A DNA stretch of 64,000 nucleotides, taken from Nitrospiraceae bacterium (GTDB lineage Bacteria > Nitrospirota > Nitrospiria > Nitrospirales > Nitrospiraceae). The translations under genes and the position numbers were made by a program. Within the stretch, counting starts at the first letter, position 1. Every line of letters starts with the position of its first letter. The stretch spans positions 492,811-556,810 of the forward strand of contig JBFWWG010000002.1 in NCBI GenBank assembly GCA_050246315.1, given 5' to 3'. Below are positions 1-64,000 of this stretch, in pieces. The notes under the pieces are model-generated. The model was not told where the DNA came from. It was given only the letters and a program-made list of their open reading frames with translations, and did no database searches.

Positions 1-990
1 ACGCGGCCGGCCCTGGGTCCGGGGTTTGCCCGTCGCCTCGGAGACCTCGTCGATGATATCCCACCGCACCGGCTCGTCGGGACTCAGTCGATTGCCGTGA
101 CCGTGCCACACCGCTCGGTCCATAGCCAAGATCGACTCCTCATCCAAGCCGAGAGGAATCGACCGGTGCTCCTCGGCTTGAGCGATGGTATCCACCGCCG
201 GCCAAACGACGGCCAACACATCCGCATATTCCGCCTCGACCCCTTCAAAATCTTTCCGGCGGGCGACCCCACATACGGCCGCGACTTCCTCGGTCGCAAG
301 ATCATCAAGCAGCCGCATCCGCCATCCGAGCGATGCGGCGGAGATCCTCGCGCTTCCGATGGCATGGCCCGTATCGTGATGGCAATAGCGAAAGGCGCGT
401 TCTCCGTATTTCCACGCCTCCCGCCAATAGACCGATGTCACGCCAACCAGAAAGGAATGCACGGGAAACGGGGCGAGCAGCCTCCTGAACACGTCCTCCG
501 GTACGTCCGCCCGTAACTCCAACCCATGCTCCTTGGGCGCATAGTGATAGAGCGCCGGATGGTCCGCCAATCCGGCCAACGGTCCGATCAGCACATAGCC
601 TTCGGTCGGATGCAGGTTGCCGCTTGACGGATTGCTCCGAAGCGCCCACCGGACCTCCCCCGCCTGTTTCCAGGCCGTGATCGAAAGCGCGTACTCAAGA
701 AAGCGCGAGAGCGAGGCAGATGTCAGCGGTTCCGGCGTCACAGCCTGATGGCGATAGAGATCGTCGTAGCAAGGCGGCGGCTCTTGGGCCTCCAACAGTG
801 GAAGCCGGAACAGGGGCGCCCCCTGGTACCGGCGAAAGGGGTCCGGTTGATTGGCCCAGTCGAGATAGCCCAATGATCGGGCATAGCGCATGAACTGATG
901 CTTGGTCTCCTCGTGGTAGCGGATCACCTGCTCGCGAGGCGTCAACCCTTCGGATCGGCGCGGCAGCCGGTTTGCAGTGGTCTTCTCCAT
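1..990 (-). CDS. SagB/ThcOx-family dehydrogenase (nitroreductase), 3' part runs off window
   Basis: Not in ORF track (no stop in window). Own translation from ATG at 990: MEKTTANRLPRRSEGLTPREQVIRYHEETKHQFMRYARSLGYLDWANQPDPFRRYQGA...ALSITAWKQAGEVRWALRSNPSSGNLHPTEGY; YHxxTKH, LDWANQP and LRxNPSSGNLHPTE are typical of this family. Confidence 0.85.
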   Translation of the reverse strand, partial: MEKTTANRLPRRSEGLTPREQVIRYHEETKHQFMRYARSLGYLDWANQPDPFRRYQGAPLFRLPLLEAQEPPPCYDDLYRHQAVTPEPLTSASLSRFLEYALSITAWKQAGEVRWALRSNPSSGNLHPTEGYVLIGPLAGLADHPALYHYAPKEHGLELRADVPEDVFRRLLAPFPVHSFLVGVTSVYWREAWKYGERAFRYCHHDTGHAIGSARISAASLGWRMRLLDDLATEEVAAVCGVARRKDFEGVEAEYADVLAVVWPAVDTIAQAEEHRSIPLGLDEESILAMDRAVWHGHGNRLSPDEPVRWDIIDEVSEATGKPRTQGRPR

Positions 991-1140
991 GGTCTTCCGA
1001 TGACTGGGAGTCTAGCCTCAGCCTTGAGGCAAAGTAAACGTATCGAGGGAAGCAGGAGCCGTCTCAGGCGATTGACCGGGAGACCTGTCGATCCGTACAC
1101 TGCGCGGAGCTATCACCCATTCCACCCCCGTTGACGGTTC

Positions 1141-1572
1141 ATGAATTTCGATCCTGCCATTGAAGCCCAACTGGCGTTTCGTCGGGCCCAAGCGGCGCAC
1201 GAGCTCGGCGCGGAATGGGATCTGGCCGAGGAACTGGAAGAGTCATTTTCCGCATCAGCCGGCGCCGAAGCCTCTCAGGCCTACCGACGCCTCGTGGGCT
1301 TGGGCGAGCGACATCAGGGAGCGTCGGCATTCCAAGAATTTCTGATCTACATCACGTGGCAGCAGGTCACGGAGGAAACCCTCGCAGAGCACTTTGAACG
1401 GGGCGCCATGCTCTGCGATCGATTTTTGAGCCGGGAGCATGACGGCGTGGGCGCCCAAACACGCTCACAGGTGGAAGCGCTGCGTCTTTCGTTTCGGGAG
1501 GGACTTGGGCTGGCCGACCACGATGAACTTGCCAACGACTATGAGCGGGACACACCAAGAGGCGGAGACTGA
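1141..1572 (+). CDS. hypothetical protein (acidic, helical)
   Basis: 143-aa ORF with protein-like composition filling the gap between flanking genes. Confidence 0.7.
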   Translation: MNFDPAIEAQLAFRRAQAAHELGAEWDLAEELEESFSASAGAEASQAYRRLVGLGERHQGASAFQEFLIYITWQQVTEETLAEHFERGAMLCDRFLSREHDGVGAQTRSQVEALRLSFREGLGLADHDELANDYERDTPRGGD

Positions 1573-1644
1573 TTACCCATCACCCGGTTTTCGTGATTCG
1601 GCACGCGACCAGATGCCTGCAAGGGACTCGGTAGCTTCCAGAGA

Positions 1645-2298
1645 TCACCGCCCAAGCGGAGAAGGCCGTCCCTTGTCCAGGCTCGGCTTCTTCGTCTCGC
1701 CTGCAGGCTGATCGGCAAGACGTCGGAAGGTCTTCTTGACCGAGGGATCGTCCTCACGCTCGGCCGCCTGTCTCACCATCGCCATGGCTCCTTGGTCCTT
1801 CGTGGCCGCCAAGGCTCTTCCGGCAGCCTCACGAATCAGCGGGTCATCGGACGACAGGTAGGGAGCCAGGGCAGACACCGCCTTCTGTCCCGATACCGTT
1901 CCATGCGAATGCAGGGCCGATCGCAACAGAACCGGGTTAAGGCTCTTTTGACGAACCATCCCTTCCAGGAAGGCAGCCACGCGCGGATCATCAGGATAAT
2001 ATCTGAGCAGCGAGAGTGCCCGACTCCGCAGCAATGGATCCTCCTCGGCATTCTGCGCGACCTCCATGAGCAGCGGCGGGACACCGCTCCCCATGTCGGA
2101 GAGAGCCTTCGGCGTCACCGTCACCTCTTCGGCAGAGAGAAGCGCACGCAGGGCTGCTCTCGTATCAGGCTCGGCTTGAGCGATGTCGCGACAACCGGTG
2201 ACGGTCACGATACAGAACAGCGCGAGGAAAAGCCCGATCCCAACCCGCCCCATGGGGACGTCCACCTGTTCCGGTTCCGGTTTCAGTCTGTCCGCCAT
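1645..2298 (-). CDS. HEAT-repeat lipoprotein
   Basis: Hydrophobic stretch ending VTGC; HEAT-like repeats (DPLLRSRALSLL, DPLIREAAGRALA); start set at ATG 2298 (2253 also possible) to avoid overlap with the upstream gene. Confidence 0.7.
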   Translation of the reverse strand: MADRLKPEPEQVDVPMGRVGIGLFLALFCIVTVTGCRDIAQAEPDTRAALRALLSAEEVTVTPKALSDMGSGVPPLLMEVAQNAEEDPLLRSRALSLLRYYPDDPRVAAFLEGMVRQKSLNPVLLRSALHSHGTVSGQKAVSALAPYLSSDDPLIREAAGRALAATKDQGAMAMVRQAAEREDDPSVKKTFRRLADQPAGETKKPSLDKGRPSPLGR

Positions 2299-2324
2299 CG
2301 ATGCAAACTCCTGTCCGCTTCTCG

Positions 2325-3626
2325 TCACTGAACCAACGGATTTCGTTGGAGCACAAAGACCTGCCCCGCCGTCATTTGATCCCTGACCTGCGGAGGGGAC
2401 GGCTGGGTCCAGAACATCAAGTTGAGCCCGTCTGCCGTAAGACACTCATCGGCCGTCACTTGACCATCGCGATTCAGGTCAAATGAAGTGGGACACTCGG
2501 GTGTATCGGGAATGGGATCGACGTTAAGCGCGGCAAACGGGATGGGAGATCCGCCGCACGTGGGAGCATCCGACCCGCACTGTTCGGTTGTATGAAACAG
2601 GCCGAGGTAGTGGCCGACCTCATGCGCCATCGTCCTCCCACGTCTCAACAGCGCTTCGTTTGACAACAGTCCGATGCGGTTGGACGCAATCGTCACCGCG
2701 ACTCCGGACTGTACGGTACCGACGATCGGGCCCGGTCCTGGAATCCCGCCGGCGATCCCGGCGATGAAGGTTGTGGCATCGCCGTCGTCGTCGTCGATCT
2801 GCTGGACAAAAAAGATGCTGAGACCTCTGGTGGCGACGACCCCGCTTTGGCTGAACAGGTCTTCCAATTCATCCGACACCCCATTGTTGTTGGCGTCCAC
2901 AACGTCGATCACGGCCAACCTCGCCTGGTCCGATGCCGGGCAATCATAGGTTCCCGCCACCTGGGCTTGGATTCCCGCTTGCGACAGGATTCGCGAGAAC
3001 TCCTGGAGGAGAACCCCGAACGAGGGGTTGGTCATCGCGTTCCCGGCGTTGAGATCGCTTAGGCCGCAAAAATGCAGGTTAACGGTCATCGAGCCGGATG
3101 AAAAATTTTGGCGCCGGTTCAACAGGGCATACACCTTGGCACTCTGTGTCGAGGCGCTGAAATTGAGGACCGAAAACTGATAGGTCCCGAGCGGGACGGC
3201 ATAGGTCGTGCTGTGGGGAAAGAGGCCGGCTGCAACCGATTGTCCAGAGGCCTGGAGCGTCGTCCGTCCAATGGGGTCGAGATCACTATACGAAGCGGTG
3301 ATCCACGTGGCGCCGAGCGGATTGATGATCGGCGCGATATCGATATCGGGAGCGCGCCCCCCATCGGCCACCAACATGAACGTGGAAGAATCCACAGGGA
3401 CTTGGAAGGCCACACTCGTATTGGCCGGAAGCGTGGCAGTGCCGAGGTCGCGAATCTCAGTTTGTCCAAAGAACGTGCTCACGCCTCCACCGCTGACACT
3501 TGGAGCGGGAGTGCCTCCGTCGCCGTTCCCGTCACATCCGGCGACGGCACAGAGAATCGAGAGCAACAGGATCGGCCCACCATGGAGACGACGCCATCTT
3601 GGTCGAGCAGCCTCCTGAGCCACCAT
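2325..3626 (-). CDS. secreted zinc metalloprotease lipoprotein (metzincin, M43/pappalysin-like)
   Basis: Lipobox-like VAGC; HEVGHYLGLFH zinc motif; NLM Met-turn; DANNNG and DLNRDG Ca-binding-like motifs; start uncertain. Confidence 0.8.
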   Translation of the reverse strand: MVAQEAARPRWRRLHGGPILLLSILCAVAGCDGNGDGGTPAPSVSGGGVSTFFGQTEIRDLGTATLPANTSVAFQVPVDSSTFMLVADGGRAPDIDIAPIINPLGATWITASYSDLDPIGRTTLQASGQSVAAGLFPHSTTYAVPLGTYQFSVLNFSASTQSAKVYALLNRRQNFSSGSMTVNLHFCGLSDLNAGNAMTNPSFGVLLQEFSRILSQAGIQAQVAGTYDCPASDQARLAVIDVVDANNNGVSDELEDLFSQSGVVATRGLSIFFVQQIDDDDGDATTFIAGIAGGIPGPGPIVGTVQSGVAVTIASNRIGLLSNEALLRRGRTMAHEVGHYLGLFHTTEQCGSDAPTCGGSPIPFAALNVDPIPDTPECPTSFDLNRDGQVTADECLTADGLNLMFWTQPSPPQVRDQMTAGQVFVLQRNPLVQ

Positions 3627-3762
3627 GAGGCACACGATACCACGCCGAGGGGGTGAAACAATATGGACCCGTTGATCGCTGGCCGCCTTCGTAGAGGGAC
3701 ACCGGTCTCGTGCGGGGTCGAACCCGTAGATTCCGCGAGAGGTCCTGAGTATCCTGGACGGT

Positions 3763-4539
3763 ATGCACACCGACGCCGCTCAGAGGGCTCGCATCTATTT
3801 CCATCGAGGCGATCTCGATCAGGCCCGCCACTGGTACGAACAGGCCGTCCAGGGCGCGCGAACCGAAGGTGACGAGGCCGCACTGGCCGACAGTTTAGGT
3901 AACCTCGGCAACGTGTACGCGCTCTGCGGACAATCTGAAGAAGCTGAAGGCTGCTACCGGGAATTGTTGGCCATTCAGCGTGAGCGTCGAGACCCTCTCG
4001 CGATTGGTCAAACTCTGGTCAACCTAGGAAACCTGCAGAAGGACGCCGGACGACTCGGACCGGCGCGGGCCCACTATATGGAGGCCTTGGACCTCCTGCT
4101 CCGCATCGAAGACGATCGGTCGCTCGGACTCCTCTACGCCAATCTGGCACTCCTGGACGCGGCCGAGCAACAATCGGCCAAGGCGGTGGAATCCTTCACC
4201 CGGGCGCTGGAGTATCACCGCAAGGTCGGGGACGAAGCCGGGCTGGCGACCACCTACAGCCAACTCGGCAGGACCTTTTTCGACATGGGCGAGTTCCGCC
4301 GCGCCGAGCGTTGCTTGAACAACGCGTCCGAACACTTTATCAAGCTCGGTGACGAGCCGGGTGAGGCGGCAGTACTGAGGGTGCTGGCAGAGTTGTATCT
4401 CCAAACCGCACAATCGATCGGGGCCCGGCGTTGTCTTGAACGGGTTGTGCTCATCGGCCGCCGCTATCGCCTCCCCACCCTGGACAGCGACCGCACAAAA
4501 CTTGCCTCACTCCTCACCACGCCACAGCGTCCGGCCTGA
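3763..4539 (+). CDS. tetratricopeptide repeat protein
   Basis: Repeated LGNLGNVY / LVNLGNL / YSQLGR TPR helices. Confidence 0.85.
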   Translation: MHTDAAQRARIYFHRGDLDQARHWYEQAVQGARTEGDEAALADSLGNLGNVYALCGQSEEAEGCYRELLAIQRERRDPLAIGQTLVNLGNLQKDAGRLGPARAHYMEALDLLLRIEDDRSLGLLYANLALLDAAEQQSAKAVESFTRALEYHRKVGDEAGLATTYSQLGRTFFDMGEFRRAERCLNNASEHFIKLGDEPGEAAVLRVLAELYLQTAQSIGARRCLERVVLIGRRYRLPTLDSDRTKLASLLTTPQRPA

Positions 4540-4710
4540 GCAGTCCGACCAAATCTCGCACGTCTCCTTCCCTCTGCCTATCCCATCGGCATCGTCAAGA
4601 AATTGACGGACGTACGTCGTGCGCTTTCCTGGACAGGTGCGAATCATTTGCTACAGTTGTTGCAGAGTCGTCACACCTGACTGTTCAACCCCTCGACAGG
4701 CATTCATTCA

Positions 4711-5325
4711 ATGCACTGGTTGGTGGCCGCGGTTTTGTTGTTTGTTTGGAGCGGAAGCCACTCGCTCTTGCCGGCCGGCGCGGAACATTCCATCGAAGGA
4801 CCGGGTTTCCCTATGGGCACGCAGGAGGTCAGCCTGACCGCCGGATACCTGATCTCCGAGCGGCTGGCCGATGCCTGGACAACAAAACAGTCCGGACCGG
4901 CCGTGATGCCCTCCTGGACCATCACCATCACCGATCCGGTCGGAAAAAGTTGGTACCGAGGGCAGTTCTCGATCGGAGCGGAGGTGGTCTATATCGAATT
5001 TCGTGAGCCGACAGTTTCGCACGGAGTCGGCTTCACCCCAAAACTCAAATGGACCTGGCTCTTCTCCGAGCGCTTTCGGCCCTACTTCGAATTCGCCGGC
5101 GGGCCCTTTTGGACGGATCTGACGAATCAAGTTCGCATTAAAGAATCAGATTCGGAGTTCAATTTCATTGTCACGGCCGGACTCGGTCTCGCCTGGTTTA
5201 TCACGAAACAAACCGCCTTCAATGTCGGCTACCGCTTCCACCACATTTCCAACGCAGGAACCAATACGCCGAACATGGGTCTCAACGCCAGTCTGCCGTT
5301 CGTGGGATTTTCGTTTAACTACTGA
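4711..5325 (+). CDS. acyloxyacyl hydrolase / lipid A 3-O-deacylase (PagL-like) outer-membrane protein
   Basis: Signal peptide, GYRFHHISNAG...NMGLN catalytic motif, C-terminal aromatic beta-strand. Confidence 0.8.
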   Translation: MHWLVAAVLLFVWSGSHSLLPAGAEHSIEGPGFPMGTQEVSLTAGYLISERLADAWTTKQSGPAVMPSWTITITDPVGKSWYRGQFSIGAEVVYIEFREPTVSHGVGFTPKLKWTWLFSERFRPYFEFAGGPFWTDLTNQVRIKESDSEFNFIVTAGLGLAWFITKQTAFNVGYRFHHISNAGTNTPNMGLNASLPFVGFSFNY

Positions 5326-5348
5326 ACCTCGCACCTGGGAGCGCACTC

Positions 5349-6107
5349 GTGACACACTCCTTACATCCTCGTCGCGCTCGCATGATCATGACCTTGCTCA
5401 TGCTTCTGGCCGTCACCTTCACCGGTTGCAGCCGCTGGATGCAGATCAACGGCGCCGCGCCGACTGACCTCCCTCCGGCAGCCCACACGGCCGGGGAGCC
5501 GGGGTCGATCCCTGCCGTCATCACCGGCATCGTGGTGACTCAGAACGGCACGCGCCAGGCCGCCACGCCTGATCTGGAACGCCGGGTGCTGGACCGCCTG
5601 GCAAAGACGGAATTGTTCGGCCGACTGTTGTATCCGGCGTACGCCGAGGACGCGCCCTCCCGCGAGCATGTTCGGGCCACCTTGACCGTGGAGGCACACA
5701 GCGATCCCCATGCGGGCGGAGCGGCCTTCAAGGGAATCGTGATCGGAGCCTCAATGTTTCTCCTGACTCCCCTGCTTCCCCTGGAATACGACTACGGGAC
5801 CCTGATGACATTGGAACTCGCACGGCCCGACGGGACGTCGCATCTCTACCAGGCCCAGGCCCAGGGGACCGCCTACTATCACCTGTTCGGCGCCACACCA
5901 TTGGCGATCGAAGAGTTGCGAGACGAGGTCATCGAACACTGCCTCGTTCAACTGCAGCGGGAGCTGGTCAAGGACCGAGAGTTCGTGCAGGCCGCCTATG
6001 TGGCCAAGCGCCAGACTGAATCGACCGGCGCGCCGGTCGTTCAAACGGGCACACCGATCCTGAAGGCGAAACCGACCCTGTCGATCATTCGGCAGACTGG
6101 ACGGTAG
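5349..6107 (+). CDS. putative lipoprotein
   Basis: Signal peptide with FTGC lipobox; 252-aa ORF. Confidence 0.7.
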   Translation: MTHSLHPRRARMIMTLLMLLAVTFTGCSRWMQINGAAPTDLPPAAHTAGEPGSIPAVITGIVVTQNGTRQAATPDLERRVLDRLAKTELFGRLLYPAYAEDAPSREHVRATLTVEAHSDPHAGGAAFKGIVIGASMFLLTPLLPLEYDYGTLMTLELARPDGTSHLYQAQAQGTAYYHLFGATPLAIEELRDEVIEHCLVQLQRELVKDREFVQAAYVAKRQTESTGAPVVQTGTPILKAKPTLSIIRQTGR

Positions 6108-6163
6108 CTTGGATGAACCTGACATGTTATGATTCCGCCGGTGACTCGAAGCGGGGACCCGAC

Positions 6164-6364
6164 ATGACGGATGAGCAAGCGAGACAACGGATTGAAGCCG
6201 CCATCGCCCAATTCGGCCCCCGCGCCGCCATCGCGATTGAGCTCGTCATCAACGAAGTCCGGTCGGATCAGGGGCACGAGGCCGCCAATCAACTGATCGA
6301 TGAATTCGATCTCGAACTGCTATACAACATTACGCCCTACGAATCCGGATTTTCGAACGTCTAA
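6164..6364 (+). CDS. small hypothetical protein
   Basis: MTDEQARQRIEAAIAQFG... protein-like; start 6164 or 6113. Confidence 0.6.
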   Translation: MTDEQARQRIEAAIAQFGPRAAIAIELVINEVRSDQGHEAANQLIDEFDLELLYNITPYESGFSNV

Positions 6365-6398
6365 TCCATTCTCCTCACCTCCATCCAGGTCACGACGG

Positions 6399-7490
6399 TT
6401 GCCTCTCATCTGGTGCAGCATTTCCGGTCACGGGTTCGGCCACGCGGCCCAAGTCACCCCGGTTCTGAATGAGCTGGGCGTCAGGCTCCCGAATTTACGG
6501 GTCATCCTTCGCACGACGGTCCCGGCCTCTTTCTTCGAAGCCCGTTTGACCATCCCCTGGAACCTGAGCCCGGCTCGACAGGACATCGGCTGTGTTCAGC
6601 ATGGTCCGCTGGTGATCGACATCGACGCGACCTGGAAGGCCCATGCGGAATTGCACCAGGACTGGGAGCACTTGGTCGAACGGGAACGGCGGGAAATGGC
6701 TTCAGTCCAGCCGGATCTCGTGCTCTCCGATATTTCGCACTTGAGCATCGACGCCGCAGCCAGGTCCGGCCTTCGCTCGATTGCACTCTGCTCGCTCTCC
6801 TGGGATGCCATTCTCAAGGGGTATCTGTCCTCCGGCTCTCCTGCCGCAGCCGAACACCATGCAACCATCGCACACATCCGCCGCTGCTACGAAGCGGCCT
6901 CGACCCTGATCCGACCCACGCCCGGGATGGACCTGCCGGCGTTCAAGCAGATTGTCGATGTCGGGCCGATCATCGAAACGATCACGCCGGAATCAGCCAG
7001 ACTCCGGGACGCGATCGGGTCCAACCCGGACGAACGGCTCGTTCTGGTGGGGTTCGGTGGCATCAGCCTGACGTCCCTGCCCTACGAACAGATGGAGCGG
7101 ATGATCGGCTATCGGTTCCTCATCGACGGCCGGCCTCCTCATTCGTTTCAACGTCTTCACTCGGCGTTGGACCTCGGCATGAAATTCATGACGGTGCTGG
7201 CCTCTGTTGACCTCGTCATCACCAAGCCCGGCTACAGCACCATCGTCGAGGCGGTCGATAAGCGCAAGCCGGTGGTCTATGTCCGCCGGCACCACTTCGG
7301 AGATGAGGCCTCCCTGGTCGAATATCTCCACCGGTACGGTCGCGGTGCCGAGCTCAGCCTTGACGATTTTTCATCCGGAAGGTGGGAATCCGCCCTCAAC
7401 ACAGCCTGGCAGGCACCCCATCCGAGCGATCCGCCTCCGCCTTCCGGCGTGGCGCAAGCCGCAGCTCTGCTGGCCGACTCTCTCTCGTGA
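6399..7490 (+). CDS. GT-B fold glycosyltransferase-like protein
   Basis: N-terminal ISGHGFGHA motif and C-terminal DLVITKPGYSTIVEA nucleotide-sugar motif; probable TTG start 6399. Confidence 0.75.
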   Translation: MPLIWCSISGHGFGHAAQVTPVLNELGVRLPNLRVILRTTVPASFFEARLTIPWNLSPARQDIGCVQHGPLVIDIDATWKAHAELHQDWEHLVERERREMASVQPDLVLSDISHLSIDAAARSGLRSIALCSLSWDAILKGYLSSGSPAAAEHHATIAHIRRCYEAASTLIRPTPGMDLPAFKQIVDVGPIIETITPESARLRDAIGSNPDERLVLVGFGGISLTSLPYEQMERMIGYRFLIDGRPPHSFQRLHSALDLGMKFMTVLASVDLVITKPGYSTIVEAVDKRKPVVYVRRHHFGDEASLVEYLHRYGRGAELSLDDFSSGRWESALNTAWQAPHPSDPPPPSGVAQAAALLADSLS

Positions 7491-7509
7491 CCATCGGTCA
7501 TCCTTCCGC

Positions 7510-7538
7510 TTGACAAGCCCTTGGCCGGTCGATAAGGT
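7510..7538 (+). promoter_or_regulatory. sigma70-type promoter of the lasso operon
   Basis: TTGACA (7510-7515), 17-bp spacer, TAAGGT (7533-7538), 45 bp before the RRE gene. Confidence 0.55.
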
Positions 7539-7583
7539 GCCCCGAGCCGGCATTCCTCTTCACTCCCGTCAGTCGACGAGATC

Positions 7584-7871
7584 ATGCGCTATCGCATTCC
7601 CGAAGATGTGGTCTCCCGCGAAGTCGGCGGAGAGGCAATTCTGTTGAACCTCGCAACCGGTACCTACTTCGGGCTCGACGGGATCGGCACCGAAATCTGG
7701 ACGGTCCTCGCCCGCGAGGGCACCGCCGAAGCGGTGACCAGTTCCCTACTCGCCGACTATGACGTGGAGGAACCGCGCCTCCGTCGCGATATCGATCAGT
7801 TCATCCAACAGCTCGTGCACAAGGGCCTCCTGGCGGCCGAGCCGATCCACGTGGGCCGTGACGGCCCATAA
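7584..7871 (+). CDS. PqqD-family RiPP recognition element (lasso B1/E protein)
   Basis: VVSREVGGEAILLNLATGTYFGLDGIGTEIW...LLADYDVE...DIDQFIQQLVHKGLL is the canonical PqqD pattern. Confidence 0.92.
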   Translation: MRYRIPEDVVSREVGGEAILLNLATGTYFGLDGIGTEIWTVLAREGTAEAVTSSLLADYDVEEPRLRRDIDQFIQQLVHKGLLAAEPIHVGRDGP

Positions 7872-8008
7872 CAAGGACAGTGTGACATCCGTTGGATCTT
7901 GGCCGTCGGAAGGCCACACCCGCGTCATTCGTCAATCGTGAGATTGCCTGATCCAGACGGCGGTTGACGATCGACCTCCTTTCACGATGGGCACCTTGCC
8001 TCTTTGTC

Positions 8009-10006
8009 ATGAGCGGAATCATCGGAACTCTCAATCTTGATGGCGCGCCGGCGGACCGATCGTTGCTGGCCCGCATGGCGAACCGGCTGGCTCACCGGGG
8101 ACCGGACGGATCGGACACCTGGGTCAGCGGCCCGCTGGGCATGGGCCATCTCATGTTACACAGCACGCCCGAATCGCTTGCCGAAAGACAGCCGCTCTCC
8201 GACTCATCTCAGACTCTCTCTGTGACGCTCGACGGTCGGATCGACAACCGCAATGAACTGTGCAGGCTCTTGGCCGACCGGTCCAAATTCGATACTCCTC
8301 TGTCCGACGCCCAACTCCTCCTCCTGGCCTATGAGCGCTGGGGAACGGCCTGTCCGGAACGGATCATCGGCGACTTCGCCTTCGCCCTCTGGGACCGCCG
8401 TGAACGGCAGTTGTTCTTCGCGCGCGACGTCCTCGGAACCAAGCCGTTCTTCTATACTCGTCACCGACACCGCTTGCTGTGGGCGTCGGAACCACGGGCC
8501 TTACTCGAAGATCCTGACGTGAGGACGGCGCCGGATGAAGGCATGATCGGCGAATACCTTGCGGTTGCGATCACCAACAACCGGGATACGCTCTTCCAGG
8601 AGATCAAGCGTCTACCCCCCGCCCATTGCCTCACCGTTCAGACAGACCGGCCCGAGGAACCGATCCGCATCTGGCAATACTGGGCTCCCGATCCTCGCCG
8701 CCGGATCTGCTATCGGAGTGACGGGGATTATGCCGCACACTTTCTGGATCTGTTTAGAGAGGCGGTGCGCTGTTCGCTCAGAAGCCACCGGCCCGTCAGG
8801 GCCGAACTCAGCGGCGGGCTCGATTCCTCCTCGATCGTGGCGGTCGCCTGCTCGCTGATCCGAGACGGTTCCATCACGAGCCAAGGATTCGAAACCCTGT
8901 CCCTGACCTTTCCAAGCAAAGCCTGCGACGAAACCTCGTATATTCTGGACATGATGCACCAGTGGCGTCTGCGCGGAACGCTGGAAGTGGTGCCCGACTC
9001 CGACCCGCATGATTATCCCGCACTGGTCCGCGAAGACCTGGACCTGCCGGACTATCCGAACGGCATGATGTCGATGGGTCTCCTCGCCAAGGCTCGCGAT
9101 AAAGGGGCAGTCGTCGTTCTCAATGGGGCCGGCGGCGATGAATGGCTGGGAGGCAGCTACTACCATTACGCCGACCTTGTGCGTGCCGGCCGCCTGTTCA
9201 GCCTTATGCGACGCCTGTGGGACGACCGGCGGGCTCTCAGCGTCGCCTTTCCCCCTTGTTCGATCCTTCGTCTAGGCATCTGGCCGAACCTGCCTCGTTG
9301 GCTCCGGGTCTCGCTCCGCCGCATGATCGGGAGGCGGGGTCTCCCCCGATGGATTTTGCCGGACTTCGCCCGTCGAATCGACCTGCTCGATCGGCTCGGC
9401 ATTGAGCCCGGTCCACGCCGCGGCCGCTCCTTCGCCCAGGAGGATCTGTATCGTACCCTGTGGAGCGGGTGGCAGGCGCAAGGGAACGAGGCCGGTGATC
9501 GAGCGTTGGCGCGCTGCGGCATCGAACAACGGTCGCCATTCAACGACCGCCGGATCATCGAGTTCGCCTTTGCGATTCCGGAGGAGCAACGATGGCGTCA
9601 CGGCAAGCCTAAGTTTCTCTTGCGCCAAGCCATGAACGGGCTCTTGCCGGAATCGGTGAGGAACCGAAACACCAAGGCCGATTTCTCCCACATCTTTCTT
9701 CAGGCGCTGAGAAGTCAGGGCGGCGCACGCCTATTCGAGTCCTTGCAAACGGAGCAACTCGGTTGGATCAACGGCGAGGAGATCCGCCGCATGTATCGTC
9801 GCATGGAGAACGACTACCGAATCGGCAATCAGCGGTATGCCAGCTCAACCTGGCCGCTCTGGATGGTCTATGGCATCGAACTGTGGCTCCGTGCGTTGAC
9901 CGAGCCGGAAGGAGTGCAATTCCATGAGGGAAGAGGACGATCCTCCGAAGAGGCAGGGGACGGTCAGGAGAACTTACAAGCCGCCTACCTTGGTGGAGTA
10001 CGGTAA
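8009..10006 (+). CDS. lasso peptide cyclase (asparagine synthetase-like, C protein)
   Basis: Begins MSGIIG (Ser where AsnB has catalytic Cys), HRGPDG, GDFAF, PP-loop SGGLDSS, GxGGDE; lies between RRE and precursor. Confidence 0.88.
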   Translation: MSGIIGTLNLDGAPADRSLLARMANRLAHRGPDGSDTWVSGPLGMGHLMLHSTPESLAERQPLSDSSQTLSVTLDGRIDNRNELCRLLADRSKFDTPLSDAQLLLLAYERWGTACPERIIGDFAFALWDRRERQLFFARDVLGTKPFFYTRHRHRLLWASEPRALLEDPDVRTAPDEGMIGEYLAVAITNNRDTLFQEIKRLPPAHCLTVQTDRPEEPIRIWQYWAPDPRRRICYRSDGDYAAHFLDLFREAVRCSLRSHRPVRAELSGGLDSSSIVAVACSLIRDGSITSQGFETLSLTFPSKACDETSYILDMMHQWRLRGTLEVVPDSDPHDYPALVREDLDLPDYPNGMMSMGLLAKARDKGAVVVLNGAGGDEWLGGSYYHYADLVRAGRLFSLMRRLWDDRRALSVAFPPCSILRLGIWPNLPRWLRVSLRRMIGRRGLPRWILPDFARRIDLLDRLGIEPGPRRGRSFAQEDLYRTLWSGWQAQGNEAGDRALARCGIEQRSPFNDRRIIEFAFAIPEEQRWRHGKPKFLLRQAMNGLLPESVRNRNTKADFSHIFLQALRSQGGARLFESLQTEQLGWINGEEIRRMYRRMENDYRIGNQRYASSTWPLWMVYGIELWLRALTEPEGVQFHEGRGRSSEEAGDGQENLQAAYLGGVR

Positions 10007-10103
10007 TATCGCGAAGCTCACCCACACCGCATTCGGCAGCGGAGCGGACGGAGGGATGATGGGGAACATGATGGGAACCAGCGGCATGATGATGTGTTTA
10101 TGA
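9924..10103 (+). CDS. lasso peptide precursor (59 aa)
   Basis: Own translation MREEDDPPKRQGTVRRTYKPPTLVEYGNIAKLTH-TAFGSGADGGMMGNMMGTSGMMMCL; YxxPxLxxxGxxxxxT leader motif; Asp at core position 8; GGAAGGAG RBS upstream; below the ORF-track length cutoff. Confidence 0.9.
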   Translation: MREEDDPPKRQGTVRRTYKPPTLVEYGNIAKLTHTAFGSGADGGMMGNMMGTSGMMMCL

Positions 10104-10133
10104 GCCCGAGGTCCCAGCATCGGAGAGCCGAAC

Positions 10134-11303
10134 TTGTCCACGATTATCGATGAACATCGCGAGTATCTCAGCGATAGACCACGCCTGGCTGCGTTCCGGC
10201 AGGCGCTGGAACAACTCGTCACGCCGGACTCGGTCGTCCTTGACTTGGGTTGCGGCACCGGGATTCTCGGATTGCTGGCCTGCCGCGCCGGCGCCAAGAG
10301 GGTCTATGCCGTCGATGAGGGCGGCGTAATCGAGGTCGCGCGAGGCCTGTGTTCAGCGAACGGCTTTGCCGACCGGATGAGGTTCATCAAAGGATTGTCT
10401 ACCCAGATAGAGTTGCCGGAGCAGGTTGATCTGATCGTCGCGGATCAGATCGGCCACTTCGGCTTCGAGGCCGGCATCTGCTTATACTTTCGAGATGCCA
10501 AGGCGCGCTTCTTGAAGCCGACCGGACAGACGATCCCGAAGCGAATCGCCCTCCATGTCGCTCCACTCGAACACCAAGCGCTCCGAGACCAGGTGGATTT
10601 CTGGCGGCAGGCTCCGCGACAGGGCCTCATCGAATTCGATTTGAGTCCGGTCCATCTGCCGGCCCTGAATAGCGGATACCCGGTGAAACTCCAGCCCGAC
10701 CACCTCCTTGGTCCTTCGGCTATGGCCGCCTCGTTCGATCCAGCCGAGGCGCCGGAACCGATGCGGTTTCATACGGACCTGACGGTGGGACGGGCCGGAG
10801 TATTTCATGGCATCGGCGGCTGGTTCGTGGCGGAGCTTGCCCCCGGCGTGACGATGTCCAACTCGCCGCTTTTCGCGCAGCGGGTCAATCGCCGTAACGC
10901 CTTCTTCCCCGTCGCTCAGCCGGTTTCAGTGGAGAAGGATGATCGGATCGACCTCACGATGACGATTCTGCCCTCGCAGACGGTGGTGTCCTGGAAGGTC
11001 CAGGTTTGGCGGACGACGACACCCTCCCAGCCTGGCCGGCGGACCCTTCTGACCGAGTCCACCCATTCGACCATGCAGGGCATGTTATTGAGCCGGGAAG
11101 ACCTTCACCGCACAAGGCCGGACTTTGTGCCACGCCTGACTCCCTGGGGAGAGGCGCGGCAGACCGTGCTCTCCTACTGCGACGGCAACCTTCCGCTCGC
11201 CATGATTGAACAGGAAGTCCTGCGGAGTCACCCGGATCTCTTTCCAAATCTCACGGCGGCCTCCATCTTCGTCGCCGAGGTCGTGACCCGATACAGCCGG
11301 TGA
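10134..11303 (+). CDS. class I SAM-dependent methyltransferase, PRMT-like architecture
   Basis: HREYLSDRPRLAAFRQAL, VLDLGCGTGILG, VYAVDE, LPEQVDLIV, FLKPTGQTIP, FHGIGGWF mirror protein arginine methyltransferase motifs. Confidence 0.85.
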   Translation: MSTIIDEHREYLSDRPRLAAFRQALEQLVTPDSVVLDLGCGTGILGLLACRAGAKRVYAVDEGGVIEVARGLCSANGFADRMRFIKGLSTQIELPEQVDLIVADQIGHFGFEAGICLYFRDAKARFLKPTGQTIPKRIALHVAPLEHQALRDQVDFWRQAPRQGLIEFDLSPVHLPALNSGYPVKLQPDHLLGPSAMAASFDPAEAPEPMRFHTDLTVGRAGVFHGIGGWFVAELAPGVTMSNSPLFAQRVNRRNAFFPVAQPVSVEKDDRIDLTMTILPSQTVVSWKVQVWRTTTPSQPGRRTLLTESTHSTMQGMLLSREDLHRTRPDFVPRLTPWGEARQTVLSYCDGNLPLAMIEQEVLRSHPDLFPNLTAASIFVAEVVTRYSR

Positions 11304-12310
11304 GGGCCGTGGGTCGTCATCCGGACATCCCCTATCGCTATTCGTTCGCCGACTTGATCCTCTCTAGCAATACGACTTTGCCCGACCTCCCTCCGTTGTC
11401 CTCCAACTCCTTCCAGCCAGCCGATCAGGAGGCTCCGCTCGAAGTCACCTTCTCAAATCGGTCGCCGCTGGCTGCCCAGCCTGACCGCTGGCTGGTCCGG
11501 ATCGGGGGTAGGCGGCGGCCATGGATGTGTTTGGGTCTGACCAAAAATGGTTACCTGCTTCGGTTCCTCGGTATCGCAGATTTCCTGCTCGATTCCTCGG
11601 GTCGATGGATCCAAGGGAGATCGGATGGCCGGACAACGAAGCGGCGAGTCGCCCATCTTTTGCTGGACCATGTGCTGCCTCTTGCTCTTTCGCTCAGACA
11701 GAAGACCGTGCTCCACGCTTCGGCGGTTGTCACTCGGGATGGTTGTTGTGTGTTCACCGGCCCTTCCGGCTCCGGCAAATCGACGCTCGCTGCAAGTTTT
11801 CAGGCTGATGGGGCTGAGCTGCTCAGCGATGACTGCGTGATGCTCACCAAACGAAACGGATCAGTCTGGGTGACGCCCACCTATCGGAGTCTAAGGCTCT
11901 GGTCCGATTCGCTTCGACATCTCGTCCCGCCTCAACCCGCTGAGCCGGTCCGGTTCGGCTCGTCCATCAAACATTCGGTCTTGGTCCCAGCCGGACGAAC
12001 TCGCCTCGCTTATCCGGTGCGCAGGATCTACCATCTTTCGGCTGGAGTGATCCGCCCAAACGGACAACGTCGCTCGCCCATGACATCCCGCGCGACGGTG
12101 ACGACACTGAGTCTCCGCGAGGGGTTGGTACACCTGCTTGCCGCTCTGCGCCGAGTGAACATGACAGACCCTATCGGCTTGATTCGAGAATTGGAGGCGC
12201 TGAGTCCCATCGTGGAAGCAGTCCCGGTCAAACGGTTGACCGTGCCGCATCGTTATGACCGCCTAGACGAAGTTCGCGAGGTCGTTCGGCAGGACTTGCA
12301 AGGGACCTGA
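11300..12310 (+). CDS. HPr kinase-like RiPP kinase
   Basis: LHASAV...FTGPSGSGKSTLA...LLSDD motifs; GTGA overlap with the methyltransferase. Confidence 0.82.
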   Translation: MRAVGRHPDIPYRYSFADLILSSNTTLPDLPPLSSNSFQPADQEAPLEVTFSNRSPLAAQPDRWLVRIGGRRRPWMCLGLTKNGYLLRFLGIADFLLDSSGRWIQGRSDGRTTKRRVAHLLLDHVLPLALSLRQKTVLHASAVVTRDGCCVFTGPSGSGKSTLAASFQADGAELLSDDCVMLTKRNGSVWVTPTYRSLRLWSDSLRHLVPPQPAEPVRFGSSIKHSVLVPAGRTRLAYPVRRIYHLSAGVIRPNGQRRSPMTSRATVTTLSLREGLVHLLAALRRVNMTDPIGLIRELEALSPIVEAVPVKRLTVPHRYDRLDEVREVVRQDLQGT

Positions 12311-12316
12311 CGACGC

Positions 12317-13477
12317 ATGAGGATGGACCACCTCCATCCGCGGCTCGCCGCCGCGCTCGGCATTGTTCGGTGCACCGCCCAAGCCATCCCTCTCGTCACC
12401 ACCGATTGGCCGAAGTTGATCGAACAGGCCGAGCGATATCGCCTGATTCCCCTGCTCCATGACCACCTGCTCCAAACCGGATTGTTCTCGACCCTGCCTG
12501 ACTCCGCTCACCAGGCATTACGGAGCCGGCTCGCCGAGATCGCTGCTCGGCAACTGTCGCTGACGTACGGCCTGACCGCCATCCTCAAACGATGCAAGGC
12601 GGCAGCCATTCCCTGTGCGCCACTCCGCGGGCCGGCGCTGACTTCAATGCTTGCCCCCTCCCTGTCCACCAGGGTGATGGAGGATATCGATCTGCTCATC
12701 CCCAAACGACTCCTTGGCACTATGGTCGTCCTGTTGGCAGATTTGGGGTATCGCCAGATCGAACAGCGCCCGGGCTTTGCACAGCGATTTTCGTATGCGA
12801 CATCGTTCGTCGCATTGAGGCCGGTTCCGCTCTGCGTGGACGTCCATTGGAGTTTGGCCTACCCGCCTCATCACGATCGCATCGACATGGAGGGAGTCTG
12901 GCAACGAGCCGAACAGAGGGAGTTTGATCGCGCACCCGGTTGGTCGATCAGCCTGCCGGACCTTCTGATCCATTTATGCGCCCATTGGCAGCATAAAGGC
13001 GGAAGGGGACCGATCTTGTGGCTCTTCGAACTGGATCAACTCATCCGCCGCAACCGGAATCTCGACTGGCACCTTGTTCGTGAACTGGCCCGCGACAGCG
13101 GACAGTGCCCGGCTGTGTGCAAGACTCTTATGGAACTGCGAGACCTCTATGAGACGCCGTTACCGGAATGGCTGCTCGATCGAGGAACTCAGTCCGGTTT
13201 GCCGAGCGCTTCTCTCGCAGAAATTGGTCCGTTCGAAGAATGGGCGCAGTTGGCCTCGTTACCGGATCTGTTCACCAAACTGCGCTACGCGGGCTCACTC
13301 GTCTGGCCCTCGCCAGAGTATATGCGCTGGCGTTACGGCGTCTCCAGTTCGGCGGCGCTGCTCTGGGCCTACCTACGCAGATCTGTTGAGCTAGGCTGGG
13401 CCGTGGCCCCCTGGCGACTGACTCGCCTTAGATCCTACATTTCGCGGTTCTCGTCTCGGTTTACCTTATTCAAATGA
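12317..13477 (+). CDS. nucleotidyltransferase family protein (NTP_transf_5-like)
   Basis: LRGPAL...RVMEDIDLLI, VDVHW, LIHLCAH motifs. Confidence 0.82.
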   Translation: MRMDHLHPRLAAALGIVRCTAQAIPLVTTDWPKLIEQAERYRLIPLLHDHLLQTGLFSTLPDSAHQALRSRLAEIAARQLSLTYGLTAILKRCKAAAIPCAPLRGPALTSMLAPSLSTRVMEDIDLLIPKRLLGTMVVLLADLGYRQIEQRPGFAQRFSYATSFVALRPVPLCVDVHWSLAYPPHHDRIDMEGVWQRAEQREFDRAPGWSISLPDLLIHLCAHWQHKGGRGPILWLFELDQLIRRNRNLDWHLVRELARDSGQCPAVCKTLMELRDLYETPLPEWLLDRGTQSGLPSASLAEIGPFEEWAQLASLPDLFTKLRYAGSLVWPSPEYMRWRYGVSSSAALLWAYLRRSVELGWAVAPWRLTRLRSYISRFSSRFTLFK

Positions 13478-13536
13478 TCGTATTCCTGCGTGCTTCTGTG
13501 CCATGGTACGATGCCTGCCAATTGGAAGATCCAGCA

Positions 13537-14037
13537 ATGGAACGCCCCTTCGACAAAGACCTCGAGTACATGCGACTGGCGATCGATGAGGCCACACTCG
13601 CCGCCGCACGCGGCGAAGTCCCGATCGCCGCCATCCTGGTCGCAGAGGACCGGATCGTCGCCCAGGGCCACAATTTCCGAGAACTCTGGCAGGACCCGAC
13701 GGCCCATGCCGAGATGATTGTCATCCGTGAGGCAGCCGCCAAGCAAGGCACCTGGCGGCTGATCGACACCACGCTCTATGTGACGCTCGAACCCTGTTCG
13801 ATGTGCGCGGGCGCGATTGTCCTGGCGCGGATTCCCCGCCTGGTGTTCGCCGCACCGGATCCCAAGGCGGGCGCCTGCGGCTCGCTGTTCAACATCACGC
13901 AGGACCGGCGTTTGAATCACAGGGTCGAGATCGTAAGCGGGTTGCTCGAACGAGAGAGCCAGGAATTGCTTCAGAGGTTTTTCCGAAGTCTGCGCGAAAA
14001 GGACGAGCGGCGGATGAGTTTGGACCCCGGCCTCTGA
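13537..14037 (+). CDS. tadA: tRNA adenosine(34) deaminase
   Basis: GEVPIAA, DPTAHAE, LYVTLEPCSMCAGA, DPKAGACGS. Confidence 0.95.
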   Translation: MERPFDKDLEYMRLAIDEATLAAARGEVPIAAILVAEDRIVAQGHNFRELWQDPTAHAEMIVIREAAAKQGTWRLIDTTLYVTLEPCSMCAGAIVLARIPRLVFAAPDPKAGACGSLFNITQDRRLNHRVEIVSGLLERESQELLQRFFRSLREKDERRMSLDPGL

Positions 14038-14053
14038 TCAATTCCGGCTGTTT

Positions 14054-14845
14054 TCAACTCCCTTCTCCCAACCAGCAACGGACTAGGCGAAGGTCTGGTT
14101 GATAGCGCCGCACCTGCCATTCCACTCCTTCCGCCGCCACGGCACCAAGGTAGGTTGTCGAGAGTGGAACAAAGCGAACCAGCCAAGACCGACCTTTGAT
14201 CTCCCCTTGAAGCCACACCGTCGCGGAATGGCCACCCGGATGACCAATCACCTCGCAGTGTGACAGTCCTCTGGCCAGCCCCACCCCGGTGGCTTTGAGC
14301 ACCGCCTCCTTCGCCGTCCAATACCGGATGAACTCTGCCTTGTAGCGCGGGCGGGACAACAAGGCAAAGTGCGTCTGTTCTGCCGGAGAAAAATATCGCT
14401 CCACGATGGCCTGCGGCCGAACCGGTCGAGTCAGCGCCTCGACATCCACACCGACCGGCCGGCCACTCGCCACGGCAATCATCGTCATGTCGGCCGAATG
14501 GGCCAAGTTGAATTCCAGACGCGGTGACTCGGCCACCTTCACCATCTGAGGCTTACCATTGGCGTGAGCCTGAAACCGGAGTCGCTCGGGTTGTATAGCG
14601 AGGTACCGGCTGAGGACCAGACGCAAGAATCCGTGCGCCAGGACAAAGTGCATCCGATGAGTCGGATCAGCCAGGCGCGCCGCCCGTTTCCGTTCCTCCG
14701 GTGATAAGAGAGCCGTGAACCGCTGAAGATCGCGACGGAACGTCCTGACATCAGCCGTCCACAGGTGCACTGAGCGGGCATCCAGCGCCGGTCTCTCAAC
14801 CGGCTTGGCGGGTTTCCGTTTTTGTTCGGTTGGCATGGCCGTCAC
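14054..14845 (-). CDS. Sfp-type 4'-phosphopantetheinyl transferase
   Basis: GKP, FNLAHS, VGVDVE, WTAKEAVLKATGVGL. Confidence 0.92.
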   Translation of the reverse strand: MTAMPTEQKRKPAKPVERPALDARSVHLWTADVRTFRRDLQRFTALLSPEERKRAARLADPTHRMHFVLAHGFLRLVLSRYLAIQPERLRFQAHANGKPQMVKVAESPRLEFNLAHSADMTMIAVASGRPVGVDVEALTRPVRPQAIVERYFSPAEQTHFALLSRPRYKAEFIRYWTAKEAVLKATGVGLARGLSHCEVIGHPGGHSATVWLQGEIKGRSWLVRFVPLSTTYLGAVAAEGVEWQVRRYQPDLRLVRCWLGEGS

Positions 14846-16167
14846 GGGTTTACCGGTCGTCCGCGTCGACCATTTGAAAATTGTCGTCGCGCCAGGTTAT
14901 CTTCACGACTTCCCACGGCCGCAACGGAGAGGTGACGGAGTGGCCGAACGTGCCGGTCTCGAAAACCGGTGTCTGGGTAACTGGACCGAGGGTTCAAATC
15001 CCTCCCTCTCCGCCATTTTTCAATAGCTTGTGACGCTGTTTCAGCGGGGGTGATACCTAGAATCGCCTCAGGTGTCACCGGAAATGTAACCTTTTTCTCC
15101 TGAATGTACGCCCCTAGCTTCGCGGCAGCCTGCCTCAGGTCTTCCTCACTGGTGATGTTGTATCGGTCAAATACGGAGCGCGTCTTGTGGCCGCTGATCT
15201 TCATGGCCACGGTCTCAGGAACGCCCGCACGGACAAGATTTCGCACTCCGGTGCGCCGTAGGTCATGGAAGGTCCTATTCTCGACGCCTACGCGCTGACA
15301 GGCCGCTTGCCAGCCATGTACGAGGTTACTGAATGGCTTCCCGTTCCGGTGACAGACATAGGGGCAATGCGGATAGTCTCGGTCTCGCAGTTCCTTGGCC
15401 TTCTGGATCACGCGGAGGAAATCGCCCGTCATGTAGATCACGCGGGGCTGATTGGTCTTGGTTTGCTTGGCCGCCAGTCGGATGCAGCCTTCGGTCTCGC
15501 CTAATTCCACCTGCTCCCAGCGCAACCCCTTCTCACTGATGATTTCTCGCATCCGCATCCCGGTATAGTAGCCAATGGTCATGGCGACCTTGAGGTAATC
15601 CGGCGCGGCGCCCCGAACTGATAAAAACTCGTCATGCTCCAGGAAGCCTTCCCGCACATTGTTCTCCGCCAGCCGAGGGAAATGCGGAATCTGTCCTACC
15701 TTGGGAGGCGTTTGCCGCTGTCCCAGAATCATCATACGCTTGAGGGCATCAAGGTCTCGATTGACTGAGGCAGGCGCAGCCCCTTCCCCTAGCCGCTTGT
15801 CCACAAACTGCTGTAGACGTTGGGTGGTGATTGCGCTTACCCGCATTCCTCCGAAAACGGGTTTAAGTCGCTCGATGTTGTACTCCCGTCTGTCCCATGT
15901 CTTCAGCCCTTGAATTCGATAGTCTCGCTTCAGGTCTTCAACAAGGTCCTCAAACTTAGTCCGCTGAATCAGCGGGCCTACCCGCTGTCCGTCTAGAACC
16001 TTGCCTTCAGCCCGCTTCAAAACCGCCTGTGCCGCTCGCCTGTCATACCTCTCGGTAGACTGATAGATAGGTTTCCCATTGTCGAAGTATTTCATCCACC
16101 AGGGGCCAACCTCGACGCGCGCACCAGTGGCCGGGTCCTTCTTCTTGCGGCGATAGAGCGTCCCCAT
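14842..16167 (-). CDS. tyrosine recombinase/integrase
   Basis: TGMRMREI, TKT, FHDLRR, SGHKT, FDRY catalytic set; ORF extends antisense across the tRNA. Confidence 0.95.
   Translation of the reverse strand: MGTLYRRKKKDPATGARVEVGPWWMKYFDNGKPIYQSTERYDRRAAQAVLKRAEGKVLDGQRVGPLIQRTKFEDLVEDLKRDYRIQGLKTWDRREYNIERLKPVFGGMRVSAITTQRLQQFVDKRLGEGAAPASVNRDLDALKRMMILGQRQTPPKVGQIPHFPRLAENNVREGFLEHDEFLSVRGAAPDYLKVAMTIGYYTGMRMREIISEKGLRWEQVELGETEGCIRLAAKQTKTNQPRVIYMTGDFLRVIQKAKELRDRDYPHCPYVCHRNGKPFSNLVHGWQAACQRVGVENRTFHDLRRTGVRNLVRAGVPETVAMKISGHKTRSVFDRYNITSEEDLRQAAAKLGAYIQEKKVTFPVTPEAILGITPAETASQAIEKWRRGRDLNPRSSYPDTGFRDRHVRPLRHLSVAAVGSREDNLARRQFSNGRRGRPVNP
14926..15015 (+). tRNA. tRNA-Ser(CGA)
   Basis: GGAGAGG...CCTCTCCGCCA acceptor stem with encoded CCA, anticodon arm CCGGT-CTCGAAA-ACCGG, long variable arm, GGTTCAAATCC T-arm. 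Confidence 0.95.
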
Positions 16168-16180
16168 TGCCTAACCCTCC

Positions 16181-16366
16181 CTACTCGTCTGCAACCAGGT
16201 CAGCGACTTTCACCCTTAACGTCCTTGCAAGCCGACGCAATGTAGTAAGCGACACATTGGCTTTCCCATTCTCCAAGTTACAAAGGTAGGTGTAACTCAT
16301 CCGCGCCTTGTCGGCTAACTGCTTTTGGGTCAGACCCTTCTCTTGGCGAACCGCTTTCAGGCGCAC
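16181..16366 (-). CDS. XRE-family HTH regulator
   Basis: RQEKGLTQKQLA...YLCNLENGKANVSLTTLRRLA. Confidence 0.9.
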   Translation of the reverse strand: MRLKAVRQEKGLTQKQLADKARMSYTYLCNLENGKANVSLTTLRRLARTLRVKVADLVADE

Positions 16367-16379
16367 GGCATATACCCTC

Positions 16380-16423
16380 TATACAGTAATTACTTTATAC
16401 AGTACTGTCTGGCAGGGTGTCAA
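16380..16423 (-). promoter_or_regulatory. putative promoter/operator for xre-int
   Basis: Minus-strand TTGACA (16423-16418), 18 bp, TATAAA; direct repeat TATACAGTA at 16380 and 16396 and palindrome ACAGTACTGT overlap the -10 region. Confidence 0.45.
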
Positions 16424-16680
16424 GATGCCTGGCCCAGTTCCTCACAGAATTTGTTCCGATCGATAAACTCGTCCATATCCCTCACGTCTACATGGACCCG
16501 ACCCCCTGCCCGTACCGAGGGCAGCGCCCCATCCCAGATCAAGCGGCGAACCGACCACGTAGACCGGCCTAAATAAGCCGCTGCCTCGGCAAGCGTGTAG
16601 AGTCTTTTGGCCTGGTACCGGCTCTTGATGACTTGGCCAGTCCCTAAGCTCTGCCCATCGGGACCGTTCGCCCCGCTCAT
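16420..16680 (-). CDS. excisionase-like HTH protein
   Basis: LYTLAEAAAYLGRSTWSVRRLIWDGALPSVRAGGRVHVDVRDMDEFI. Confidence 0.88.
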   Translation of the reverse strand: MSGANGPDGQSLGTGQVIKSRYQAKRLYTLAEAAAYLGRSTWSVRRLIWDGALPSVRAGGRVHVDVRDMDEFIDRNKFCEELGQAS

Positions 16681-16943
16681 CGCAGCCGCCTCACCAGATC
16701 GAGCGGAATCTTCACCAGCCGCTCGGTCTTAGGATGCCAGACCAGGACCGCCCCATCGGGATAGGTGGCCAGAATTTCGCCCGTACAGGGCCCAAAGAGC
16801 GGGCTGGTCCACCGGACCGCTTGGCCGGGCTCCATCCGGCGGGCTGGCTTGCTGACCGTCGGTTCGTCCATCGCGTGCCCGACTCGTTCGGCCTTCCGTG
16901 GACGGTTGGCAATCTCAAGCGCCCGCTGCAACAGATCGTCCAT
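16677..16943 (-). CDS. hypothetical protein of the element
   Basis: ATGA overlap with the downstream gene; ATG 16943 preceded by GAGG. Confidence 0.6.
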   Translation of the reverse strand: MDDLLQRALEIANRPRKAERVGHAMDEPTVSKPARRMEPGQAVRWTSPLFGPCTGEILATYPDGAVLVWHPKTERLVKIPLDLVRRLR

Positions 16944-17021
16944 TCCGCCTCTCTTTCTCCTTACCCCTATGAACCGCCACAGGCCGCCACACGCCACACA
17001 GTCGCCACAGCGGTTTTCTTT

Positions 17022-18482
17022 TCAATAACTTGCAGTTACGCCGCCTGTGTCGGATGTCCCATGTGTGGCGCTTTCCCCAGGGTATGAAAGCGGAACATAG
17101 CGGCTCACCAGTTCGTCGATCAGCTTCTTCTTCAGGTCGTACCCTCGCACAGTCGTTTTTCCGTCACGCCACTTGGCGGGGCGGAGCCCCAGCGGATGAA
17201 GCCGTGAGGCGAGCGCCCGTGGCGAGAGGGATTCCCATCCCAGCCGGTCCTTCACCTTCTCGATGAGGTCGGGGGTCGAAATGCTGACATGGGGGCACTC
17301 CCCGAGCGTGTCCCGCAGGACTTCCAGGATGCCGATCAAGGGCTCATCCCCGGAAAGAGCCGCCCGATCCTTGCCCATCCGCGCCGCCAGGTCGATCAGG
17401 CGATCCGTCAGCGAGGAGCCGCCTTCGGCATCGGCTACGGAGGTGATGGCCACGAGCGGTTCCCAGAGATTCACGGCGCGGTCATCGTCCAAGTTCGCCA
17501 ACCCGGCGAAGTCGCCTTTCTCGTAGCACCCCTCAATCGTCGCTGCGCGATCGAGCGCGAAGGCCGCGCACACGTCACGGGCAGCTTGGGCTAACCGCGA
17601 GAGATGGCGAGGAGAAAATCGGTCCACGCGCACGGAGGGCGGTTTTCGCTGGAGGAACAAGATCAGCGCCCGATCTTCGAGCGTCGATTCAAGCGCGGAG
17701 ATCGAGGCAATCACCCGAGGCACATAGGTCTCAAATTGCTCTTTGACCTGATTCCCGCCCACTTTCTTGTAGCGAGCGACCACGGCCCCACGGTGAAATC
17801 CGACATTCAGTACGCTGGTCATTGCGCTCCACCGTTCCCGGTCATGGGTCATGCCTTCGAGTTCGTCAAAAATTTGGACCCCGCCATCTTCTCTCGGTTC
17901 TCGGAAAATCTGGGCTTCCGTTGGGGAGGCCGTCGGGGGGTGTGCGTTGAATGCCAACAGGCTCACCACATCCAAGAGACGGCTTTTGCCGCATCGTTTT
18001 TCGGGAGAACGAAGCACCAAATACGGGAAGTACTCGAAGGCTTGATAGAGGTAGGTGCCGACAATCCAAACCGCCACCAGGAGCCCGGCATCTGGAGGCA
18101 GGATCACAAACCGGTTGACAAGCGATTCGAGATGGGCGATCAGCTCCGCTCCGTTCGGACGTTCCCCCTTGAGAAAGCGTTTGATACCGTCTCGCGACAG
18201 TGGCCCCGATCCGAGGCCATAGTCGATCGCTCCAAACGCTTCCGCCGGCAGAATGGTCCGATCCGACAGGACCACATGCGCGGCACCCTTCAGTCGAACA
18301 CCCAGACTCAACTTGCCCTCGCGAAAATCCTGTGGAAGCCGCGGGGGTGGTGTCGGTTCGGTCCCGTCCAGCAGGTCTTTGTATTGCGAGGCCTGATCGT
18401 GATCAGTATCGGCCACGCCGTTCAAGGCGGCCTTCGATAGCTCTTTAAGCCGCAGTGCGTCGGCGTTCATGTTGTTTGGCAT
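17022..18482 (-). CDS. DUF3631-like replication-associated protein
   Basis: WIVGTY...FPYLVLRSPEKRCGKSRLL P-loop variant, DE motif, WEPLVAI, C-terminal winged-helix-like LASRLHPLGLRP...RGY. Confidence 0.75.
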   Translation of the reverse strand: MPNNMNADALRLKELSKAALNGVADTDHDQASQYKDLLDGTEPTPPPRLPQDFREGKLSLGVRLKGAAHVVLSDRTILPAEAFGAIDYGLGSGPLSRDGIKRFLKGERPNGAELIAHLESLVNRFVILPPDAGLLVAVWIVGTYLYQAFEYFPYLVLRSPEKRCGKSRLLDVVSLLAFNAHPPTASPTEAQIFREPREDGGVQIFDELEGMTHDRERWSAMTSVLNVGFHRGAVVARYKKVGGNQVKEQFETYVPRVIASISALESTLEDRALILFLQRKPPSVRVDRFSPRHLSRLAQAARDVCAAFALDRAATIEGCYEKGDFAGLANLDDDRAVNLWEPLVAITSVADAEGGSSLTDRLIDLAARMGKDRAALSGDEPLIGILEVLRDTLGECPHVSISTPDLIEKVKDRLGWESLSPRALASRLHPLGLRPAKWRDGKTTVRGYDLKKKLIDELVSRYVPLSYPGESATHGTSDTGGVTASY

Positions 18483-19002
18483 CGCGTGCCTTTCCCTGAT
18501 CGTAATCTCGAAACCGCAGCGTATCCGCCACGTCCTCTAGAATCGTCGCCCGCTCCAGATCGCGACGAGCCTGTGCCACGGCATCCATTGCGCAGTCGAA
18601 GTCCTCATCTGTCCACGTTGAGGTGTCGAGTCCAGAGGCTGCGCGCAGCACCGCTTCAGCCCGTTGCCGCAGATCAAGCGCGGTCTGTTCAAATTCAAAC
18701 GCGGTCCGCACCGGATCAAACCGGGCAGTTGTCGGTTGGTTCGGCGGGCGGGAGCCGCGAGGAAGTGCGGCATCATGGAAGAGGTCGGAAACCCGGATGT
18801 TGAGGGCTGCACAGATGGCGGACAGCTCACACCCCGCGAAGCAGCGGAGCAGTAACCCGCGTTCCCCTTGAGCGACTGACAACGATGGGTTGCGATCCGC
18901 ATGCGCCGGGCACCGCGCTTGCCAACCGCGGGAAGTTCGGCGCGTGGGTCCTCCGAGTCGTGAAAGGAAGTCGTCGATGGTCACGGCTGCCCTCCCGATC
19001 AC
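18445..19002 (-). CDS. primase-type zinc-finger protein (CHC2-like)
   Basis: WQARCPAHADRNPSLSV...LLRCFAGC. Confidence 0.78.
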   Translation of the reverse strand: MIGRAAVTIDDFLSRLGGPTRRTSRGWQARCPAHADRNPSLSVAQGERGLLLRCFAGCELSAICAALNIRVSDLFHDAALPRGSRPPNQPTTARFDPVRTAFEFEQTALDLRQRAEAVLRAASGLDTSTWTDEDFDCAMDAVAQARRDLERATILEDVADTLRFRDYDQGKARDAKQHERRRTAA

Positions 19003-19166
19003 TTCTTGTTGTTGGCGGTTTCAACAAACGCACTAAGATCCTCGGGCCTGACAAGGACTCGACGGCCCAACCTGACAACGGGGAGCCTACCATCCCGAAT
19101 CCAACGACGAATCGTACTCTCACCTACCCGCAACTCCGATTTGACTGCGTGAATGTCTTTGAGCAT
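18999..19166 (-). CDS. AlpA/excisionase-like HTH protein (55 aa)
   Basis: Own translation MLKDIHAVKSELRVGESTIRRWIRDGRLPVVRLGRRVLVRPEDLSAFVETANNKK; GGAGG RBS; stop overlaps GTG of the primase-like gene; missed by ORF track. Confidence 0.85.
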   Translation of the reverse strand: MLKDIHAVKSELRVGESTIRRWIRDGRLPVVRLGRRVLVRPEDLSAFVETANNKK

Positions 19167-19307
19167 GAAACACCTCCGTTGAGTTGTAGTGATCGTTCAC
19201 AAGGTAGATGATAGTTCCTTTCAGAGAAGGAACAATGGACAGATAAGAGAAATGAAAGTGTCTAAGATTTGGGCAAGGCGGCGGGGGGATCTGCTAACGG
19301 GATCAGT

Positions 19308-20015
19308 CTATGTGGAGCGCCTGTCCTCGAACAGGAGAGCAAACTCGCCCTTAAGAATCTCAGGTCCCTTGTCCTTCAGGTGCTGGAGCGCCCTCTTGGC
19401 CTTGTTGGCAGCGCCACGGTCCTCCGTGTCTACTGACGCAGCCTGCAAGGCCATCACAGCATGTCGCAAGTGTTCTAAGGCGATTCTATGTGTCCGTTTC
19501 CTGGCTCGATACAGCCTCTTGTCACTCGCGCCTAGGAACGCCCGCCGTACTTGGACAGGCGTGCTCAGGCCTTGGAGGTCCGCCGCAGCGATTCGACGAC
19601 CCAGCAGCTTTGTAAGGGCATCGGCCAACTCCCTGGTTCGAGCGATCTGGTTGCGAATACGCCTGGCGTTGCGCCAGATTCCAGGAAGTGTCTCCTTAAG
19701 ATGTTTCTGTTCCGCTAACATCGCTTGATCTCTAGCATCTGCCCGGCGCGCCCTCATATCTGGCAAGCGGGGATTTCGGGCCTGCTGGAGTGCCCACTTC
19801 AGAGCGGCGGTTTGCCCATCTCGGCCCCGGCGTGCAGCGTATTCGCGGAGAAATTCCTCTACCCAGACCCGATACCGCTTGTACGTGTCAGGATCATGCT
19901 GCTTGAGAAGTGTTTCCAGTCCTTCAGTGAGGGTCTGGAAAAATTGTAGTTGTTCGCTTTTCCTCAGGATTCTACGGCGATCGTTGTCCGGCATCAGCCC
20001 CTCCCGTTGGAGCAT
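19308..20015 (-). CDS. hypothetical basic helical protein of the element
   Basis: 235-aa ORF co-oriented with the element backbone. Confidence 0.6.
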   Translation of the reverse strand: MLQREGLMPDNDRRRILRKSEQLQFFQTLTEGLETLLKQHDPDTYKRYRVWVEEFLREYAARRGRDGQTAALKWALQQARNPRLPDMRARRADARDQAMLAEQKHLKETLPGIWRNARRIRNQIARTRELADALTKLLGRRIAAADLQGLSTPVQVRRAFLGASDKRLYRARKRTHRIALEHLRHAVMALQAASVDTEDRGAANKAKRALQHLKDKGPEILKGEFALLFEDRRST

Positions 20016-20211
20016 CCCGAAATGGAGCCCGGCCAGCCGTCTCGGGTCAGCGGCGTTCGGGTGGCCTACGCGAGGTCGGGTGTACTGTTCGCGATCGAGC
20101 GTGGCGCGAGGCGTCCGATGACCAGCCGAGAAGCACCCCTGTAGTGCGGACTCTTGCTATCCCTAGCACGCCCACTCGCGAATGACAAACGAACCGGGCA
20201 GACTCAGCGGT

Positions 20212-20559
20212 TTACCTAGGATTATCAGTGTGTTGGGTGAGGCGGGATCGTAGTTGTACGAGCTGGTGATCGATCCTGCGAAGGAAGGGCCGACCTACTT
20301 TCCCCGCTCGCCGGCAGAGCGTCCGTTGGGACTCTGTAAGGAGGATCATGGCCGCCACTTCAGGAATCGCCCAGCACCGACGTGTGTATAGCTGGCCCCC
20401 ATGTCGCCAGTGGCGGACTACGAGCCTGGCGGGCAGACCGGCCTTCAACAGCCGACGCCTGGCCGCATGCCGTCCGACACCGAGCAGTAGCGCAATTTCA
20501 CCTACGGTCAAGCAGTCACGCGGAATCGTCTGACGGGCCCACGAATAATCCCTTGCCAT
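20212..20559 (-). CDS. hypothetical protein with HTH-like N-terminus
   Basis: LTVGEIALLLGVGRHAARRRL resembles an HTH. Confidence 0.55.
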   Translation of the reverse strand: MARDYSWARQTIPRDCLTVGEIALLLGVGRHAARRRLLKAGLPARLVVRHWRHGGQLYTRRCWAIPEVAAMILLTESQRTLCRRAGKVGRPFLRRIDHQLVQLRSRLTQHTDNPR

Positions 20560-20958
20560 GAATCCATTCTACACGGAACACGATCTTTGGCAACGCAGGG
20601 GCGCAATCGGGCATGATCTTGTGAGCGGTGACAGGTTGAAATTTTGGGGTAGCTTACTTAGACTCTCATGCGATTTGCCTTGGAGTAATGAGGACTGGCT
20701 CTAACAGGAGATGCAGCGCATCGATTGTGAGACGGGTCAAAGCTTTGCGAGGACTATCATGGCCGGAGAACAGATGTTTTTCGCCGAGCGCATCGTTGTT
20801 CGGGTACATGGGGGTCAATCGCTTACCCGCTATGTTTCTTCTTGTCTGCTCAATCGGCCTGGAGTGACTTCGCCGAAGCAACGACCGCATTCAAACGCAC
20901 GGATCATGGCACCATGTACTGTGATGGCAGCAAGAGCCCGAACAGCTGTGGTGGATCG

Positions 20959-22098
20959 ATGATGTCACGTGAGTGCAGGCTGCGGCCTAAGTGTTTCGGT
21001 TTTCTTCATTTTGTAGTCCTGTACCTGGTCTGTGCACCTAATTTGTCACAGGCACATGATGATTTATCCACGAGAGCGCCAGAGAGGGCCAGGCAGTTAG
21101 TTAAGGAGGCGACAGCGCCACATTCATGGGGAAAGATAAGCGAGGGCAAAGGTGGGTTGGCATGGCAGATTGAGCTACTCACTTTGGCAATTCACTATGA
21201 CGCACTTTACCATGAAGCCTGGTTCGAACGAGGAACAATCTACCTCCTTGTTGATGAACTCTATCTCGCCTATCGTGACATGACCGAGGCGATTCGTCTC
21301 GCGCCGGAACCTTCGGAGGAATACCGAAAGATGCGGGATGAACTGTTTTCCACGAAGGACTTTCAAAGGTCCGCTTTTGAAGCACGTGACGCTTTGTGGC
21401 AAGGAGTAAGGGAGCGTGCAAACTCCATGGGGCTGTCTGATGGGATATATCTGGCGCGATCCCATTATCTTCGCGGTCAGGCAAGCATGGACCTCGTTCA
21501 ATGCGAAGCGGCCGCGGATGATTTCTCAGCGGATGTTGCCAGGGACCCATATCATGCCAATGGCTATGTCTACAGAGGACGAGCACTTTACTGCTTGGGC
21601 CAATACGAAAAGGCTTTGGCTGATTTCTCGAAAGGAATCAATGCATTTTCGCATTGGGCTTGGGAGCGCGCCGCCGGAGCGGCTCATGTCTGGAAGGGTC
21701 GTGCGCTACGCATGCTGAAGCGGTATGCAGAGGCAGATGAGAACTTTAGTAAGGCTATCAGCATTGAACGAGAGATGAATACCGTCCCCAGTATGAATGT
21801 CTTATGCAATGCTTTTTATGGACGAGCATTAGTTAAGAAGGACCTGAATCGGTATGAGCTGGTCATCGAGGATCTCACTATAGCAGTTGAGCTTGCACCT
21901 GAATGGCCCCATCCTCAATCAACAATCCGAAGGGATGGACCGGACTATGCAGGGATTCCCCCGACTCGGGGAAATGTTTATCGAGTGATGGCGGATGCCT
22001 TTCATCAAATGGACGATAGGGAACGCGAGCATAGGGCGTGGCAGATGGCGTGTCGGTTCTATGATGCTGAGGCTTGTGAAAAGGTCTTGGCCAAGTAG
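20959..22098 (+). CDS. secreted TPR protein (element cargo)
   Basis: Signal-peptide-like segment ending SQA; TPR motifs (AWFERG, YVYRGRALYCLGQYEKALADFSKGI); visibly less GC-rich than the host. Confidence 0.8.
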   Translation: MMSRECRLRPKCFGFLHFVVLYLVCAPNLSQAHDDLSTRAPERARQLVKEATAPHSWGKISEGKGGLAWQIELLTLAIHYDALYHEAWFERGTIYLLVDELYLAYRDMTEAIRLAPEPSEEYRKMRDELFSTKDFQRSAFEARDALWQGVRERANSMGLSDGIYLARSHYLRGQASMDLVQCEAAADDFSADVARDPYHANGYVYRGRALYCLGQYEKALADFSKGINAFSHWAWERAAGAAHVWKGRALRMLKRYAEADENFSKAISIEREMNTVPSMNVLCNAFYGRALVKKDLNRYELVIEDLTIAVELAPEWPHPQSTIRRDGPDYAGIPPTRGNVYRVMADAFHQMDDREREHRAWQMACRFYDAEACEKVLAK

Positions 22099-22415
22099 AA
22101 CATACTCGTCATCAGGTCCCCCTTCCTTCCCCCCATTGCCCCCCCCTCCCCCTATAGCGCGAACCATCCGGCGGCTGCGGCGGGACAGATGATTGTGGGA
22201 GGCGACCCCTCAGCCGCGACTTTTCCGTTACCTTCATGTGTTGCCAGTATCGGCTGTCCGGGAAGTGTAACCGCAAGTGTCACCGTTGGGCCTCATGCCC
22301 ATCACACGCTATGCAACGCGATGCAATCCTTAGAATCGGCTAATCTTCGCTCCCGGTGTGGCTCTTCTCATCTTTCTGCATACCTGTATGATCCCCTAAT
22401 ACTTCATCCGATTGC

Positions 22416-22474
22416 TCTCGAAAACCGGTGTCTGGGTAACTGGACCGAGGGTTCAAATCCCTCCCTCTCCGCCA
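22416..22474 (+). repeat. att direct repeat (3' 59 nt of tRNA-Ser)
   Basis: Identical to 14957-15015. Confidence 0.95.
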
Positions 22475-22533
22475 AAGCGCCGCCTGCCAGGCTAGCCGCC
22501 ATTGGAGCCATTTCATCGCCGGGAAGCAAGTAC

Positions 22534-22662
22534 AGAGGGAGGGATTTGAACCAGGGGGTCTGCGGGGGATGTGTCCCCCGCATGGGGAGCATACGAGGGG
22601 GCTGGCCCCCTCTGTAGGAGCGGTCGGAGATGCTCCGATCGCGACTTCAAATCCCTCCCTCT
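22534..22662. repeat. mini-element with 17-bp inverted repeats matching the tRNA-Ser 3' end and three internal hairpins
   Basis: AGAGGGAGGGATTTGAA (22534-22550) / TTCAAATCCCTCCCTCT (22646-22662). Confidence 0.75.
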
Positions 22663-22925
22663 CCGCCATACCAACCTTCGGTTGTACCGGCCGCTCATTG
22701 GGCGAAGCCCCTCTTCATTGTCGCGGCCGGAGAAACACCGCCAGTGTTCCTTCCCTTGTTATGAACCGCACTTCGTGTGAACGGCGGGCTCTTCAAGCGA
22801 AGCTTCTCTTCATTGTCGCCCGCCGAGAAACACCTTTAACATCCTTCTGATCTCTCTTCTTGAGACCGCACTTCGCTTGAGCCGGTAACTGTTCCGCATT
22901 TTTTCTCACTGATGCAACCGGAGAG
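22663..22925 (+). repeat. structured ~69-bp repeat, tandem units (22671-22739, 22766-22834, degenerate ~22866-22925)
   Basis: Close match to 29082-29253; unit consensus ends CTCTTCATTGTCGCCCGCCGGAGAAACACC. Confidence 0.85.
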
Positions 22926-23108
22926 ACAACTCAAGTGACTTCGCTCCTCTGGTCTCCCGAGACTATGGACCGAGATCTACCCAGAACTTCTCGTGCACCA
23001 GAACCAACAGGCGAATCCTATGGGACTGGGGAACCAATAACAAACGGATCGGAATGATGGTTTCGCCTCAGTTACGGCAACTATTCGGCAAACAGCGGCA
23101 AGCGGTGG

Positions 23109-23957
23109 TCAGGAATGTGGCCTAACCACTTTGAGATGCAGCGTATATGATTTACGAGGTAGATTTTTCCCTTGTATAGCAAAGGTCAAATCGAAAGCAT
23201 TGGTTGCGTCAGGTATGGTAACATCCACGGCGAACTTATATGGTCCCCCTGCCATTTGAACGGGATCAATGTCATTAACGCCTAGCCCGCTGAACTGGAA
23301 TGCATTGTGGTCAGCTCTCTCTGATATTCGTGTATCGGCTTCGTCCACATGGACCACGTTCGGAATAGCATAAATCCTGACAATCGGCCGGATGATCTCT
23401 ACTTTCCCTTTGTTTGATACGAGAAAGATTGCCCTTGCCCACTGCTTGTCTTTCTCAAGGGGAAATTCAATTTCAGGCAGTTTTTCAAGATCGTCTATGA
23501 GCTTGGGACCCGCGGTCGTTAGCAGGGCAATTTCAGCAATAGGTCTTCTTGATTGGCGTTCCTGTTCTCGTCTCCATTGCTCCTCTAGCAGCCCTAGCTG
23601 GGATTTGGAGATTTCCAGATTCTTACTTAATAGCTCCTGTTGGGCCTTCGATGTTTCAAGGTTATACCCAAGGATCTCCTGTTGCTTCGTCGCAGCATCG
23701 ACAACTGCCTGTAGCTGCTTCCGGCTGGCGTCCAAATTCTCTTGCTGTTCCTTACTGTCCCTGACAGCCTGTTGATAAGCAGCGATGCCAACATATAACG
23801 AAACGATCGCGACAACAAGGGTTGCAAGGTTCGTGATGTCGCCCAAGGTCAATGAGCCTGTACGAACGGGAATTCTTTCCCAGAGTAGATACGCGAAAAT
23901 TGCAAGGCCTGAGAAGGTCAGGATGGAGGCAACAGTCAAGAGCATAGATTTGTTCAT
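23109..23957 (-). CDS. hypothetical membrane protein with coiled coil
   Basis: Two N-terminal TM segments, Q/E/K-rich heptads, beta-rich C-terminus; AT-richer than flanks. Confidence 0.75.
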   Translation of the reverse strand: MNKSMLLTVASILTFSGLAIFAYLLWERIPVRTGSLTLGDITNLATLVVAIVSLYVGIAAYQQAVRDSKEQQENLDASRKQLQAVVDAATKQQEILGYNLETSKAQQELLSKNLEISKSQLGLLEEQWRREQERQSRRPIAEIALLTTAGPKLIDDLEKLPEIEFPLEKDKQWARAIFLVSNKGKVEIIRPIVRIYAIPNVVHVDEADTRISERADHNAFQFSGLGVNDIDPVQMAGGPYKFAVDVTIPDATNAFDLTFAIQGKNLPRKSYTLHLKVVRPHS

Positions 23958-24114
23958 CTGTGCACTGTGTGCAGGCGTTGGGCAACGTGATTATCCCGGA
24001 TTCCGCAGTTGCAATACGAGGCGTGTTTCTATCCTAGAACCCATCCGCAGAACTTGCTGCACAACGAGCGATGCCGATTTTCACCAAATCACCTGCGGCG
24101 CAGTTCAGAATTAG

Positions 24115-25294
24115 GGAAGGTCTGATTAATTCACGTTTACACTGAGCGAGCTATTCATGGGTTGGTCAACACGGGCAATCAAGTGGGAATCAGATGGTCC
24201 GCAAGCGTCTTCGTCGGGGTTTGCCCCTCATCCGACAGCCCACGTCCGCCCAGCCGACACACGCCCTCTACGTTCCCGCCAACAGGCGCCGTCGCGCCAG
24301 GTACAGATTCGTCAAGCCGCAGGTGACAAAGAGCCAATTCGTATTCTTCGCCAGCCCCCGGTAGCGCACTTTGGCCCATCCAAAGATCTGTTTCATCACC
24401 AAGAACACATGTTCGACTTTCGCACGAACCTTCGACTTGGTACGATTCCGGGCACGCTCCGCCTCACTCAGCGGTCGGTGCCGATGCGCTTTGGCCTGGA
24501 TAAAGCTCTTGGCCTCAGGGGCATGCTGCTGAATCACCTCGCGGTGCCCGCTGTACGCCGCATCCCCCCACACCCGCGTCTCGTTGCCGTGCAGGAGATC
24601 CGGCAACACCTGACTGTCATGCACGTTCGCCGCCGTGGCCGTCACCGAATGGATCAACTTGGTGCGGCTATCCACCCCGATATGGGCCTTCATGCCGAAG
24701 TACCACTGGTTTCCCTTCTTCGTCTGATGCATCTCCGGATCTCGCTCCTTGGTGCGATTCTTCGTCGAACTGGGGGCACTGATGATCGTGGCATCTACGA
24801 TGGTCCCCTGGCTGATCTGCAGCCCCTGCTCGGCGAGATACGTCCGGATCAATGCAAACAGCTGTTCACCCAACTGGTGGCCTTCCAGCAGGTGCCGAAA
24901 TTTACAGATGGTCGTCTCATCGGGCACAGGCTCGCGGCCCAGATCAATGCCGACAAACTGCCGCATGGCGCGGGAGTCATACAGGGCCTCCTCCACTGCT
25001 GGGTCCGACAGGGTGAACCAATGTTGCAGGAAATGAATGCGGAGCATCCGGTCCACGCCCACCGGCGGACGCCCGGCCCCCTCAGGGTTGGGATAGAACG
25101 GCGCGATAACCCCTGCCAGGGCTCCCCACGGAATCACGCGGGCCATCTCGTCCAGGAACCGCTCTCGACGGGTGGGCTTCCGGTACGGTTCAAACGTGAC
25201 CTCTGCAAACGTCTGTTGCTGCATGGGGCGCGCCTCCTCATCAGTGCCGCGCTACCCGTAGCATATCGGACGGAGAGAATAAATCAGAGATTCC
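24115..25294 (-). mobile_element. IS5-family insertion sequence (1180 bp)
   Basis: Imperfect TIRs GGAAGGTCTGATTAATTC / GAATAAATCAGAGATTCC (15/18) flanked by TTAG duplication (24111-24114, 25295-25298). Confidence 0.92.
24268..25224 (-). CDS. IS5-family DDE transposase
   Basis: VPDETTI, IVDATII, RDPEMHQTKKGNQWYFGMKAHIGVD, GDAAY, RAKVEH. Confidence 0.97.
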   Translation of the reverse strand: MQQQTFAEVTFEPYRKPTRRERFLDEMARVIPWGALAGVIAPFYPNPEGAGRPPVGVDRMLRIHFLQHWFTLSDPAVEEALYDSRAMRQFVGIDLGREPVPDETTICKFRHLLEGHQLGEQLFALIRTYLAEQGLQISQGTIVDATIISAPSSTKNRTKERDPEMHQTKKGNQWYFGMKAHIGVDSRTKLIHSVTATAANVHDSQVLPDLLHGNETRVWGDAAYSGHREVIQQHAPEAKSFIQAKAHRHRPLSEAERARNRTKSKVRAKVEHVFLVMKQIFGWAKVRYRGLAKNTNWLFVTCGLTNLYLARRRLLAGT

Positions 25295-25479
25295 TTAGCA
25301 TCTCAAGTCATTGATTACTCAACGGTGGCGCGAACTAGGTTTTTGGCTGCACTGGCCACCGCGGAATCCGGGATTATAGCGGATCGAGTGATTTATCAAG
25401 ACGCATGCCCGAGTCCTAACTGAACGGAGACAGGTCACCCGGTTGAGTATTGTTTATCATTTTCTGACCACACCTAGCC

Positions 25480-27618
25480 TCAAAAGGCAGTGGCAAAAAA
25501 CTCATCGGCGCTCGTGTTGGCAAAGGAGGTTGGAGCTGAACTGCCGTCTGCCGGAATGGTGAACAAATCCCGGGGAGCTGATGAGATTAACCCGCCAGTG
25601 CGTCGTTCATAAAAGATTACGCTGCCGAAAGATCCCACGAAGTCTTCATGGTCCTGGCTTGCCGCGAGAGGTGTCAACCCCGTTCCATCTAATCGCACGC
25701 TATAAAGGTCCTGTGGACCAAGCAGCGAGGTGCCTGGTTGTTGCCGTTGGAAATTGAGGCGAGTGCCGACGACAGCCGCGAATGACTCATCGAGACTACT
25801 GGTTGCCAGGGCTACGACTCCTCCCGTGCCATCGGCTCGGATGGCATAGAGGTCATCTTGCCCCCCATTATCGCGGCGGAAAATGATGCTGTCGCCAGCG
25901 ATCCCGGCCGTGAATTCATCTCCCGGACCGGTAGCCAAGGGAACTTCTCCAGTGCCATTCAGATTGACGCTGTAGATATCAGTTTGGCCATTTACAGTTC
26001 GTTCGTACACGACACGAGCGCCAACCACCACAGCAAAGAATTCATTGCCTGGGTTGACGGAGAGCGGGGTAGTTCCCGTACCGTCCAGGTTGACTGCATA
26101 AAGATCGAACTGGCCGCCACCTGCTGGTCCTCGCATGTAAATCATGCGGTTACCCACTACGCCGCCAAAAAATTCGCTGTCCGGACTTCCGGCTAACGTA
26201 ATCGGTGTACCTGTGCCGTCGATATTCGCGATAAGAAGATCAGCGGGAGAGGAGGGATCAATCCGTCTCACAAAGATGAGCCGGTTTCCCACCGTGGCCT
26301 GATCGAACTCTTCCAAGGGCGTCGTAGCGAGAGGACGAACGTCGGTTCCGTCAGCGTTGATGCTGTAGATGTCCGTGTTGTTACTTTGCGGGTTGACTTG
26401 GCTCCCGACCCGGCGTTCATAAATAACCCGCTCACCGACAATACTTCTAAAGTATTCATCATCCCCACTATTGGCCAAGGCCCTTTGTGCTGTTCCATCC
26501 AAGCTCACACTGGCCAGATCTCTGAGCCCGCCGACCGTCTGGGAAACTCCATACACCAGCCAGCTTGCTGTCGCACCACTTGCGAATTCATCGGCCCCGC
26601 TGCTGACCAACGGAGCCGCACCGGTGCCATCGAGATTGACCATCCAGAGATCACGAGGGACAAGAGGTCCCACGGGACTTGTATGATAGATGACTTGGTT
26701 CCCAACTACGCGAAAGAACCGCTCGCTGATTGTACTCTCAGCCGCGAGCGTGACCACTCCGCTGCCATCGCTGTTGCTGAGGAACATATCGAGATTCCCA
26801 TTGGTCGAACGACCAAAAATAACTTTCGCTGACGGAGATGGGTCTGGGTTTTTCGTTCCCACATAGATGAACCCATTCGTTCTGGTGCTATTGACCGTGG
26901 CGCTATAGAGTTGATTCGATCCCGCATCGAAATACCCAATGCCGGTAACCGTGCTATTTCCATTGGAACACACACCCCCACCAAAGGTGACCGAGAGATC
27001 GTACACATTACCCTTTGCACGCGGAGTGACGGTCCCCGTAAAGGTGCAGCCGCTACTCCCAAGACCCGAAATGCCACCAGCCTGTGAAATCGTCACCGTG
27101 GTGGCTTCGCCGATGCTCCCGACAACAGCAGCGGTTCCTGAATAGGAACCCGCGATCGTGGCAAGAGAAGGGGTAAGATCATAAGCGGCGTCGTATACGC
27201 CACTGAACGCAACGGTCTGGTTCAGTGACGGATACGAAATGGTCCCGCTCAGCGATTGCCTTGCAACATAATTCCCTGCAATGGTGGCATTATTTATTCC
27301 AGCCCCTTCAAGATTGAAGTCTCGTGCATCAGCAGAGGAAAAGACGCCGTTGCTGGAGGTTGATGAGCCTTGAACACCTCCTGCGATGATCGAGCTGTTG
27401 TTTGGCGCCGAGTAGAGAACCCAGAAACTCCCGTTGTCCAGGACAATGCCTCTGACAGTTCGAGCCGTGGTCGTGTTCCCGATCCAGAGCCCTTCGGCGG
27501 TTACTGTGGAAGCAGGCGGAGAGCTTGTTCCTTGGTCCCCTCCACTACTACATCCTGCGATGTACAACAAGGCATTAACCAGCACGACCGGGACAGAGGC
27601 CATTCGCTTGGATTGCAT
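25480..27618 (-). CDS. lipoprotein with C-terminal TolB-like beta-propeller repeats
   Basis: IAGC lipobox; Gly/Thr-rich beta N-domain; about nine repeats of DLYxVNLDGTGxxPLAxxxxxEFF. Confidence 0.8.
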   Translation of the reverse strand: MQSKRMASVPVVLVNALLYIAGCSSGGDQGTSSPPASTVTAEGLWIGNTTTARTVRGIVLDNGSFWVLYSAPNNSSIIAGGVQGSSTSSNGVFSSADARDFNLEGAGINNATIAGNYVARQSLSGTISYPSLNQTVAFSGVYDAAYDLTPSLATIAGSYSGTAAVVGSIGEATTVTISQAGGISGLGSSGCTFTGTVTPRAKGNVYDLSVTFGGGVCSNGNSTVTGIGYFDAGSNQLYSATVNSTRTNGFIYVGTKNPDPSPSAKVIFGRSTNGNLDMFLSNSDGSGVVTLAAESTISERFFRVVGNQVIYHTSPVGPLVPRDLWMVNLDGTGAAPLVSSGADEFASGATASWLVYGVSQTVGGLRDLASVSLDGTAQRALANSGDDEYFRSIVGERVIYERRVGSQVNPQSNNTDIYSINADGTDVRPLATTPLEEFDQATVGNRLIFVRRIDPSSPADLLIANIDGTGTPITLAGSPDSEFFGGVVGNRMIYMRGPAGGGQFDLYAVNLDGTGTTPLSVNPGNEFFAVVVGARVVYERTVNGQTDIYSVNLNGTGEVPLATGPGDEFTAGIAGDSIIFRRDNGGQDDLYAIRADGTGGVVALATSSLDESFAAVVGTRLNFQRQQPGTSLLGPQDLYSVRLDGTGLTPLAASQDHEDFVGSFGSVIFYERRTGGLISSAPRDLFTIPADGSSAPTSFANTSADEFFATAF

Positions 27619-27942
27619 CTCCCCCCCCGCAAATAGTTTCCGACAACGGGACCAGACGGTTTCGGGTCTCCCAGGTTTCGGAACCCTCCAAAGAGTGGGG
27701 ATTCTGGACCTCCGTCATCCATGCAAGCAATACCACTTTTAGGGCACCTCTGACATAGCTCACTTGTGTAAATTGGATTTATTCATGGCATGTCTGGCGT
27801 CAGTAGTGTGGAGCATTCCCTTACCAGCAATCTGCGCAGTTCTCATGATCGCAAACGAGTTCTCAAGACTATGTTTTTATCCCAATGCAGTTCCGGACCA
27901 TCAACTCTCGATGTCTCCCCTCTCACCCCCTGTCTCCTTCCC

Positions 27943-28080
27943 CTAACCTTCTCCCCAACTCTTCCCCCCTGAAGCCCGCCGGAGTTCCACCACCCCCAAG
28001 GTGTCTCTCGCGCATTAGGCGCGTAGCGCGTCCGCAATGCGCTACCACTCCACCCAGTCGGTAACTGCAAGCACCATCCG
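27943..28080 (-). pseudogene. degenerate copy of the 3' end of the DUF2779 gene
   Basis: Translates RMVLAVTDWVEW*RIADALRA*CARDTLGVVELRRASGGKSWGEG* versus RMVFEITDWVERQRIADALRAYCARDTLGMVELRRALGEKSRGGRQA* at ~33983-34126. Confidence 0.85.
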
Positions 28081-28165
28081 GACATGATCGCGAGCCACGA
28101 TTATCCGATAGATGCTCGGGTAGAACCCTCGGCTTCCGCTGACGCCGACGTTCTCGCGGCGGCCC

Positions 28166-28477
28166 TCAGGCGGCATCGGTCAGCCGACGGGCTCGCTCGA
28201 TCCGCTTGCGGTCGCGAGGGCTGTGCATCGCCTCCCACAGATCGGTACGCCGCTGCACATTGAGCCAAAAGTCAGGGCTGTTGCCGAACACACGTGCGAG
28301 GATGAGCGCCGTCGCCGCCGTCACGTTCCGCCGATCATTACACAGCTCGTTAACATGCTTGCGCTGGACGCCCATCGCCTCGGCCAGCGCACCCTGCGTC
28401 AGCCCCATCGGTTGCATGAACTCTTCGGTGAGAATCTCACCAACCGTCGCCGGTTTGCGTTTCGTCGTCAGCATCAT
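28166..28477 (-). CDS. higA: HigA-family antitoxin
   Basis: GEILTEEFMQPMGLTQGALA...ALILARVFGNSPDFWLNVQ. Confidence 0.93.
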   Translation of the reverse strand: MMLTTKRKPATVGEILTEEFMQPMGLTQGALAEAMGVQRKHVNELCNDRRNVTAATALILARVFGNSPDFWLNVQRRTDLWEAMHSPRDRKRIERARRLTDAA

Positions 28478-28482
28478 TCACC

Positions 28483-28779
28483 TCACCTGTAGCTATGGCC
28501 ATCGAGATAGACCCCCGTGGCTTCACCTCGGCCGCCATCCCACTGAAAGATCAGCCGCCATTGTTTGTTGACCCGGATCGAATGGAACCTCGACAGATTG
28601 CCGCTCAGCTTCTCGAAATGATTGCTGGGTGGCACCCGCAAGTCCTGATCGGTCGTCGCATCGTCGATCATCTGGAGCTTCCGAAAGAGGCGGCTTTCAA
28701 GATCAGGCGGAATGCTTCGAGACCGCATATCTTCGACAAAGAAGGCCCGTAGCCACTCATCACGAAAACTCACGATCAT
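28483..28779 (-). CDS. higB: HigB/RelE-family toxin
   Basis: MIVSFRD...DLRVPPSNHFEKLSGNLSRFHSIRVNKQWRLIF; start trimmed to ATG 28779. Confidence 0.92.
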   Translation of the reverse strand: MIVSFRDEWLRAFFVEDMRSRSIPPDLESRLFRKLQMIDDATTDQDLRVPPSNHFEKLSGNLSRFHSIRVNKQWRLIFQWDGGRGEATGVYLDGHSYR

Positions 28780-29081
28780 GTGGTGGTTCCAAGGCTGATC
28801 GAGTGTACCACTCCATGGTACACATTGCCAGTTCTGCCGCCTGCAAGTAGTTGCTGGGAACATCCGACTGTCATTCCCACCCACGCCCCGCGGTGAGCCC
28901 CTTGCCTGCATATTCGATGTCGGTGGTCCCACAAGCGCTGGATCAAATGTTTTGCCGCACGCATGCGACGGTCAAGGACACCCGTGACATTGTCCCTATC
29001 GACCAGCAGCAGGCGCACTGTCATACAACGATGACGTGACGTTGAAAATGCAGACGTCGTGCTTATCATCATTGGCGCGGC

Positions 29082-29253
29082 CCGCCATACCAACCTTCGG
29101 TTGTACCGGCGGCTCATCAGGCGCAGCTTCTCTTCATTATCGCCGGCGGAGAAATACCTCCAGTGTTCCTCCCCTTGTTATGAACCGCACTTCGTGTGAA
29201 CGGCGGGCTCTTCAAGCGAAGCTTCTCTTCATTGTCGCCCGCCAGGAAACACC
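29082..29253 (+). repeat. structured repeat, two tandem units
   Basis: Near-identical to 22663-22834. Confidence 0.88.
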
Positions 29254-29781
29254 ACCAGTCTCTCTCCATTCCGGTTGGCATACCTCAACCCCTCACCGGG
29301 CGCATCTCCTCCCAGCTTCTTCATGACCCGGGTCAAGTCGCGACGGAGTTGGCTCATCGCTTCATGACGCGATCGCCCGTTATCCACAAAGACCTGCTGT
29401 GGCTGAGACCGCGGCTCATGCCGCCATCGTCCAAGCATAGTAACCTCAACACCAATTCGGCCGCGATTTGGGTTACGGTTACCTCGAGACCTCAAGCATC
29501 GCGACCGTTTCACGCGTATCCTTCCCTGAAAACTTCCGTCGTGCGCCGATGATATCTCTCCCGGTCCGTTGCGGACCTTAGGTCAGGTATCCGTGGAACC
29601 GGGATAGAACCCAGGCTTCCTAGTCATGGTGACGGCTACCATATGCTCCACGGGCGCGGGGGAACGCGCATGAATACACGCATTTCCATAGAGGATCAAT
29701 TGACATCTGAGTTCACCGCATCTTACCTTTGTGTCGCCGAAGAGCCCGCTCTCGTTGCTTCGTTACTGAGAGGTGGAGAGC

Positions 29782-31338
29782 ATGCGACAGGACGGCCCAT
29801 TTTTTCATGTGGGATTGCTTCTTCTCGTTATCGCACCTCTGAATCTGGTCGCGTGTTCGGGAGGAAATGACACTACATCCGGCGCTTCTAACTCGGAAGG
29901 TAGCCCATCACCTCCCATCGTGCCCCCTCCTCCTTCTCCTAACGTTGAGCGCACAGTGTACATCGCCGACCAGGATCGCGATGAAGTATTCGAGTTGTAC
30001 CTCGTCGGATCTTCCATCAAGCTGAACCCCCCGCTTCCGACCGGAAAGAGCGTCGTCGACTTTAAAATAACACCTGATAATAAGGCCGTCGTGTACCGCG
30101 CAGACCAGGATACTGACGAGATGATCGAGCTCTATCGCGTAGAGTTTGCCCTGCCAGGAGTAAGTACTAAACTAAACAGTCCTCTTCCATCCGGCGGGGA
30201 CGTGAGTTCGTTTGCAATTACCAAGGACAGCGCTACCGTCGTCTATGTGGCTGACCAGGCTGCCGATGAGGTACACGAACTGTATCGCGTTTCCTTCACC
30301 GCACCAGGAATTAGCGCAAGACTCAATGGCCCACTCGCGCCAGGCGGCAACGTCTTTTTTGGTTTTGCTATTACACCTGACGATGCCGCTGTGGTTTACC
30401 CCGCTGCGGAAGAAAGTCCGGCTGCCGTCGAGTTGTACCGCGTGCCTTTCGCTACTCCGGGTCTGAGCACAAAGTTGAATGCTACACTGCCGAGCGATGC
30501 GGATGTTTCTCTCGTGTCGATCATCCCCAACAACTCGGGCGTTGTATATACAGTCAGCCAGTATGTGCCTACGTCGCCGGGCTCACAGTTCGTTTATCTG
30601 ACATCAGAACTGTACGTAGTTGCCTTCTCCGCACCCGGCATATCAACAAAGCTCAGCGCCCCACTCGTCCCATTTGCCATTTCCTATATCCTGTCCTTCC
30701 AAGTCACTCCTGACAGCTCCAGCGTGGTTTACGCCACAGCCGACAACAATGGTGACCGACGCCAACTCTTTCGGGTACAGCTTGCGAACCCCGGAACAAC
30801 AATCAAACTCAACCCACCTGACATTTATGTCTTGCACTTCAGGGTAAGTCCTGATAGCAGCGCTGCGGTATTCGCTGGAAACGGGATCGGCGTATCGATC
30901 AGTTCATCGCGTTATCCTACTGAGCTCTATCGGGTTCGTTTTGCCGAACCAGGATTGAGCACAAAGCTCAACGGTCCATTAAGTGGCACCACGGGAGTTT
31001 CTCCAATCAATGGAGCTTTCGCAATTACCTCAGATGGTTCCGCTTCCGTGTACGTCGCAAGAGAGAAAACGGACACCAGCGAAGTGTACATGGTGCCTTT
31101 CTCCACGCCCGGCATGAGCACAAAGCTGAATGGAGATATGGTCGCGGGAGGGAGCGTTTATCCATTCGCCCCTTTAGCTGTGACGCCGGACGCCAGTGCC
31201 GTCCTCTACCAAGCTGACCAGACAACAGCAGGGGTGGTTGAGCTCTATCGCGTGCCATTCGCAACTCCAGGCACAAGCACGAAGCTCAACGGTCCCCTGG
31301 TCACTGGTGGAAACGTACAAAGCTTCAATGTACGGTAA
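29782..31338 (+). CDS. lipoprotein with beta-propeller repeats
   Basis: LVAC lipobox, Pro-rich linker, about eight repeats of VVYxADQxxxxxxELYRVxFxxPGxSTKLNGPL. Confidence 0.82.
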   Translation: MRQDGPFFHVGLLLLVIAPLNLVACSGGNDTTSGASNSEGSPSPPIVPPPPSPNVERTVYIADQDRDEVFELYLVGSSIKLNPPLPTGKSVVDFKITPDNKAVVYRADQDTDEMIELYRVEFALPGVSTKLNSPLPSGGDVSSFAITKDSATVVYVADQAADEVHELYRVSFTAPGISARLNGPLAPGGNVFFGFAITPDDAAVVYPAAEESPAAVELYRVPFATPGLSTKLNATLPSDADVSLVSIIPNNSGVVYTVSQYVPTSPGSQFVYLTSELYVVAFSAPGISTKLSAPLVPFAISYILSFQVTPDSSSVVYATADNNGDRRQLFRVQLANPGTTIKLNPPDIYVLHFRVSPDSSAAVFAGNGIGVSISSSRYPTELYRVRFAEPGLSTKLNGPLSGTTGVSPINGAFAITSDGSASVYVAREKTDTSEVYMVPFSTPGMSTKLNGDMVAGGSVYPFAPLAVTPDASAVLYQADQTTAGVVELYRVPFATPGTSTKLNGPLVTGGNVQSFNVR

Positions 31339-31393
31339 GGCCGTGCCAACAGTTAAGGTCTCTGGCGGGCTCTTAGCCTCACCGCGCAGGACA

Positions 31394-31708
31394 CTCTGTA
31401 GGAGCGCGAGGAGCTTCTCCGAGTGCGACGGCAAATCCCTCCCTTCTCCGCCATACCGGCACGCACGATCCATGCGACACCTGCTGCGGCGTCCGATTCT
31501 CTCGCCCGGCGAGGGCGTTCTCGTTCGGTCTCCTCAACGTACCACGGTGGGTACGCCTGCAGCGCCCTCACCTGCGAGCACCCTCGGCGGACGTCGGTCT
31601 CGAACGCCTCGCGACGGTGTCCACGAATCGTCCGTGCCGCCTCGCTTGCACGGTTCGGTCAGCTCACCAGGCGCAGGCTCTCTTCATTGTCGCCCGCCGG
31701 GAAACACC
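31394..31708. repeat. composite repeat: REP-like hairpin + tRNA-end fragment, inverted GCGTAC..GTAC module, one degenerate structured unit
   Basis: 31394-31457 resembles 22610-22672; 31660-31708 matches 32934-32982. Confidence 0.7.
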
Positions 31709-31986
31709 ATTAAGATCCTTCCCAATCTTATACCACGATTGAATTCCGCAACCCGATTTCCCGTCGTTTGAATCTGGCGTGAACCGTCGTCGTTGGCCCA
31801 TGTGGCACCCTCGTAGAACCTATCGTGTTCCCTTTTGAAGTGTCGGTCAAACTCGGGCCAGCTCAGGTTTCTTCCCGTTCCGACATTGATTGGGATTGCT
31901 CTGGTCGACTAGCCTGGATTGAACCGCTTGATGATCTCAGGTAGTATCTACACCGTATCTACTCTAGGGCATGGAGGACGGCAGAG

Positions 31987-32229
31987 ATGAAAACCACGGC
32001 CCAGAAATGGGGCAACAGCTTGGCCATCCGAGTACCGAAGAGCATCGCCCAGCAGGCAGGGCTTAGGGTGAAAGATGATCTGGAGATCGAAGTGCGAAAA
32101 GGCGCGCTTGTCCTAAGGCCGCACCTGCGTCGTGTCTATCGTCTGGAGGAGCTGGTCAAACGCATTACCCCGCGTAACATCCACGAGGAGATTGATTTCG
32201 AAGGGCCAGTGGGCCGAGAGGCGTTGTGA
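31987..32229 (+). CDS. mazE: MazE/AbrB-family antitoxin
   Basis: QKWGNSLAIRVPKSIA...LEELVKRITPRNIHEEIDFEGPVGRE. Confidence 0.94.
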   Translation: MKTTAQKWGNSLAIRVPKSIAQQAGLRVKDDLEIEVRKGALVLRPHLRRVYRLEELVKRITPRNIHEEIDFEGPVGREAL

Positions 32230-32567
32230 AGAGCCGGCGGCCTTATGTGCCGGACCGTGGTGACATCGTCTGGCTGCGGTTTAGTCCCCAAGCGGGTCAT
32301 GAACAGGCCGGACATCGACCAGCCCTTGTGCTTTCTCCAGCCAGCTACAATCGCCGCAGCGGGCTCATGCTATGTTGCCCGATGACTGGCCTGCGGAAGG
32401 GCTATCCCTTCGAGGTGGTAGTTCCAGGCGAACCGGATCATGAAAGTGTCGTACTCGCGGACCAGGTTAAGAGTCTGGATTGGAAAGCCCGTAAAGCGGT
32501 GAAAAAAGGGACTGCGCCGGTCGGCGTGATCGCGGATACACTCAGCAAACTTCAGACCTTGCTGTGA
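32226..32567 (+). CDS. mazF: MazF endoribonuclease toxin
   Basis: YVPDRGDIVWLRFSPQAGHEQAGHRPALVLSP...GYPFEV...DQVKSLDW. Confidence 0.95.
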   Translation: MKSRRPYVPDRGDIVWLRFSPQAGHEQAGHRPALVLSPASYNRRSGLMLCCPMTGLRKGYPFEVVVPGEPDHESVVLADQVKSLDWKARKAVKKGTAPVGVIADTLSKLQTLL

Positions 32568-32633
32568 CAATCACAAGGGTTATCGCTAACTCTGATGCGT
32601 AGCCGATTCGGAGAGAGTTGAGCAGAGAACACC

Positions 32634-32798
32634 ATGGAAAGGCCAGCCTTCGTCCTTCTGGTTCTTCTCGGGGCCTCTGGATGTGCTCCCCTGCAAATGG
32701 AGCCGTCCGACTCGATCGCAAAGGGAATCGCCGCTCTGCACGGCCCACCGCCGCGTAGGTTCCAACCGCCAGGTGCCACTAGCCTGCATTATTCATGA
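32634..32798 (+). CDS. possible small or truncated lipoprotein (54 aa)
   Basis: Own translation MERPAFVLLVLLGASGCAPLQMEPSDSIAKGIAALHG...; stop coincides with the start of a repeat. Confidence 0.35.
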   Translation: MERPAFVLLVLLGASGCAPLQMEPSDSIAKGIAALHGPPPRRFQPPGATSLHYS

Positions 32799-32982
32799 CG
32801 GTTCGTCGCAAAATCGTGAAGTCGCCAAGCGAGACGGGCAAGCACAGCCGCGAGAGACCGAGCGTACTTGAAACAGTACATCGAGGGACTAAGCGGCGAG
32901 CACGCCCGCCATACCGCACTTCGTGTGAACCGGCGGCTCACCAGGCGCAGGCTCTCTTCATTGTCGCCCGCGGAGAAACACC
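32797..32982 (+). repeat. long form (~190 bp) of the structured repeat
   Basis: Colinear with 59730-59921 (CGCCAAGCGAGAC, GCGTACTTGAAACAGTA, GCCCGCCATACC, GGAGAAACACC). Confidence 0.85.
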
Positions 32983-33424
32983 ACCAGTGTTATTGTTCGC
33001 TTTATCGTAACTGATGCCACCGGAAAGAAATCGCAAGCGGTCTTACTCCATTGACCCAAGAGCCTGCTGTCAGTACCATACTTTGATCATCTTAGCTATT
33101 AATAGCTAGCTACGAAGCGAAGGACGAAGGCAACAGCCACAAATGGATCGGAAAGGATTTTCCGCCACAGATTCGCCACCGGCAAAGAAACATCGGGGCA
33201 AGACTCACAAATCGATCTCTTGGGACCAGGTTGATTATAGTCACAGTTGAGCGTATCTTCACAGTCGTTCCAGATCGAATGATCTCTCCTCCAGATCTCA
33301 GACCTCACCCAAAAATGTCTTCGTGCTCACAATCATGCTCTGTTGGATGGAAGATTCCGATCGCGAGCCTATACCAGTAGGGAGAGCGGATGATGTCGGT
33401 CTTGGCTGAAAGATCGCTGACACA

Positions 33425-33853
33425 ATGAGTATGCGGCAGGACATTCATTTTGAATCCGGGCTTCTCCGCGTAGAGGCCACAGGGCTGTTCTCGCTAGAAG
33501 AGGCGACACGGGCATTCCTGGAAGTGCTTGGAGCTGTTGCTCAATACGGGGCAAAGAAAGTACTCATCGATGGTCGGAACGTGAAGGGCAATCCCAAAGA
33601 CTTTGAGCGCTTCTACTACGGCGAGTTCGCAGCTCAAGAAACTCAGAGGCTTTACAACGAAACCAAACTTTCTCCGCGGTTCGCGTATCTTCTTCGTGAG
33701 CCTCTTCGTGACCCGAGAAGGTTTGGGGAAATCGTTGCTCTCAATCGAGGGATGAAGATCATGGTTTGTGAAACCCTCGAAGAGGCTTACGAATGGCTTG
33801 AGCTTGCTCCCGTTAGCAAACCGCAGCAGGCGCCGCACGAAAAGCGCGTCTAA
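33425..33853 (+). CDS. hypothetical protein (SpoIIAA/STAS-like)
   Basis: KVLIDGR...FGEIVALNRG...ETLEEAYEWL pattern. Confidence 0.7.
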   Translation: MSMRQDIHFESGLLRVEATGLFSLEEATRAFLEVLGAVAQYGAKKVLIDGRNVKGNPKDFERFYYGEFAAQETQRLYNETKLSPRFAYLLREPLRDPRRFGEIVALNRGMKIMVCETLEEAYEWLELAPVSKPQQAPHEKRV

Positions 33854-33982
33854 TCGCGCAGAGTGGCCTGGGCGGCAAATAAGGTGTCCCCTCGTTCCCG
33901 TCTCAGCACTGCAGAAGCCGACGTAGGTCCTCCTCATGGCCGTCGCCAAATACACATCTTCGGTGTTGCTTGATTCTGCTCC

Positions 33983-35467
33983 CTATGCCTGCCTCCCTCC
34001 CCGACTCTTCTCCCCTAGCGCCCGCCTGAGTTCCACCATGCCCAACGTGTCTCGCGCGCAATAGGCGCGCAACGCGTCCGCGATGCGCTGCCGCTCCACC
34101 CAGTCGGTGATCTCGAAGACCATTCGCGCGTACTCGCGGGCCGCGACCGCTCCTTCGCCGATCTCAAGATCGTCATAAGCCAGTTCCGGCACCACCGCCG
34201 GCAGGACTGACTTGATTGAGTAGGAGCCGTTGAAGGCCGGGTGGTAGTAGTGGTCCTGCACGACCGCCAAGAGGTCCCACAACCGTTTGACGACAGCCTG
34301 CAATGCGGATCGGTGATGTGGAAATAATTCGGCCAACTGTTCGAGCACCGACCGCTCATACTGGGAATAGACACAGATCGTTCCGCGGTCGCCGAGCGAC
34401 TCCAAGAGGCGCCGCGTGAACTCCTCCCGAGGATCATCCGGCGTTTCCGAGAGATAGTCCTGGTGGAGAAGCGGGCCGGCTTCCGCCTCAACATGATTCG
34501 ACCACTGGACGGGGATCAGTTGAAACGGGTGCGTGCCGGGATAACAGGGGATCGCCGGCATGAACGTTTCAAAATCGAGATGGTGGACGGGATACTGGAC
34601 TGAAGCCAGGTTGTCAGCTAGGGCAGGACCGATCCATTCCCGGTTGTCCTTGACCCGGCGCTGGATCACCGTCAACGATACCGAATCGGGAACCTCGTCG
34701 ATCGTCTCTATTCCTTGATCGATCAGCTCCTGCGCCGTTGTCTTCCGGCCCGGCAGATGGTACACCCACCGGGTGGGTTTTCCTTTGATGCAGTGATCCC
34801 AGTAGGGACATTCGTAGGGCATATGACAATGGGCGTCAGGCTGGATCAACGGAGGAGCTGGTGCCTCGACCATCGTCCGCATCTCGGACAAGCGGGCCGG
34901 CAGTTCCTTGAGCCTTTCCATGACGAGTGGGGTCACGTCGCACAGAGTGAACAACCGTGCGAGATCCATGGCTCCGCCCGGATAGCGATACTCGGTGTTG
35001 AGGTGCATCAGCGATGCCCCTGAGAGGGGGAGCCCGGCCCCGATGGCGACATGGGCCTGGATGGCGAGGTCATCGAGATGATGAGCCTTGGGCCGGCCGG
35101 AGGATTTGACCTCGATCAGGCGCCAGCGTGATCCCTGCTCCTCCGGTGTCTCGCGCAGCAACACGTCCACCCGCACCAACGTGTGCTCGGAGAGCAACGC
35201 TGCCTCGAAGATTGCCGGCACGGATGGGTCCGCCATCAGCGCCGCCGTTTCGTCGAGCGCATCCTGGCTCTGTCGGTAACCGGCTTCGATCAGCTTGCCG
35301 CCGGGGAAATACCCTCGGGCGGTTTCGCCGACCGTTGATCCCATGTCCAAGATGGCCTGCCTGGATGCATTCGGTGGCGCGGCAAGTTCTGGCTCATGAA
35401 TCATCAGGTAGAGTCGTTTGTGACATTGAAGGCCGGCGAGGTAGCGAGACTTGGATAAACGTGTCAT
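33983..35467 (-). CDS. DUF2779-domain protein (RecB/Cas4-like nuclease plus RNase H-like domain)
   Basis: LSKSRYLAGLQCHKRLYL, RVDVL, LIEVKSS, HCHMPYECPYWDHC, LDFET, GSYSIKSVLP, YCARDT. Confidence 0.85.
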   Translation of the reverse strand: MTRLSKSRYLAGLQCHKRLYLMIHEPELAAPPNASRQAILDMGSTVGETARGYFPGGKLIEAGYRQSQDALDETAALMADPSVPAIFEAALLSEHTLVRVDVLLRETPEEQGSRWRLIEVKSSGRPKAHHLDDLAIQAHVAIGAGLPLSGASLMHLNTEYRYPGGAMDLARLFTLCDVTPLVMERLKELPARLSEMRTMVEAPAPPLIQPDAHCHMPYECPYWDHCIKGKPTRWVYHLPGRKTTAQELIDQGIETIDEVPDSVSLTVIQRRVKDNREWIGPALADNLASVQYPVHHLDFETFMPAIPCYPGTHPFQLIPVQWSNHVEAEAGPLLHQDYLSETPDDPREEFTRRLLESLGDRGTICVYSQYERSVLEQLAELFPHHRSALQAVVKRLWDLLAVVQDHYYHPAFNGSYSIKSVLPAVVPELAYDDLEIGEGAVAAREYARMVFEITDWVERQRIADALRAYCARDTLGMVELRRALGEKSRGGRQA

Positions 35468-35619
35468 AGAAGAGACTCGGACGGACACGGAAGAGGGCGG
35501 ACACCACCGCAATCGGCGGAGCCCGTCCCCTTGCAGCTCCGCACGAGCCATCATGAATAAAGAGCGCCGGCGCTGTCCAGCCTCAGTGTGCACAATCAGG
35601 TTCGTAAAATGGTGATCTC

Positions 35620-36945
35620 GTGAACGGTCGCGTGAATCAAATCCGCTGGTCGGTATTGAGCCTGGCGCTTCCAGTCACCGTCAGCAGCCTGTTGCAACGG
35701 GCCGAAGGGATTCTCGGGGTGTTCCTGGTCGGAGGATTGGGAGCCGAGCCGATTGCCGCAGTGGGACTGAGCCAGCTCTTGATCTTCATCGCTGCGACCT
35801 TGCTCGCCGGATTTTCCGTCAGCGGCAACGTACTGGTGGCACAACTCTGGGGCGCCCGCAGAACCGGCGATGCCGGGGCCGCCGCCACACATCTGCTGCT
35901 GATCGGTCTGGCAGTCTCCGGCCTGCTCGCCGTGCTTGGGGCGTTGCTCAGCCCCGCGTTGATGCGCCTCTTGGGGGCAGCGCCATCGGTCGTCGCCTTG
36001 GCACGCCCCTATGTGACCGTGATCTTCGCGATCCTGCCGATCACCGTGACCATTCAGATTTGCTCATCAGTCCTACAGGGCACGGGCAACACCCGCACGC
36101 CGGCCGTTGCACTAATCATGGTGAACGCCGTCTACGCCTCTCTCGCCTACGCCTTGATCTATGGAAAGGCGGGCCTTCCGGAACTGGGCGTGCAGGGCGC
36201 GGCGATCGGCGCCGCCGTCGCCGAGCTCGGCGGCGCGCTCTTTCTCCTCCGCCGCAGCCGCCATCTCTTGAACTGGCCGAGTGATATCCGGTGGGACCTG
36301 CTCCGCTCCGCCTGGCAGGTCGGTGCCCCGGCTTCCGGCGAACGAGTCGTCCAACAGGCCGGCGTCCTGCTCTATACCAAGCTCGTGATTGCATACGGGA
36401 CGGTCGCCTATGCCGCGCATCAAGTGGGCCTGTCGATCGAAGCCCTGTCGTTCTTACCCGGCTACGGCTTTGCGGTCGCAGCCGCCTCGATGGTGGGGCA
36501 AAGCATCGGCGCGGGCAAGTATCAGCGCGCCAAGATGGAAAATTGGGAGGCCAACCGCCAGGCAGCGATCATGATGGCGGGCATGGGCATCGTCTTCTTC
36601 TTCTTTCCCTATGCCCTACTCCGTCTCTTTACCGACGAGGCAGGGGTGATCGAGCTGGGCACGTCGTTTCTTCAGATCGTCGCCTTAATTCAGATTCCGC
36701 TGGCGCTGACGATGGTCCTCTCCGGATCGTTGCGCGGGGCCGGCGACACCCGCTTCATCATGGGTGCGACGTTCGTTGGGATGTGGGGCGTGCGGATTCC
36801 GGTCGCCTATGCGATGTCGCACCTGCTGCCCGGCACGGTCATCGCGGTCTGGTGGGGCATGGTCATCGATTGGACCGTCCGCATGGGGTTGCTTATTTGG
36901 CGCTACCGTTCCGAGCGGTGGCAGCAAATCAAGGTGATTCGATAG
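35620..36945 (+). CDS. MATE-family efflux transporter
   Basis: ~12 TM segments, GNTRTP, LRGAGDTR, VGQSIGAG. Confidence 0.92.
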   Translation: MNGRVNQIRWSVLSLALPVTVSSLLQRAEGILGVFLVGGLGAEPIAAVGLSQLLIFIAATLLAGFSVSGNVLVAQLWGARRTGDAGAAATHLLLIGLAVSGLLAVLGALLSPALMRLLGAAPSVVALARPYVTVIFAILPITVTIQICSSVLQGTGNTRTPAVALIMVNAVYASLAYALIYGKAGLPELGVQGAAIGAAVAELGGALFLLRRSRHLLNWPSDIRWDLLRSAWQVGAPASGERVVQQAGVLLYTKLVIAYGTVAYAAHQVGLSIEALSFLPGYGFAVAAASMVGQSIGAGKYQRAKMENWEANRQAAIMMAGMGIVFFFFPYALLRLFTDEAGVIELGTSFLQIVALIQIPLALTMVLSGSLRGAGDTRFIMGATFVGMWGVRIPVAYAMSHLLPGTVIAVWWGMVIDWTVRMGLLIWRYRSERWQQIKVIR

Positions 36946-37034
36946 CGTGTCTAGCTCGACGTCAACGTGATCGGTTGCGCAAGGTCAGACGGACATTCTG
37001 TGGGCTTGACTTAGTCACTATCATGATCCAGTAT

Positions 37035-37289
37035 ATGGTCGTGATTAAGATCAACATACACGAGGCGAAGACCCATCTTTCCTATTACCTGGCGAAATTG
37101 AAAGGGAAAGGGGAAACGATTGTGATCTGTAATCGTAATCAGCCGATCGCGGAGATTCGTCCATTGCCGGCGCTTCCCACTCGCAAGCGTCCGATTGGAC
37201 TGGCCAAGGGGCTCATGACCATCCCCAAGGAGTTCTTCGATGAGTTGCCGGCCGACCTCTTAGACAACTTCTCCGGGAAGGAGACATGA
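37035..37289 (+). CDS. Phd/YefM-family antitoxin
   Basis: INIHEAKTHLS...GETIVICNRNQPIAEIRPL (3' part of the 36291 ORF). Confidence 0.9.
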   Translation: MVVIKINIHEAKTHLSYYLAKLKGKGETIVICNRNQPIAEIRPLPALPTRKRPIGLAKGLMTIPKEFFDELPADLLDNFSGKET

Positions 37290-37672
37290 AGCTCCTCCTC
37301 GACACCTGTACGTTTCTCTGGATCATTTTAGACGATCACACCTTGTCGGACCGAGCAAGGGACCTCTTCACCGATCCTGCCAACGAAGCCTATCTCAGTG
37401 CTGTTTCAGTCTGGGAGATAGCGGTTAAGTTCAGTCTCGGAAAACTGCCGCTCCCTGAATCGCCGGAACGGTTTATTCCGGACCAACGCGAACGACATGC
37501 CATTGCGCCACTCGCGCTGGAGGAGCAGGCTGCGCTCTACCTCCATCGCCTCCCTACGCTTCATCGGGACCCCTTCGACCGCATGTTGATCTGCCAGACG
37601 ATCCAGCATGAGCTGACGCTGCTCACGCCCGATCCATTGATTACCCAATATGCGGTGAGGACCGCCTGGTAG
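37286..37672 (+). CDS. vapC: VapC PIN-domain toxin
   Basis: LLLDTCTFLW, SVWEI, HRDPFDRMLICQ, LLTPD. Confidence 0.93.
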   Translation: MKLLLDTCTFLWIILDDHTLSDRARDLFTDPANEAYLSAVSVWEIAVKFSLGKLPLPESPERFIPDQRERHAIAPLALEEQAALYLHRLPTLHRDPFDRMLICQTIQHELTLLTPDPLITQYAVRTAW

Positions 37673-37709
37673 GAGAAGGCGCTGCGGCAGCTTCGGGCCG
37701 ATCGGTAGA

Positions 37710-39434
37710 TTACACCTGAAACTGGGCGTCGTAGAGGCCTGCGTAGACGCCACCATGCTCCATCAACCGATCGTGGGTGCCTTCCTCGACGATCCGACCA
37801 TGGTCGAGCACGACGATCCGATCGACATCATGCAGGGTCGAGAGCCGATGGGCGATGATGAAGGTGGTGCGCCCTTTGGTGAGTTCGTTCAACGCCTCGC
37901 GGATTTTCACTTCGGTTTCCGTGTCGATGTTCGAGGTGGCTTCGTCGAAGATGACAATCGGGGGGTTCTTGAGCAACACCCGCGCGATCGACACCCGCTG
38001 CTTCTGCCCCACGGAGAGTTTGACGCCACGCTCGCCGATCCATGTGTCATAACCCTCGGGCAACTTCCGAATAAAGTCATGCGCCCGTGCCACTTCCGCC
38101 ACCGCCTCGATTCGGACCTGATCGGCCGAGAGGTCGCCGTAGGCAATGTTTTCGCGCACCGTGCCGTTGAAGAGGAACGGCTCCTGTTGCACGAGCCCGA
38201 TTTGGCTGCGAAGAAAGGCCAACGGTAGGTCGCGGATACCATACCTGTCGATCGAGATTGAACCACCCTTCGCGTCGTAGAACCGCATCAGCAACTTCAA
38301 CAAGGTGCTCTTGCCGGCGCCGCTCGGCCCGACCAGCGCCACCCGTTCCCCTGCCCTGACCGAGAGAGTCACCTCCCGCAAGACCGGCACATCCGGCCGG
38401 TAATGAAAGTGGACCTGGGCAAATCGGACGGCGCCTTCAAGACGAGCCGCGGGAGCGACCGCTCCGGGTTTATCCGTCACCTCCGGCCGCGTATCGAGCA
38501 CTTCGAAGACGCGTTCACTCGCCGCCAGGGCATGTTGCAGCATGTGGTTGACGGAATGGATCTGGTTGATCGGGACATAGAAGAGCGCCAGATAGGACAA
38601 AAACAGGACCAGCTCGCCGAGCGTCAATCGTCCTGCCAGAACCTCGGCCGAGCCGTACCAGAGGATCAACACCGTCCCCAGGCTCCCGACGAAAATCATG
38701 CTGGGTGAATAAACAGACCAGAGGTACATGGCTTTGAGGTTGCTCCGGCTGTACTCCTGGCTGAGCCGATTGAAGCGGTTCTGCTCATAGGACTGCCGGT
38801 TGAATCCCATCGATTCGCGGACCCCGGAGATCGCATCCTGCAGGTAGCTGTTCAGCTCGGCCAGGCCCTTCCTCACCTGGTGATAGTAGCCATGCACCGT
38901 GGTCGTGAAGTGGCTCGCGGAGAACACAAGAATCGGAATGGGCACCAAGGCCAGCATGGCAAGCTTCCAATTCAAACTCACCAGCATGATCATAATGCCT
39001 ACTAGCGTCAGGCAGGCCGTCAGCACTCCCTCCAATCCGTCGATAAAAATCCGCTCCACATGCTCCGTATCGTTGGAGACGCGGGACATGATCTCGCCGG
39101 TGGAACGGTTCTCGAAATAGCTGATCGACAACCGCTGGAGCGCGGCGAAGACTTCCTGGCGCAGGTCGTGAACGACCTGCTGCTCCAGCCGGTTGTTCAG
39201 CCTGATACGCAAGGACGCAAAGAGGTTTTTCAGTCCGTAGGCGACGACCAACCCGGCCAGAATCCATGGCAGCCACAACGGTTGGTTGGCCTGGATCACA
39301 TCGTCAATGACGATCTTGATGAACCAGGGCGGTACCAACTCCATGGCAGTGGCCGAGGCGGCACAGAGCACGGTGGCGATCGCCAGCCATCGGTAAGGAC
39401 GAAGATAGTAGAGGACGCGTAAGAGGGACTTCAC
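37710..39434 (-). CDS. ABC transporter, fused permease/ATPase (MsbA-like)
   Basis: TM domain plus GPSGAGKS, LSVGQKQR, IFDEATS, IAHRLST. Confidence 0.95.
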   Translation of the reverse strand: MKSLLRVLYYLRPYRWLAIATVLCAASATAMELVPPWFIKIVIDDVIQANQPLWLPWILAGLVVAYGLKNLFASLRIRLNNRLEQQVVHDLRQEVFAALQRLSISYFENRSTGEIMSRVSNDTEHVERIFIDGLEGVLTACLTLVGIMIMLVSLNWKLAMLALVPIPILVFSASHFTTTVHGYYHQVRKGLAELNSYLQDAISGVRESMGFNRQSYEQNRFNRLSQEYSRSNLKAMYLWSVYSPSMIFVGSLGTVLILWYGSAEVLAGRLTLGELVLFLSYLALFYVPINQIHSVNHMLQHALAASERVFEVLDTRPEVTDKPGAVAPAARLEGAVRFAQVHFHYRPDVPVLREVTLSVRAGERVALVGPSGAGKSTLLKLLMRFYDAKGGSISIDRYGIRDLPLAFLRSQIGLVQQEPFLFNGTVRENIAYGDLSADQVRIEAVAEVARAHDFIRKLPEGYDTWIGERGVKLSVGQKQRVSIARVLLKNPPIVIFDEATSNIDTETEVKIREALNELTKGRTTFIIAHRLSTLHDVDRIVVLDHGRIVEEGTHDRLMEHGGVYAGLYDAQFQV

Positions 39435-39526
39435 AAGGATATCGAGGTCGTTACTTCATCATACGGCACGACTGTACGGATGGGCAGCAATTGACGAAGA
39501 TTTTTTCATGCGAACGCCACGTCTCC

Positions 39527-40879
39527 TTAGCAATGTGTCCGCTCAGCCAAGGACGGTCTCGTATCCTTGCCGGTCCCGACACGAACTTCAATCCTCCCGA
39601 CGCCCTTCACATTGGCGCAGAGATCTCCCAGGCCCGGCGTGACAAGCCGGAATGGCCCGCCCTTCGCGTCAGGCAGCGATTCGCCGTCCAGTTCGTAAAT
39701 CAGAAGCCCATGCGCGCGCGCCTGCTGTAACGTCAAGGTGGCGGCATACTTGCCGTCCAGAGAATGAAACGTGACATGATCGGCCTCGATCGCCAACGCC
39801 GGCACATCGAGGAGCCCACTCACTTTAATGGCCCGCCCCTTCATCCCGGACACGACAGATCCGACCTCGGCCACCTGAAGATCCTTCGGTAATTGACCGA
39901 CCGCCTGTCGATCAAGAGTCACCGGTTGGACCACGGCTCCATCGATACGGAGTACGCCGGGCCCCGTCCGATCGGTGGTCGTGATCACCTTGATCATGGC
40001 CGTCAGAGCCTCGTTCACCGGCGTCGGAATGCCCAGTGCTCGCCCCTTCTGCACGATGTAGCCGTTCAAGTAGTCGATCTCCGTCGGGCGACCGGCCTTC
40101 CAGTCGTCATACATGGAGGTGTGGATATCCCGAAGCTCCTGCGTCCAGGTCACAACCCGATCGGCCATGTCCGGCGCGAGCGGCACCTTCAGCGCGGCAG
40201 ACACCGCCATCACCTCCTGGACGATCTGTTGGATGACCCGCAACATCTCCGGGTGATCCAACGCCTTGGCCACCCGGTCGTTGACCAGGACCGTCAGCGG
40301 ATTGAACACGCAATTCCAACACATCTTCTCCCACTTGCTTCGCCGTACGTCCTTGGAAAGCTGACAGGGAATCCCGGCTGCTGTGAATAGGTCGCGGATC
40401 TTCAAGAGCCGCTCGCTCTCGTGGCCCATCAGCTCGCCGATGGCCACCGCGCCCTTCTTATAGTGCTCGATCACCCCAGGCTCGGCGATCTTAGAATAGA
40501 TGAACGCCACCCCGCCGACGACACAATCCCGCTTAAACCGCGCGATCAGCCGGTCTTCTGTATCCACACCGTTCTGTAATGTCAGCAGGACGGTCCTCTC
40601 GGCGATGACGGGGGCCAGTTTCGCCGTCACTTCGTCGAGGTCGTAGGCCTTGACCGAGAGGATGATGAGGTCCGGCGGAGGCAATTCCCTGGGATCGGAT
40701 GCTGCGGGCGGATGAACGGTGAACGTTCCACCGGCGCTGCGAACGGTCAGACCGCGCGCCTTCACAGCTTCCAGCGTCCTGGGTCGCAACAGGAACGAGA
40801 CGTTCGGATTGGCCTTAGCCAAATGGGCGCCGAAAAATCCGCCGACAGATCCAGCCCCTACTACCAGGATATTGCGCAT
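39527..40879 (-). CDS. panE: 2-dehydropantoate 2-reductase with C-terminal molybdopterin-oxidoreductase-like domain
   Basis: VVGAGSVGG, SVKAYD, LQNG, WEK, SMYDD, TEIDYLNG; ~150 extra aa ending GGPFRLVTPG...NVKGVGRIEV. Confidence 0.85.
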   Translation of the reverse strand: MRNILVVGAGSVGGFFGAHLAKANPNVSFLLRPRTLEAVKARGLTVRSAGGTFTVHPPAASDPRELPPPDLIILSVKAYDLDEVTAKLAPVIAERTVLLTLQNGVDTEDRLIARFKRDCVVGGVAFIYSKIAEPGVIEHYKKGAVAIGELMGHESERLLKIRDLFTAAGIPCQLSKDVRRSKWEKMCWNCVFNPLTVLVNDRVAKALDHPEMLRVIQQIVQEVMAVSAALKVPLAPDMADRVVTWTQELRDIHTSMYDDWKAGRPTEIDYLNGYIVQKGRALGIPTPVNEALTAMIKVITTTDRTGPGVLRIDGAVVQPVTLDRQAVGQLPKDLQVAEVGSVVSGMKGRAIKVSGLLDVPALAIEADHVTFHSLDGKYAATLTLQQARAHGLLIYELDGESLPDAKGGPFRLVTPGLGDLCANVKGVGRIEVRVGTGKDTRPSLAERTHC

Positions 40880-40966
40880 GATCGATCCCCCCGACGAGAC
40901 AGGATAAGGGCGGTACTATAGCACGGAGCAGAAAACCTCGGCACGGAGGTATAATGCGGTTCATCC

Positions 40967-41689
40967 ATGACCAACAGGATCTCCGAAGTCAGAGAGCGAC
41001 TGACACAAGCGAGACGAGTCACCGTGCTCACGGGGGCCGGCATTTCGGCCGACAGCGGTGTGCCCACATTTCGTGGGACAGACGGGCTCTGGCGAAACTT
41101 CCGCGCGGAAGATCTGGCCACGCCGGAGGCGTTCGAGCGCGATCCGAGATTGGTGTGGGAGTGGTACAACTGGCGGCGGGAGTTGATTGCGACCAAGCAG
41201 CCGAACCAGGCCCACGAGGCTCTGACGATCTTGGAGAGGCAGGTCAAAGACTTCTGGCTGATTACCCAGAACGTAGACGGTCTGCACCGGGCAGCAGGTT
41301 CGACCAAGCTCTCGGAGATTCACGGCAATATCTGGAAGGTTCGCTGTACCGGCTGCGGCACGATTGCGGACAATCGCGATGTGCCGATGCGCCTGCTCCC
41401 TTCTTGTTCAGGCTGCGAATCGCTGCTGAGACCGCACATCGTTTGGTTCGGAGAATCCCTCGCACCGGAAGACATCAATCGAATCTATGCCGCGCTGGAA
41501 GGTTGCGAGGTTTTGCTGATCGTCGGCACGTCGGGGCTCGTCTATCCGGCCGCTTCCTTCGCTCCGATCGCCAAATCTGCCGGCGCGTTCGTGGTCGAGG
41601 TCAATCTCGACTCGACCCCCAACAGCAATCTGGTCGATATTTCATTGCAGGGACGAGCCAAGGATCTGGTCCCACTGCTGATCTCCTGA
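40967..41689 (+). CDS. cobB: NAD-dependent protein deacylase (sirtuin)
   Basis: GAGISADSGVPTFRG, TQNVDGLH, IHG, CxxC pairs, LRPHIVWFGE, GTSG. Confidence 0.95.
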   Translation: MTNRISEVRERLTQARRVTVLTGAGISADSGVPTFRGTDGLWRNFRAEDLATPEAFERDPRLVWEWYNWRRELIATKQPNQAHEALTILERQVKDFWLITQNVDGLHRAAGSTKLSEIHGNIWKVRCTGCGTIADNRDVPMRLLPSCSGCESLLRPHIVWFGESLAPEDINRIYAALEGCEVLLIVGTSGLVYPAASFAPIAKSAGAFVVEVNLDSTPNSNLVDISLQGRAKDLVPLLIS

Positions 41690-41716
41690 CAGAACTCTGC
41701 GCAGCATCCCTCCAAC

Positions 41717-42466
41717 CTACCGAGATCCCACCAGTCCTGTCAGTTCGGACAAGCTCCTGATCGTTCGATAGGGATTAATCCCCTGCGGCGGCGCGAGGTC
41801 CGGCTGATCGCCCTGACGTCGGATCAGCACTGCGGCGAGGCCGGCCTTTTGTGCGCCCATCACGTCATCCCGGAGACTGTCCCCAATGTGCAGGGCTTCC
41901 TCCGGATCGAGCGCATGCTTTTCCAGGGCCAATCGAAAAATTCCGGGCGCCGGTTTCGCCGATCGAGCTAACGAAGAGATGGTGACGGTATCGAAATAGT
42001 CGGCGATTCCAAGCCCCTTGAGAACATTGAATAGACGGCTGTCAAAGTTCGAAATAATGCCCAACTCCACCCCACGATCCCGCAGGCCTTTCAATACGTC
42101 GATCGTTTCCGGGTACAGTTCCCAGAACTCCGGGCCGTCGAATCGCCGGAACACCTCTTCAAAAAAGTCGTCGAATCGCTCGAACAGGCCCACACGATAA
42201 AAAACATTGTGCACCACGTCGAACCACCAGAGCCGCTCGCACCGTTTGATCTCGGCCGGATCGCTGACCTGGAAGACAGGCGGCGGCGCATCCTGCATCG
42301 CACGCTTGAACGCTCCCGTGATCGCCTCGCGCGAGTCCGACCCTCGGCGGAAGCCGTATGGAACCGCCAACTCGAGGTAGATGTCTGCAACGGAACGCTT
42401 CACCCGGAACAGCGTCCCGGCAGCATCGAAGAACACGACATTGATCAAGGAGCCCGGCGATACCAT
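41717..42466 (-). CDS. HAD-IA family hydrolase
   Basis: FFDAAGTL, ISNFD, KP, HIGDSLRDDV; start trimmed to ATG 42466. Confidence 0.9.
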   Translation of the reverse strand: MVSPGSLINVVFFDAAGTLFRVKRSVADIYLELAVPYGFRRGSDSREAITGAFKRAMQDAPPPVFQVSDPAEIKRCERLWWFDVVHNVFYRVGLFERFDDFFEEVFRRFDGPEFWELYPETIDVLKGLRDRGVELGIISNFDSRLFNVLKGLGIADYFDTVTISSLARSAKPAPGIFRLALEKHALDPEEALHIGDSLRDDVMGAQKAGLAAVLIRRQGDQPDLAPPQGINPYRTIRSLSELTGLVGSR

Positions 42467-42553
42467 CACCGACAGAGCTCCGCTTCGATCAAACGAACCT
42501 CGGGCATCACGTCGAGAAACATAACGATAACCACGTGAAATCGGGCATTTCTT

Positions 42554-42582
42554 TTGACAAGGTCTCCCCCCTCTGCTAGCGT
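42554..42582 (+). promoter_or_regulatory. sigma70-type promoter
   Basis: TTGACA (42554-42559), 17 bp, TAGCGT with extended TG, upstream of ATG 42611. Confidence 0.5.
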
Positions 42583-42610
42583 CGATTCCATTGACAACAA
42601 GGGGTCTCTC

Positions 42611-43873
42611 ATGGCGTCCACACTCTTTGTCATCGACAGCAGCCCGGCCGTCCGCCGCATGATCGAACAACTCTCATCCGACCAGGGATACGAGGTCTAT
42701 AGCTTCCTGGACGGGCCCGCTGCCCTGGAGGCCGCGAGAAAGATGCCTCCGAAGGCCGTCATCGCAGATTACCATTTGAACAAGATCACCTTTTCCAGTT
42801 TTTGCAAGGAGCTCAATAAGCTCGACAATCTCACCGACACCCCGATCATCTCGCTGATCGATTCAGCCGATCACCCGGACGAAGGATTGTACCGCTCGCT
42901 CGGTGTGGCCGTCTTCCTCACCAAGCCGCTCCAACCGGGCAACCTATTAGAAACCCTCCGGGCGTTGGACACAGCCGGACAACCGGCTGTCAAAAAGGGA
43001 AAAGCGAGACGGACCTGGCCTCCTACCTCCCAAGCCACCGATCTGGAAGAGGGTGAGAGTCCCATCGAGGCCGGAGAAGAGTTGAATTTCTCGTTCGAGC
43101 CGGTCAAATCCAGTGGAGAGTCTGTCCCGACCCCGTCGGACGTTCCGCCAACCCCGAGACTTCAGGCCGATCAGGGGACGCCGGGTCAACCTCGTCCCCT
43201 ATCCCATATTCAACCGGCAGACGCCCGTTCCTCCGAACCCCCATCGTCGTCGAGACCTCCCGTTGCACCGCCTCACTTGGAGTTGGCCAGCAAGACCTTC
43301 TTCGATGCCATGGCCTCGGGCGTTGCCAGACAGGTGACCGAGTCCCTCACGGCATCTGTTCAAAGCCTCGTGTCCCGCGAAGTGGAACGTCAGGTCAATG
43401 AGAAAGTCCAGGATGCGGTGCGCACTCACCTCGCCGAAACTCTGTCGCCGGACGCCTTAACCGGTTCCATCGAGCCAATTGTGCGGCATGAGTTGCCCAG
43501 TCTGGTCAGCCAGCAGATTTCGAGCCACCTGGTCTCCCTGGAGCCGACCGTCCTTCATCGGATGGAGGAGACCACCAGACCCGCCATAGAATCAGCCGTC
43601 CAAGCCGCCGTAGAGCAAGCCACCGTCAATGCGATTGAACCGGCTGTCCAAAAGGTTCTGCCTGATGCCGTGCACCGACAGCTCGGCGACCTCGATCACG
43701 TGGTCACGAGCACGATCCAGGAGATGGTCGGGAGCCTGATGCGAGACGTACTGGAACGGGTAGCACGTGACATCGCCCAGACACGGATCGAACAGGCCGT
43801 GCAAGAGATCGTCCCCGCCGTGGCGGAAACTCAGGTGAGTGAAGAGATCAAACGCTTAAGTGCGCTCGAATAG
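42611..43873 (+). CDS. response regulator: receiver + Pro-rich linker + helical C-terminus (RomR-like)
   Basis: VIDSS, IADY, FLTKP receiver motifs; C-terminal EIVPAVAETQVSEEIKRL. Confidence 0.75.
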   Translation: MASTLFVIDSSPAVRRMIEQLSSDQGYEVYSFLDGPAALEAARKMPPKAVIADYHLNKITFSSFCKELNKLDNLTDTPIISLIDSADHPDEGLYRSLGVAVFLTKPLQPGNLLETLRALDTAGQPAVKKGKARRTWPPTSQATDLEEGESPIEAGEELNFSFEPVKSSGESVPTPSDVPPTPRLQADQGTPGQPRPLSHIQPADARSSEPPSSSRPPVAPPHLELASKTFFDAMASGVARQVTESLTASVQSLVSREVERQVNEKVQDAVRTHLAETLSPDALTGSIEPIVRHELPSLVSQQISSHLVSLEPTVLHRMEETTRPAIESAVQAAVEQATVNAIEPAVQKVLPDAVHRQLGDLDHVVTSTIQEMVGSLMRDVLERVARDIAQTRIEQAVQEIVPAVAETQVSEEIKRLSALE

Positions 43874-44190
43874 CCGCCTGCACGCAGGAATCCGAGCCCT
43901 CAGGACTTCTTCGTCTTTTTTGCCGCCGCCCGCCGCGCCCGAGCCAACCCTTTCATCCGCTGCACATTCTTCCGATGTTTCCGTCTAACCTTCCGATCCT
44001 TCTCTCGTCCTCTGGGCATCGTCATTCATCTCCGGGTTAAGTGCCACGCCGCCGTCTCCACCGGCCGGACGGCGCCCGATCTATAGCACAGGAGTTTCGG
44101 GCGTACAAGCACCACTGGGCCGAGATGCGCGCCTTGTCGCTCTATCACACGCATGCTAAGATGCCTTCCTTCAATCTGCCACAAACCTCC

Positions 44191-46941
44191 ATGAGCCATC
44201 GCGACCTTCCCAAGATTTACGACCCGCATGAGGTCGAGCAACGGTGGTACGATTTTTGGACCAAGCGAGGCTATTTTCATGCCCGCGCTGAGGACCCGGC
44301 GCAATCCTATTCCATCGTCATTCCTCCGCCTAATGTGACCGGCTCGCTCCACGTCGGACATGCGCTGAACAATTCATTGCAAGACATCCTCATCCGCTGG
44401 CGACGGATGCAGGGGCGCAACACGCTTTGGGTCCCAGGAATGGATCACGCCGGGATCGCCACGCAAAACGTGGTGGAGCGGAGGCTTACGGAAGAGGGCC
44501 TTTCCCGCGAAGCGCTTGGACGAGAGCAGTTCATCGAACGGGTCTGGGCCTGGAAAGAACAGTCCGGCGGGACCATCCTGCGACAACTCAGACGGCTGGG
44601 CGCCTCCTGCGACTGGGATCGCACCCGTTTCACGATGGATGAAGGGCTATCGAAGGCGGTCCGCGAGGTCTTTGTGCGCCTCCACGAAGACGGACTCCTC
44701 TATCGAGGCGAACGGTTGATCAACTGGTGTCCGCGCTGCCTCACCGCCCTCTCGGACATCGAAGTTGAGCATGAAGAGATCACGGGAAAACTCTATACGA
44801 TTCGCTATCCGCTGGCCGGCGATCCGTCACGATTTCTGTTGGTCGCCACGACCCGCCCTGAGACGATGCTCGGCGACACGGCAGTCGCCGTCCATCCGGA
44901 GGATGATCGTTACAAAGCTCTCATCGGCCGGCGGGCTTCGCTGCCCCTCACGAGCCGGACCATTCCAATCGTCGGGGACCCCATCCTCGTGGATCGCGAG
45001 TTCGGGACCGGCGCGGTCAAGATTACGCCGGCCCACGACTTTAACGACTTTGAAGCAGGCGAGCGGCATGGGCTCTCCAGAATCAAGATCCTGGATATCC
45101 ATGCCCAGCTCCAGGCCGGTCGCCTCGCAGAAGGTGCGCTGGCTGACCAGAACGTGATTCAAGCCGTCGCCGACCTTCCGGTTTCGAAGGCCCGTCCAAA
45201 GATTGAGCAGTTGCTCACCGAACGAGGTCTTCTCGACAAGGTCGATCCGCACAAGATGGCGCTCGGCAAATGCTACCGCTGCAAGACGGTCGTCGAACCA
45301 TTCTTGTCAGACCAGTGGTTCGTGAAGATCAAGCCGCTGGCAGAACCGGCCATCCAGGCCGTCGTGGACGGTCGCATCACGATTGTTCCGGAAGCCTGGA
45401 AGAACAACTATCTCGGCTGGATGCGAGACATCAAGGACTGGTGCATATCCAGACAAATCTGGTGGGGGCATCAGATTCCCGCTTGGTACTGCGAAACCTG
45501 TTATGGAAGGGCGTTCACTCGTCGATCCTCGGACGGAGTTCCGGTCATTCCATCTGACGCGGTTCCCATCGTTGGCAGGTCACAACCGGTATCCTGTCTC
45601 AAGGGTCACAGCGGAAGTCTCGTCCAGGACCCCGATGTGCTCGACACCTGGTTTTCGTCCGCCCTCTGGCCCTTCTCGACGCTGGGCTGGCCCGAGCAGA
45701 CGGCCGACCTGAAGAAGTATTACCCGACCGCCACATTGGTCACCGGGCTCGATATCCTGTTTTTCTGGGTCGCGCGTATGATCATGATGGGGCTGAAGTT
45801 CATGGGCGAGGTGCCGTTCCGCGAGGTCTATATCCATGCACTGGTCCGCGACGCCGAAGGGCAAAAGATGAGCAAGTCGAAGGGCAACGTCATCGACCCG
45901 CTCCATGTGATGGAACAGTACGGCACCGATGCCTTACGCTTCACCCTCGCCTCCATGTCCACACCGGGCCGTGACATCAAGCTTGCCGAGGAGCGGATCG
46001 AGGGCTACCGCAACTTCACCAACAAGATCTGGAACGCCGCCAGGTTCATCCTGATGAATCTGGAAGAACCACGAACATCGGTACCGGCCAAAGAGCGCTC
46101 TCTGCCGGATCGATGGATTCTGGCACGGTTAAGCGAAACGATCGGTTCCGTATCGCAGTCCTTGGAACACTATCGTTTTGACCAAGCTTGCTCGACCCTC
46201 TATCAGTTTGTCTGGCATGAGTACTGCGATTGGTACCTCGAGCTCGCGAAGGTGTCGTTGCAACAGCAGGACGCACCTGAAGCCGAATCCACGAAGCAGA
46301 CCCTGGCGGAATCCAGCGAAGTACTCATGCGGCTGTTGCACCCCTTCATGCCTTTCTTGACGGAGGAGATCTGGCAGACGCTTCCCCACGAAGGCGACAG
46401 TGTGATGATTCAGAGCTATCCTCGCGCCGATGCGGCCTGGGAGGACAAGGTAGCCCAGGAGGCCATCGCGCTCCTTCAACAGACAGTCGGCCTGGTCCGT
46501 ACCGCACGGTCGTTGCTGAACTATAGTCCCGCCGCCCAGGTCGCCTTTTTTGTCGAATGCCAGCAGGCCGGAAATACCGCCGCTCTGTCCCGCATGACTT
46601 CCTATCTCTCGTCCTTGGCTAAGGGACCGGCGCAAGTCGTCGTATCCCCGAGCCGGCCGACTGACAAGGTGCTGCGCCTGACCAGACAGGGCACGACCAT
46701 CGGCCTCACCGTGATGGGAGATGTGGACCTGCAGAAAGCCCTCGCGCGCATCGCCAAACAGCGCGAGGAGGAGACTCAGGAAGCCCGTCGCCTGGAGGGT
46801 AAATTAAAGAACAAGGACTTTGTCGACAAGGCGCCCGCCGAAGTGGTTGCCGACCATCACCAACGGTTAGCGCTGATTCAGGAGAATCAAACCATCCTCG
46901 ACAGCAGCATCAGCCAGCTCACGAGCATGTTGACACGATAA
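44191..46941 (+). CDS. valS: valine--tRNA ligase
   Basis: PPPNVTGSLHVGH, DWCISRQIWWGH, KMSKS; start MSHRDLPKIYDP. Confidence 0.98.
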   Translation: MSHRDLPKIYDPHEVEQRWYDFWTKRGYFHARAEDPAQSYSIVIPPPNVTGSLHVGHALNNSLQDILIRWRRMQGRNTLWVPGMDHAGIATQNVVERRLTEEGLSREALGREQFIERVWAWKEQSGGTILRQLRRLGASCDWDRTRFTMDEGLSKAVREVFVRLHEDGLLYRGERLINWCPRCLTALSDIEVEHEEITGKLYTIRYPLAGDPSRFLLVATTRPETMLGDTAVAVHPEDDRYKALIGRRASLPLTSRTIPIVGDPILVDREFGTGAVKITPAHDFNDFEAGERHGLSRIKILDIHAQLQAGRLAEGALADQNVIQAVADLPVSKARPKIEQLLTERGLLDKVDPHKMALGKCYRCKTVVEPFLSDQWFVKIKPLAEPAIQAVVDGRITIVPEAWKNNYLGWMRDIKDWCISRQIWWGHQIPAWYCETCYGRAFTRRSSDGVPVIPSDAVPIVGRSQPVSCLKGHSGSLVQDPDVLDTWFSSALWPFSTLGWPEQTADLKKYYPTATLVTGLDILFFWVARMIMMGLKFMGEVPFREVYIHALVRDAEGQKMSKSKGNVIDPLHVMEQYGTDALRFTLASMSTPGRDIKLAEERIEGYRNFTNKIWNAARFILMNLEEPRTSVPAKERSLPDRWILARLSETIGSVSQSLEHYRFDQACSTLYQFVWHEYCDWYLELAKVSLQQQDAPEAESTKQTLAESSEVLMRLLHPFMPFLTEEIWQTLPHEGDSVMIQSYPRADAAWEDKVAQEAIALLQQTVGLVRTARSLLNYSPAAQVAFFVECQQAGNTAALSRMTSYLSSLAKGPAQVVVSPSRPTDKVLRLTRQGTTIGLTVMGDVDLQKALARIAKQREEETQEARRLEGKLKNKDFVDKAPAEVVADHHQRLALIQENQTILDSSISQLTSMLTR

Positions 46942-46945
46942 CCCA

Positions 46946-47803
46946 ATGCAGCCGGTTTCACCTGAACAGATTCGCGAGGTCGTGATCAGGGCCCTGAAGG
47001 AAGACGCGCCCTTCGGCGACGTCACGACGACGGCTCTATTTTCCGAACCTGTACCAGCTTCTGCGGTTATCCTTGCCAAGCAACGCCTGACCGTGGCGGG
47101 CCTCGCGGTTGCGATCCGCACGTTTCAACAAGTTGATGCGGGCGTGACTGTCACCGAGCACCTATCGGACGGCTCGGTGGCGCAAACGGGAGCTGCCATC
47201 CTCACCGTCGCCGGAGACGCCCGATCTATACTAAGGGCGGAACGGGTTGCGCTGAACCTCTTGCAGCATCTCTCGGGGATCGCCACGCTCACCAGAGCCT
47301 ATTGCGACGCGATCCGCGGCTATCCGGCCAAAATTCTCGATACGCGCAAGACCCTGCCAGGTCTCCGGACCTTGGAAAAATGGGCGGTCACACTGGGTGG
47401 AGGGACCAACCATCGGTTTTCACTGAGCGACGGCATCATGATCAAAGACAACCATATCGCGCTGCTCGCGCAGGCGGGCCTGTCGCTGGCGGATGGCTGC
47501 CGCCGTGCCAGAGAGCGGGCCCCTCATCAACTGCGGATGATCGTCGAGGTCGATAGGTTGGAACAAATCCCCATGGCGCTCGCCGGAGGCGCTGACGTGA
47601 TCCTTCTAGACAATATGGTCCCAACCGACGTGCGTAAGGCTATTGATCTGATCAAGGGCCGGGCGCTGGTCGAGGTCTCCGGCGGCGTCGGCTTGGCGAC
47701 GGTACGGGACTATGCCGCGGCCGGGGCCGACTTCATCTCGATCGGGGCATTGACCCACTCGGCGCCCGCGGTGGACATCAGCCTCGACCTCAGCCCAGTG
47801 TAG
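46946..47803 (+). CDS. nadC: nicotinate-nucleotide diphosphorylase (carboxylating)
   Basis: GDVTT, ERVALN, DTRKTLPG, IKDNH, LLDNM, SIGALTHS. Confidence 0.96.
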   Translation: MQPVSPEQIREVVIRALKEDAPFGDVTTTALFSEPVPASAVILAKQRLTVAGLAVAIRTFQQVDAGVTVTEHLSDGSVAQTGAAILTVAGDARSILRAERVALNLLQHLSGIATLTRAYCDAIRGYPAKILDTRKTLPGLRTLEKWAVTLGGGTNHRFSLSDGIMIKDNHIALLAQAGLSLADGCRRARERAPHQLRMIVEVDRLEQIPMALAGGADVILLDNMVPTDVRKAIDLIKGRALVEVSGGVGLATVRDYAAAGADFISIGALTHSAPAVDISLDLSPV

Positions 47804-47829
47804 ATCGGAGGATCTGGCCCGGTCACGCT

Positions 47830-48684
47830 GTGTCATTGCTTGCACCGCCTCCCTTGTCAAGTGATCTGACCCAAGAAGCTGTCGCCTCCCTGCTTCGAAC
47901 CTGCGCCTTCGGACGCCGGTTACAGGTCTTGCAACAGACCGATTCGACCAATTCCGCCCTGCTCAAGCTGGCTCAAGACGGTGCCCCGCACGGGACGGTA
48001 GTCTGCGCTGAACACCAGACATTCGGTCGCGGCCGTCGAGGCCGGACATGGGTTTCTCGTCCGGGCCACAGTCTCTGCTTTTCGGTACTGCTCCGCGGCC
48101 GCCGGCTTTTATCCGAGGATGCCCACTGGCCTGCATGGGTCCCTCTGGCCAGCGGCACGGCGGTGGCATATGGTATCGCCGACACCATCGGTGTTACCCC
48201 GACGCTCAAGTGGCCAAACGATCTGCTCCTTGGCGACCGCAAACTGGGAGGTATCCTTTCGGAGAGCGTGTTGACGACTCAGTCCCCGCCGTTATTCATC
48301 GTCGGCATCGGACTCAACGTGACTCTGCCGAAGGAAGACATGCCGGAGGAATTGCTAGGCACGGCCACGTCGTTGATCTCGGCTACCGGCAGGCCGGTTG
48401 ACCGCGCGCGGCTTCTTTCCAATATTCTTGAGCGGTTGGAGGAACAGCTCGAACCGGTGCTGGACGGCGAGATCACGCAGGCCATTTCGGCCTATACAGA
48501 GTTGAGCTCAACGATCGGTCGAGAGGTCAGCATCGAGTTCACGGCCACGCCTCCCTTGATCGGATCGGCCAAGGCAGTGGCGCCCGATGGGGCCCTCCTC
48601 GTTCAGCCTCGCACCTCCGGGTCCGACCCTCGGAGGATGGGGATTGTTGCAGTTCGGGTTGGAGATGTGGTCCACTTACGGTGA
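47830..48684 (+). CDS. birA: biotin--[acetyl-CoA-carboxylase] ligase
   Basis: DSTN, QTFGRGRRGRTW, KWPND, KLGGIL, GIGLN. Confidence 0.94.
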   Translation: MSLLAPPPLSSDLTQEAVASLLRTCAFGRRLQVLQQTDSTNSALLKLAQDGAPHGTVVCAEHQTFGRGRRGRTWVSRPGHSLCFSVLLRGRRLLSEDAHWPAWVPLASGTAVAYGIADTIGVTPTLKWPNDLLLGDRKLGGILSESVLTTQSPPLFIVGIGLNVTLPKEDMPEELLGTATSLISATGRPVDRARLLSNILERLEEQLEPVLDGEITQAISAYTELSSTIGREVSIEFTATPPLIGSAKAVAPDGALLVQPRTSGSDPRRMGIVAVRVGDVVHLR

Positions 48685-48708
48685 AGGCTGGACCATAGGC
48701 ACCTATCC

Positions 48709-49515
48709 ATGCTGCTCGCAATTGATATCGGCAACACCAACCTTGTCTGCGGACTTTTCGAGGGGACCCGGCTCAAAGGTCATTGGCGACTTGCCACCAA
48801 CCCTCAGAAGACGGCCGATGAATACGGACTCGAGCTACGCGGGCTGTCACAATTGGCCGGCTTCACGGTCGAACAGATCCACGGTGTGATTATCTCCAGC
48901 GTCGTCCCCTCGCTGACCTCGACAATTGAGACGATGAGTGAGGGGTTTTTCCACCGCATCCCCTATCTGGTCTCGTCCGACACCGATTCTGGCTTGCAGC
49001 TCCGGTACCCCAATCCGAAAGAGATCGGAAGCGATCGTATCGTCAACGCCGCGGCGGCCTATGCCCAGTACCGGACGGACCTGATCATCATCGATTTTGG
49101 GACCGCGACCACGTTCTGTGCAGTCACGCGACAGGGGGAATATCTGGGCGGGGTCATTGCACCCGGCTTGGGGATCTCCGCGGAGGCGCTCTGGTCACGA
49201 ACAGCCAAGCTGCCCAAGGTTGCACTGGTGAGCCCCAAATCCGTCATCGGACGCGACACCGCCAGCAGCATCCAATCGGGCCTCATCTTCGGCTACGCGG
49301 GCCTTGTGGATGAAATCGTGGATCGGATGCAGCGGGAACTGTGCACGATCCCGATGGTGATCGCAACGGGCGGCCTTGCGCCCGTGATCGCACCGGAATC
49401 GAGACGCATCCAGGCGGTGAAACCTTTTCTGACCCTCGAAGGGCTCGAACTCCTCCATCGCCGCAATCGAGGCGACCTCGTCGATCGCGAAGACCCGACC
49501 TCATCGGCAAGCTGA
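48709..49515 (+). CDS. coaX: type III pantothenate kinase
   Basis: IDIGNTN, SSVVP, GSDR, DFGTATT, GGVIAPG. Confidence 0.96.
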   Translation: MLLAIDIGNTNLVCGLFEGTRLKGHWRLATNPQKTADEYGLELRGLSQLAGFTVEQIHGVIISSVVPSLTSTIETMSEGFFHRIPYLVSSDTDSGLQLRYPNPKEIGSDRIVNAAAAYAQYRTDLIIIDFGTATTFCAVTRQGEYLGGVIAPGLGISAEALWSRTAKLPKVALVSPKSVIGRDTASSIQSGLIFGYAGLVDEIVDRMQRELCTIPMVIATGGLAPVIAPESRRIQAVKPFLTLEGLELLHRRNRGDLVDREDPTSSAS

Positions 49516-49640
49516 ATCTTCCCCTCCCCTTCCTTCCTCTCATGCTCCGCTCGCATCGTTGACTCGGCTAGATTTTCTGCCCACTTCCTGTTGACTTTAC
49601 CCATCCGGTGGCTATCTACAAACGACCATAGGTAGACCCA

Positions 49641-50237
49641 GTGGATGACAACATGGAAAACGGTAACAGTCTCAATGACTTATCAGACCAGGACATGACC
49701 GAGACCGCTCCGAACGATGGCCAACAGGTCAGCGATCTACAACAACTTCGTGACAGCCTTGCGACCAAGAGCGACGAGGCCAAGGCCAACCAAGATCGCT
49801 ACCTCAGAGCCGTAGCAGAACTGGAAAATTATAAGCGAGTCTCCCAACGAGAGCAGCGGGAGAGCATCCGCTACGGCAACGAATCCATCCTGAAGGAACT
49901 CCTTCCGGCCATCGACAATCTGGAGAGAGCAATCCAAGCCGCCAAGACCAACGCCGGCCCCGATGCTTTGATCCAAGGAGTGGAGTTAACCCTCAAACAA
50001 TTGCAGGAGGCGATAGGCCGATTCGGGGTGAAGCCGATCTCCTGCATCGGTCAACCATTCGATCCGACCTGCCAGCAGGCCGTGACCCAGGTCGCAAGCG
50101 AACGCATTGCGCCGGGGTGCGTGGTTGATGAGTTCCAAAAGGGCTATGTCTTGCACGACCGTGTTTTACGGGCCGCGATGGTGAGCGTGGCGGCAGCCGC
50201 TTCCGCCTCAGACTCGGAGTCCGGCCAAGATTCTTGA
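49641..50237 (+). CDS. grpE: nucleotide exchange factor GrpE
   Basis: LRAVAELENYKR, LLPAIDNLERA, FDP, QKGY...RVLRAAMVSV. Confidence 0.95.
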   Translation: MDDNMENGNSLNDLSDQDMTETAPNDGQQVSDLQQLRDSLATKSDEAKANQDRYLRAVAELENYKRVSQREQRESIRYGNESILKELLPAIDNLERAIQAAKTNAGPDALIQGVELTLKQLQEAIGRFGVKPISCIGQPFDPTCQQAVTQVASERIAPGCVVDEFQKGYVLHDRVLRAAMVSVAAAASASDSESGQDS

Positions 50238-50319
50238 TGCAACGGAAACGAAGCGGTCCGCTCGACCTGAAATCCGGTTGGCGGGTGACTCCATCGCTTC
50301 GTGAGGGAAGGAGAGACCC

Positions 50320-52242
50320 ATGGGGAAAGTTATCGGCATCGACTTGGGAACCACGAATTCCTGTGTGGCCATCATGAGCGGCGGCGATCCCGCCGTCATC
50401 GCCAATGCTGAGGGAAGCCGCACCACTCCCTCGGTGGTCGCGATCACCGATAAGAACGAGCGACTCGTCGGCCAAATCGCCAAACGTCAGGCCATCACCA
50501 ATCCCGAGAACACGATCTATTCTGTAAAGCGCCTGATGGGGCGGAAGTTCCGCAACCGCGAGGTGCAGGATGCCATGAAGCGTCTGCCCTACAAGGTGCT
50601 GGAAGCCGACAATGGCGACGCGCACGTGGAGATTCGAGGGAAACGATACAGCCCCGCCGAGGTCTCGGCCATGATTCTGCAAAAAATGAAGCAGACGGCC
50701 GAAGACTATTTGGGAGAGAAAGTGACCGAGGCAGTCATTACCGTCCCGGCTTACTTCGATGACAGCCAGCGCCAAGCCACCAAAGACGCGGGACAGATTG
50801 CCGGGTTGAACGTGTTACGCATCATCAATGAGCCGACCGCCGCTTCGCTGGCCTACGGCCTCGACAAGAAGAAAGACGAGCGCATCGCCGTCTACGATCT
50901 CGGGGGCGGTACCTTCGACATTTCGATCCTTGAAATCGGAGAAGGCGTCTTCGAGGTAAAGTCCACCAACGGCGACACCTACCTGGGCGGCGACGATTTC
51001 GACCTCCGGATCATGGATTGGCTCGTCGAGGAGTTCAAGAAGGATCAAGGCATTGATCTCAGAAAGGACCGCATGGCGCTCCAGCGGTTGAAGGAGGCCG
51101 CCGAGCGGGCCAAGATCGAACTCTCCTCGTCCCAAGAGAGCGAAATCAATCTCCCGTTTATCACGGCCGATGCCAGCGGTCCGAAGCACCTCGTCACCAA
51201 ACTGACGAGGGCGAAGCTCGAACAACTCGTCGATGACTTGGTTCAGCGCACGATCGAACCCTGCCGCAAGGCCTTGACCGATGCCGGAGTCGCCGCACGA
51301 GACATCCACGAAGTGGTGCTGGTCGGCGGCATGACCCGCATGCCGAAAGTCATTCAGACCGTCAAGGACTTCTTCGGCAAAGAACCCCATCGCGGCGTCA
51401 ACCCCGATGAAGTGGTCGCGGTGGGCGCCGGCATTCAAGGCGGCGTCCTTAAGGGCGAAGTCAAAGACGTTCTCCTGTTGGACGTAACTCCGTTGACCCT
51501 TGGGATCGAAACGCTCGGCGGGATCTTCACCCACCTGATCGAACGGAACACGACGATTCCCAGCAAGAAGAGTCAGGTGTTCTCGACCGCCGCGGACAAC
51601 CAGACGGCGGTCACGATCCGGGTGTTCCAAGGGGAACGCGAAATGGCCAACGACAACAAGCTCCTCGGGCAGTTCGATCTCGTGGGCATTCCGCCGGCTC
51701 CCCGCGGCATGCCGCAGGTCGAGGTGACGTTCGACATCGACGCCAACGGCATCGTGCACGTCTCGGCCAAGGATCTTGGTACGGGCAAAGAACAGTCCAT
51801 CAAGATCACCGCCTCAAGCGGCCTCAACAAGGACGAGATCGAGAAGCTCGTTCGCGACGCGCAAAGCCATTCGGACGATGATAAAAAGCGCCGGCAGTTG
51901 GCCGAAGCCCGCAACCAGGCCGATACGCTGATTTACGGCACGGAGAAGAACCTGAACGAGCACGGCGATAAGATTTCGGACGAGGAGAAGACCAAGATCA
52001 CGGACGCGGTGACCGCGTTGCGCAAGGCGATGGAGGGCAACGACCTCGACGCCATCCAATCCGCAACACAAACGCTGACGTCCGCCTCCCACAAGCTGGC
52101 CGAAGAGATGTACAAGAAGGCCAGTGCCGCCGCGTCTCCAGGCGGTGCCGGCGGACCGGAGGGCAACGGTGGCGCAACCGGCAAAACAGATGAAAAGGTT
52201 GTGGACGCGGAATTTGAAGAAGTAGACAAGGATAAGAAGTAG
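50320..52242 (+). CDS. dnaK: chaperone DnaK
   Basis: [34 protein letters not shown]. Confidence 0.99.
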
Positions 52243-52260
52243 TTTACAATCACAACGACC

Positions 52261-52291
52261 GGGGCCGATCTCTAAACCGGAGGTCGGCCCC
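52261..52291 (+). terminator. stem-loop between dnaK and dnaJ
   Basis: GGGGCCGATCTC-loop-GAGGTCGGCCCC; weak U tract, so partial terminator or mRNA stabiliser. Confidence 0.55.
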
Positions 52292-52318
52292 TCCTGTTGA
52301 CCGACTTTCCAACCGGCC

Positions 52319-53449
52319 GTGGCATCTGTGAGCAAACGCGACTACTACGACGTCCTCGGGGTCGAACGCACCGCCTCCGACGACGAGATCAAAAAAGCGT
52401 TCCGGAAGCTGGCCCGCCAGCATCACCCCGACCTCCATGCAGCGGACAAGGACAAGAAACAGGCTGAAGAGAAATTCAAGGAAGCCAACGAGGCGTACGA
52501 GGTCCTGAGCGATGCGGAGAAGCGCAAGCGCTATGACATGTTCGGCCATAGCGGCGCTCAGGGCGGAGCCGGCTTCGAAGGATTCGATTTCGGACAAGGC
52601 GGTGGCTTCGGAGATATCTTCAACGACATCTTCGAAGACTTCTTCGGCGGGACGCGCGGGGGACGCCAGCGGGGAGAGCGAGGGTCCGACCTTCAATACA
52701 ATCTTGAAGTGACGTTTGAAGAGGCCATCTTCGGCAAGGAGACCAAGCTGAAGATTCCCCGCTGGGAGGTCTGCCACGACTGCAACGGCACCGGTGCCAA
52801 ATCGGCTGCCTCCATCAAGGCCTGTCCGAGTTGTCAAGGCGCCGGCCAGATTCGCCTCCAACAGGGATTCTTCAGCGTCAGCCGGACCTGCCATCATTGC
52901 GGCGGGACCGGCCACGTCATTACCGATCCTTGCAAGAGCTGCCAGGGACGCCAACGCGTCTACAAGGAACGACTGCTGGCCGTCCATATTCCTCCCGGCA
53001 TCGAAGGTGGGATGCGCCTGAGGCTGGCCAATGAGGGGGAACACGGAGTCAACGGCGGACCTCCCGGCGACCTCTTTGTCGCCGTCTCAGTCAAGCCTCA
53101 TTCGGTCTTTTCTCGCAAGGGACAGGAGATCTACTGCGACGCGCCGATCAATTTCGTCACGGCCACCCTGGGCGGACAGGTTGAGGTGCCGACCCTTCAT
53201 GGAACGGCCATGATCAAGATCACTCCCGGCACCCAGCACGAAAAGCAGTTTCGCATCAAAGGCGCCGGCGTGCCCAGTCTCAAGGGCGGGCAGCCCGGCG
53301 ATCAAGTCTGTATTGTCAAGATCCACATCCCCACGAAGCTCTCTCAGCGCCAGAAGGATCTCTTGGCCGAGTTTGCCAAGGAGAGCGGGCTCACGGCGGC
53401 GACGGAAGGGGATGGATTTTTCGATAAGGTCAAGACGCTCTTCGAGTAA
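52319..53449 (+). CDS. dnaJ: chaperone DnaJ
   Basis: HPD J-domain, G/F region, four CxxCxG repeats. Confidence 0.98.
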
Positions 53450-53496
53450 CGGGCTCGCTCCCTGGACCCTGGTTTGCCCTCCACTATCGTCTCCGC

Positions 53497-54237
53497 ATGC
53501 CGGCCTTCTTCGTCACCAGTGAACAGGTGGTCGGGACAACCGTCATCATCCGCGGCGAGCTGTTGCGCCATCTTCGTGCCAGCCTGCGGGTTCGACCAGG
53601 CGAGGAACTAAGTCTCACCGAGGATCATACCCGACGCCTCCGCGTTCAGGTCACCTCGGTCACATCGGAACAACTGACCGCAATCGTGATCGAGACCTCC
53701 CTGCGGCCTGCTGAACTGGCACCGACGGTGATCCTTGGGCAGGCCCTACTCAAACACGATCAGATGGACTGGGTCATTCAAAAGGCGACGGAGCTGGGTG
53801 TCGCCGTCATCGTGCCACTCGTCACGAGCCGAGGCGTGGTCCGGCCGAACGGCACGCGCATCCGGACACAACGAGACCGTTGGAACCGGATTGCCTTCGA
53901 AGCCGCTCAGCAGGCGGAGCGTTGGGACAGCCCGGAGGTCATGGACCCTCAAGGTTGGCACGAGTGGATCGCCGCCCTCTCCCCCGCCGCCACCCGATTG
54001 ATGCTGCACGAACGCCGCCGATCGGCTGCTCTTTCGGATATCGCGCTCTCCGACTCAGCCGACCATCCGTTCGTCTTGGCGATAGGGCCGGAAGGAGGCT
54101 GGACAGAGGAGGAGGCGACTGCCGCCGACCTGAATGGGTTTCGATTGGTGAGTCTGGGCGAACGAATCCTTCGGGCGGAAACGGCGGCCCTGGCAGGTCT
54201 AACGCTTCTTCAGGGGCGCTTGGGACAGTTTCGCTAG
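53497..54237 (+). CDS. rsmE: 16S rRNA m3U1498 methyltransferase
   Basis: QKATELGV, IGPEGGW, SLGERILRAETA. Confidence 0.95.
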   Translation: MPAFFVTSEQVVGTTVIIRGELLRHLRASLRVRPGEELSLTEDHTRRLRVQVTSVTSEQLTAIVIETSLRPAELAPTVILGQALLKHDQMDWVIQKATELGVAVIVPLVTSRGVVRPNGTRIRTQRDRWNRIAFEAAQQAERWDSPEVMDPQGWHEWIAALSPAATRLMLHERRRSAALSDIALSDSADHPFVLAIGPEGGWTEEEATAADLNGFRLVSLGERILRAETAALAGLTLLQGRLGQFR

Positions 54238-54269
54238 CGCAGGCGTGGCGCTTCACGCCGGCATCGCCT

Positions 54270-55232
54270 TTAGGGGATCAGAGATAAAATGGTCCCATTC
54301 TCCCCGACCGCCCAGCCTCGCGGCGAACTCCCGACAAAAGACAACCCGAACAGCGAATGCTTGGCAATCGGTTGGTGAGGCAACCAGGTGATTCCTGCAT
54401 CGACGGTCGAATATAACGCCCCCCCCTCCCCCACCGTCCATCCGGTTTTCGAATCTGTGAAGCGGATTTTCAGGAAATCCGTCACGCGCTTGCATCCCCC
54501 GACACAGGAAATCGAGCGATCCACCCACTGCCGCCCACCGTCACTCGTTTGCAACATGATCCCCGCGTTTCCCACAACCCAGCCGTTGACCTCGTCCAGG
54601 AACGCCACATCAAAAAACGTTCCCGCGCTATGACTGGATTGCGCCTCCCAAGTCACGCCGCCGTCATGACTGACGAGAATCGTCCCGAGGGCTCCGACCG
54701 CCAGCCCATGCTGTTCGTTCAGGAAGGTGACGGCGTAGAGATTGGCGGTCGTCTCGGTGGATTGCTCGACCCAATGTCGGCCCCCATCTTCAGTATGGAG
54801 GATGACGCCACGATCACCCACGACCCAGCCTCGCTGGCCGCCGAGAAAGGTCACGGCATAGAGGGTCGCTTGGGTGCCGGTCGGCTGAGGAGTCCAGGTC
54901 TCTCCTCCATCGGTTGTGGCCAGGATCGTCCCGTTGGCCCCCGTCACCCATCCGCGACGATCGTCCGCAAAGAAGATTCCGGCCAGTAGCGTCCGCACTC
55001 CGCTGGTGAGCGTTCTCCATTTTTTTCCACCGTCGGTCGTCTTCAGAATGGTCCCACCGGCTCCGACGGCCCAGCCCAGTTGAGGGGATCGAGCCTGCAC
55101 CCCCATCAGGGTGTTCGTGGTCCCGCTCTTCTGCGGGGTCACGCGCACCCGTTCGGCGCCTTCGGCTGAATGAGAGAATGAACCCAGCGAATAGAGGAGG
55201 AGGATGGCCCAGACCCAGCCCATTACCGGCAT
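54270..55232 (-). CDS. YCF48-like/BNR-repeat beta-propeller secreted protein
   Basis: Signal peptide; repeats of GWxVGxxGTILxTxDGGxxW. Confidence 0.88.
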   Translation of the reverse strand: MPVMGWVWAILLLYSLGSFSHSAEGAERVRVTPQKSGTTNTLMGVQARSPQLGWAVGAGGTILKTTDGGKKWRTLTSGVRTLLAGIFFADDRRGWVTGANGTILATTDGGETWTPQPTGTQATLYAVTFLGGQRGWVVGDRGVILHTEDGGRHWVEQSTETTANLYAVTFLNEQHGLAVGALGTILVSHDGGVTWEAQSSHSAGTFFDVAFLDEVNGWVVGNAGIMLQTSDGGRQWVDRSISCVGGCKRVTDFLKIRFTDSKTGWTVGEGGALYSTVDAGITWLPHQPIAKHSLFGLSFVGSSPRGWAVGENGTILSLIP

Positions 55233-55302
55233 GGCGCTCGATCAGGACTGAAGCCCGGCATACGGTATCGCGGATCGGCTGACATACGAGAGACGATCAC
55301 CT

Positions 55303-57063
55303 TCACTCCTTGATTCCGAGGGGGGCCATACCATGTTCCTCGAACATGCCCTGTTCCGGAAGCCCACGGTGTTCGACGGTGAACTCTCCGACCGGAACGG
55401 TGACGTACTGCTTCGGTTGGCAGCAAGATCCGTCCGGCAAGACGTCCCATGACCCTCGGCGCACCATCAATGTGCCCTTAGAAAGGTCGGGGTTAAACTC
55501 TCCCGGCTTTCCGACACCGAACACATGCCGCCGCGGGACCACAATTTTGATTTCGTTGTCGGACCATGACAGGATGTGCAGGGCCACCCCGTTCAGCAGC
55601 ACTTCCGTCCGGGAGATATCTTCGCCGACCTGAAACCGATCCCCCACGTAGGCTTGACTGCTTAGACCAAGCTGGATGGCCTCCCGCATGATGAGAAAAT
55701 CCCCGAAGCCGGTCCCCTTGATCGTGACAACTTCATCGAGTCCGGCTGAATGAGGTTCATAGGACGTCACCTGAGGGGTCACGACGGTGAAATGCCCGGC
55801 CTCGGTCGTGAGCACGGTTCGCTCGGCGCAGCAACTGCCATCGGGATTGGGTTTGACCGCTCCACGCTTCACTACGACGGGCCCGTCTTTCGCGCTGAAC
55901 GGCACCCAGACGTCTATTCTATCCTGATGCCATCGATAGACGACGGCCGGCACCCCGCCGATCTCAACCGCATTGTCTCCCGGTTCGAAATCGGCAAACG
56001 CATAGGGAGTCTCCCCGCTCTCCGAGTAATAGCCGAAATTCTCGCCGGTGATCCGAAGCAGCGTGCCGATGGGTCCCTTCTCAGGTTTGATCTTGGTCAC
56101 CTTCGGCACGGTCACGGTGAACTGTGCCAATGTGCGGGCAGTCCCGCCCGTCTTGAGGACCACCGGGCCCGATTCTGCGCCGAGCGGCACGTGGGCCACG
56201 ATGACCGAGTCCTTCCATTGGGCCACAACCGCGGGATGCTCGTTGAACAACACGGCGTCGCCTGCGCCCTTGCCGTTGCCGAACCCCAACCCGAACAACA
56301 CCACCTTCGTCCCAATCGGACCGGCCAAGGGATCGACACGAACCGCCGGCATCAACGCAATGCGAACGCTGTTGCTGAGTACATGTTGTACGGTCGCGCA
56401 ACAGGACCCGTCAGGAAGCGGATCCGACGAAGCCAGCCGGATATGAATGTCTCCATTGGCCGCATTCGCGGGAACTTCAACTTCAATCTTATCGTCCCGC
56501 CAACGGCGCGACCGGACGACTACGCCTCCGATCACCACATCATTAACGCCGAACATGGAATTGGGGTCGCGCGGTCCCGCCGTGGGTCCGAAATGTTCTC
56601 CCAGTAACTGCACGACTTCGCCCGGCTCCGCCTTCGCAGGAACAACTTCTCGGATGATCGGGCGCTGGACGGCAAAGGACCCGGCCGCGATCTTGTGTTT
56701 ACCCTTTTGGATCTCAACCGCTCCGTCCTTCGCTTCGTACGGCACCCTGACTTCAATCAAGCTGGGGTCCCACCGTTGAATCAGAGCCGGTATGCCGCCG
56801 AAAAGGACGCGGTTCACCCCCGTCGATTGAAAAGTCCCGAACCCGCCTCCGACGATAGACACCGTCGCACCGGGAGCGGCGCTGGATGGCTGAAGCTGCA
56901 CGGCCGGCTTTTGCTGCTTGGGGGCTTTTTTCGACGTTGCTGCGAACGCTTCTCCAGCGAGACCGGCCACGCCCGTAAGGACGAGAATCGACCCAACCAC
57001 CGCGCTGATCGTCAAGATCCCGCGAGAGGTCGCTGGAACGCTTGAACAACGATGGTTCGACAT
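55303..57063 (-). CDS. secreted IPT/TIG-repeat protein
   Basis: Signal peptide; about five GxxVxIxGxxFG...WxxxxIxVxVP units; three PDGSCC motifs. Confidence 0.8.
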   Translation of the reverse strand: MSNHRCSSVPATSRGILTISAVVGSILVLTGVAGLAGEAFAATSKKAPKQQKPAVQLQPSSAAPGATVSIVGGGFGTFQSTGVNRVLFGGIPALIQRWDPSLIEVRVPYEAKDGAVEIQKGKHKIAAGSFAVQRPIIREVVPAKAEPGEVVQLLGEHFGPTAGPRDPNSMFGVNDVVIGGVVVRSRRWRDDKIEVEVPANAANGDIHIRLASSDPLPDGSCCATVQHVLSNSVRIALMPAVRVDPLAGPIGTKVVLFGLGFGNGKGAGDAVLFNEHPAVVAQWKDSVIVAHVPLGAESGPVVLKTGGTARTLAQFTVTVPKVTKIKPEKGPIGTLLRITGENFGYYSESGETPYAFADFEPGDNAVEIGGVPAVVYRWHQDRIDVWVPFSAKDGPVVVKRGAVKPNPDGSCCAERTVLTTEAGHFTVVTPQVTSYEPHSAGLDEVVTIKGTGFGDFLIMREAIQLGLSSQAYVGDRFQVGEDISRTEVLLNGVALHILSWSDNEIKIVVPRRHVFGVGKPGEFNPDLSKGTLMVRRGSWDVLPDGSCCQPKQYVTVPVGEFTVEHRGLPEQGMFEEHGMAPLGIKE

Positions 57064-57178
57064 GGTGTGAGCTTCTGCTGCGTGGAAGATGTTGGAGTCC
57101 TGCGCATACCGCTAACTCCCCACGCAACAGAGATCGCTGTTCGAGATGGAGTTATCGCGAGGCGATGGATGATATCGG

Positions 57179-57208
57179 ACTATAACAAGGCATTTTTTTG
57201 AGTGTCAA
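57179..57208 (-). promoter_or_regulatory. sigma70-type promoter for the IPT/TIG-YCF48 pair
   Basis: Minus-strand TTGACA (57208-57203), 18 bp, TATAGT. Confidence 0.5.
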
Positions 57209-57232
57209 GGCAGCCGGAAGAAGACGAGTTGT

Positions 57233-57700
57233 CTACGTATCTGGCACGGTTTCGACGATCAGATCGAGCTCAACCGGAGCATTCAAGGGTAATTCGGCCG
57301 CGCCGACCGCTACCCGTGCGTGGCGCCCCTGATCTCCAAGCAGGGCCACGAGCAGGTCTGAGGCCCCGTTAACGACAGCCGGCTGTTGGACGAATCCCTC
57401 GGCGGAGGCGACATGACCGGTCAGGCGCACGACCTGAGCGATTCGGTCCAAATTGCCGAGCTCGCTTTTGACAATCGCCAAGGCATTGAGCATCGCCAGT
57501 CGAGCCGCGTCCACCCCTTGCTCAATCGTCACGTCGCGTCCCAGCTTGCCCGTCGAGGACAGTCGGCCGTTGTGCATCGGCAACACCCCGCTCAAGAACA
57601 ACAGTCGCCCCGTCCTGACCGCTGGCACATAATTGGCCACCGGTATGGGTGCGGCAGGGAGTTCCATGCCTAACTCTTTGAGACGTTGCTCCCAGGACAT
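57233..57700 (-). CDS. RidA/YjgF-family protein
   Basis: PVANYVP, FLSG, VVNGASDLL, GRHARVAVG, LPLNAPVE; start ATG 57700. Confidence 0.92.
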   Translation of the reverse strand: MSWEQRLKELGMELPAAPIPVANYVPAVRTGRLLFLSGVLPMHNGRLSSTGKLGRDVTIEQGVDAARLAMLNALAIVKSELGNLDRIAQVVRLTGHVASAEGFVQQPAVVNGASDLLVALLGDQGRHARVAVGAAELPLNAPVELDLIVETVPDT

Positions 57701-57747
57701 CGCTCTATCCTCCCACTTCTCGCGGCTGTTCAACGGCCGCTGCACTC

Positions 57748-58923
57748 TCAACCGCCCCTCAATGCGGCCAAATAGCTCTCGCCTGTCGGCAGGCGCGATG
57801 CACCGAACGCCTCTGCAATCGTTTGTCCCAAATCCGCGAAGGTTCGGAGCGTACCCAGATTCACGCCCTTGGCGATACGGGGGCCGAACAGCAGCACTGG
57901 CCTCGGATCGCTGCCCGCTTCTCCGCTTCCCAGCACATCCCGCGCATAGTCGGCGGTCATGCACACCAGATCACCTGGCTTGAGCTTGGCCTGAAATTCC
58001 AACAGAGCGGTATCGAGCCTCCCCAACGCCTGAACCCAGTTGAAGGCGAAGGAGGCGGCGCCTCCCCACTCCACGTCGTCGAACAGCCCGGCGACGATCA
58101 ACCCTCTCGGGGTGGTGGTCAGCGTCTTCATCAACTCGCTCCAGGCCGCTGTCGTGCTCCGGACCGGAACTGTTCTGGTGAAGCCGTTGCCGTTGAAGAG
58201 ATCCCCGACCTTTCCGATCCCCGTCACCAGTTGCTCCACGCTCACCAGCGCTTCAAACACAGTTTGCCCAGGAGCCGCCTTGCAGCTCTCCCGCATCTGA
58301 TCCAGCCACCGGAAGGCCCCGGGCGGTCCTCCGATCGGTCGTGCCACTACACGGGCGATCGGACAAAGGGCTTGCACAGCTTTCCGGACATCGCGACACA
58401 CGCGGAACAAGTCCGGCGGAGAGCACACACTGTCATGTGCCGCGACATGACAGGTCGCGCCCTGATCACCCCAAATGAGTAGTTGCTTGCGTGTCAGCGC
58501 TTCGGCGACCGTTTGGCCCAGAAGGGTGTGGAAGTCGGGACAGGTGATCGGCTGCACCGACAACCTGGCGGCCCGCTCCACCGCCTCCCTGAGCGAAGCC
58601 GGAAGCGCGTCCCGATAGGAGGGGAACGGTTCAGCCGGCACCACCCCGGAGAGTTCCCAGAGGCTCGTCAGCGGATCGGCCCCGGACACGGACGAGACCA
58701 TCCGTCCGAAACAACCCTCCGGCTGGTCCACACGCCGCAGACGGGAAGGACTCACCACATGGCCCAGTCCCAAGGCCTCCAGCGTCGGAAGGGAGAGATC
58801 GGGAACAGCTCCGAGCACCGCTGCGAGCCCCCTCCGATGCTGTTCCAGCTTTTTTTGCTCGGACTCGGAAGAAGGGCCGGTCCCCAGACCGTTCACGAGA
58901 AGCAAAATGATCCGCTGAATCAC
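57748..58923 (-). CDS. deoB: phosphopentomutase-like protein with degenerate active site
   Basis: LPTLEALGLG, ARVVARP, GIGKVGDLFNG, TFADLGQTIAE; next to deoC; metal ligands altered. Confidence 0.72.
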   Translation of the reverse strand: MIQRIILLLVNGLGTGPSSESEQKKLEQHRRGLAAVLGAVPDLSLPTLEALGLGHVVSPSRLRRVDQPEGCFGRMVSSVSGADPLTSLWELSGVVPAEPFPSYRDALPASLREAVERAARLSVQPITCPDFHTLLGQTVAEALTRKQLLIWGDQGATCHVAAHDSVCSPPDLFRVCRDVRKAVQALCPIARVVARPIGGPPGAFRWLDQMRESCKAAPGQTVFEALVSVEQLVTGIGKVGDLFNGNGFTRTVPVRSTTAAWSELMKTLTTTPRGLIVAGLFDDVEWGGAASFAFNWVQALGRLDTALLEFQAKLKPGDLVCMTADYARDVLGSGEAGSDPRPVLLFGPRIAKGVNLGTLRTFADLGQTIAEAFGASRLPTGESYLAALRGG

Positions 58924-58974
58924 GCGCGCACTATAGCAGAAGCAACGGGGACCGAAAAGACCGCGGGGCGATCA

Positions 58975-59670
58975 TCATCCAGCCACTCGCCCCGTGACCG
59001 GCCGCCGCTCGGCAACCTCGGCAAGAATCTTGACGCCCGCGCTGGTCCCGATTCGATCGGCGCCCGCATCGAGCAGAGCCAGGGCCGTCACGAGATCTCG
59101 AATTCCACCCGACGCTTTGATCTTGGCCCGGCCGGCCACAGCGTCCTTCATCAACCGGACATCCTCTACCGTCGCGCCACCAGCCGCAAAGCCGGTGGAG
59201 GTCTTCACATAGTCCATGCCGGCCTCCACCGCAAGTCGGCAAGCTGTTCGTTTCTCCTCTTGAGTCAGCAGGCAGGTCTCAAGGATGACTTTATGTTCCA
59301 CACCAGGGGTCGCACGGACGACCTCAGCCATGTCCCGCCGAACGTAATCGAGATCGCCGGACTTGAGCCGGCTCACGTTCAAGACCATGTCCAGCACGGT
59401 CGCGCCCATCTCCACCCCCTCGCAGGCTTCTGCCACCTTGGCACGGAAGGTCTGACCGCCGAGCGGAAAGCCGACCGGCATCCCGACGCGAATGTTCGCA
59501 CCGTTCACTGCCGCCACGGCCGCTTCAACTTGGCAGGGCGGCACAAAAATGACCGTGAACCCAAGGCTCTTCGCCTCCTCGCAGAGCCGAAGCACATCGC
59601 CTCGTGTGGCCTCCGGGCGAAGAATCGTATGGTCGATCAATCCGGCTACCCGATCCATTCGAACCATCAT
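58975..59670 (-). CDS. deoC: deoxyribose-phosphate aldolase
   Basis: IDHTIL, GFPLG, DMVLN, KVILET, VKTSTGF, KASGGIR, RIGTS. Confidence 0.96.
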   Translation of the reverse strand: MMVRMDRVAGLIDHTILRPEATRGDVLRLCEEAKSLGFTVIFVPPCQVEAAVAAVNGANIRVGMPVGFPLGGQTFRAKVAEACEGVEMGATVLDMVLNVSRLKSGDLDYVRRDMAEVVRATPGVEHKVILETCLLTQEEKRTACRLAVEAGMDYVKTSTGFAAGGATVEDVRLMKDAVAGRAKIKASGGIRDLVTALALLDAGADRIGTSAGVKILAEVAERRPVTGRVAG

Positions 59671-59729
59671 CCGCCATCTCCTTGAGCGGCTTCCAGGACG
59701 ACCGCTCGATCGGCCAGCCCGCATCATTC

Positions 59730-59921
59730 ACGAGGGTTCGTCACGAAACCGACAAGACGCCAAGCGAGACAGGCACCACGTAGAGCCACAAGAAGTTGAT
59801 GCGTACTTGAAACAGTATGTTGAGACCTTGAGGGGCGAGCCTGCCCGCCATACCACACTTCGTGTGAGCCGGCGGCTCGTCGGGCGAAGCCCGTCCTCAT
59901 TGTCATCGCCGGAGAAACACC
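59730..59921 (+). repeat. long form of the structured repeat (core-genome copy)
   Basis: Colinear with 32797-32982. Confidence 0.82.
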
Positions 59922-60044
59922 TTCGGCTGTCATGGCTTATCGCAGCCGGGGCACCCGTTGCTCCTTGGCGGCAACGGGTCGCACGGCGGTTGCAGTAGAA
60001 GCCATCGTGAATAATGCTGGCCAGGGGTGTGCACCGTATCGACT

Positions 60045-61079
60045 CTATAACCGAGTCCCGGTCAGCCGCCGAAACGGTCGTTTCTGAAATTTCTCCACCG
60101 CATGGTTATGTTCCTCCAGCGTCGAGGAGAAATAATGGGTACCGTCGTTCCGCGACACAAAGTACAGGTAGGCCGCGTTGGCGGGATACAAGGCTGCGCG
60201 AATCGAGTGGGCCCCAGGGCTGGCGATGGGACCAGGCGGAAGTCCGCGCACCCGATAGGTATTGTAAGGACTGTGATTGGACAGGTCTCGCTTGCGCAGG
60301 TTTCCATCGAAATGCTCCAGTCCGTAAATGACCGTCGGATCGCTTTGCAAGGGAATCTTCCGCCTCAATCGATTGTGAAAAACCGCCGAGATCAACTCGC
60401 GCTCGGCTCCCACGCTGGTTTCCTTTTCGATCACGGACGCGAGCGTCAGGACTTGGTGCGTCGTCATCCGCATGTCGGTGGCCCGTATCCGCCAGGCCGG
60501 AGTGAAGACCTGCCACAGTTTCGAGACCATGAGGTGAATCAAATCCTTGGCTTTGGTTCCCTTGGCAACATGATACGTATCCGGGAAGAGGTATCCCTCC
60601 AGACTGACGGCATTGATCTCCAGCGACCGGATGAAATCGCGGTCCATACAGAGGCGCCGAAACTCCCGCGCGTCAACCAGATTATCGATGTCCAACATCT
60701 CCGCGATCTGGGCAACCGAATACCCTTCCGGGATTGTAATCGGATGCAAGACCACCTGGCCGGCGACCAATTTGTCGAGGATCTCCTGCGGGGTCATCCC
60801 CTGATGCAATTCATACTCGCCGGAAATGATTCGCCGATCGGCTGAGTTGGAGCGCCCCAGCAGCACAAAACGGGAGCGGCTCTTGATGAGCCGTTCCTGT
60901 TCGAGCTGGACCGCGACCTGCTGGAAGGTCGCCCCATCAGGAATCATCACAAGCTTCGGTTGGGCTCGGCTGGGATCACCCGAGACCGGAGAGTCGGCCC
61001 ATCGGATCATCTGATAGCCGATGACACCCGTCACCAGGAAGGCAACGAGAAGGACCAGCAGCATCAGTCGTCCGTACAT
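60045..61079 (-). CDS. mltG: endolytic transglycosylase MltG
   Basis: EGYLFPDTY, ASVIEKE, LQSDPTVIY, SPYNTY, GLPPGPI. Confidence 0.96.
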   Translation of the reverse strand: MYGRLMLLVLLVAFLVTGVIGYQMIRWADSPVSGDPSRAQPKLVMIPDGATFQQVAVQLEQERLIKSRSRFVLLGRSNSADRRIISGEYELHQGMTPQEILDKLVAGQVVLHPITIPEGYSVAQIAEMLDIDNLVDAREFRRLCMDRDFIRSLEINAVSLEGYLFPDTYHVAKGTKAKDLIHLMVSKLWQVFTPAWRIRATDMRMTTHQVLTLASVIEKETSVGAERELISAVFHNRLRRKIPLQSDPTVIYGLEHFDGNLRKRDLSNHSPYNTYRVRGLPPGPIASPGAHSIRAALYPANAAYLYFVSRNDGTHYFSSTLEEHNHAVEKFQKRPFRRLTGTRL

Positions 61080-61097
61080 CGTCGAGATCGGTTTGCC

Positions 61098-61634
61098 TTA
61101 TCCCGCCGGCGCTCCCCCACCCCACGAATCTTCAGGATCCGTCGGCCAGTCATCGGCCAATGCCATACCCGACGCATCGGGGGAATCCGAGTGGGAAGTC
61201 GCGGATGTGTGGCTGGCAAGGTAGCTTTGCAGCAGGATTGCCGCCGCAACGCGATCCACCACCTGCTTGCGTTTGGCGCGGCTCAGATCGGCTTCGATCA
61301 GCAACGCTTCGGCGCTCTGGGTGGTATGGCGTTCATCCCAGGTCACGATCGGGACCGAAAGCAGCGGCTGCAGACGGCGACGGAAATCCTCGACCGCCGC
61401 GGCCTCCGGGCCAACCTCCCCGGTGGTACGGATTGGCAAACCGAGCACGACCCCTCCCGCCTCATGGTCGCGCACGAGGGCTGTAATATGGGCCAGATCG
61501 GCCTCAAGTGTTCTCCGCCGATAGGTTTCCAACGGTTGCGCCGTCCAACCCAGCTCATCGCTGAGCGCCACTCCGATCCGCTTCGTCCCGTAGTCCAACC
61601 CGAGAATCCGCTTGCTCTTCAGCTTACTGTCCAA
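61098..61634 (-). CDS. ruvX: Holliday junction resolvase-like RuvX/YqgF
   Basis: LGLDYGTKRIGVALSD, VLGLP, DERHTT, VDRVAAAILLQSYL. Confidence 0.95.
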   Translation of the reverse strand: MDSKLKSKRILGLDYGTKRIGVALSDELGWTAQPLETYRRRTLEADLAHITALVRDHEAGGVVLGLPIRTTGEVGPEAAAVEDFRRRLQPLLSVPIVTWDERHTTQSAEALLIEADLSRAKRKQVVDRVAAAILLQSYLASHTSATSHSDSPDASGMALADDWPTDPEDSWGGGAPAG

Positions 61635-64000
61635 GTGCCTTCTCCACCAGCGGAAAGACCTTTTCGAGGGCGCGGGGCAACCCTTCAGGTTGCTTGCCTC
61701 CGGCCTGCGCGAGTTCCGGCCGCCCCCCCCCGGTCCCTCCGACCTCGGCCGCCATGGATTTGATCAGCTCGCCTGCTTTGATCGCGGCGGTCAGGTCCTT
61801 GGTCACCGCGACCAGCAGGGAGACTTTGTCATCAGCCACGCCACCCAGCGCCACTACGCCTGATTTGAGCCTATCACGAACCCGATCGGCCAGTGCCCGC
61901 ATCCCGTTCATGTCCATCCCGTCTGTCCGTTGCACATGAACCTGCACCAGGCCGATCGAGCGGACCTGGGCATCACTCGACGCGCCGCTGGCAAGCTTGA
62001 GCTTCAGTTCTTCCAGTTCACGTTCCTTGTCTTTGAGCTGCGCGGCCATCCTTTTTGTCCGGCCGACGAGATCCGCCGGGGCGACCTTCAGAATTTCAGA
62101 CATCTCGCGAACGTCCGCTTCGAGCCGCTTCAATGCCGACAACGCCCCCACCCCTGTCTGCGCTTCAATCCGGCGCACCCCGGCAGCCACGCCCGTCTCG
62201 GACAGGATCCGGAATAGGCCGATCTCACCGGTGTGACGGCAGTGAGTTCCGCCGCACAGTTCCTTGCTGAATGCTTCGATGGTCACGACGCGGACCTGCT
62301 CTCCGTATTTGTCCCCAAAGAAGGCCAGCGCACCAGCAGAAACCGCATCCTGGATGCCCATCACCTCAGTCCGTACCGGCTCGTTGCGGCGAATCTGGTC
62401 ATTGACGACCGTTTCAACCTCGTCGATATCCTTGTCGGACAACGTCTTGAAATGTGCGAAGTCGAACCGCAGTCGATTCGGGGCCACCAGCGAACCATAT
62501 TGTTTGACATGGGGGCCCAGCAGATCTCGGAGGGCGGCGTGGACGAGGTGCGTCGCCGTATGGTTGCGGGCAGCATCCTGCCTCGTGTTGACTCGCACCT
62601 GGGCCTGCAGCCGATCTCCTTCGGACACTCGGCCGCTCCGGACCCTGCCCTTGTGCACAACTGTCGTTGGGAACGGTCTGACAGTCTCCATAATCTCGAT
62701 GTGACCTTCCGGTCCCACCAAAACCCCTTGATCCCCTACCTGACCGCCGCCTTCCGCATAGAACGGTGTGACGTCAAGCACACATTCGATGTCCTCGCCG
62801 GCCACCGCCTCCTTGACCAGGCGATCAGCCTTTACGATCGCCTGCAACACGCTCTCGGTCTGCAACCGTTCGTACCCGACGAACTGCGTCGCCGGCACCC
62901 GCGCCGCCAGGTCCTCGAACATCGGGTTGACGGCCTCGACCTCGAATGCGGCGGATTTCCGCGCCCTGGTCCTCTGCTCGTCAATCGCCAGGTCAAATCC
63001 CTCCTGATCGACGGTGAGCCCCTGCTCACGGCAAGCCTCGGCGATCAAATCCATCGGAAAGCCGTACGTATCGTAGAGTTTGAATACCTCCGGGCCCGCG
63101 AGCACCGGCTGACCGGCCGTTTTGGCCTTCGCTACCATGTCATTCAAAATCGGCAAGCCTTGGTCCAGCGTGGCAATAAATCGTTCTTCCTCCCCTTGCG
63201 TCACCTCGGTGATCGTACCGGCCGCAGCACTCAGCTCCGGGTAAAACGATCCCATAGACAGAGCCACCGAGCCGGTCAGGTCGTATAAGAACGGTTCCGG
63301 AACACCCAGCAAACGACCGTGCCGAGCGGCACGCCGGAGAATCCGGCGGAGCACATATCCGCGGCCTTCGTTCGAAGGCAAAATCCCGTCGGCCACCAAG
63401 AAGGCGATGGCCCGTAGGTGGTCGGCAACGACGCGCATGGACCGATCGTCCGCAAGGCTCGCCCCATATCGTTTTCCGGTCCTGGCCGCGATCGCGTCAA
63501 GAATCGGCGCGAAGACGTCGCCGTCATAGTTGCTGTGCTTCCCCTGCACGACGGCCGCCAGACGCTCCAATCCCATGCCGGTATCTATGCTCGGTCTGGG
63601 AAGCGGCTGCCGTTCGCCCTTTTCGTCTTGATTGAACTGCATGAACACGAGGTTCCAGATCTCGATCACGCGATCGCCCTCTCCGTTCGGCAGGTCGTCG
63701 CCCGGCACGGCCGCTCCCTGATCGAAGTGAATTTCCGAGCAGGGACCACAGGGACCCGTATCGCCCATTTGCCAGAAATTATCCTTCTCACCAAACCGCA
63801 TGATGCGTGTCTCCGGCACGCCGATTCTTTTCCAAAGAGCTGCCGCATCATCGTCGTCCTGGTAGACCGTGACCCAGAGCCGATCCCGGGCCAATCCGAT
63901 TTCCTTGGTCAGAAATTCCCACCCAAACTCGATGGCCTCGGCTTTGAAGTAGTCCCCGAACGAGAAGTTCCCCAACATCTCGAAGAAAGTGTGGTGCCGT
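61624..64000 (-). CDS. alaS: alanine--tRNA ligase (5' end outside window)
   Basis: MLGNFSFGDYFK, GPCGPCSEI, DTGMGLER, NHTATHL, ELCGGTH, GGGRP. Confidence 0.98.
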   Translation of the reverse strand, partial: RHHTFFEMLGNFSFGDYFKAEAIEFGWEFLTKEIGLARDRLWVTVYQDDDDAAALWKRIGVPETRIMRFGEKDNFWQMGDTGPCGPCSEIHFDQGAAVPGDDLPNGEGDRVIEIWNLVFMQFNQDEKGERQPLPRPSIDTGMGLERLAAVVQGKHSNYDGDVFAPILDAIAARTGKRYGASLADDRSMRVVADHLRAIAFLVADGILPSNEGRGYVLRRILRRAARHGRLLGVPEPFLYDLTGSVALSMGSFYPELSAAAGTITEVTQGEEERFIATLDQGLPILNDMVAKAKTAGQPVLAGPEVFKLYDTYGFPMDLIAEACREQGLTVDQEGFDLAIDEQRTRARKSAAFEVEAVNPMFEDLAARVPATQFVGYERLQTESVLQAIVKADRLVKEAVAGEDIECVLDVTPFYAEGGGQVGDQGVLVGPEGHIEIMETVRPFPTTVVHKGRVRSGRVSEGDRLQAQVRVNTRQDAARNHTATHLVHAALRDLLGPHVKQYGSLVAPNRLRFDFAHFKTLSDKDIDEVETVVNDQIRRNEPVRTEVMGIQDAVSAGALAFFGDKYGEQVRVVTIEAFSKELCGGTHCRHTGEIGLFRILSETGVAAGVRRIEAQTGVGALSALKRLEADVREMSEILKVAPADLVGRTKRMAAQLKDKERELEELKLKLASGASSDAQVRSIGLVQVHVQRTDGMDMNGMRALADRVRDRLKSGVVALGGVADDKVSLLVAVTKDLTAAIKAGELIKSMAAEVGGTGGGRPELAQAGGKQPEGLPRALEKVFPLVEKALGQ

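Follow-up and report, generated by a model that had tools for sequence, protein, structure and literature searches.

A cluster of six genes of lasso peptide type lies on the plus strand of the 64-kb window, i.e., the whole stretch of Nitrospiraceae DNA analysed here. The genes follow one another in the order B1, cyclase (C), precursor (A), methyltransferase (MT), HprK-related kinase (K) and NTP_transf_5 protein (N), with the coordinates given in Table 1. This arrangement, which can be written B1-(B2)-C-A-MT-K-N, is common to 34 loci found in Nitrospiraceae, Terriglobales, Vicinamibacterales and Binataceae. In relatives too, B1 adjoins the cyclase gene, the kinase gene is conserved downstream of the MT or precursor gene, and the NTP_transf_5 gene is conserved downstream of the kinase gene.

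Table 1. Features of the lasso peptide-type cluster (positions in the window)
Feature	Position	Strand	Basis
B1, PqqD-family leader-binding chaperone (RRE), 95 aa	7584..7871	+	PF05402, E 6e-17
C, Asn-synthase-like lasso macrolactam cyclase	8009..10006	+	NF033535, PF00733, GATase domains
Shine-Dalgarno-like AGGAG, 9 nt upstream of the precursor ATG	9910-9914	+	read from sequence
Precursor ORF, 59 aa	9924-10103	+	read from sequence
Leader peptide, 34 codons	9924..10025	+	NF033521 match and conserved residues
Core peptide, 25 codons and stop	10026..10103	+	ring Thr1-Asp8 predicted
Core Asp codon	10047-10049	+
Core Cys codon	10095-10097	+
C-terminal Leu codon	10098-10100	+
MT, type I PRMT-fold methyltransferase	10134..11303	+	PF06325, PF13649, PF22528 PRMT_C
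HprK-related P-loop kinase	11300..12310	+	TIGR04352, PF07475
NTP_transf_5 nucleotidyltransferase-fold protein (PsmN/BsfN type of lasso clusters)	12317..13477	+	PF14907, E 2e-42

B1 matches the NF033536 model (lasso_PqqD_Bac) with an E-value of 5e-15, under the cut-off of that model. The cyclase reading frame opens with a TTG at 7964, and the start used by relatives corresponds to the ATG of Table 1, from which the protein begins with MSGI, as do its homologues in genomes G021 and G025. The cyclase matches NF033535 with an E-value of 1e-138 and 463.8 bits, under the cut-off of 525; it scores just over the cut-off of the asparagine synthase model TIGR01536 and is the best of the four Asn-synthase-like loci of the genome. 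Its N-terminus carries Ser in place of the N-terminal Cys nucleophile of true AsnB. The kinase matches TIGR04352 (HprK_rel_A, E 1e-10) and PF07475 (E 1.5e-3), both under their cut-offs.

A promoter and terminator scan of 7400-13700 gave nothing above shuffled expectation and no promoter-like site on the plus strand. RNA-library contigs of four studies overlie portions of the cluster, and those of two of the studies (X2 and X8) are listed as spanning the precursor, although such contigs prove neither transcription nor its level or strand, and gaps in their coverage are not interpretable. A glycosyltransferase-like gene at 6300-7490 was considered as a further cluster member and rejected: of 22 further genomes in the family, 19 have it (among them G009, flagged unpublished), many of these without the precursor, and in G021 it lies on a contig other than that of the cluster, so that it is best seen as a housekeeping neighbour.

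The precursor gene and its family

The precursor gene sits between the lasso-type cyclase and the tailoring genes, and its 59 codons translate to exactly the peptide quoted in the preliminary description, in which the leader ends with YKPPTLVEYGNIAKLTH and is followed by the core TAFGSGADGGMMGNMMGTSGMMMCL. The leader carries Tyr(-17), Pro(-14), Leu(-12), Gly(-8), Thr(-2) and His(-1). In the numbering of the whole peptide, the first three of these and Thr(-2) correspond to Y18, P21, L23 and T33, and the core starts at residue 35. The register rule for Tyr(-17)/Pro(-14)/Leu(-12) and Thr(-2) is set out in section 22 of the bsf paper (PMC10368454). Both the Thr(-2) rule and the register of the leader motif therefore place Thr at core position 1, in agreement with the earlier assignment. 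The core contains seven Met among 25 residues and a single Cys, and Asp8 is indeed its sole acidic residue. The description of the gene as a lasso-type precursor also holds, in that the peptide passes the curated leader model NF033521 (lasso_leader_L3) with 22.3 bits for a cut-off of 19 and has the cyclase and tailoring genes alongside.

Because the leader sequence shares 83 nt with the end of the cyclase gene, read in a different frame, and the ORF is only 59 codons long, it could have been a chance frame over the end of that gene. Against this stand the NF033521 match, the 486 homologous proteins found in databases (E<=1e-3), the position in the cluster, which is fixed across four phylum-level groups, and selection on the peptide. 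On such sequence grounds the chance of a spurious frame is practically nil, and this explanation can be regarded as already refuted. The precursor gene is found at the equivalent place in all three other genomes of the genus (G001, G002 and G003). Comparison with G001 reveals 13 synonymous and 11 non-synonymous codon differences. Of the non-synonymous ones, seven affect the N-terminal leader and three affect residues 52-54 of the tail; judged by sequence comparison, the coding sequence is under selection that acts on the peptide.

The precursor family is large, phylogenetically broad and, as far as literature searches reach, undescribed: no account of it appeared among the papers listed for lasso peptides in Nitrospira or Nitrospirota, or in Met-rich, methyltransferase, chalkophore or Cys S-methylation contexts. 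Several relatives bear the NCBI name 'lasso RiPP family leader peptide-containing protein'. A search of the phylum in which MT was not a query gave matches in 14 of 401 genomes; within genus g10, 4 of 35 genomes matched. Metagenomes supply additional intact variants (P0003 to P0005), and G003 carries two diverged precursor genes in tandem.

Y18, P21, Y26, G27, K31, T33 and the ring Asp are invariant in the 40 aligned precursors, among which L23 and the Cys and Leu at the end of the tail are at least 90% conserved. The ring Asp stands at position 8 in 19 of 42 cores, at position 9 in 22 and at position 7 in one. All 42 cores have a ring Ser or Thr, which in 41 of them is found at position 3, 4 or 5. 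Since Gly1 is the rule in the family (102 of 113 unique cores), Thr1 represents a rare variant of this genus, a minority state.

Conservation of Met and Cys in homologous cores, on which the earlier reading of the tail depended, is borne out. Cys-Leu ends 112 of the 113 unique cores, whose tails consist of Met for about 28% (415 of 1479 residues) and show the patterns MM, MxM and MGM together with the near-invariant Cys. We propose that the functional end conserved throughout the family is this Met-rich, Cys-Leu-terminated tail, the chemistry of which may involve its thioethers, its thiol or methylation.

Association of the Cys-Leu end with the methyltransferase

The predicted structure of MT (AlphaFold, pLDDT 87.8) contains the Rossmann and beta-barrel PRMT fold, including the PRMT_C domain (PF22528, E 5e-7), and extends about 70 aa beyond it into a C-terminal part predicted to form three helices. 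Its best Foldseek matches in the PDB are PRMT2, PRMT6 and HMT1 (E ~1e-29, identity 24-25%), and it superimposes on eukaryotic PRMTs with a TM of ~0.65-0.69 over ~330 columns. Alongside this likeness to PRMT1, PRMT2, PRMT6 and HMT1 in fold and PRMT_C domain, MT differs from the eukaryotic type I enzymes in its extra domain and in the regions that correspond to their double-E and THW loops. The double-E loop region reads DQIGHFGFEAG, in which the first acidic position is always Asp and the second may be E, N or D, and the region aligned with the THW loop has two Arg ('RR') instead. The putative substrates differ as well, as no conserved Arg occurs in the 42 cores. Taken together, MT and these cores show neither the double-E and THW loops nor the Arg substrate of an arginine methyltransferase.

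Stand-alone MT homologues in all five g35 genomes match MT from residue 4 to residue ~290-313, and the matches end before the C-terminal part. This part was considered as a PqqD-like RRE and rejected, with an hhalign probability of 0.1% against the B1 alignment, and comparison with Pfam at E<=10 returned only noise. Prediction of a complex of MT, SAM and the precursor gave a score of 0.02, which counts neither for nor against an interaction.

In the phylum search that did not use MT as a query, six of the 14 matching genomes combine a Cys-Leu end with an adjacent MT gene, two have MT without Cys-Leu, six have neither and none has Cys-Leu without MT, a table that is descriptive only because related genomes are not independent. 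MT follows the precursor in all six of these Cys-Leu cases. When MT was used as the seed, 35 of 35 precursors, from the 32 loci yielding one, end in Cys-Leu. The Cys-Leu end therefore goes with MT, and its confinement to MT neighbours among genomes not selected for MT suggests a modification of the tail. Since the two MT-linked precursors of G021 and G025 lack the Cys-Leu end, it cannot be all that determines the target of MT. His108 of an MT motif was tried as a marker of Cys-Leu and discarded: it is Cys and Glu, respectively, in G021 and G025, which have no Cys-Leu, but Arg and Gln in G020 and G035, which do.

Methyltransferases are found in other lasso clusters. LasF, StspM and the PIMT homologues of the cellulonodin-2 and lihuanodin clusters are likewise SAM-dependent (PMC9266682, PMC13352647, in the parts cited here). 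According to the first of these sources, mitomycin 7-O-methyltransferase served as the template for modelling StspM, and the aspartimide-forming enzymes are homologous to PIMT. MT, by contrast, has a type I PRMT fold with the beta-barrel domain and an extra C-terminal domain. No paper on a PRMT-type enzyme in a lasso cluster stood out by its title in our literature search. Lasso peptides are a well-known class. A PRMT-fold methyltransferase that acts in a RiPP cluster without an Arg substrate would represent a new type of lasso tailoring enzyme.

Leader peptidase and proposed maturation route

No sequence resembling the transglutaminase-like leader peptidase B2, a gene that helps to define lasso clusters, was detected in the window, where the best tblastn hit (E 0.097) lies outside the cluster, and B2 is absent beside the cluster in all four genomes of the genus. 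B2 is kept between B1 and C in G021, G025, G038 and most Nitrospira loci, and the cluster has thus lost its B2 in this genus. Each of the four genomes has one PF13471 gene, far from the cluster; in the source genome (G000) this sole B2 gene maps to contig C14, adjacent to purF and within another RiPP-like locus. We examined the possibility that it forms, with the neighbouring ABC gene, a relocated half of the cluster and rejected it: the ABC protein matches the exporter of a Binataceae cluster in the generic ATPase domain only (35% over 275 aa), and among the B2 proteins compared the remote one diverges most. This B2 is more likely a component of the other RiPP-like locus.

The lack of B2 in the window and on the cluster flanks of all four genomes, set against its retention by most relatives, could also mean that the cluster is a decaying remnant in this genus, with an unmatured precursor and a gene on its way to disappearance. 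We hold this to be highly improbable. None of the six cluster genes is truncated in G000, G001 or G002, whose proteins show 68-98% identity (the contig of G003 ends within the kinase gene), and the residues of the ring and of leader recognition are unchanged while the synonymous sites noted above have drifted. The tandem precursors of G003, the intact metagenomic variants, the RNA-library contigs over the cluster and the presence of a B2 gene elsewhere in each of the four genomes also speak against decay. As a natural lasso cluster that has no B2 of its own and carries Thr, Ser, Phe or Ala at ring position 1 rather than Gly, the cluster of this genus bears on the stringency of B2 and of the cyclase.

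Altogether, we consider it likely that the precursor gene encodes a tailored lasso peptide, whose maturation would proceed as follows. B1 would bind the leader through Tyr(-17)xxPro(-14)xLeu(-12), and a peptidase B2 of the Transglut_core3 type, directed by Thr(-2), would cleave after His(-1). In this genus, the remote B2 would act from its other contig, or another protease would substitute for it. The cyclase would then activate the side chain of Asp8 and join it to the free amine of Thr1, giving an 8-residue ring and a 17-residue tail. The HprK-like kinase would most likely phosphorylate the conserved ring Ser5, which is present in this core, and the NTP_transf_5 protein may extend the resulting phosphate. 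MT would most likely methylate the end of the tail, at the thiol of the penultimate Cys or at the C-terminal carboxylate.

Several of these steps have counterparts in known systems. For paeninodin and pseudomycoidin (PadeK, PsmK/PsmN), a kinase and a nucleotidyltransferase-fold protein likewise serve in lasso tailoring: PsmK phosphorylates the peptide and PsmN adds a hexose to the phosphate. As described in a review (PMC9266682), these kinases target a C-terminal Ser. The Nitrospiraceae core ends in Cys-Leu, with Leu in place of the C-terminal Ser of the paeninodin type. Given the Cys-Leu end of this core and of 112 of 113 relatives, the target of the kinase must differ from the paeninodin type. 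A precedent for a ring target is found in the bsf cluster of Bradymonas sediminis FA350, where BsfK acts on ring Ser3 and not on a C-terminal Ser, in a system whose mature product was not obtained (PMC10368454). The same paper shows that the bsf cluster shares with ours the split B1/B2 type, the cyclase, the HprK-type kinase and the N gene, and that BsfA shares the YxxPxL leader motif and a predicted ring between residue 1 and Asp8. What sets bsf apart is its Ile(-2) and Gly1, a B2 gene located within the cluster and a D transporter; the paper describes no methyltransferase. In contrast, the Nitrospiraceae cluster combines Thr(-2), Thr1, a PRMT-fold MT and a Met-rich Cys-Leu tail with the absence of B2 and D. 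As for MT, the C-terminal carboxylate, one of the two sites proposed, is the position methylated in lassomycin (PMC9266682 and PMC13352647, as excerpted).

Whether the product would be threaded bears on a different possibility, namely that the precursor yields a RiPP other than the predicted lasso, either cut elsewhere in the leader or left as an unthreaded branched-cyclic peptide, because the tail could not be locked in an 8-residue ring. As the preliminary description had pointed out for aromatic residues and Arg, the tail offers no plug: F, W, Y, R, K and H are all absent after Asp8. Position 1 is variable even in close relatives (T, S, F, A) and is K or E in more distant MT-linked relatives, residues that are unusual at this position for lasso cyclases. 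On the other hand, Tyr(-17), Pro(-14), Leu(-12), Thr(-2) and the Asp keep a constant spacing in the family (40 aligned precursors), and the core aligns residue by residue with Gly1-Asp8 relatives from Terriglobales. Large first residues are also known in characterised lasso peptides, such as Trp1 in fuscanodin and cellulonodin-1 (PMC12214591, in the passage cited). A non-lasso product is thus quite unlikely, and the tailored lasso peptide is retained as the preferred reading.

The Met-rich tail and metal binding

As to what a lasso peptide of this kind might do, the preliminary description saw in the Met/Cys tail a soft-metal ligand for Cu(I) or Ag(I), or a redox sink. A copper-binding lasso concerns the role only and is compatible with the maturation route above; we regard it as unlikely, if conceivable. 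The Met content of the tails, their MM, MxM and MGM patterns and the near-invariant Cys are in its favour, as is the Met/His/Gly-rich tail of the MT-linked relative G025. The tail may also be likened to the Cu(I) sites, rich in Met and His, that copper-resistance proteins contain. The genomic context argues the other way. No copper-homeostasis, TonB-receptor or metallochaperone gene is found among 42 flanking proteins of six non-Nitrospira loci, and the conserved Nitrospira neighbourhood (PagL-hyp252-GT...tadA) contains none of these or any other copper-related gene. Moreover, the Nitrospira cluster has no exporter, the patchy distribution of the family in the phylum and in genus g10 fits an accessory metabolite better than a core metal system, and MT, if it caps the Cys thiol, would remove the strongest ligand.

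RiPP metallophores do exist, as exemplified by the bufferins (PMC11626156, in the part cited). Methanobactins and bufferins both hold sulfur-rich metal sites in ribosomal peptides, which makes them a functional analogy only; they rely on other enzymes (MbnBC/MNIO) and on other ligands than the predicted Nitrospiraceae lasso. Binding of copper by the tail would be relevant to metal supply in nitrifying bacteria. A broader version, which we consider very unlikely, would be that nitrite oxidisers and soil Acidobacteriota and Binatia share a widespread lasso family whose thioether-rich tail binds Cu(I) and whose PRMT-fold MT has been re-tooled from Arg to the C-terminal Cys-Leu, producing S-methyl-Cys or a methyl ester. 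Such a product would be the first lasso-type metallophore and would bring new RiPP tailoring chemistry.

The precursor gene and its cluster

The 59-residue Met-rich peptide, MREEDDPPKRQGTVRRTYKPPTLVEYGNIAKLTHTAFGSGADGGMMGNMMGTSGMMMCL, is encoded by a gene preceded by AGGAG 9 nt 5′ of its ATG, the initial 83 nt of which overlap, in a different frame, the end of the longest cyclase ORF. The peptide passes the NCBIfam model NF033521 ('lasso RiPP family leader peptide-containing protein') with 22.3 bits, the cut-off being 19 bits. Residues Tyr18, Pro21, Leu23 and Thr33 lie at −17, −14, −12 and −2 counted from residue 35, the leader positions by which the lasso core register is defined in the available text of PMC10368454. 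The composition counted in the preliminary description is confirmed, i.e., seven Met among the 25 C-terminal residues, a single Cys, and only one acidic residue, Asp at core position 8.

The gene is single-copy in its own genome and occupies the same position in 3/3 other genomes of the genus. Compared with one of these (G001), 13 codon differences are synonymous and 11 non-synonymous, the latter comprising seven in the N-terminal leader, one at core Ala2 and three at tail residues 52–54. RNA-library contigs from four studies cover parts of the cluster, including one of 5.6 kb that spans 7500–11984, and hence the whole precursor, and a second that spans most of it (9738–10063), although such contigs are no proof of transcription.

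The cluster genes all lie on the forward strand and are tightly spaced or overlapping. The longest cyclase ORF opens at a TTG, but ATG 8009, where homologues begin (MSGI...), is most likely the true start. The genome has four Asn-synthase-like loci, of which this one is the best; it matches the lasso-cyclase model with an E-value of 1e-138, a high score yet below the model's cut-off. The cluster is followed by tadA and then by a tRNA-Ser with an integrase; an integrated element is probably located directly downstream of tadA and a PPTase gene.

Features of the cluster, its surroundings and the remote locus (window coordinates unless stated)
Feature	Position	Strand	Remark
PqqD chaperone (B1)	7584–7871	+	
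Asn-synthase-like cyclase (C)	7964–10006	+	longest ORF; likely start ATG 8009
Precursor (A)	9924–10103	+	ATG start
Methyltransferase (MT)	10134–11303	+	
HprK-related P-loop kinase (K)	11300–12310	+	
NTP_transf_5 protein (N)	12317–13477	+	
Tyrosine integrase	14842–16167	−	3′ part overlaps the tRNA-Ser(CGA) gene
tRNA-Ser(CGA)	14926–15015	+	
Phage- or plasmid-flavoured ORFs	17022–20015		beyond the integrase
Remote RiPP-like locus	contig C14, ~62000–71000 (L071 10–8990)		outside the window; adjoins purF; B2 (first gene), 622-aa ABC exporter, 339-aa protein without family, RimK-type ATP-grasp, second NTP_transf_5 protein

Conservation of the ring and tail

Used as a probe, the methyltransferase retrieved 34 loci in Nitrospiraceae/Nitrospira, Terriglobales/Acidobacteriaceae, Vicinamibacterales and Binataceae MAGs, of which 32 carry a precursor (the other two are contig fragments); all 35 precursors end in Cys-Leu. 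Pooling these loci with genus and family relatives gave 42 unique cores, 40 of which have the Cys-Leu end, with Met accounting for 166/576 tail residues and the ring Asp at position 8 (n=19), 9 (n=22) or 7 (n=1). A profile of 40 precursors matched 486 proteins at E≤1e-3 in a collection of 5.8 billion. Among the 113 unique cores drawn from the best 120 of these 486 matches plus earlier hits, 112 end in Cys-Leu and one in Met-Leu, 28% of tail residues (415/1479) are Met, and Gly occupies position 1 in 102 cores, with Thr there in six, Ser in two, and Phe, Ala or Ile in one each. Homologous cores thus retain Met and Cys, so that the refuting condition named in the preliminary description, a lack of Met/Cys conservation among them, does not hold. 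The aligned precursors show no variation at Tyr(−17), Pro(−14), Thr(−2) or the ring Asp, and conservation is 90% or higher at Met11, Cys and Leu.

The Thr1–Asp8 ring proposed earlier is the predicted ring of this peptide and is supported by homology, the core aligning residue for residue with Gly1–Asp8 cores such as GGQGTGAD... of Terriglobales. Thr1 is a minority state that looks derived; it is not unique, since further predicted precursors of the phylum also begin with Thr. Three tandem, diverged precursor genes, all ending in Cys-Leu, were seen in a Vicinamibacterales MAG locus (L068). In Binataceae MAG loci L061, L063 and L064, the precursor is placed after the methyltransferase; L061 and L063 each include a 671-aa ABC exporter, and L061 also has B2 and a second PqqD gene.

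The methyltransferase and the Cys-Leu end

The AlphaFold model of MT (pLDDT 87.8) matches the type I protein arginine methyltransferases PRMT2, PRMT6 and HMT1 (E ~1e-29, 24–25% identity), and Pfam recognises the PRMT beta-barrel domain. In its motif DQIGHFGFEAG, the Asp is invariant and presumably aligns with the first Glu of the PRMT double-E loop, the second acidic position is variable (E/N/D), and two Arg occupy what we take to be the place of the THW loop. Because of these departures and because there is no conserved Arg among the 42 cores, arginine methylation is unlikely. A C-terminal extra stretch of ~70 residues, predicted to form three helices, has no similarity to PqqD. Stand-alone homologues in another genus, g35 (G037, G040, G043, G046, G049; 38–41% identity, open frames of 319–369 aa), match residues 4 to ~290–313, ending before this stretch in 5/5 genomes; all five carry no such lasso precursor.

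The precursor profile, searched phylum-wide with MT left out of the query, matched 14/401 genomes, a patchy distribution. Inspection of 1.5-kb flanks showed a Cys-Leu end with an adjacent MT in six of the 14, MT without Cys-Leu in two (G021, G025), neither in six, where the kinase or other genes come after the precursor, and Cys-Leu without MT in none. These counts are descriptive, as relatives are not independent, and point to the tail end as the feature MT cares about; some MT-less cores still contain one or two Met. We hypothesise that MT would methylate the penultimate Cys thiol or the C-terminal carboxylate, the Arg pair gripping the latter. In a Nitrospiraceae sub-branch (L013, L014 and L017, from G021, G025 and G020), predicted cores begin with Glu or Lys, tails are Lys/His/Gly-rich, the Cys-Leu end is missing in 2/3 despite MT, and Cys, Glu or Arg replaces the motif His.

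Lasso methyltransferases described in the available parts of PMC9266682 and PMC13352647 are of the lassomycin/StspM O-methyltransferase and PIMT-like aspartimide types, neither presented there as PRMT-like, in contrast to the PRMT fold found here. Our literature search turned up no account of the precursor family, nor of any lasso cluster that encodes a PRMT-fold enzyme. Among described systems, the bsf cluster (genes A, B1, B2, C, D, K, N), with its ring Ser phosphorylation, comes closest.

Proposed phosphorylation, leader removal and function

According to available passages of PMC9266682 and PMC10368454, respectively, the paeninodin and pseudomycoidin kinases act on a C-terminal Ser and BsfK on ring Ser3. 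Since the peptide here ends in Leu, unlike paeninodin and pseudomycoidin, and a Ser or Thr is found within the ring of every one of the 42 cores (in 41 of them at position 3, 4 or 5; Ser5 in this peptide), the predicted kinase site is likelier the ring than the C-terminus. By analogy with PsmN, N may extend the phosphate.

The cluster's own leader peptidase, B2 (Transglut_core3), is lost in this genus. No such gene occurs in the cluster or elsewhere in the 64-kb window, and 137 nt separate B1 from cyclase ATG 8009, the site where more distant relatives (G021, G025, G038, most Nitrospira loci) carry B2. The genome's sole B2 heads the remote locus, and in the three other genomes of the genus, which have one B2 apiece, it likewise lies far away from the cluster (~500 kb in G001). 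Given this arrangement, leader cleavage would have to be supplied in trans from the remote locus or by another protease. The remote B2 and ABC exporter bear only generic likeness to their lasso-cluster counterparts; the G004 version of the locus (L073) adds a PqqD protein, an HprK-like kinase and a fatty-acid-hydroxylase-family protein, and has no Asn-synthase-like cyclase. The cluster does not look decayed, since its genes are all intact, at 68–98% identity within the genus, and G003 (L012/L038) has two diverged tandem precursors in one cluster, both ending in Cys-Leu.

The tail composition still makes a thioether/thiolate soft-metal site a reasonable guess, though one of low probability; the product is no less likely to be a conventional lasso peptide, antagonistic or signalling, whose hydrophobic tail is modified. 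Neither gene neighbourhood nor distribution connects the cluster with metal homeostasis. The 42 proteins flanking six non-Nitrospira loci include exporters and no copper genes, and the Nitrospira loci sit in a conserved stretch, PagL-hyp252-glycosyltransferase...tadA. The glycosyltransferase-like gene occurs in 19/22 other family genomes (a count that takes in unpublished G009), precursor present or not. As noted earlier, the tail lacks a plug residue, with no F/W/Y/R/K/H after Asp8, and several other 8-ring members likewise have no aromatic or basic residue. In 9-residue-ring Nitrospira relatives, a tail Phe is mostly kept, with Arg instead in 1/22, and the T1 Binataceae core contains both Lys and Arg.

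Follow-up and report, generated by a model that had tools for sequence, protein, structure and literature searches.

A small integrative element of a Nitrospiraceae bacterium carries what its sequence marks, very probably, as a compact int-attP module, in which the integrase gene (int) spans its own attP and the protein ends in one of two tails according to the state of the element. The element lies in a stretch of 64,000 nucleotides (GCA_050246315.1 JBFWWG010000002.1:492811-556810), hereafter the window, and coordinates are counted from its first letter (Table 1). Four things can be read directly from sequence: the geometry, both tails, the arm sites and the conservation across the clade. The explanation that we favor as a whole, namely an element with int across attP, a selected circle form and a tail swap that modulates the enzyme, is probable, though well short of certain.

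The element and its attachment site

The element measures 7.46 kb from core to core and is seated in the anticodon loop of a tRNA-Ser(CGA) gene, the sole tRNA detected by ARAGORN; an Rfam scan at a permissive threshold likewise returned nothing but tRNA above the gathering score. Elements inserted in tRNA genes are typically recognized by this layout: a tRNA gene, an adjoining int and a distant repeat of the 3' part of the tRNA. The 3' 59 nt of this tRNA are contributed by the element, and the core begins at tRNA position 32, which places the crossover within the anticodon loop. The gene content comprises int, HTH_3, HTH_17 and DUF3631 genes, a CHC2 zinc-finger primase-like ORF and a TPR protein. 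Only two genes, int and the tRNA, touch att, with the HTH genes lying at 16181-16680. The homologues of the integrase carry the name Nitrospira in their source records.

Table 1. Coordinates of the element, its attachment sites and the overlapping features in the window
Feature	Coordinates	Strand	Remarks
PPTase ORF	14054..14845		Pfam ACPS
Integrase ORF, integrated state	14842..16167	-	441 aa; no stop before the 59-bp att core
Integrated-state tail, codons 404-441 + TGA (14842-14844)	14842..14958	-	38 aa, net charge +6
Promoter-like site in the spacer	14874-14903	+	beneath the integrated-state tail
tRNA-Ser(CGA), integration target	14926..15015	+	ARAGORN; Rfam tRNA 58.1 bits
att core, attL copy	14957..15015	.	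59 bp, tRNA position 32 to CCA
Body of the element	15016..22415		
TCAA-N4-TTG adjoining the core	15020..15030	.	int sense CAA-N4-TTGA, read S-Q-x-I-E; conserved DNA motif
P' arm tandem pair TGTCACC/TGTAACC	15073..15091 (15073, 15085)	.	12 nt apart; within the int codons for VTFPVT; probably arm-type sites for Int
HTH_3 gene	16181-16366		1.2 kb from att, not split
HTH_17 protein, candidate excisionase	16420..16680	-	86 aa; PF12728, E 1.1e-10
P arm tandem pair TGTAACC/TGTCACC	22266..22284 (22266, 22278)	.	12 nt apart; same orientation as the P' pair
ATGCAA x2	22311..22326	.	10 nt apart; between the tail stop and the P-arm pair; conserved second site type
Excised-state tail, codons 404-428 + TAG (22340-22342)	22340..22417	-	25 aa, net charge -6
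att core, attR copy	22416..22474	.	59 bp, 100% identical, direct repeat

One reading frame and two C-terminal tails

The initial annotation held that int has no stop before the core and that the frame acquires a different tail in each state; translation of the ORF and of the attR copy returned both of its tails exactly. The frame encodes an ordered enzyme (residues 1-358), a linker overprinted on the P' arm (359-384), a core-encoded segment (385-403) and finally the antisense of the tRNA and host spacer (404-441). Codon 385 (TGG, the antisense of CCA) is the first core codon and begins at 15015, codon 404 lies across its inner boundary, and the core thus spans codons 385-404 of 441. With the catalytic Tyr at residue 336, int spans attP downstream of that residue.

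The integrated ORF crosses tRNA-Ser(CGA) in antisense, as had been proposed. After ...YPDTGFR the integrated tail continues DRHVRPL...RPVNP, the antisense of the 5' part of the tRNA followed by an 84-nt spacer that holds the promoter-like site. In the circle form, reading downward from 22417 gives the tail EQSDEVLGDHTGMQKDEKSHTGSED and then the stop; the resulting protein would have 428 aa, the length of the homologue P0002. Neither end resembles an ssrA-like degradation tag: the tails finish in ...SED and ...VNP, and that candidate was rejected. The annotation had also described a GTGA overlap between the integrated ORF and the PPTase gene, which holds if GTG 14845 starts the PPTase and fails if the equally possible ATG 14836 does.

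The catalytic domain was expected to stay whole in both forms, and the Pfam assignments agree. Phage_integrase (PF00589) matches residues 188-337 (E 3.5e-15) alongside a match to PF14659, and since the catalytic domain ends at residue 337 it is identical in the two forms. R205, H301, R304, H327 and Y336 are invariant in an alignment of 47 sequences, which identifies the protein as a tyrosine recombinase, and the N-terminus agrees with the family consensus. An AF2 model is ordered to about residue 358 and falls below a pLDDT of 50 from residue 372 (to 437), so the prediction gives no sign of a folded tail. At the N-terminus the model has strands at 3-10, 17-29 and 32-37 and a helix at 43-58, and its best Foldseek match is full-length lambda integrase (1z1g_A, E 1.4e-9). 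This predicted sheet and helix fit an enzyme that binds arm-type sites.

Recombination sites overprinted on the coding sequence

Tandem pairs of TGTMACC lie on both sides of the core. The motif occurs five times on this strand in the 64 kb, and four of these occurrences are the two att-flanking pairs. Together, the predicted N-terminal arm-binding domain and the putative arm-type sites on both arms give the enzyme the character of a heterobivalent, lambda-type integrase. The window is typical of its family in this regard: nearly all members have a tandem direct repeat of the GG(T/G)NACA type soon after the last helix of the enzyme. Counting from the codon of the catalytic Tyr (RYN), an exact 7-mer tandem pair with copies 11 or 12 nt apart was found at +40 to +125 nt in 67 of 85 family loci, whereas the rate was 0.8% for shuffles and 1 of 87 for a control segment within the catalytic domain. 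At 24 loci the copies are 11 nt apart and hence fall in different frames (G-H-N and G-T-I, for example); what is conserved is therefore the DNA and not the peptide.

On the P side, the order of core, tail, TAG, TTGC pair and arm pair is repeated with equal spacings in two other elements in tRNA-Ser (L206 and L211) and in 13 Thr-type elements, all of which have the ATGCAA pair at the equal position. This pair might be the site of an accessory protein, a possibility and nothing firmer. We do not claim the CAA-N4-TTGA motif beside the core as an IHF site, since the Thr-type motif has a 5-nt spacer.

Conservation of the open frame among relatives

The initial annotation had named a stop before att in close homologues, a sign of recent stop loss, as a finding that would count against it; close homologues mostly read past att instead. 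Among the 120 best database homologues, 89 have at least 64 residues after the catalytic RYN, 11 have 48-63, 15 have fewer than 48 and 5 are cut. The C-termini of homologues are recognizable translations of an antisense tRNA T-arm, and each of the three registers with respect to the CCA end is represented.

To place these proteins in their genomic setting, DNA loci were drawn from species-representative genomes, metagenomes and 300 Nitrospiraceae genomes, and integrases adjoining a tRNA were classed by where the stop falls. Counted as loci (duplicates included) and, in brackets, as a share of 87 non-identical integrase bodies, the stop falls before the tRNA in 41 (34), in the 3' half of the tRNA in 2 (1) and past the anticodon in 33 (27); 24 (25) have no tRNA downstream, and a further 6 loci, to which the count of bodies does not apply, are cut by a contig end. 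In nearly all loci, 135-189 nt separate the RYN codon from the 3' end of the tRNA.

A quick maximum-likelihood tree of the 87 bodies, which excludes the loci L093 and L094 on account of their cut bodies, places the window in a 34-row clade with an SH-aLRT of 100. Twenty-five rows of this clade stop past the anticodon, nine lack a full tRNA and none stops before the tRNA; all 25 members that can be classified, those beside a tRNA, read past the anticodon. Their targets include tRNA-Ser(CGA), Ser(TGA), Thr(TGT) and Thr(CGT). Thirty-four of the 87 relatives, all of them outside the clade, share this geometry but have their stop 2-65 nt short of the tRNA. A search of viral contigs with the integrase protein gave no match, and an alignment search of viral contigs gave 72 distant loci at no more than 48% identity.

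Of 23 non-redundant clade sequences, only 1 has an in-frame stop in the 17-codon linker that precedes the core, compared to 10 in frame +1; frame +2 has stops in all 23, since it is the frame that contains the TTGA motif. When the linker is shuffled with its composition kept, only 39% of the shuffles are open. Judged by these counts of stops, the open frame in the linker exceeds chance.

Selection on the linker and on the tails

The most serious rival to our explanation holds that int merely overlaps attP at its 3' end in a compact module, that the protein from about residue 360 onward is junk, its sequence dictated by the DNA sites and the tRNA, and that neither tail affects the enzyme. Several observations speak for it. 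By codon position, diversity in the Ser group is 0.13/0.08/0.57 in the body and 0.57/0.44/0.55 in the linker, and in the Thr group 0.11/0.06/0.43 and 0.20/0.12/0.20, so that the linker lacks codon periodicity. In the Thr group pN/pS (NG86) is 0.13 in the body and 0.65 in the linker, and the synonymous sites of the linker are ~3x more conserved than those of the body (pS 0.24 vs 0.68). The different frames of the arm sites in 24 loci, the predicted disorder of the tail and the 34 relatives that stop before the tRNA point the same way. Against it stands the avoidance of in-frame stops in the linker, and the comparison of the tails themselves, to which we now turn.

To rebuild tails of the excised form from attR copies, 30 loci were examined, of which 18, representing 16 elements, have such a copy; none was found in L013, L059, L067, L087, L088, L091, L096, L205, L214, L217, L221 and L223. 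All 13 rebuilt Thr-type tails, of which near-copies make up five, consist of exactly 25 codons and a TAG at the same place, with a net charge of -2 to -5; they are rich in Ser and Pro and end in EWPG or PPLG. No stop interrupts frame 0 in any of the 13, whereas the other two frames hold stops in 9 and 7 of them. The pN/pS of these tails is 0.65 compared to about 1.0 past the stop, and their diversity by codon position is 0.32/0.27/0.43 compared to 0.39/0.44/0.41 past the stop. The Ser-type tails (25 aa in the window, 18 in L206 and 17 in L211) are all acidic, and their P-arm geometry is alike. P0002, a protein of 428 aa that is 88% identical to the window enzyme, ends in an orthologous acidic tail of 25 aa, with 12 of the 25 residues shared with the excised tail of the window; a region search for further tails of this kind covered 12 proteins and found the tail in P0002 only. 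Thus every cognate tail that was rebuilt, in the window, P0002, L206, L211 and the 13 Thr-type elements, is acidic, which speaks against the passenger reading.

Tails elsewhere are heterogeneous, and this again favors the passenger reading. At non-tRNA junctions, the L090 tail has 34 aa and a net charge of +4, and the net charge is +1 in P0019 and P0020 and -1 in P0010, the cognate status of the arm being uncertain in all of these, L090 included. A truncated element argues for it more directly. L093 and L094, 99.8% identical over 1888 nt, share a CAA-to-TAA stop five codons before the core and a 1-nt insertion after it. One of the two, L094, sits integrated in tRNA-Ser(TGA); L093 stands at an int-core-P-arm junction, which arises only from a circle or a tandem insertion; no short acidic ORF was found on the P side of L093. 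The truncated element thus occurs in both junction states, and a tail-less Int, or a helper acting in trans, therefore suffices for recombination.

With this evidence on both sides, translated junk is a possible account of the tails, and one that we doubt. The sequence comparisons suggest, weakly, that the extension as a whole is selected as protein, and they make selection on the tail of the excised form probable.

The circular form

A more radical alternative is that the 59-bp repeat is not the att boundary of a mobile element and that the circle never exists. In its favor, an attP or attB junction was sought in the Logan contigs of four public runs and none was recovered, the search being of contigs only and the unitigs breaking at the 59-bp repeat; these contigs give no verdict on excision either way. 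The one joint near att, between 15017 and 22446 (a single contig, side 26), corresponds to neither attP nor attB. In run X1 the island contig has a depth of 14.2 compared to 37.6 for the flank contig, figures that do not translate into a share of cells, and in the RNA run X16 no contig crosses the 3' end of int or att. Against this alternative stand the canonical layout with matching pairs of arm sites on both sides, the 16 relatives that share this layout, and the circle-type tail of P0002 on a contig of 8.5 kb, which we guess from its size to be a circle. We regard a mere repeat as very improbable.

Least probable of all is that int recently lost its stop and is decaying into a pseudogene, its long ORF an accident of GC-rich DNA: some 100 stop-free codons are not very rare at ~60% GC, and the int of phage D3 (26% identity) does stop short of its attP, but the open frame is common to the whole clade and to most of the best homologues, the N-terminus fits the family consensus, the catalytic residues are invariant, and the two core copies are 100% identical.

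Comparison with known systems

The initial annotation took SSV1-type integrases and mycobacteriophage repressors as its precedents. They do share an att site inside a gene; the closest precedent is nevertheless IntP/IntX of Myxococcus phage Mx8. A passage in the review PMC6070905 describes Mx8 attP as lying within the coding sequence of int, so that integration creates a new 3' end and changes the activity of the enzyme without abolishing it, and the Islander paper (PMC4383910) mentions Mx8 and SSV integrases as reaching across attP. As far as these passages go, Mx8 is alike in being a tyrosine integrase that targets the 3' part of a tRNA, with the attP core in the 3' end of int and the catalytic domain untouched. 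In the window, too, integration in a tRNA gene gives a different C-terminus (38 aa vs 25 aa). In the translation of Mx8 Int a stretch resembling antisense tRNA occurs about 60 aa past the catalytic Tyr, compared to 48 aa in the window. Between the two proteins, BLASTP detects similarity in the N-terminal 153 residues only (26% identity, E 2e-4). Mx8 Int is 533 aa long, with a much longer part beyond the core, and belongs to a 49.5-kb phage, whereas the window holds a 7.5-kb primase-bearing element.

SSV1-type elements likewise have att inside the integrase gene in a compact int-att module, according to the account in PMC8371274, where their 'suicidal' integration is said to part the N-terminal from the catalytic part and inactivate the gene, and where the type is given as exclusive to archaea. 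In contrast, integration in the window swaps only a tail that is predicted to be disordered; the Pfam domain ends 48 codons before the core, and the protein matches PF00589 and PF14659 with no match to PF16795. Lambda-type heterobivalent integrases with attP next to int, for example that of Pseudomonas phage D3, are alike in the N-terminal three-stranded sheet and helix and in the pairs of arm-type sites on both arms. The int of D3 also abuts an attP of the tRNA-Ser type, but it stops 4 nt before the annotated attP, whereas the ORF in the window runs through the core. In the integration-dependent immunity of mycobacteriophages BPs and Brujita, as outlined in PMC4557955, att lies inside a gene whose product depends on the integration state. 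The gene split there is that of the repressor, whereas the HTH_3 gene in the window is intact.

The arrangement itself is thus already known from Mx8. What the present analysis adds is its conservation throughout a clade, the overprinted arm sites and the conserved acidic tail of the excised form.

Proposed explanation and significance

Under the explanation that we favor, with int across attP, the ORF past residues 1-358 would continue through the P' arm, with its two arm-type sites and the CAA-N4-TTGA motif, and then through the 59-bp core. In the circular form it would run for 25 further codons on the P-arm side to the TAG. Because int spans attP, integration cuts off these last 25 codons; it would remove the acidic tail and join the ORF to 38 basic codons made of antisense tRNA and spacer. 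We infer that the full-length gene under selection is that of the circle, and that the swap modulates Int, as reported for IntP/IntX of Mx8, in place of acting as an on/off switch. That the swap has a real regulatory effect is a tentative proposal that leans on this analogy. The initial annotation had suggested that the tail could alter the stability or directionality of the integrase; the length, stop position and acidity that relatives keep in the excised-form tail speak for such a role, while the weakness of selection (pN/pS 0.65), the predicted disorder and the L093/L094 lineage speak against it.

A broader reading, which we consider rather unlikely, is that the tail serves as a sensor of the integration state clade-wide, the acidic tail tuning the Int of the circle to integration and the basic-tail state lowering or altering Int and so stabilizing the insertion. 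Only Int translated from the excised circle would then have the conserved acidic tail, and the 3' end of the integrated int mRNA would be complementary to an abundant tRNA and face its promoter. Control of directionality would in that case come from the geometry of the gene, alongside the HTH_17 excisionase-like protein.

The finding carries a warning to annotators: what look like peptide motifs in these proteins, 'VTxxVT' and 'SQPIE', are DNA motifs. Integrase lengths and C-termini in this family vary with the integration state, and ORFs that run antisense through tRNA genes can be real. The family provides a clear case of coding DNA overprinted on recombination sites, with arm-type sites conserved as DNA across reading frames. 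Far from being an isolated case, the Mx8 arrangement is the norm for one clade of small elements in nitrite-oxidizing Nitrospiraceae, where int across attP has persisted while the tRNA target changed several times. If the tail swap is regulatory, it would offer such an element a minimal means of sensing its own integration state.

Sequences past the downstream attachment site

Two additional 3'-end fragments of tRNA-Ser lie within 22443-22669 of the window, outside the element and past attR, and may be leftovers of older insertions at the same tRNA gene. In contigs from two public sequencing runs, approximately 170-178 nt between 22474/22477 and 22646/22653 are missing, with sides of just 21-22 nt. 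Beyond the fragments is a 64-nt repeat present in two copies. The 46 matches to this repeat across the window's own genome indicate that it is dispersed and REP- or MITE-like. Its depth in metagenome runs was 107-249, compared to approximately 14 for the island.

Features of the element and its flanks
Feature	Position	Strand	Description
Zinc deaminase	13474-14037	+	187 aa; MafB19-deam / dCMP_cyt_deam_1, TadA-like
DUF3631 protein and overlapping ORF	17022-19002	-	486 aa and 185 aa; in element
tRNA-Ser 3'-end fragment, inverted	22534-22552		19 nt, 100% complementary to 22450-22468
tRNA-Ser 3'-end fragment, direct	22637-22668		88% over 32 nt
64-nt repeat, two copies	22676-22739 and 22771-22834		73% alike

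Related integrase loci

A decayed 3' piece of an integrase gene adjoins tRNA-Ser(TGA) on contig 3 of the same genome (G000:C3:73471-73829; loci L002 and L005). This piece, which contains one TAA and one TGA, has 46% identity to residues 317-435 of the window integrase and looks like a remnant of another element in the same family.

Among relatives that target tRNA-Thr, one element (locus L207, the same as L011) has two attR-like copies, one with a 46-nt core at a distance of 7104 nt from the tRNA and the other with a 32-nt core at 7837 nt, an arrangement that suggests a tandem or nested remnant. At six chromosomal loci with the clade's integrase (L107, L108, L116, L119, L125 and L132), the ORF passes from a tRNA-like core into non-tRNA DNA, and the tail is different in every one. 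These are probably element-element junctions within tandem arrays.

Neighboring genes and gene content of the element

The zinc deaminase gene directly upstream of the PPTase gene and tRNA-Ser, together with its neighbors, looks like ordinary host sequence. Within the element, the DUF3631 gene and the overlapping 185-aa ORF, whose match to the CHC2 zinc finger is weak and under the Pfam cut-off, may constitute a primase-like replication module. Small satellite-type elements carry modules of this kind, which the pair may resemble.
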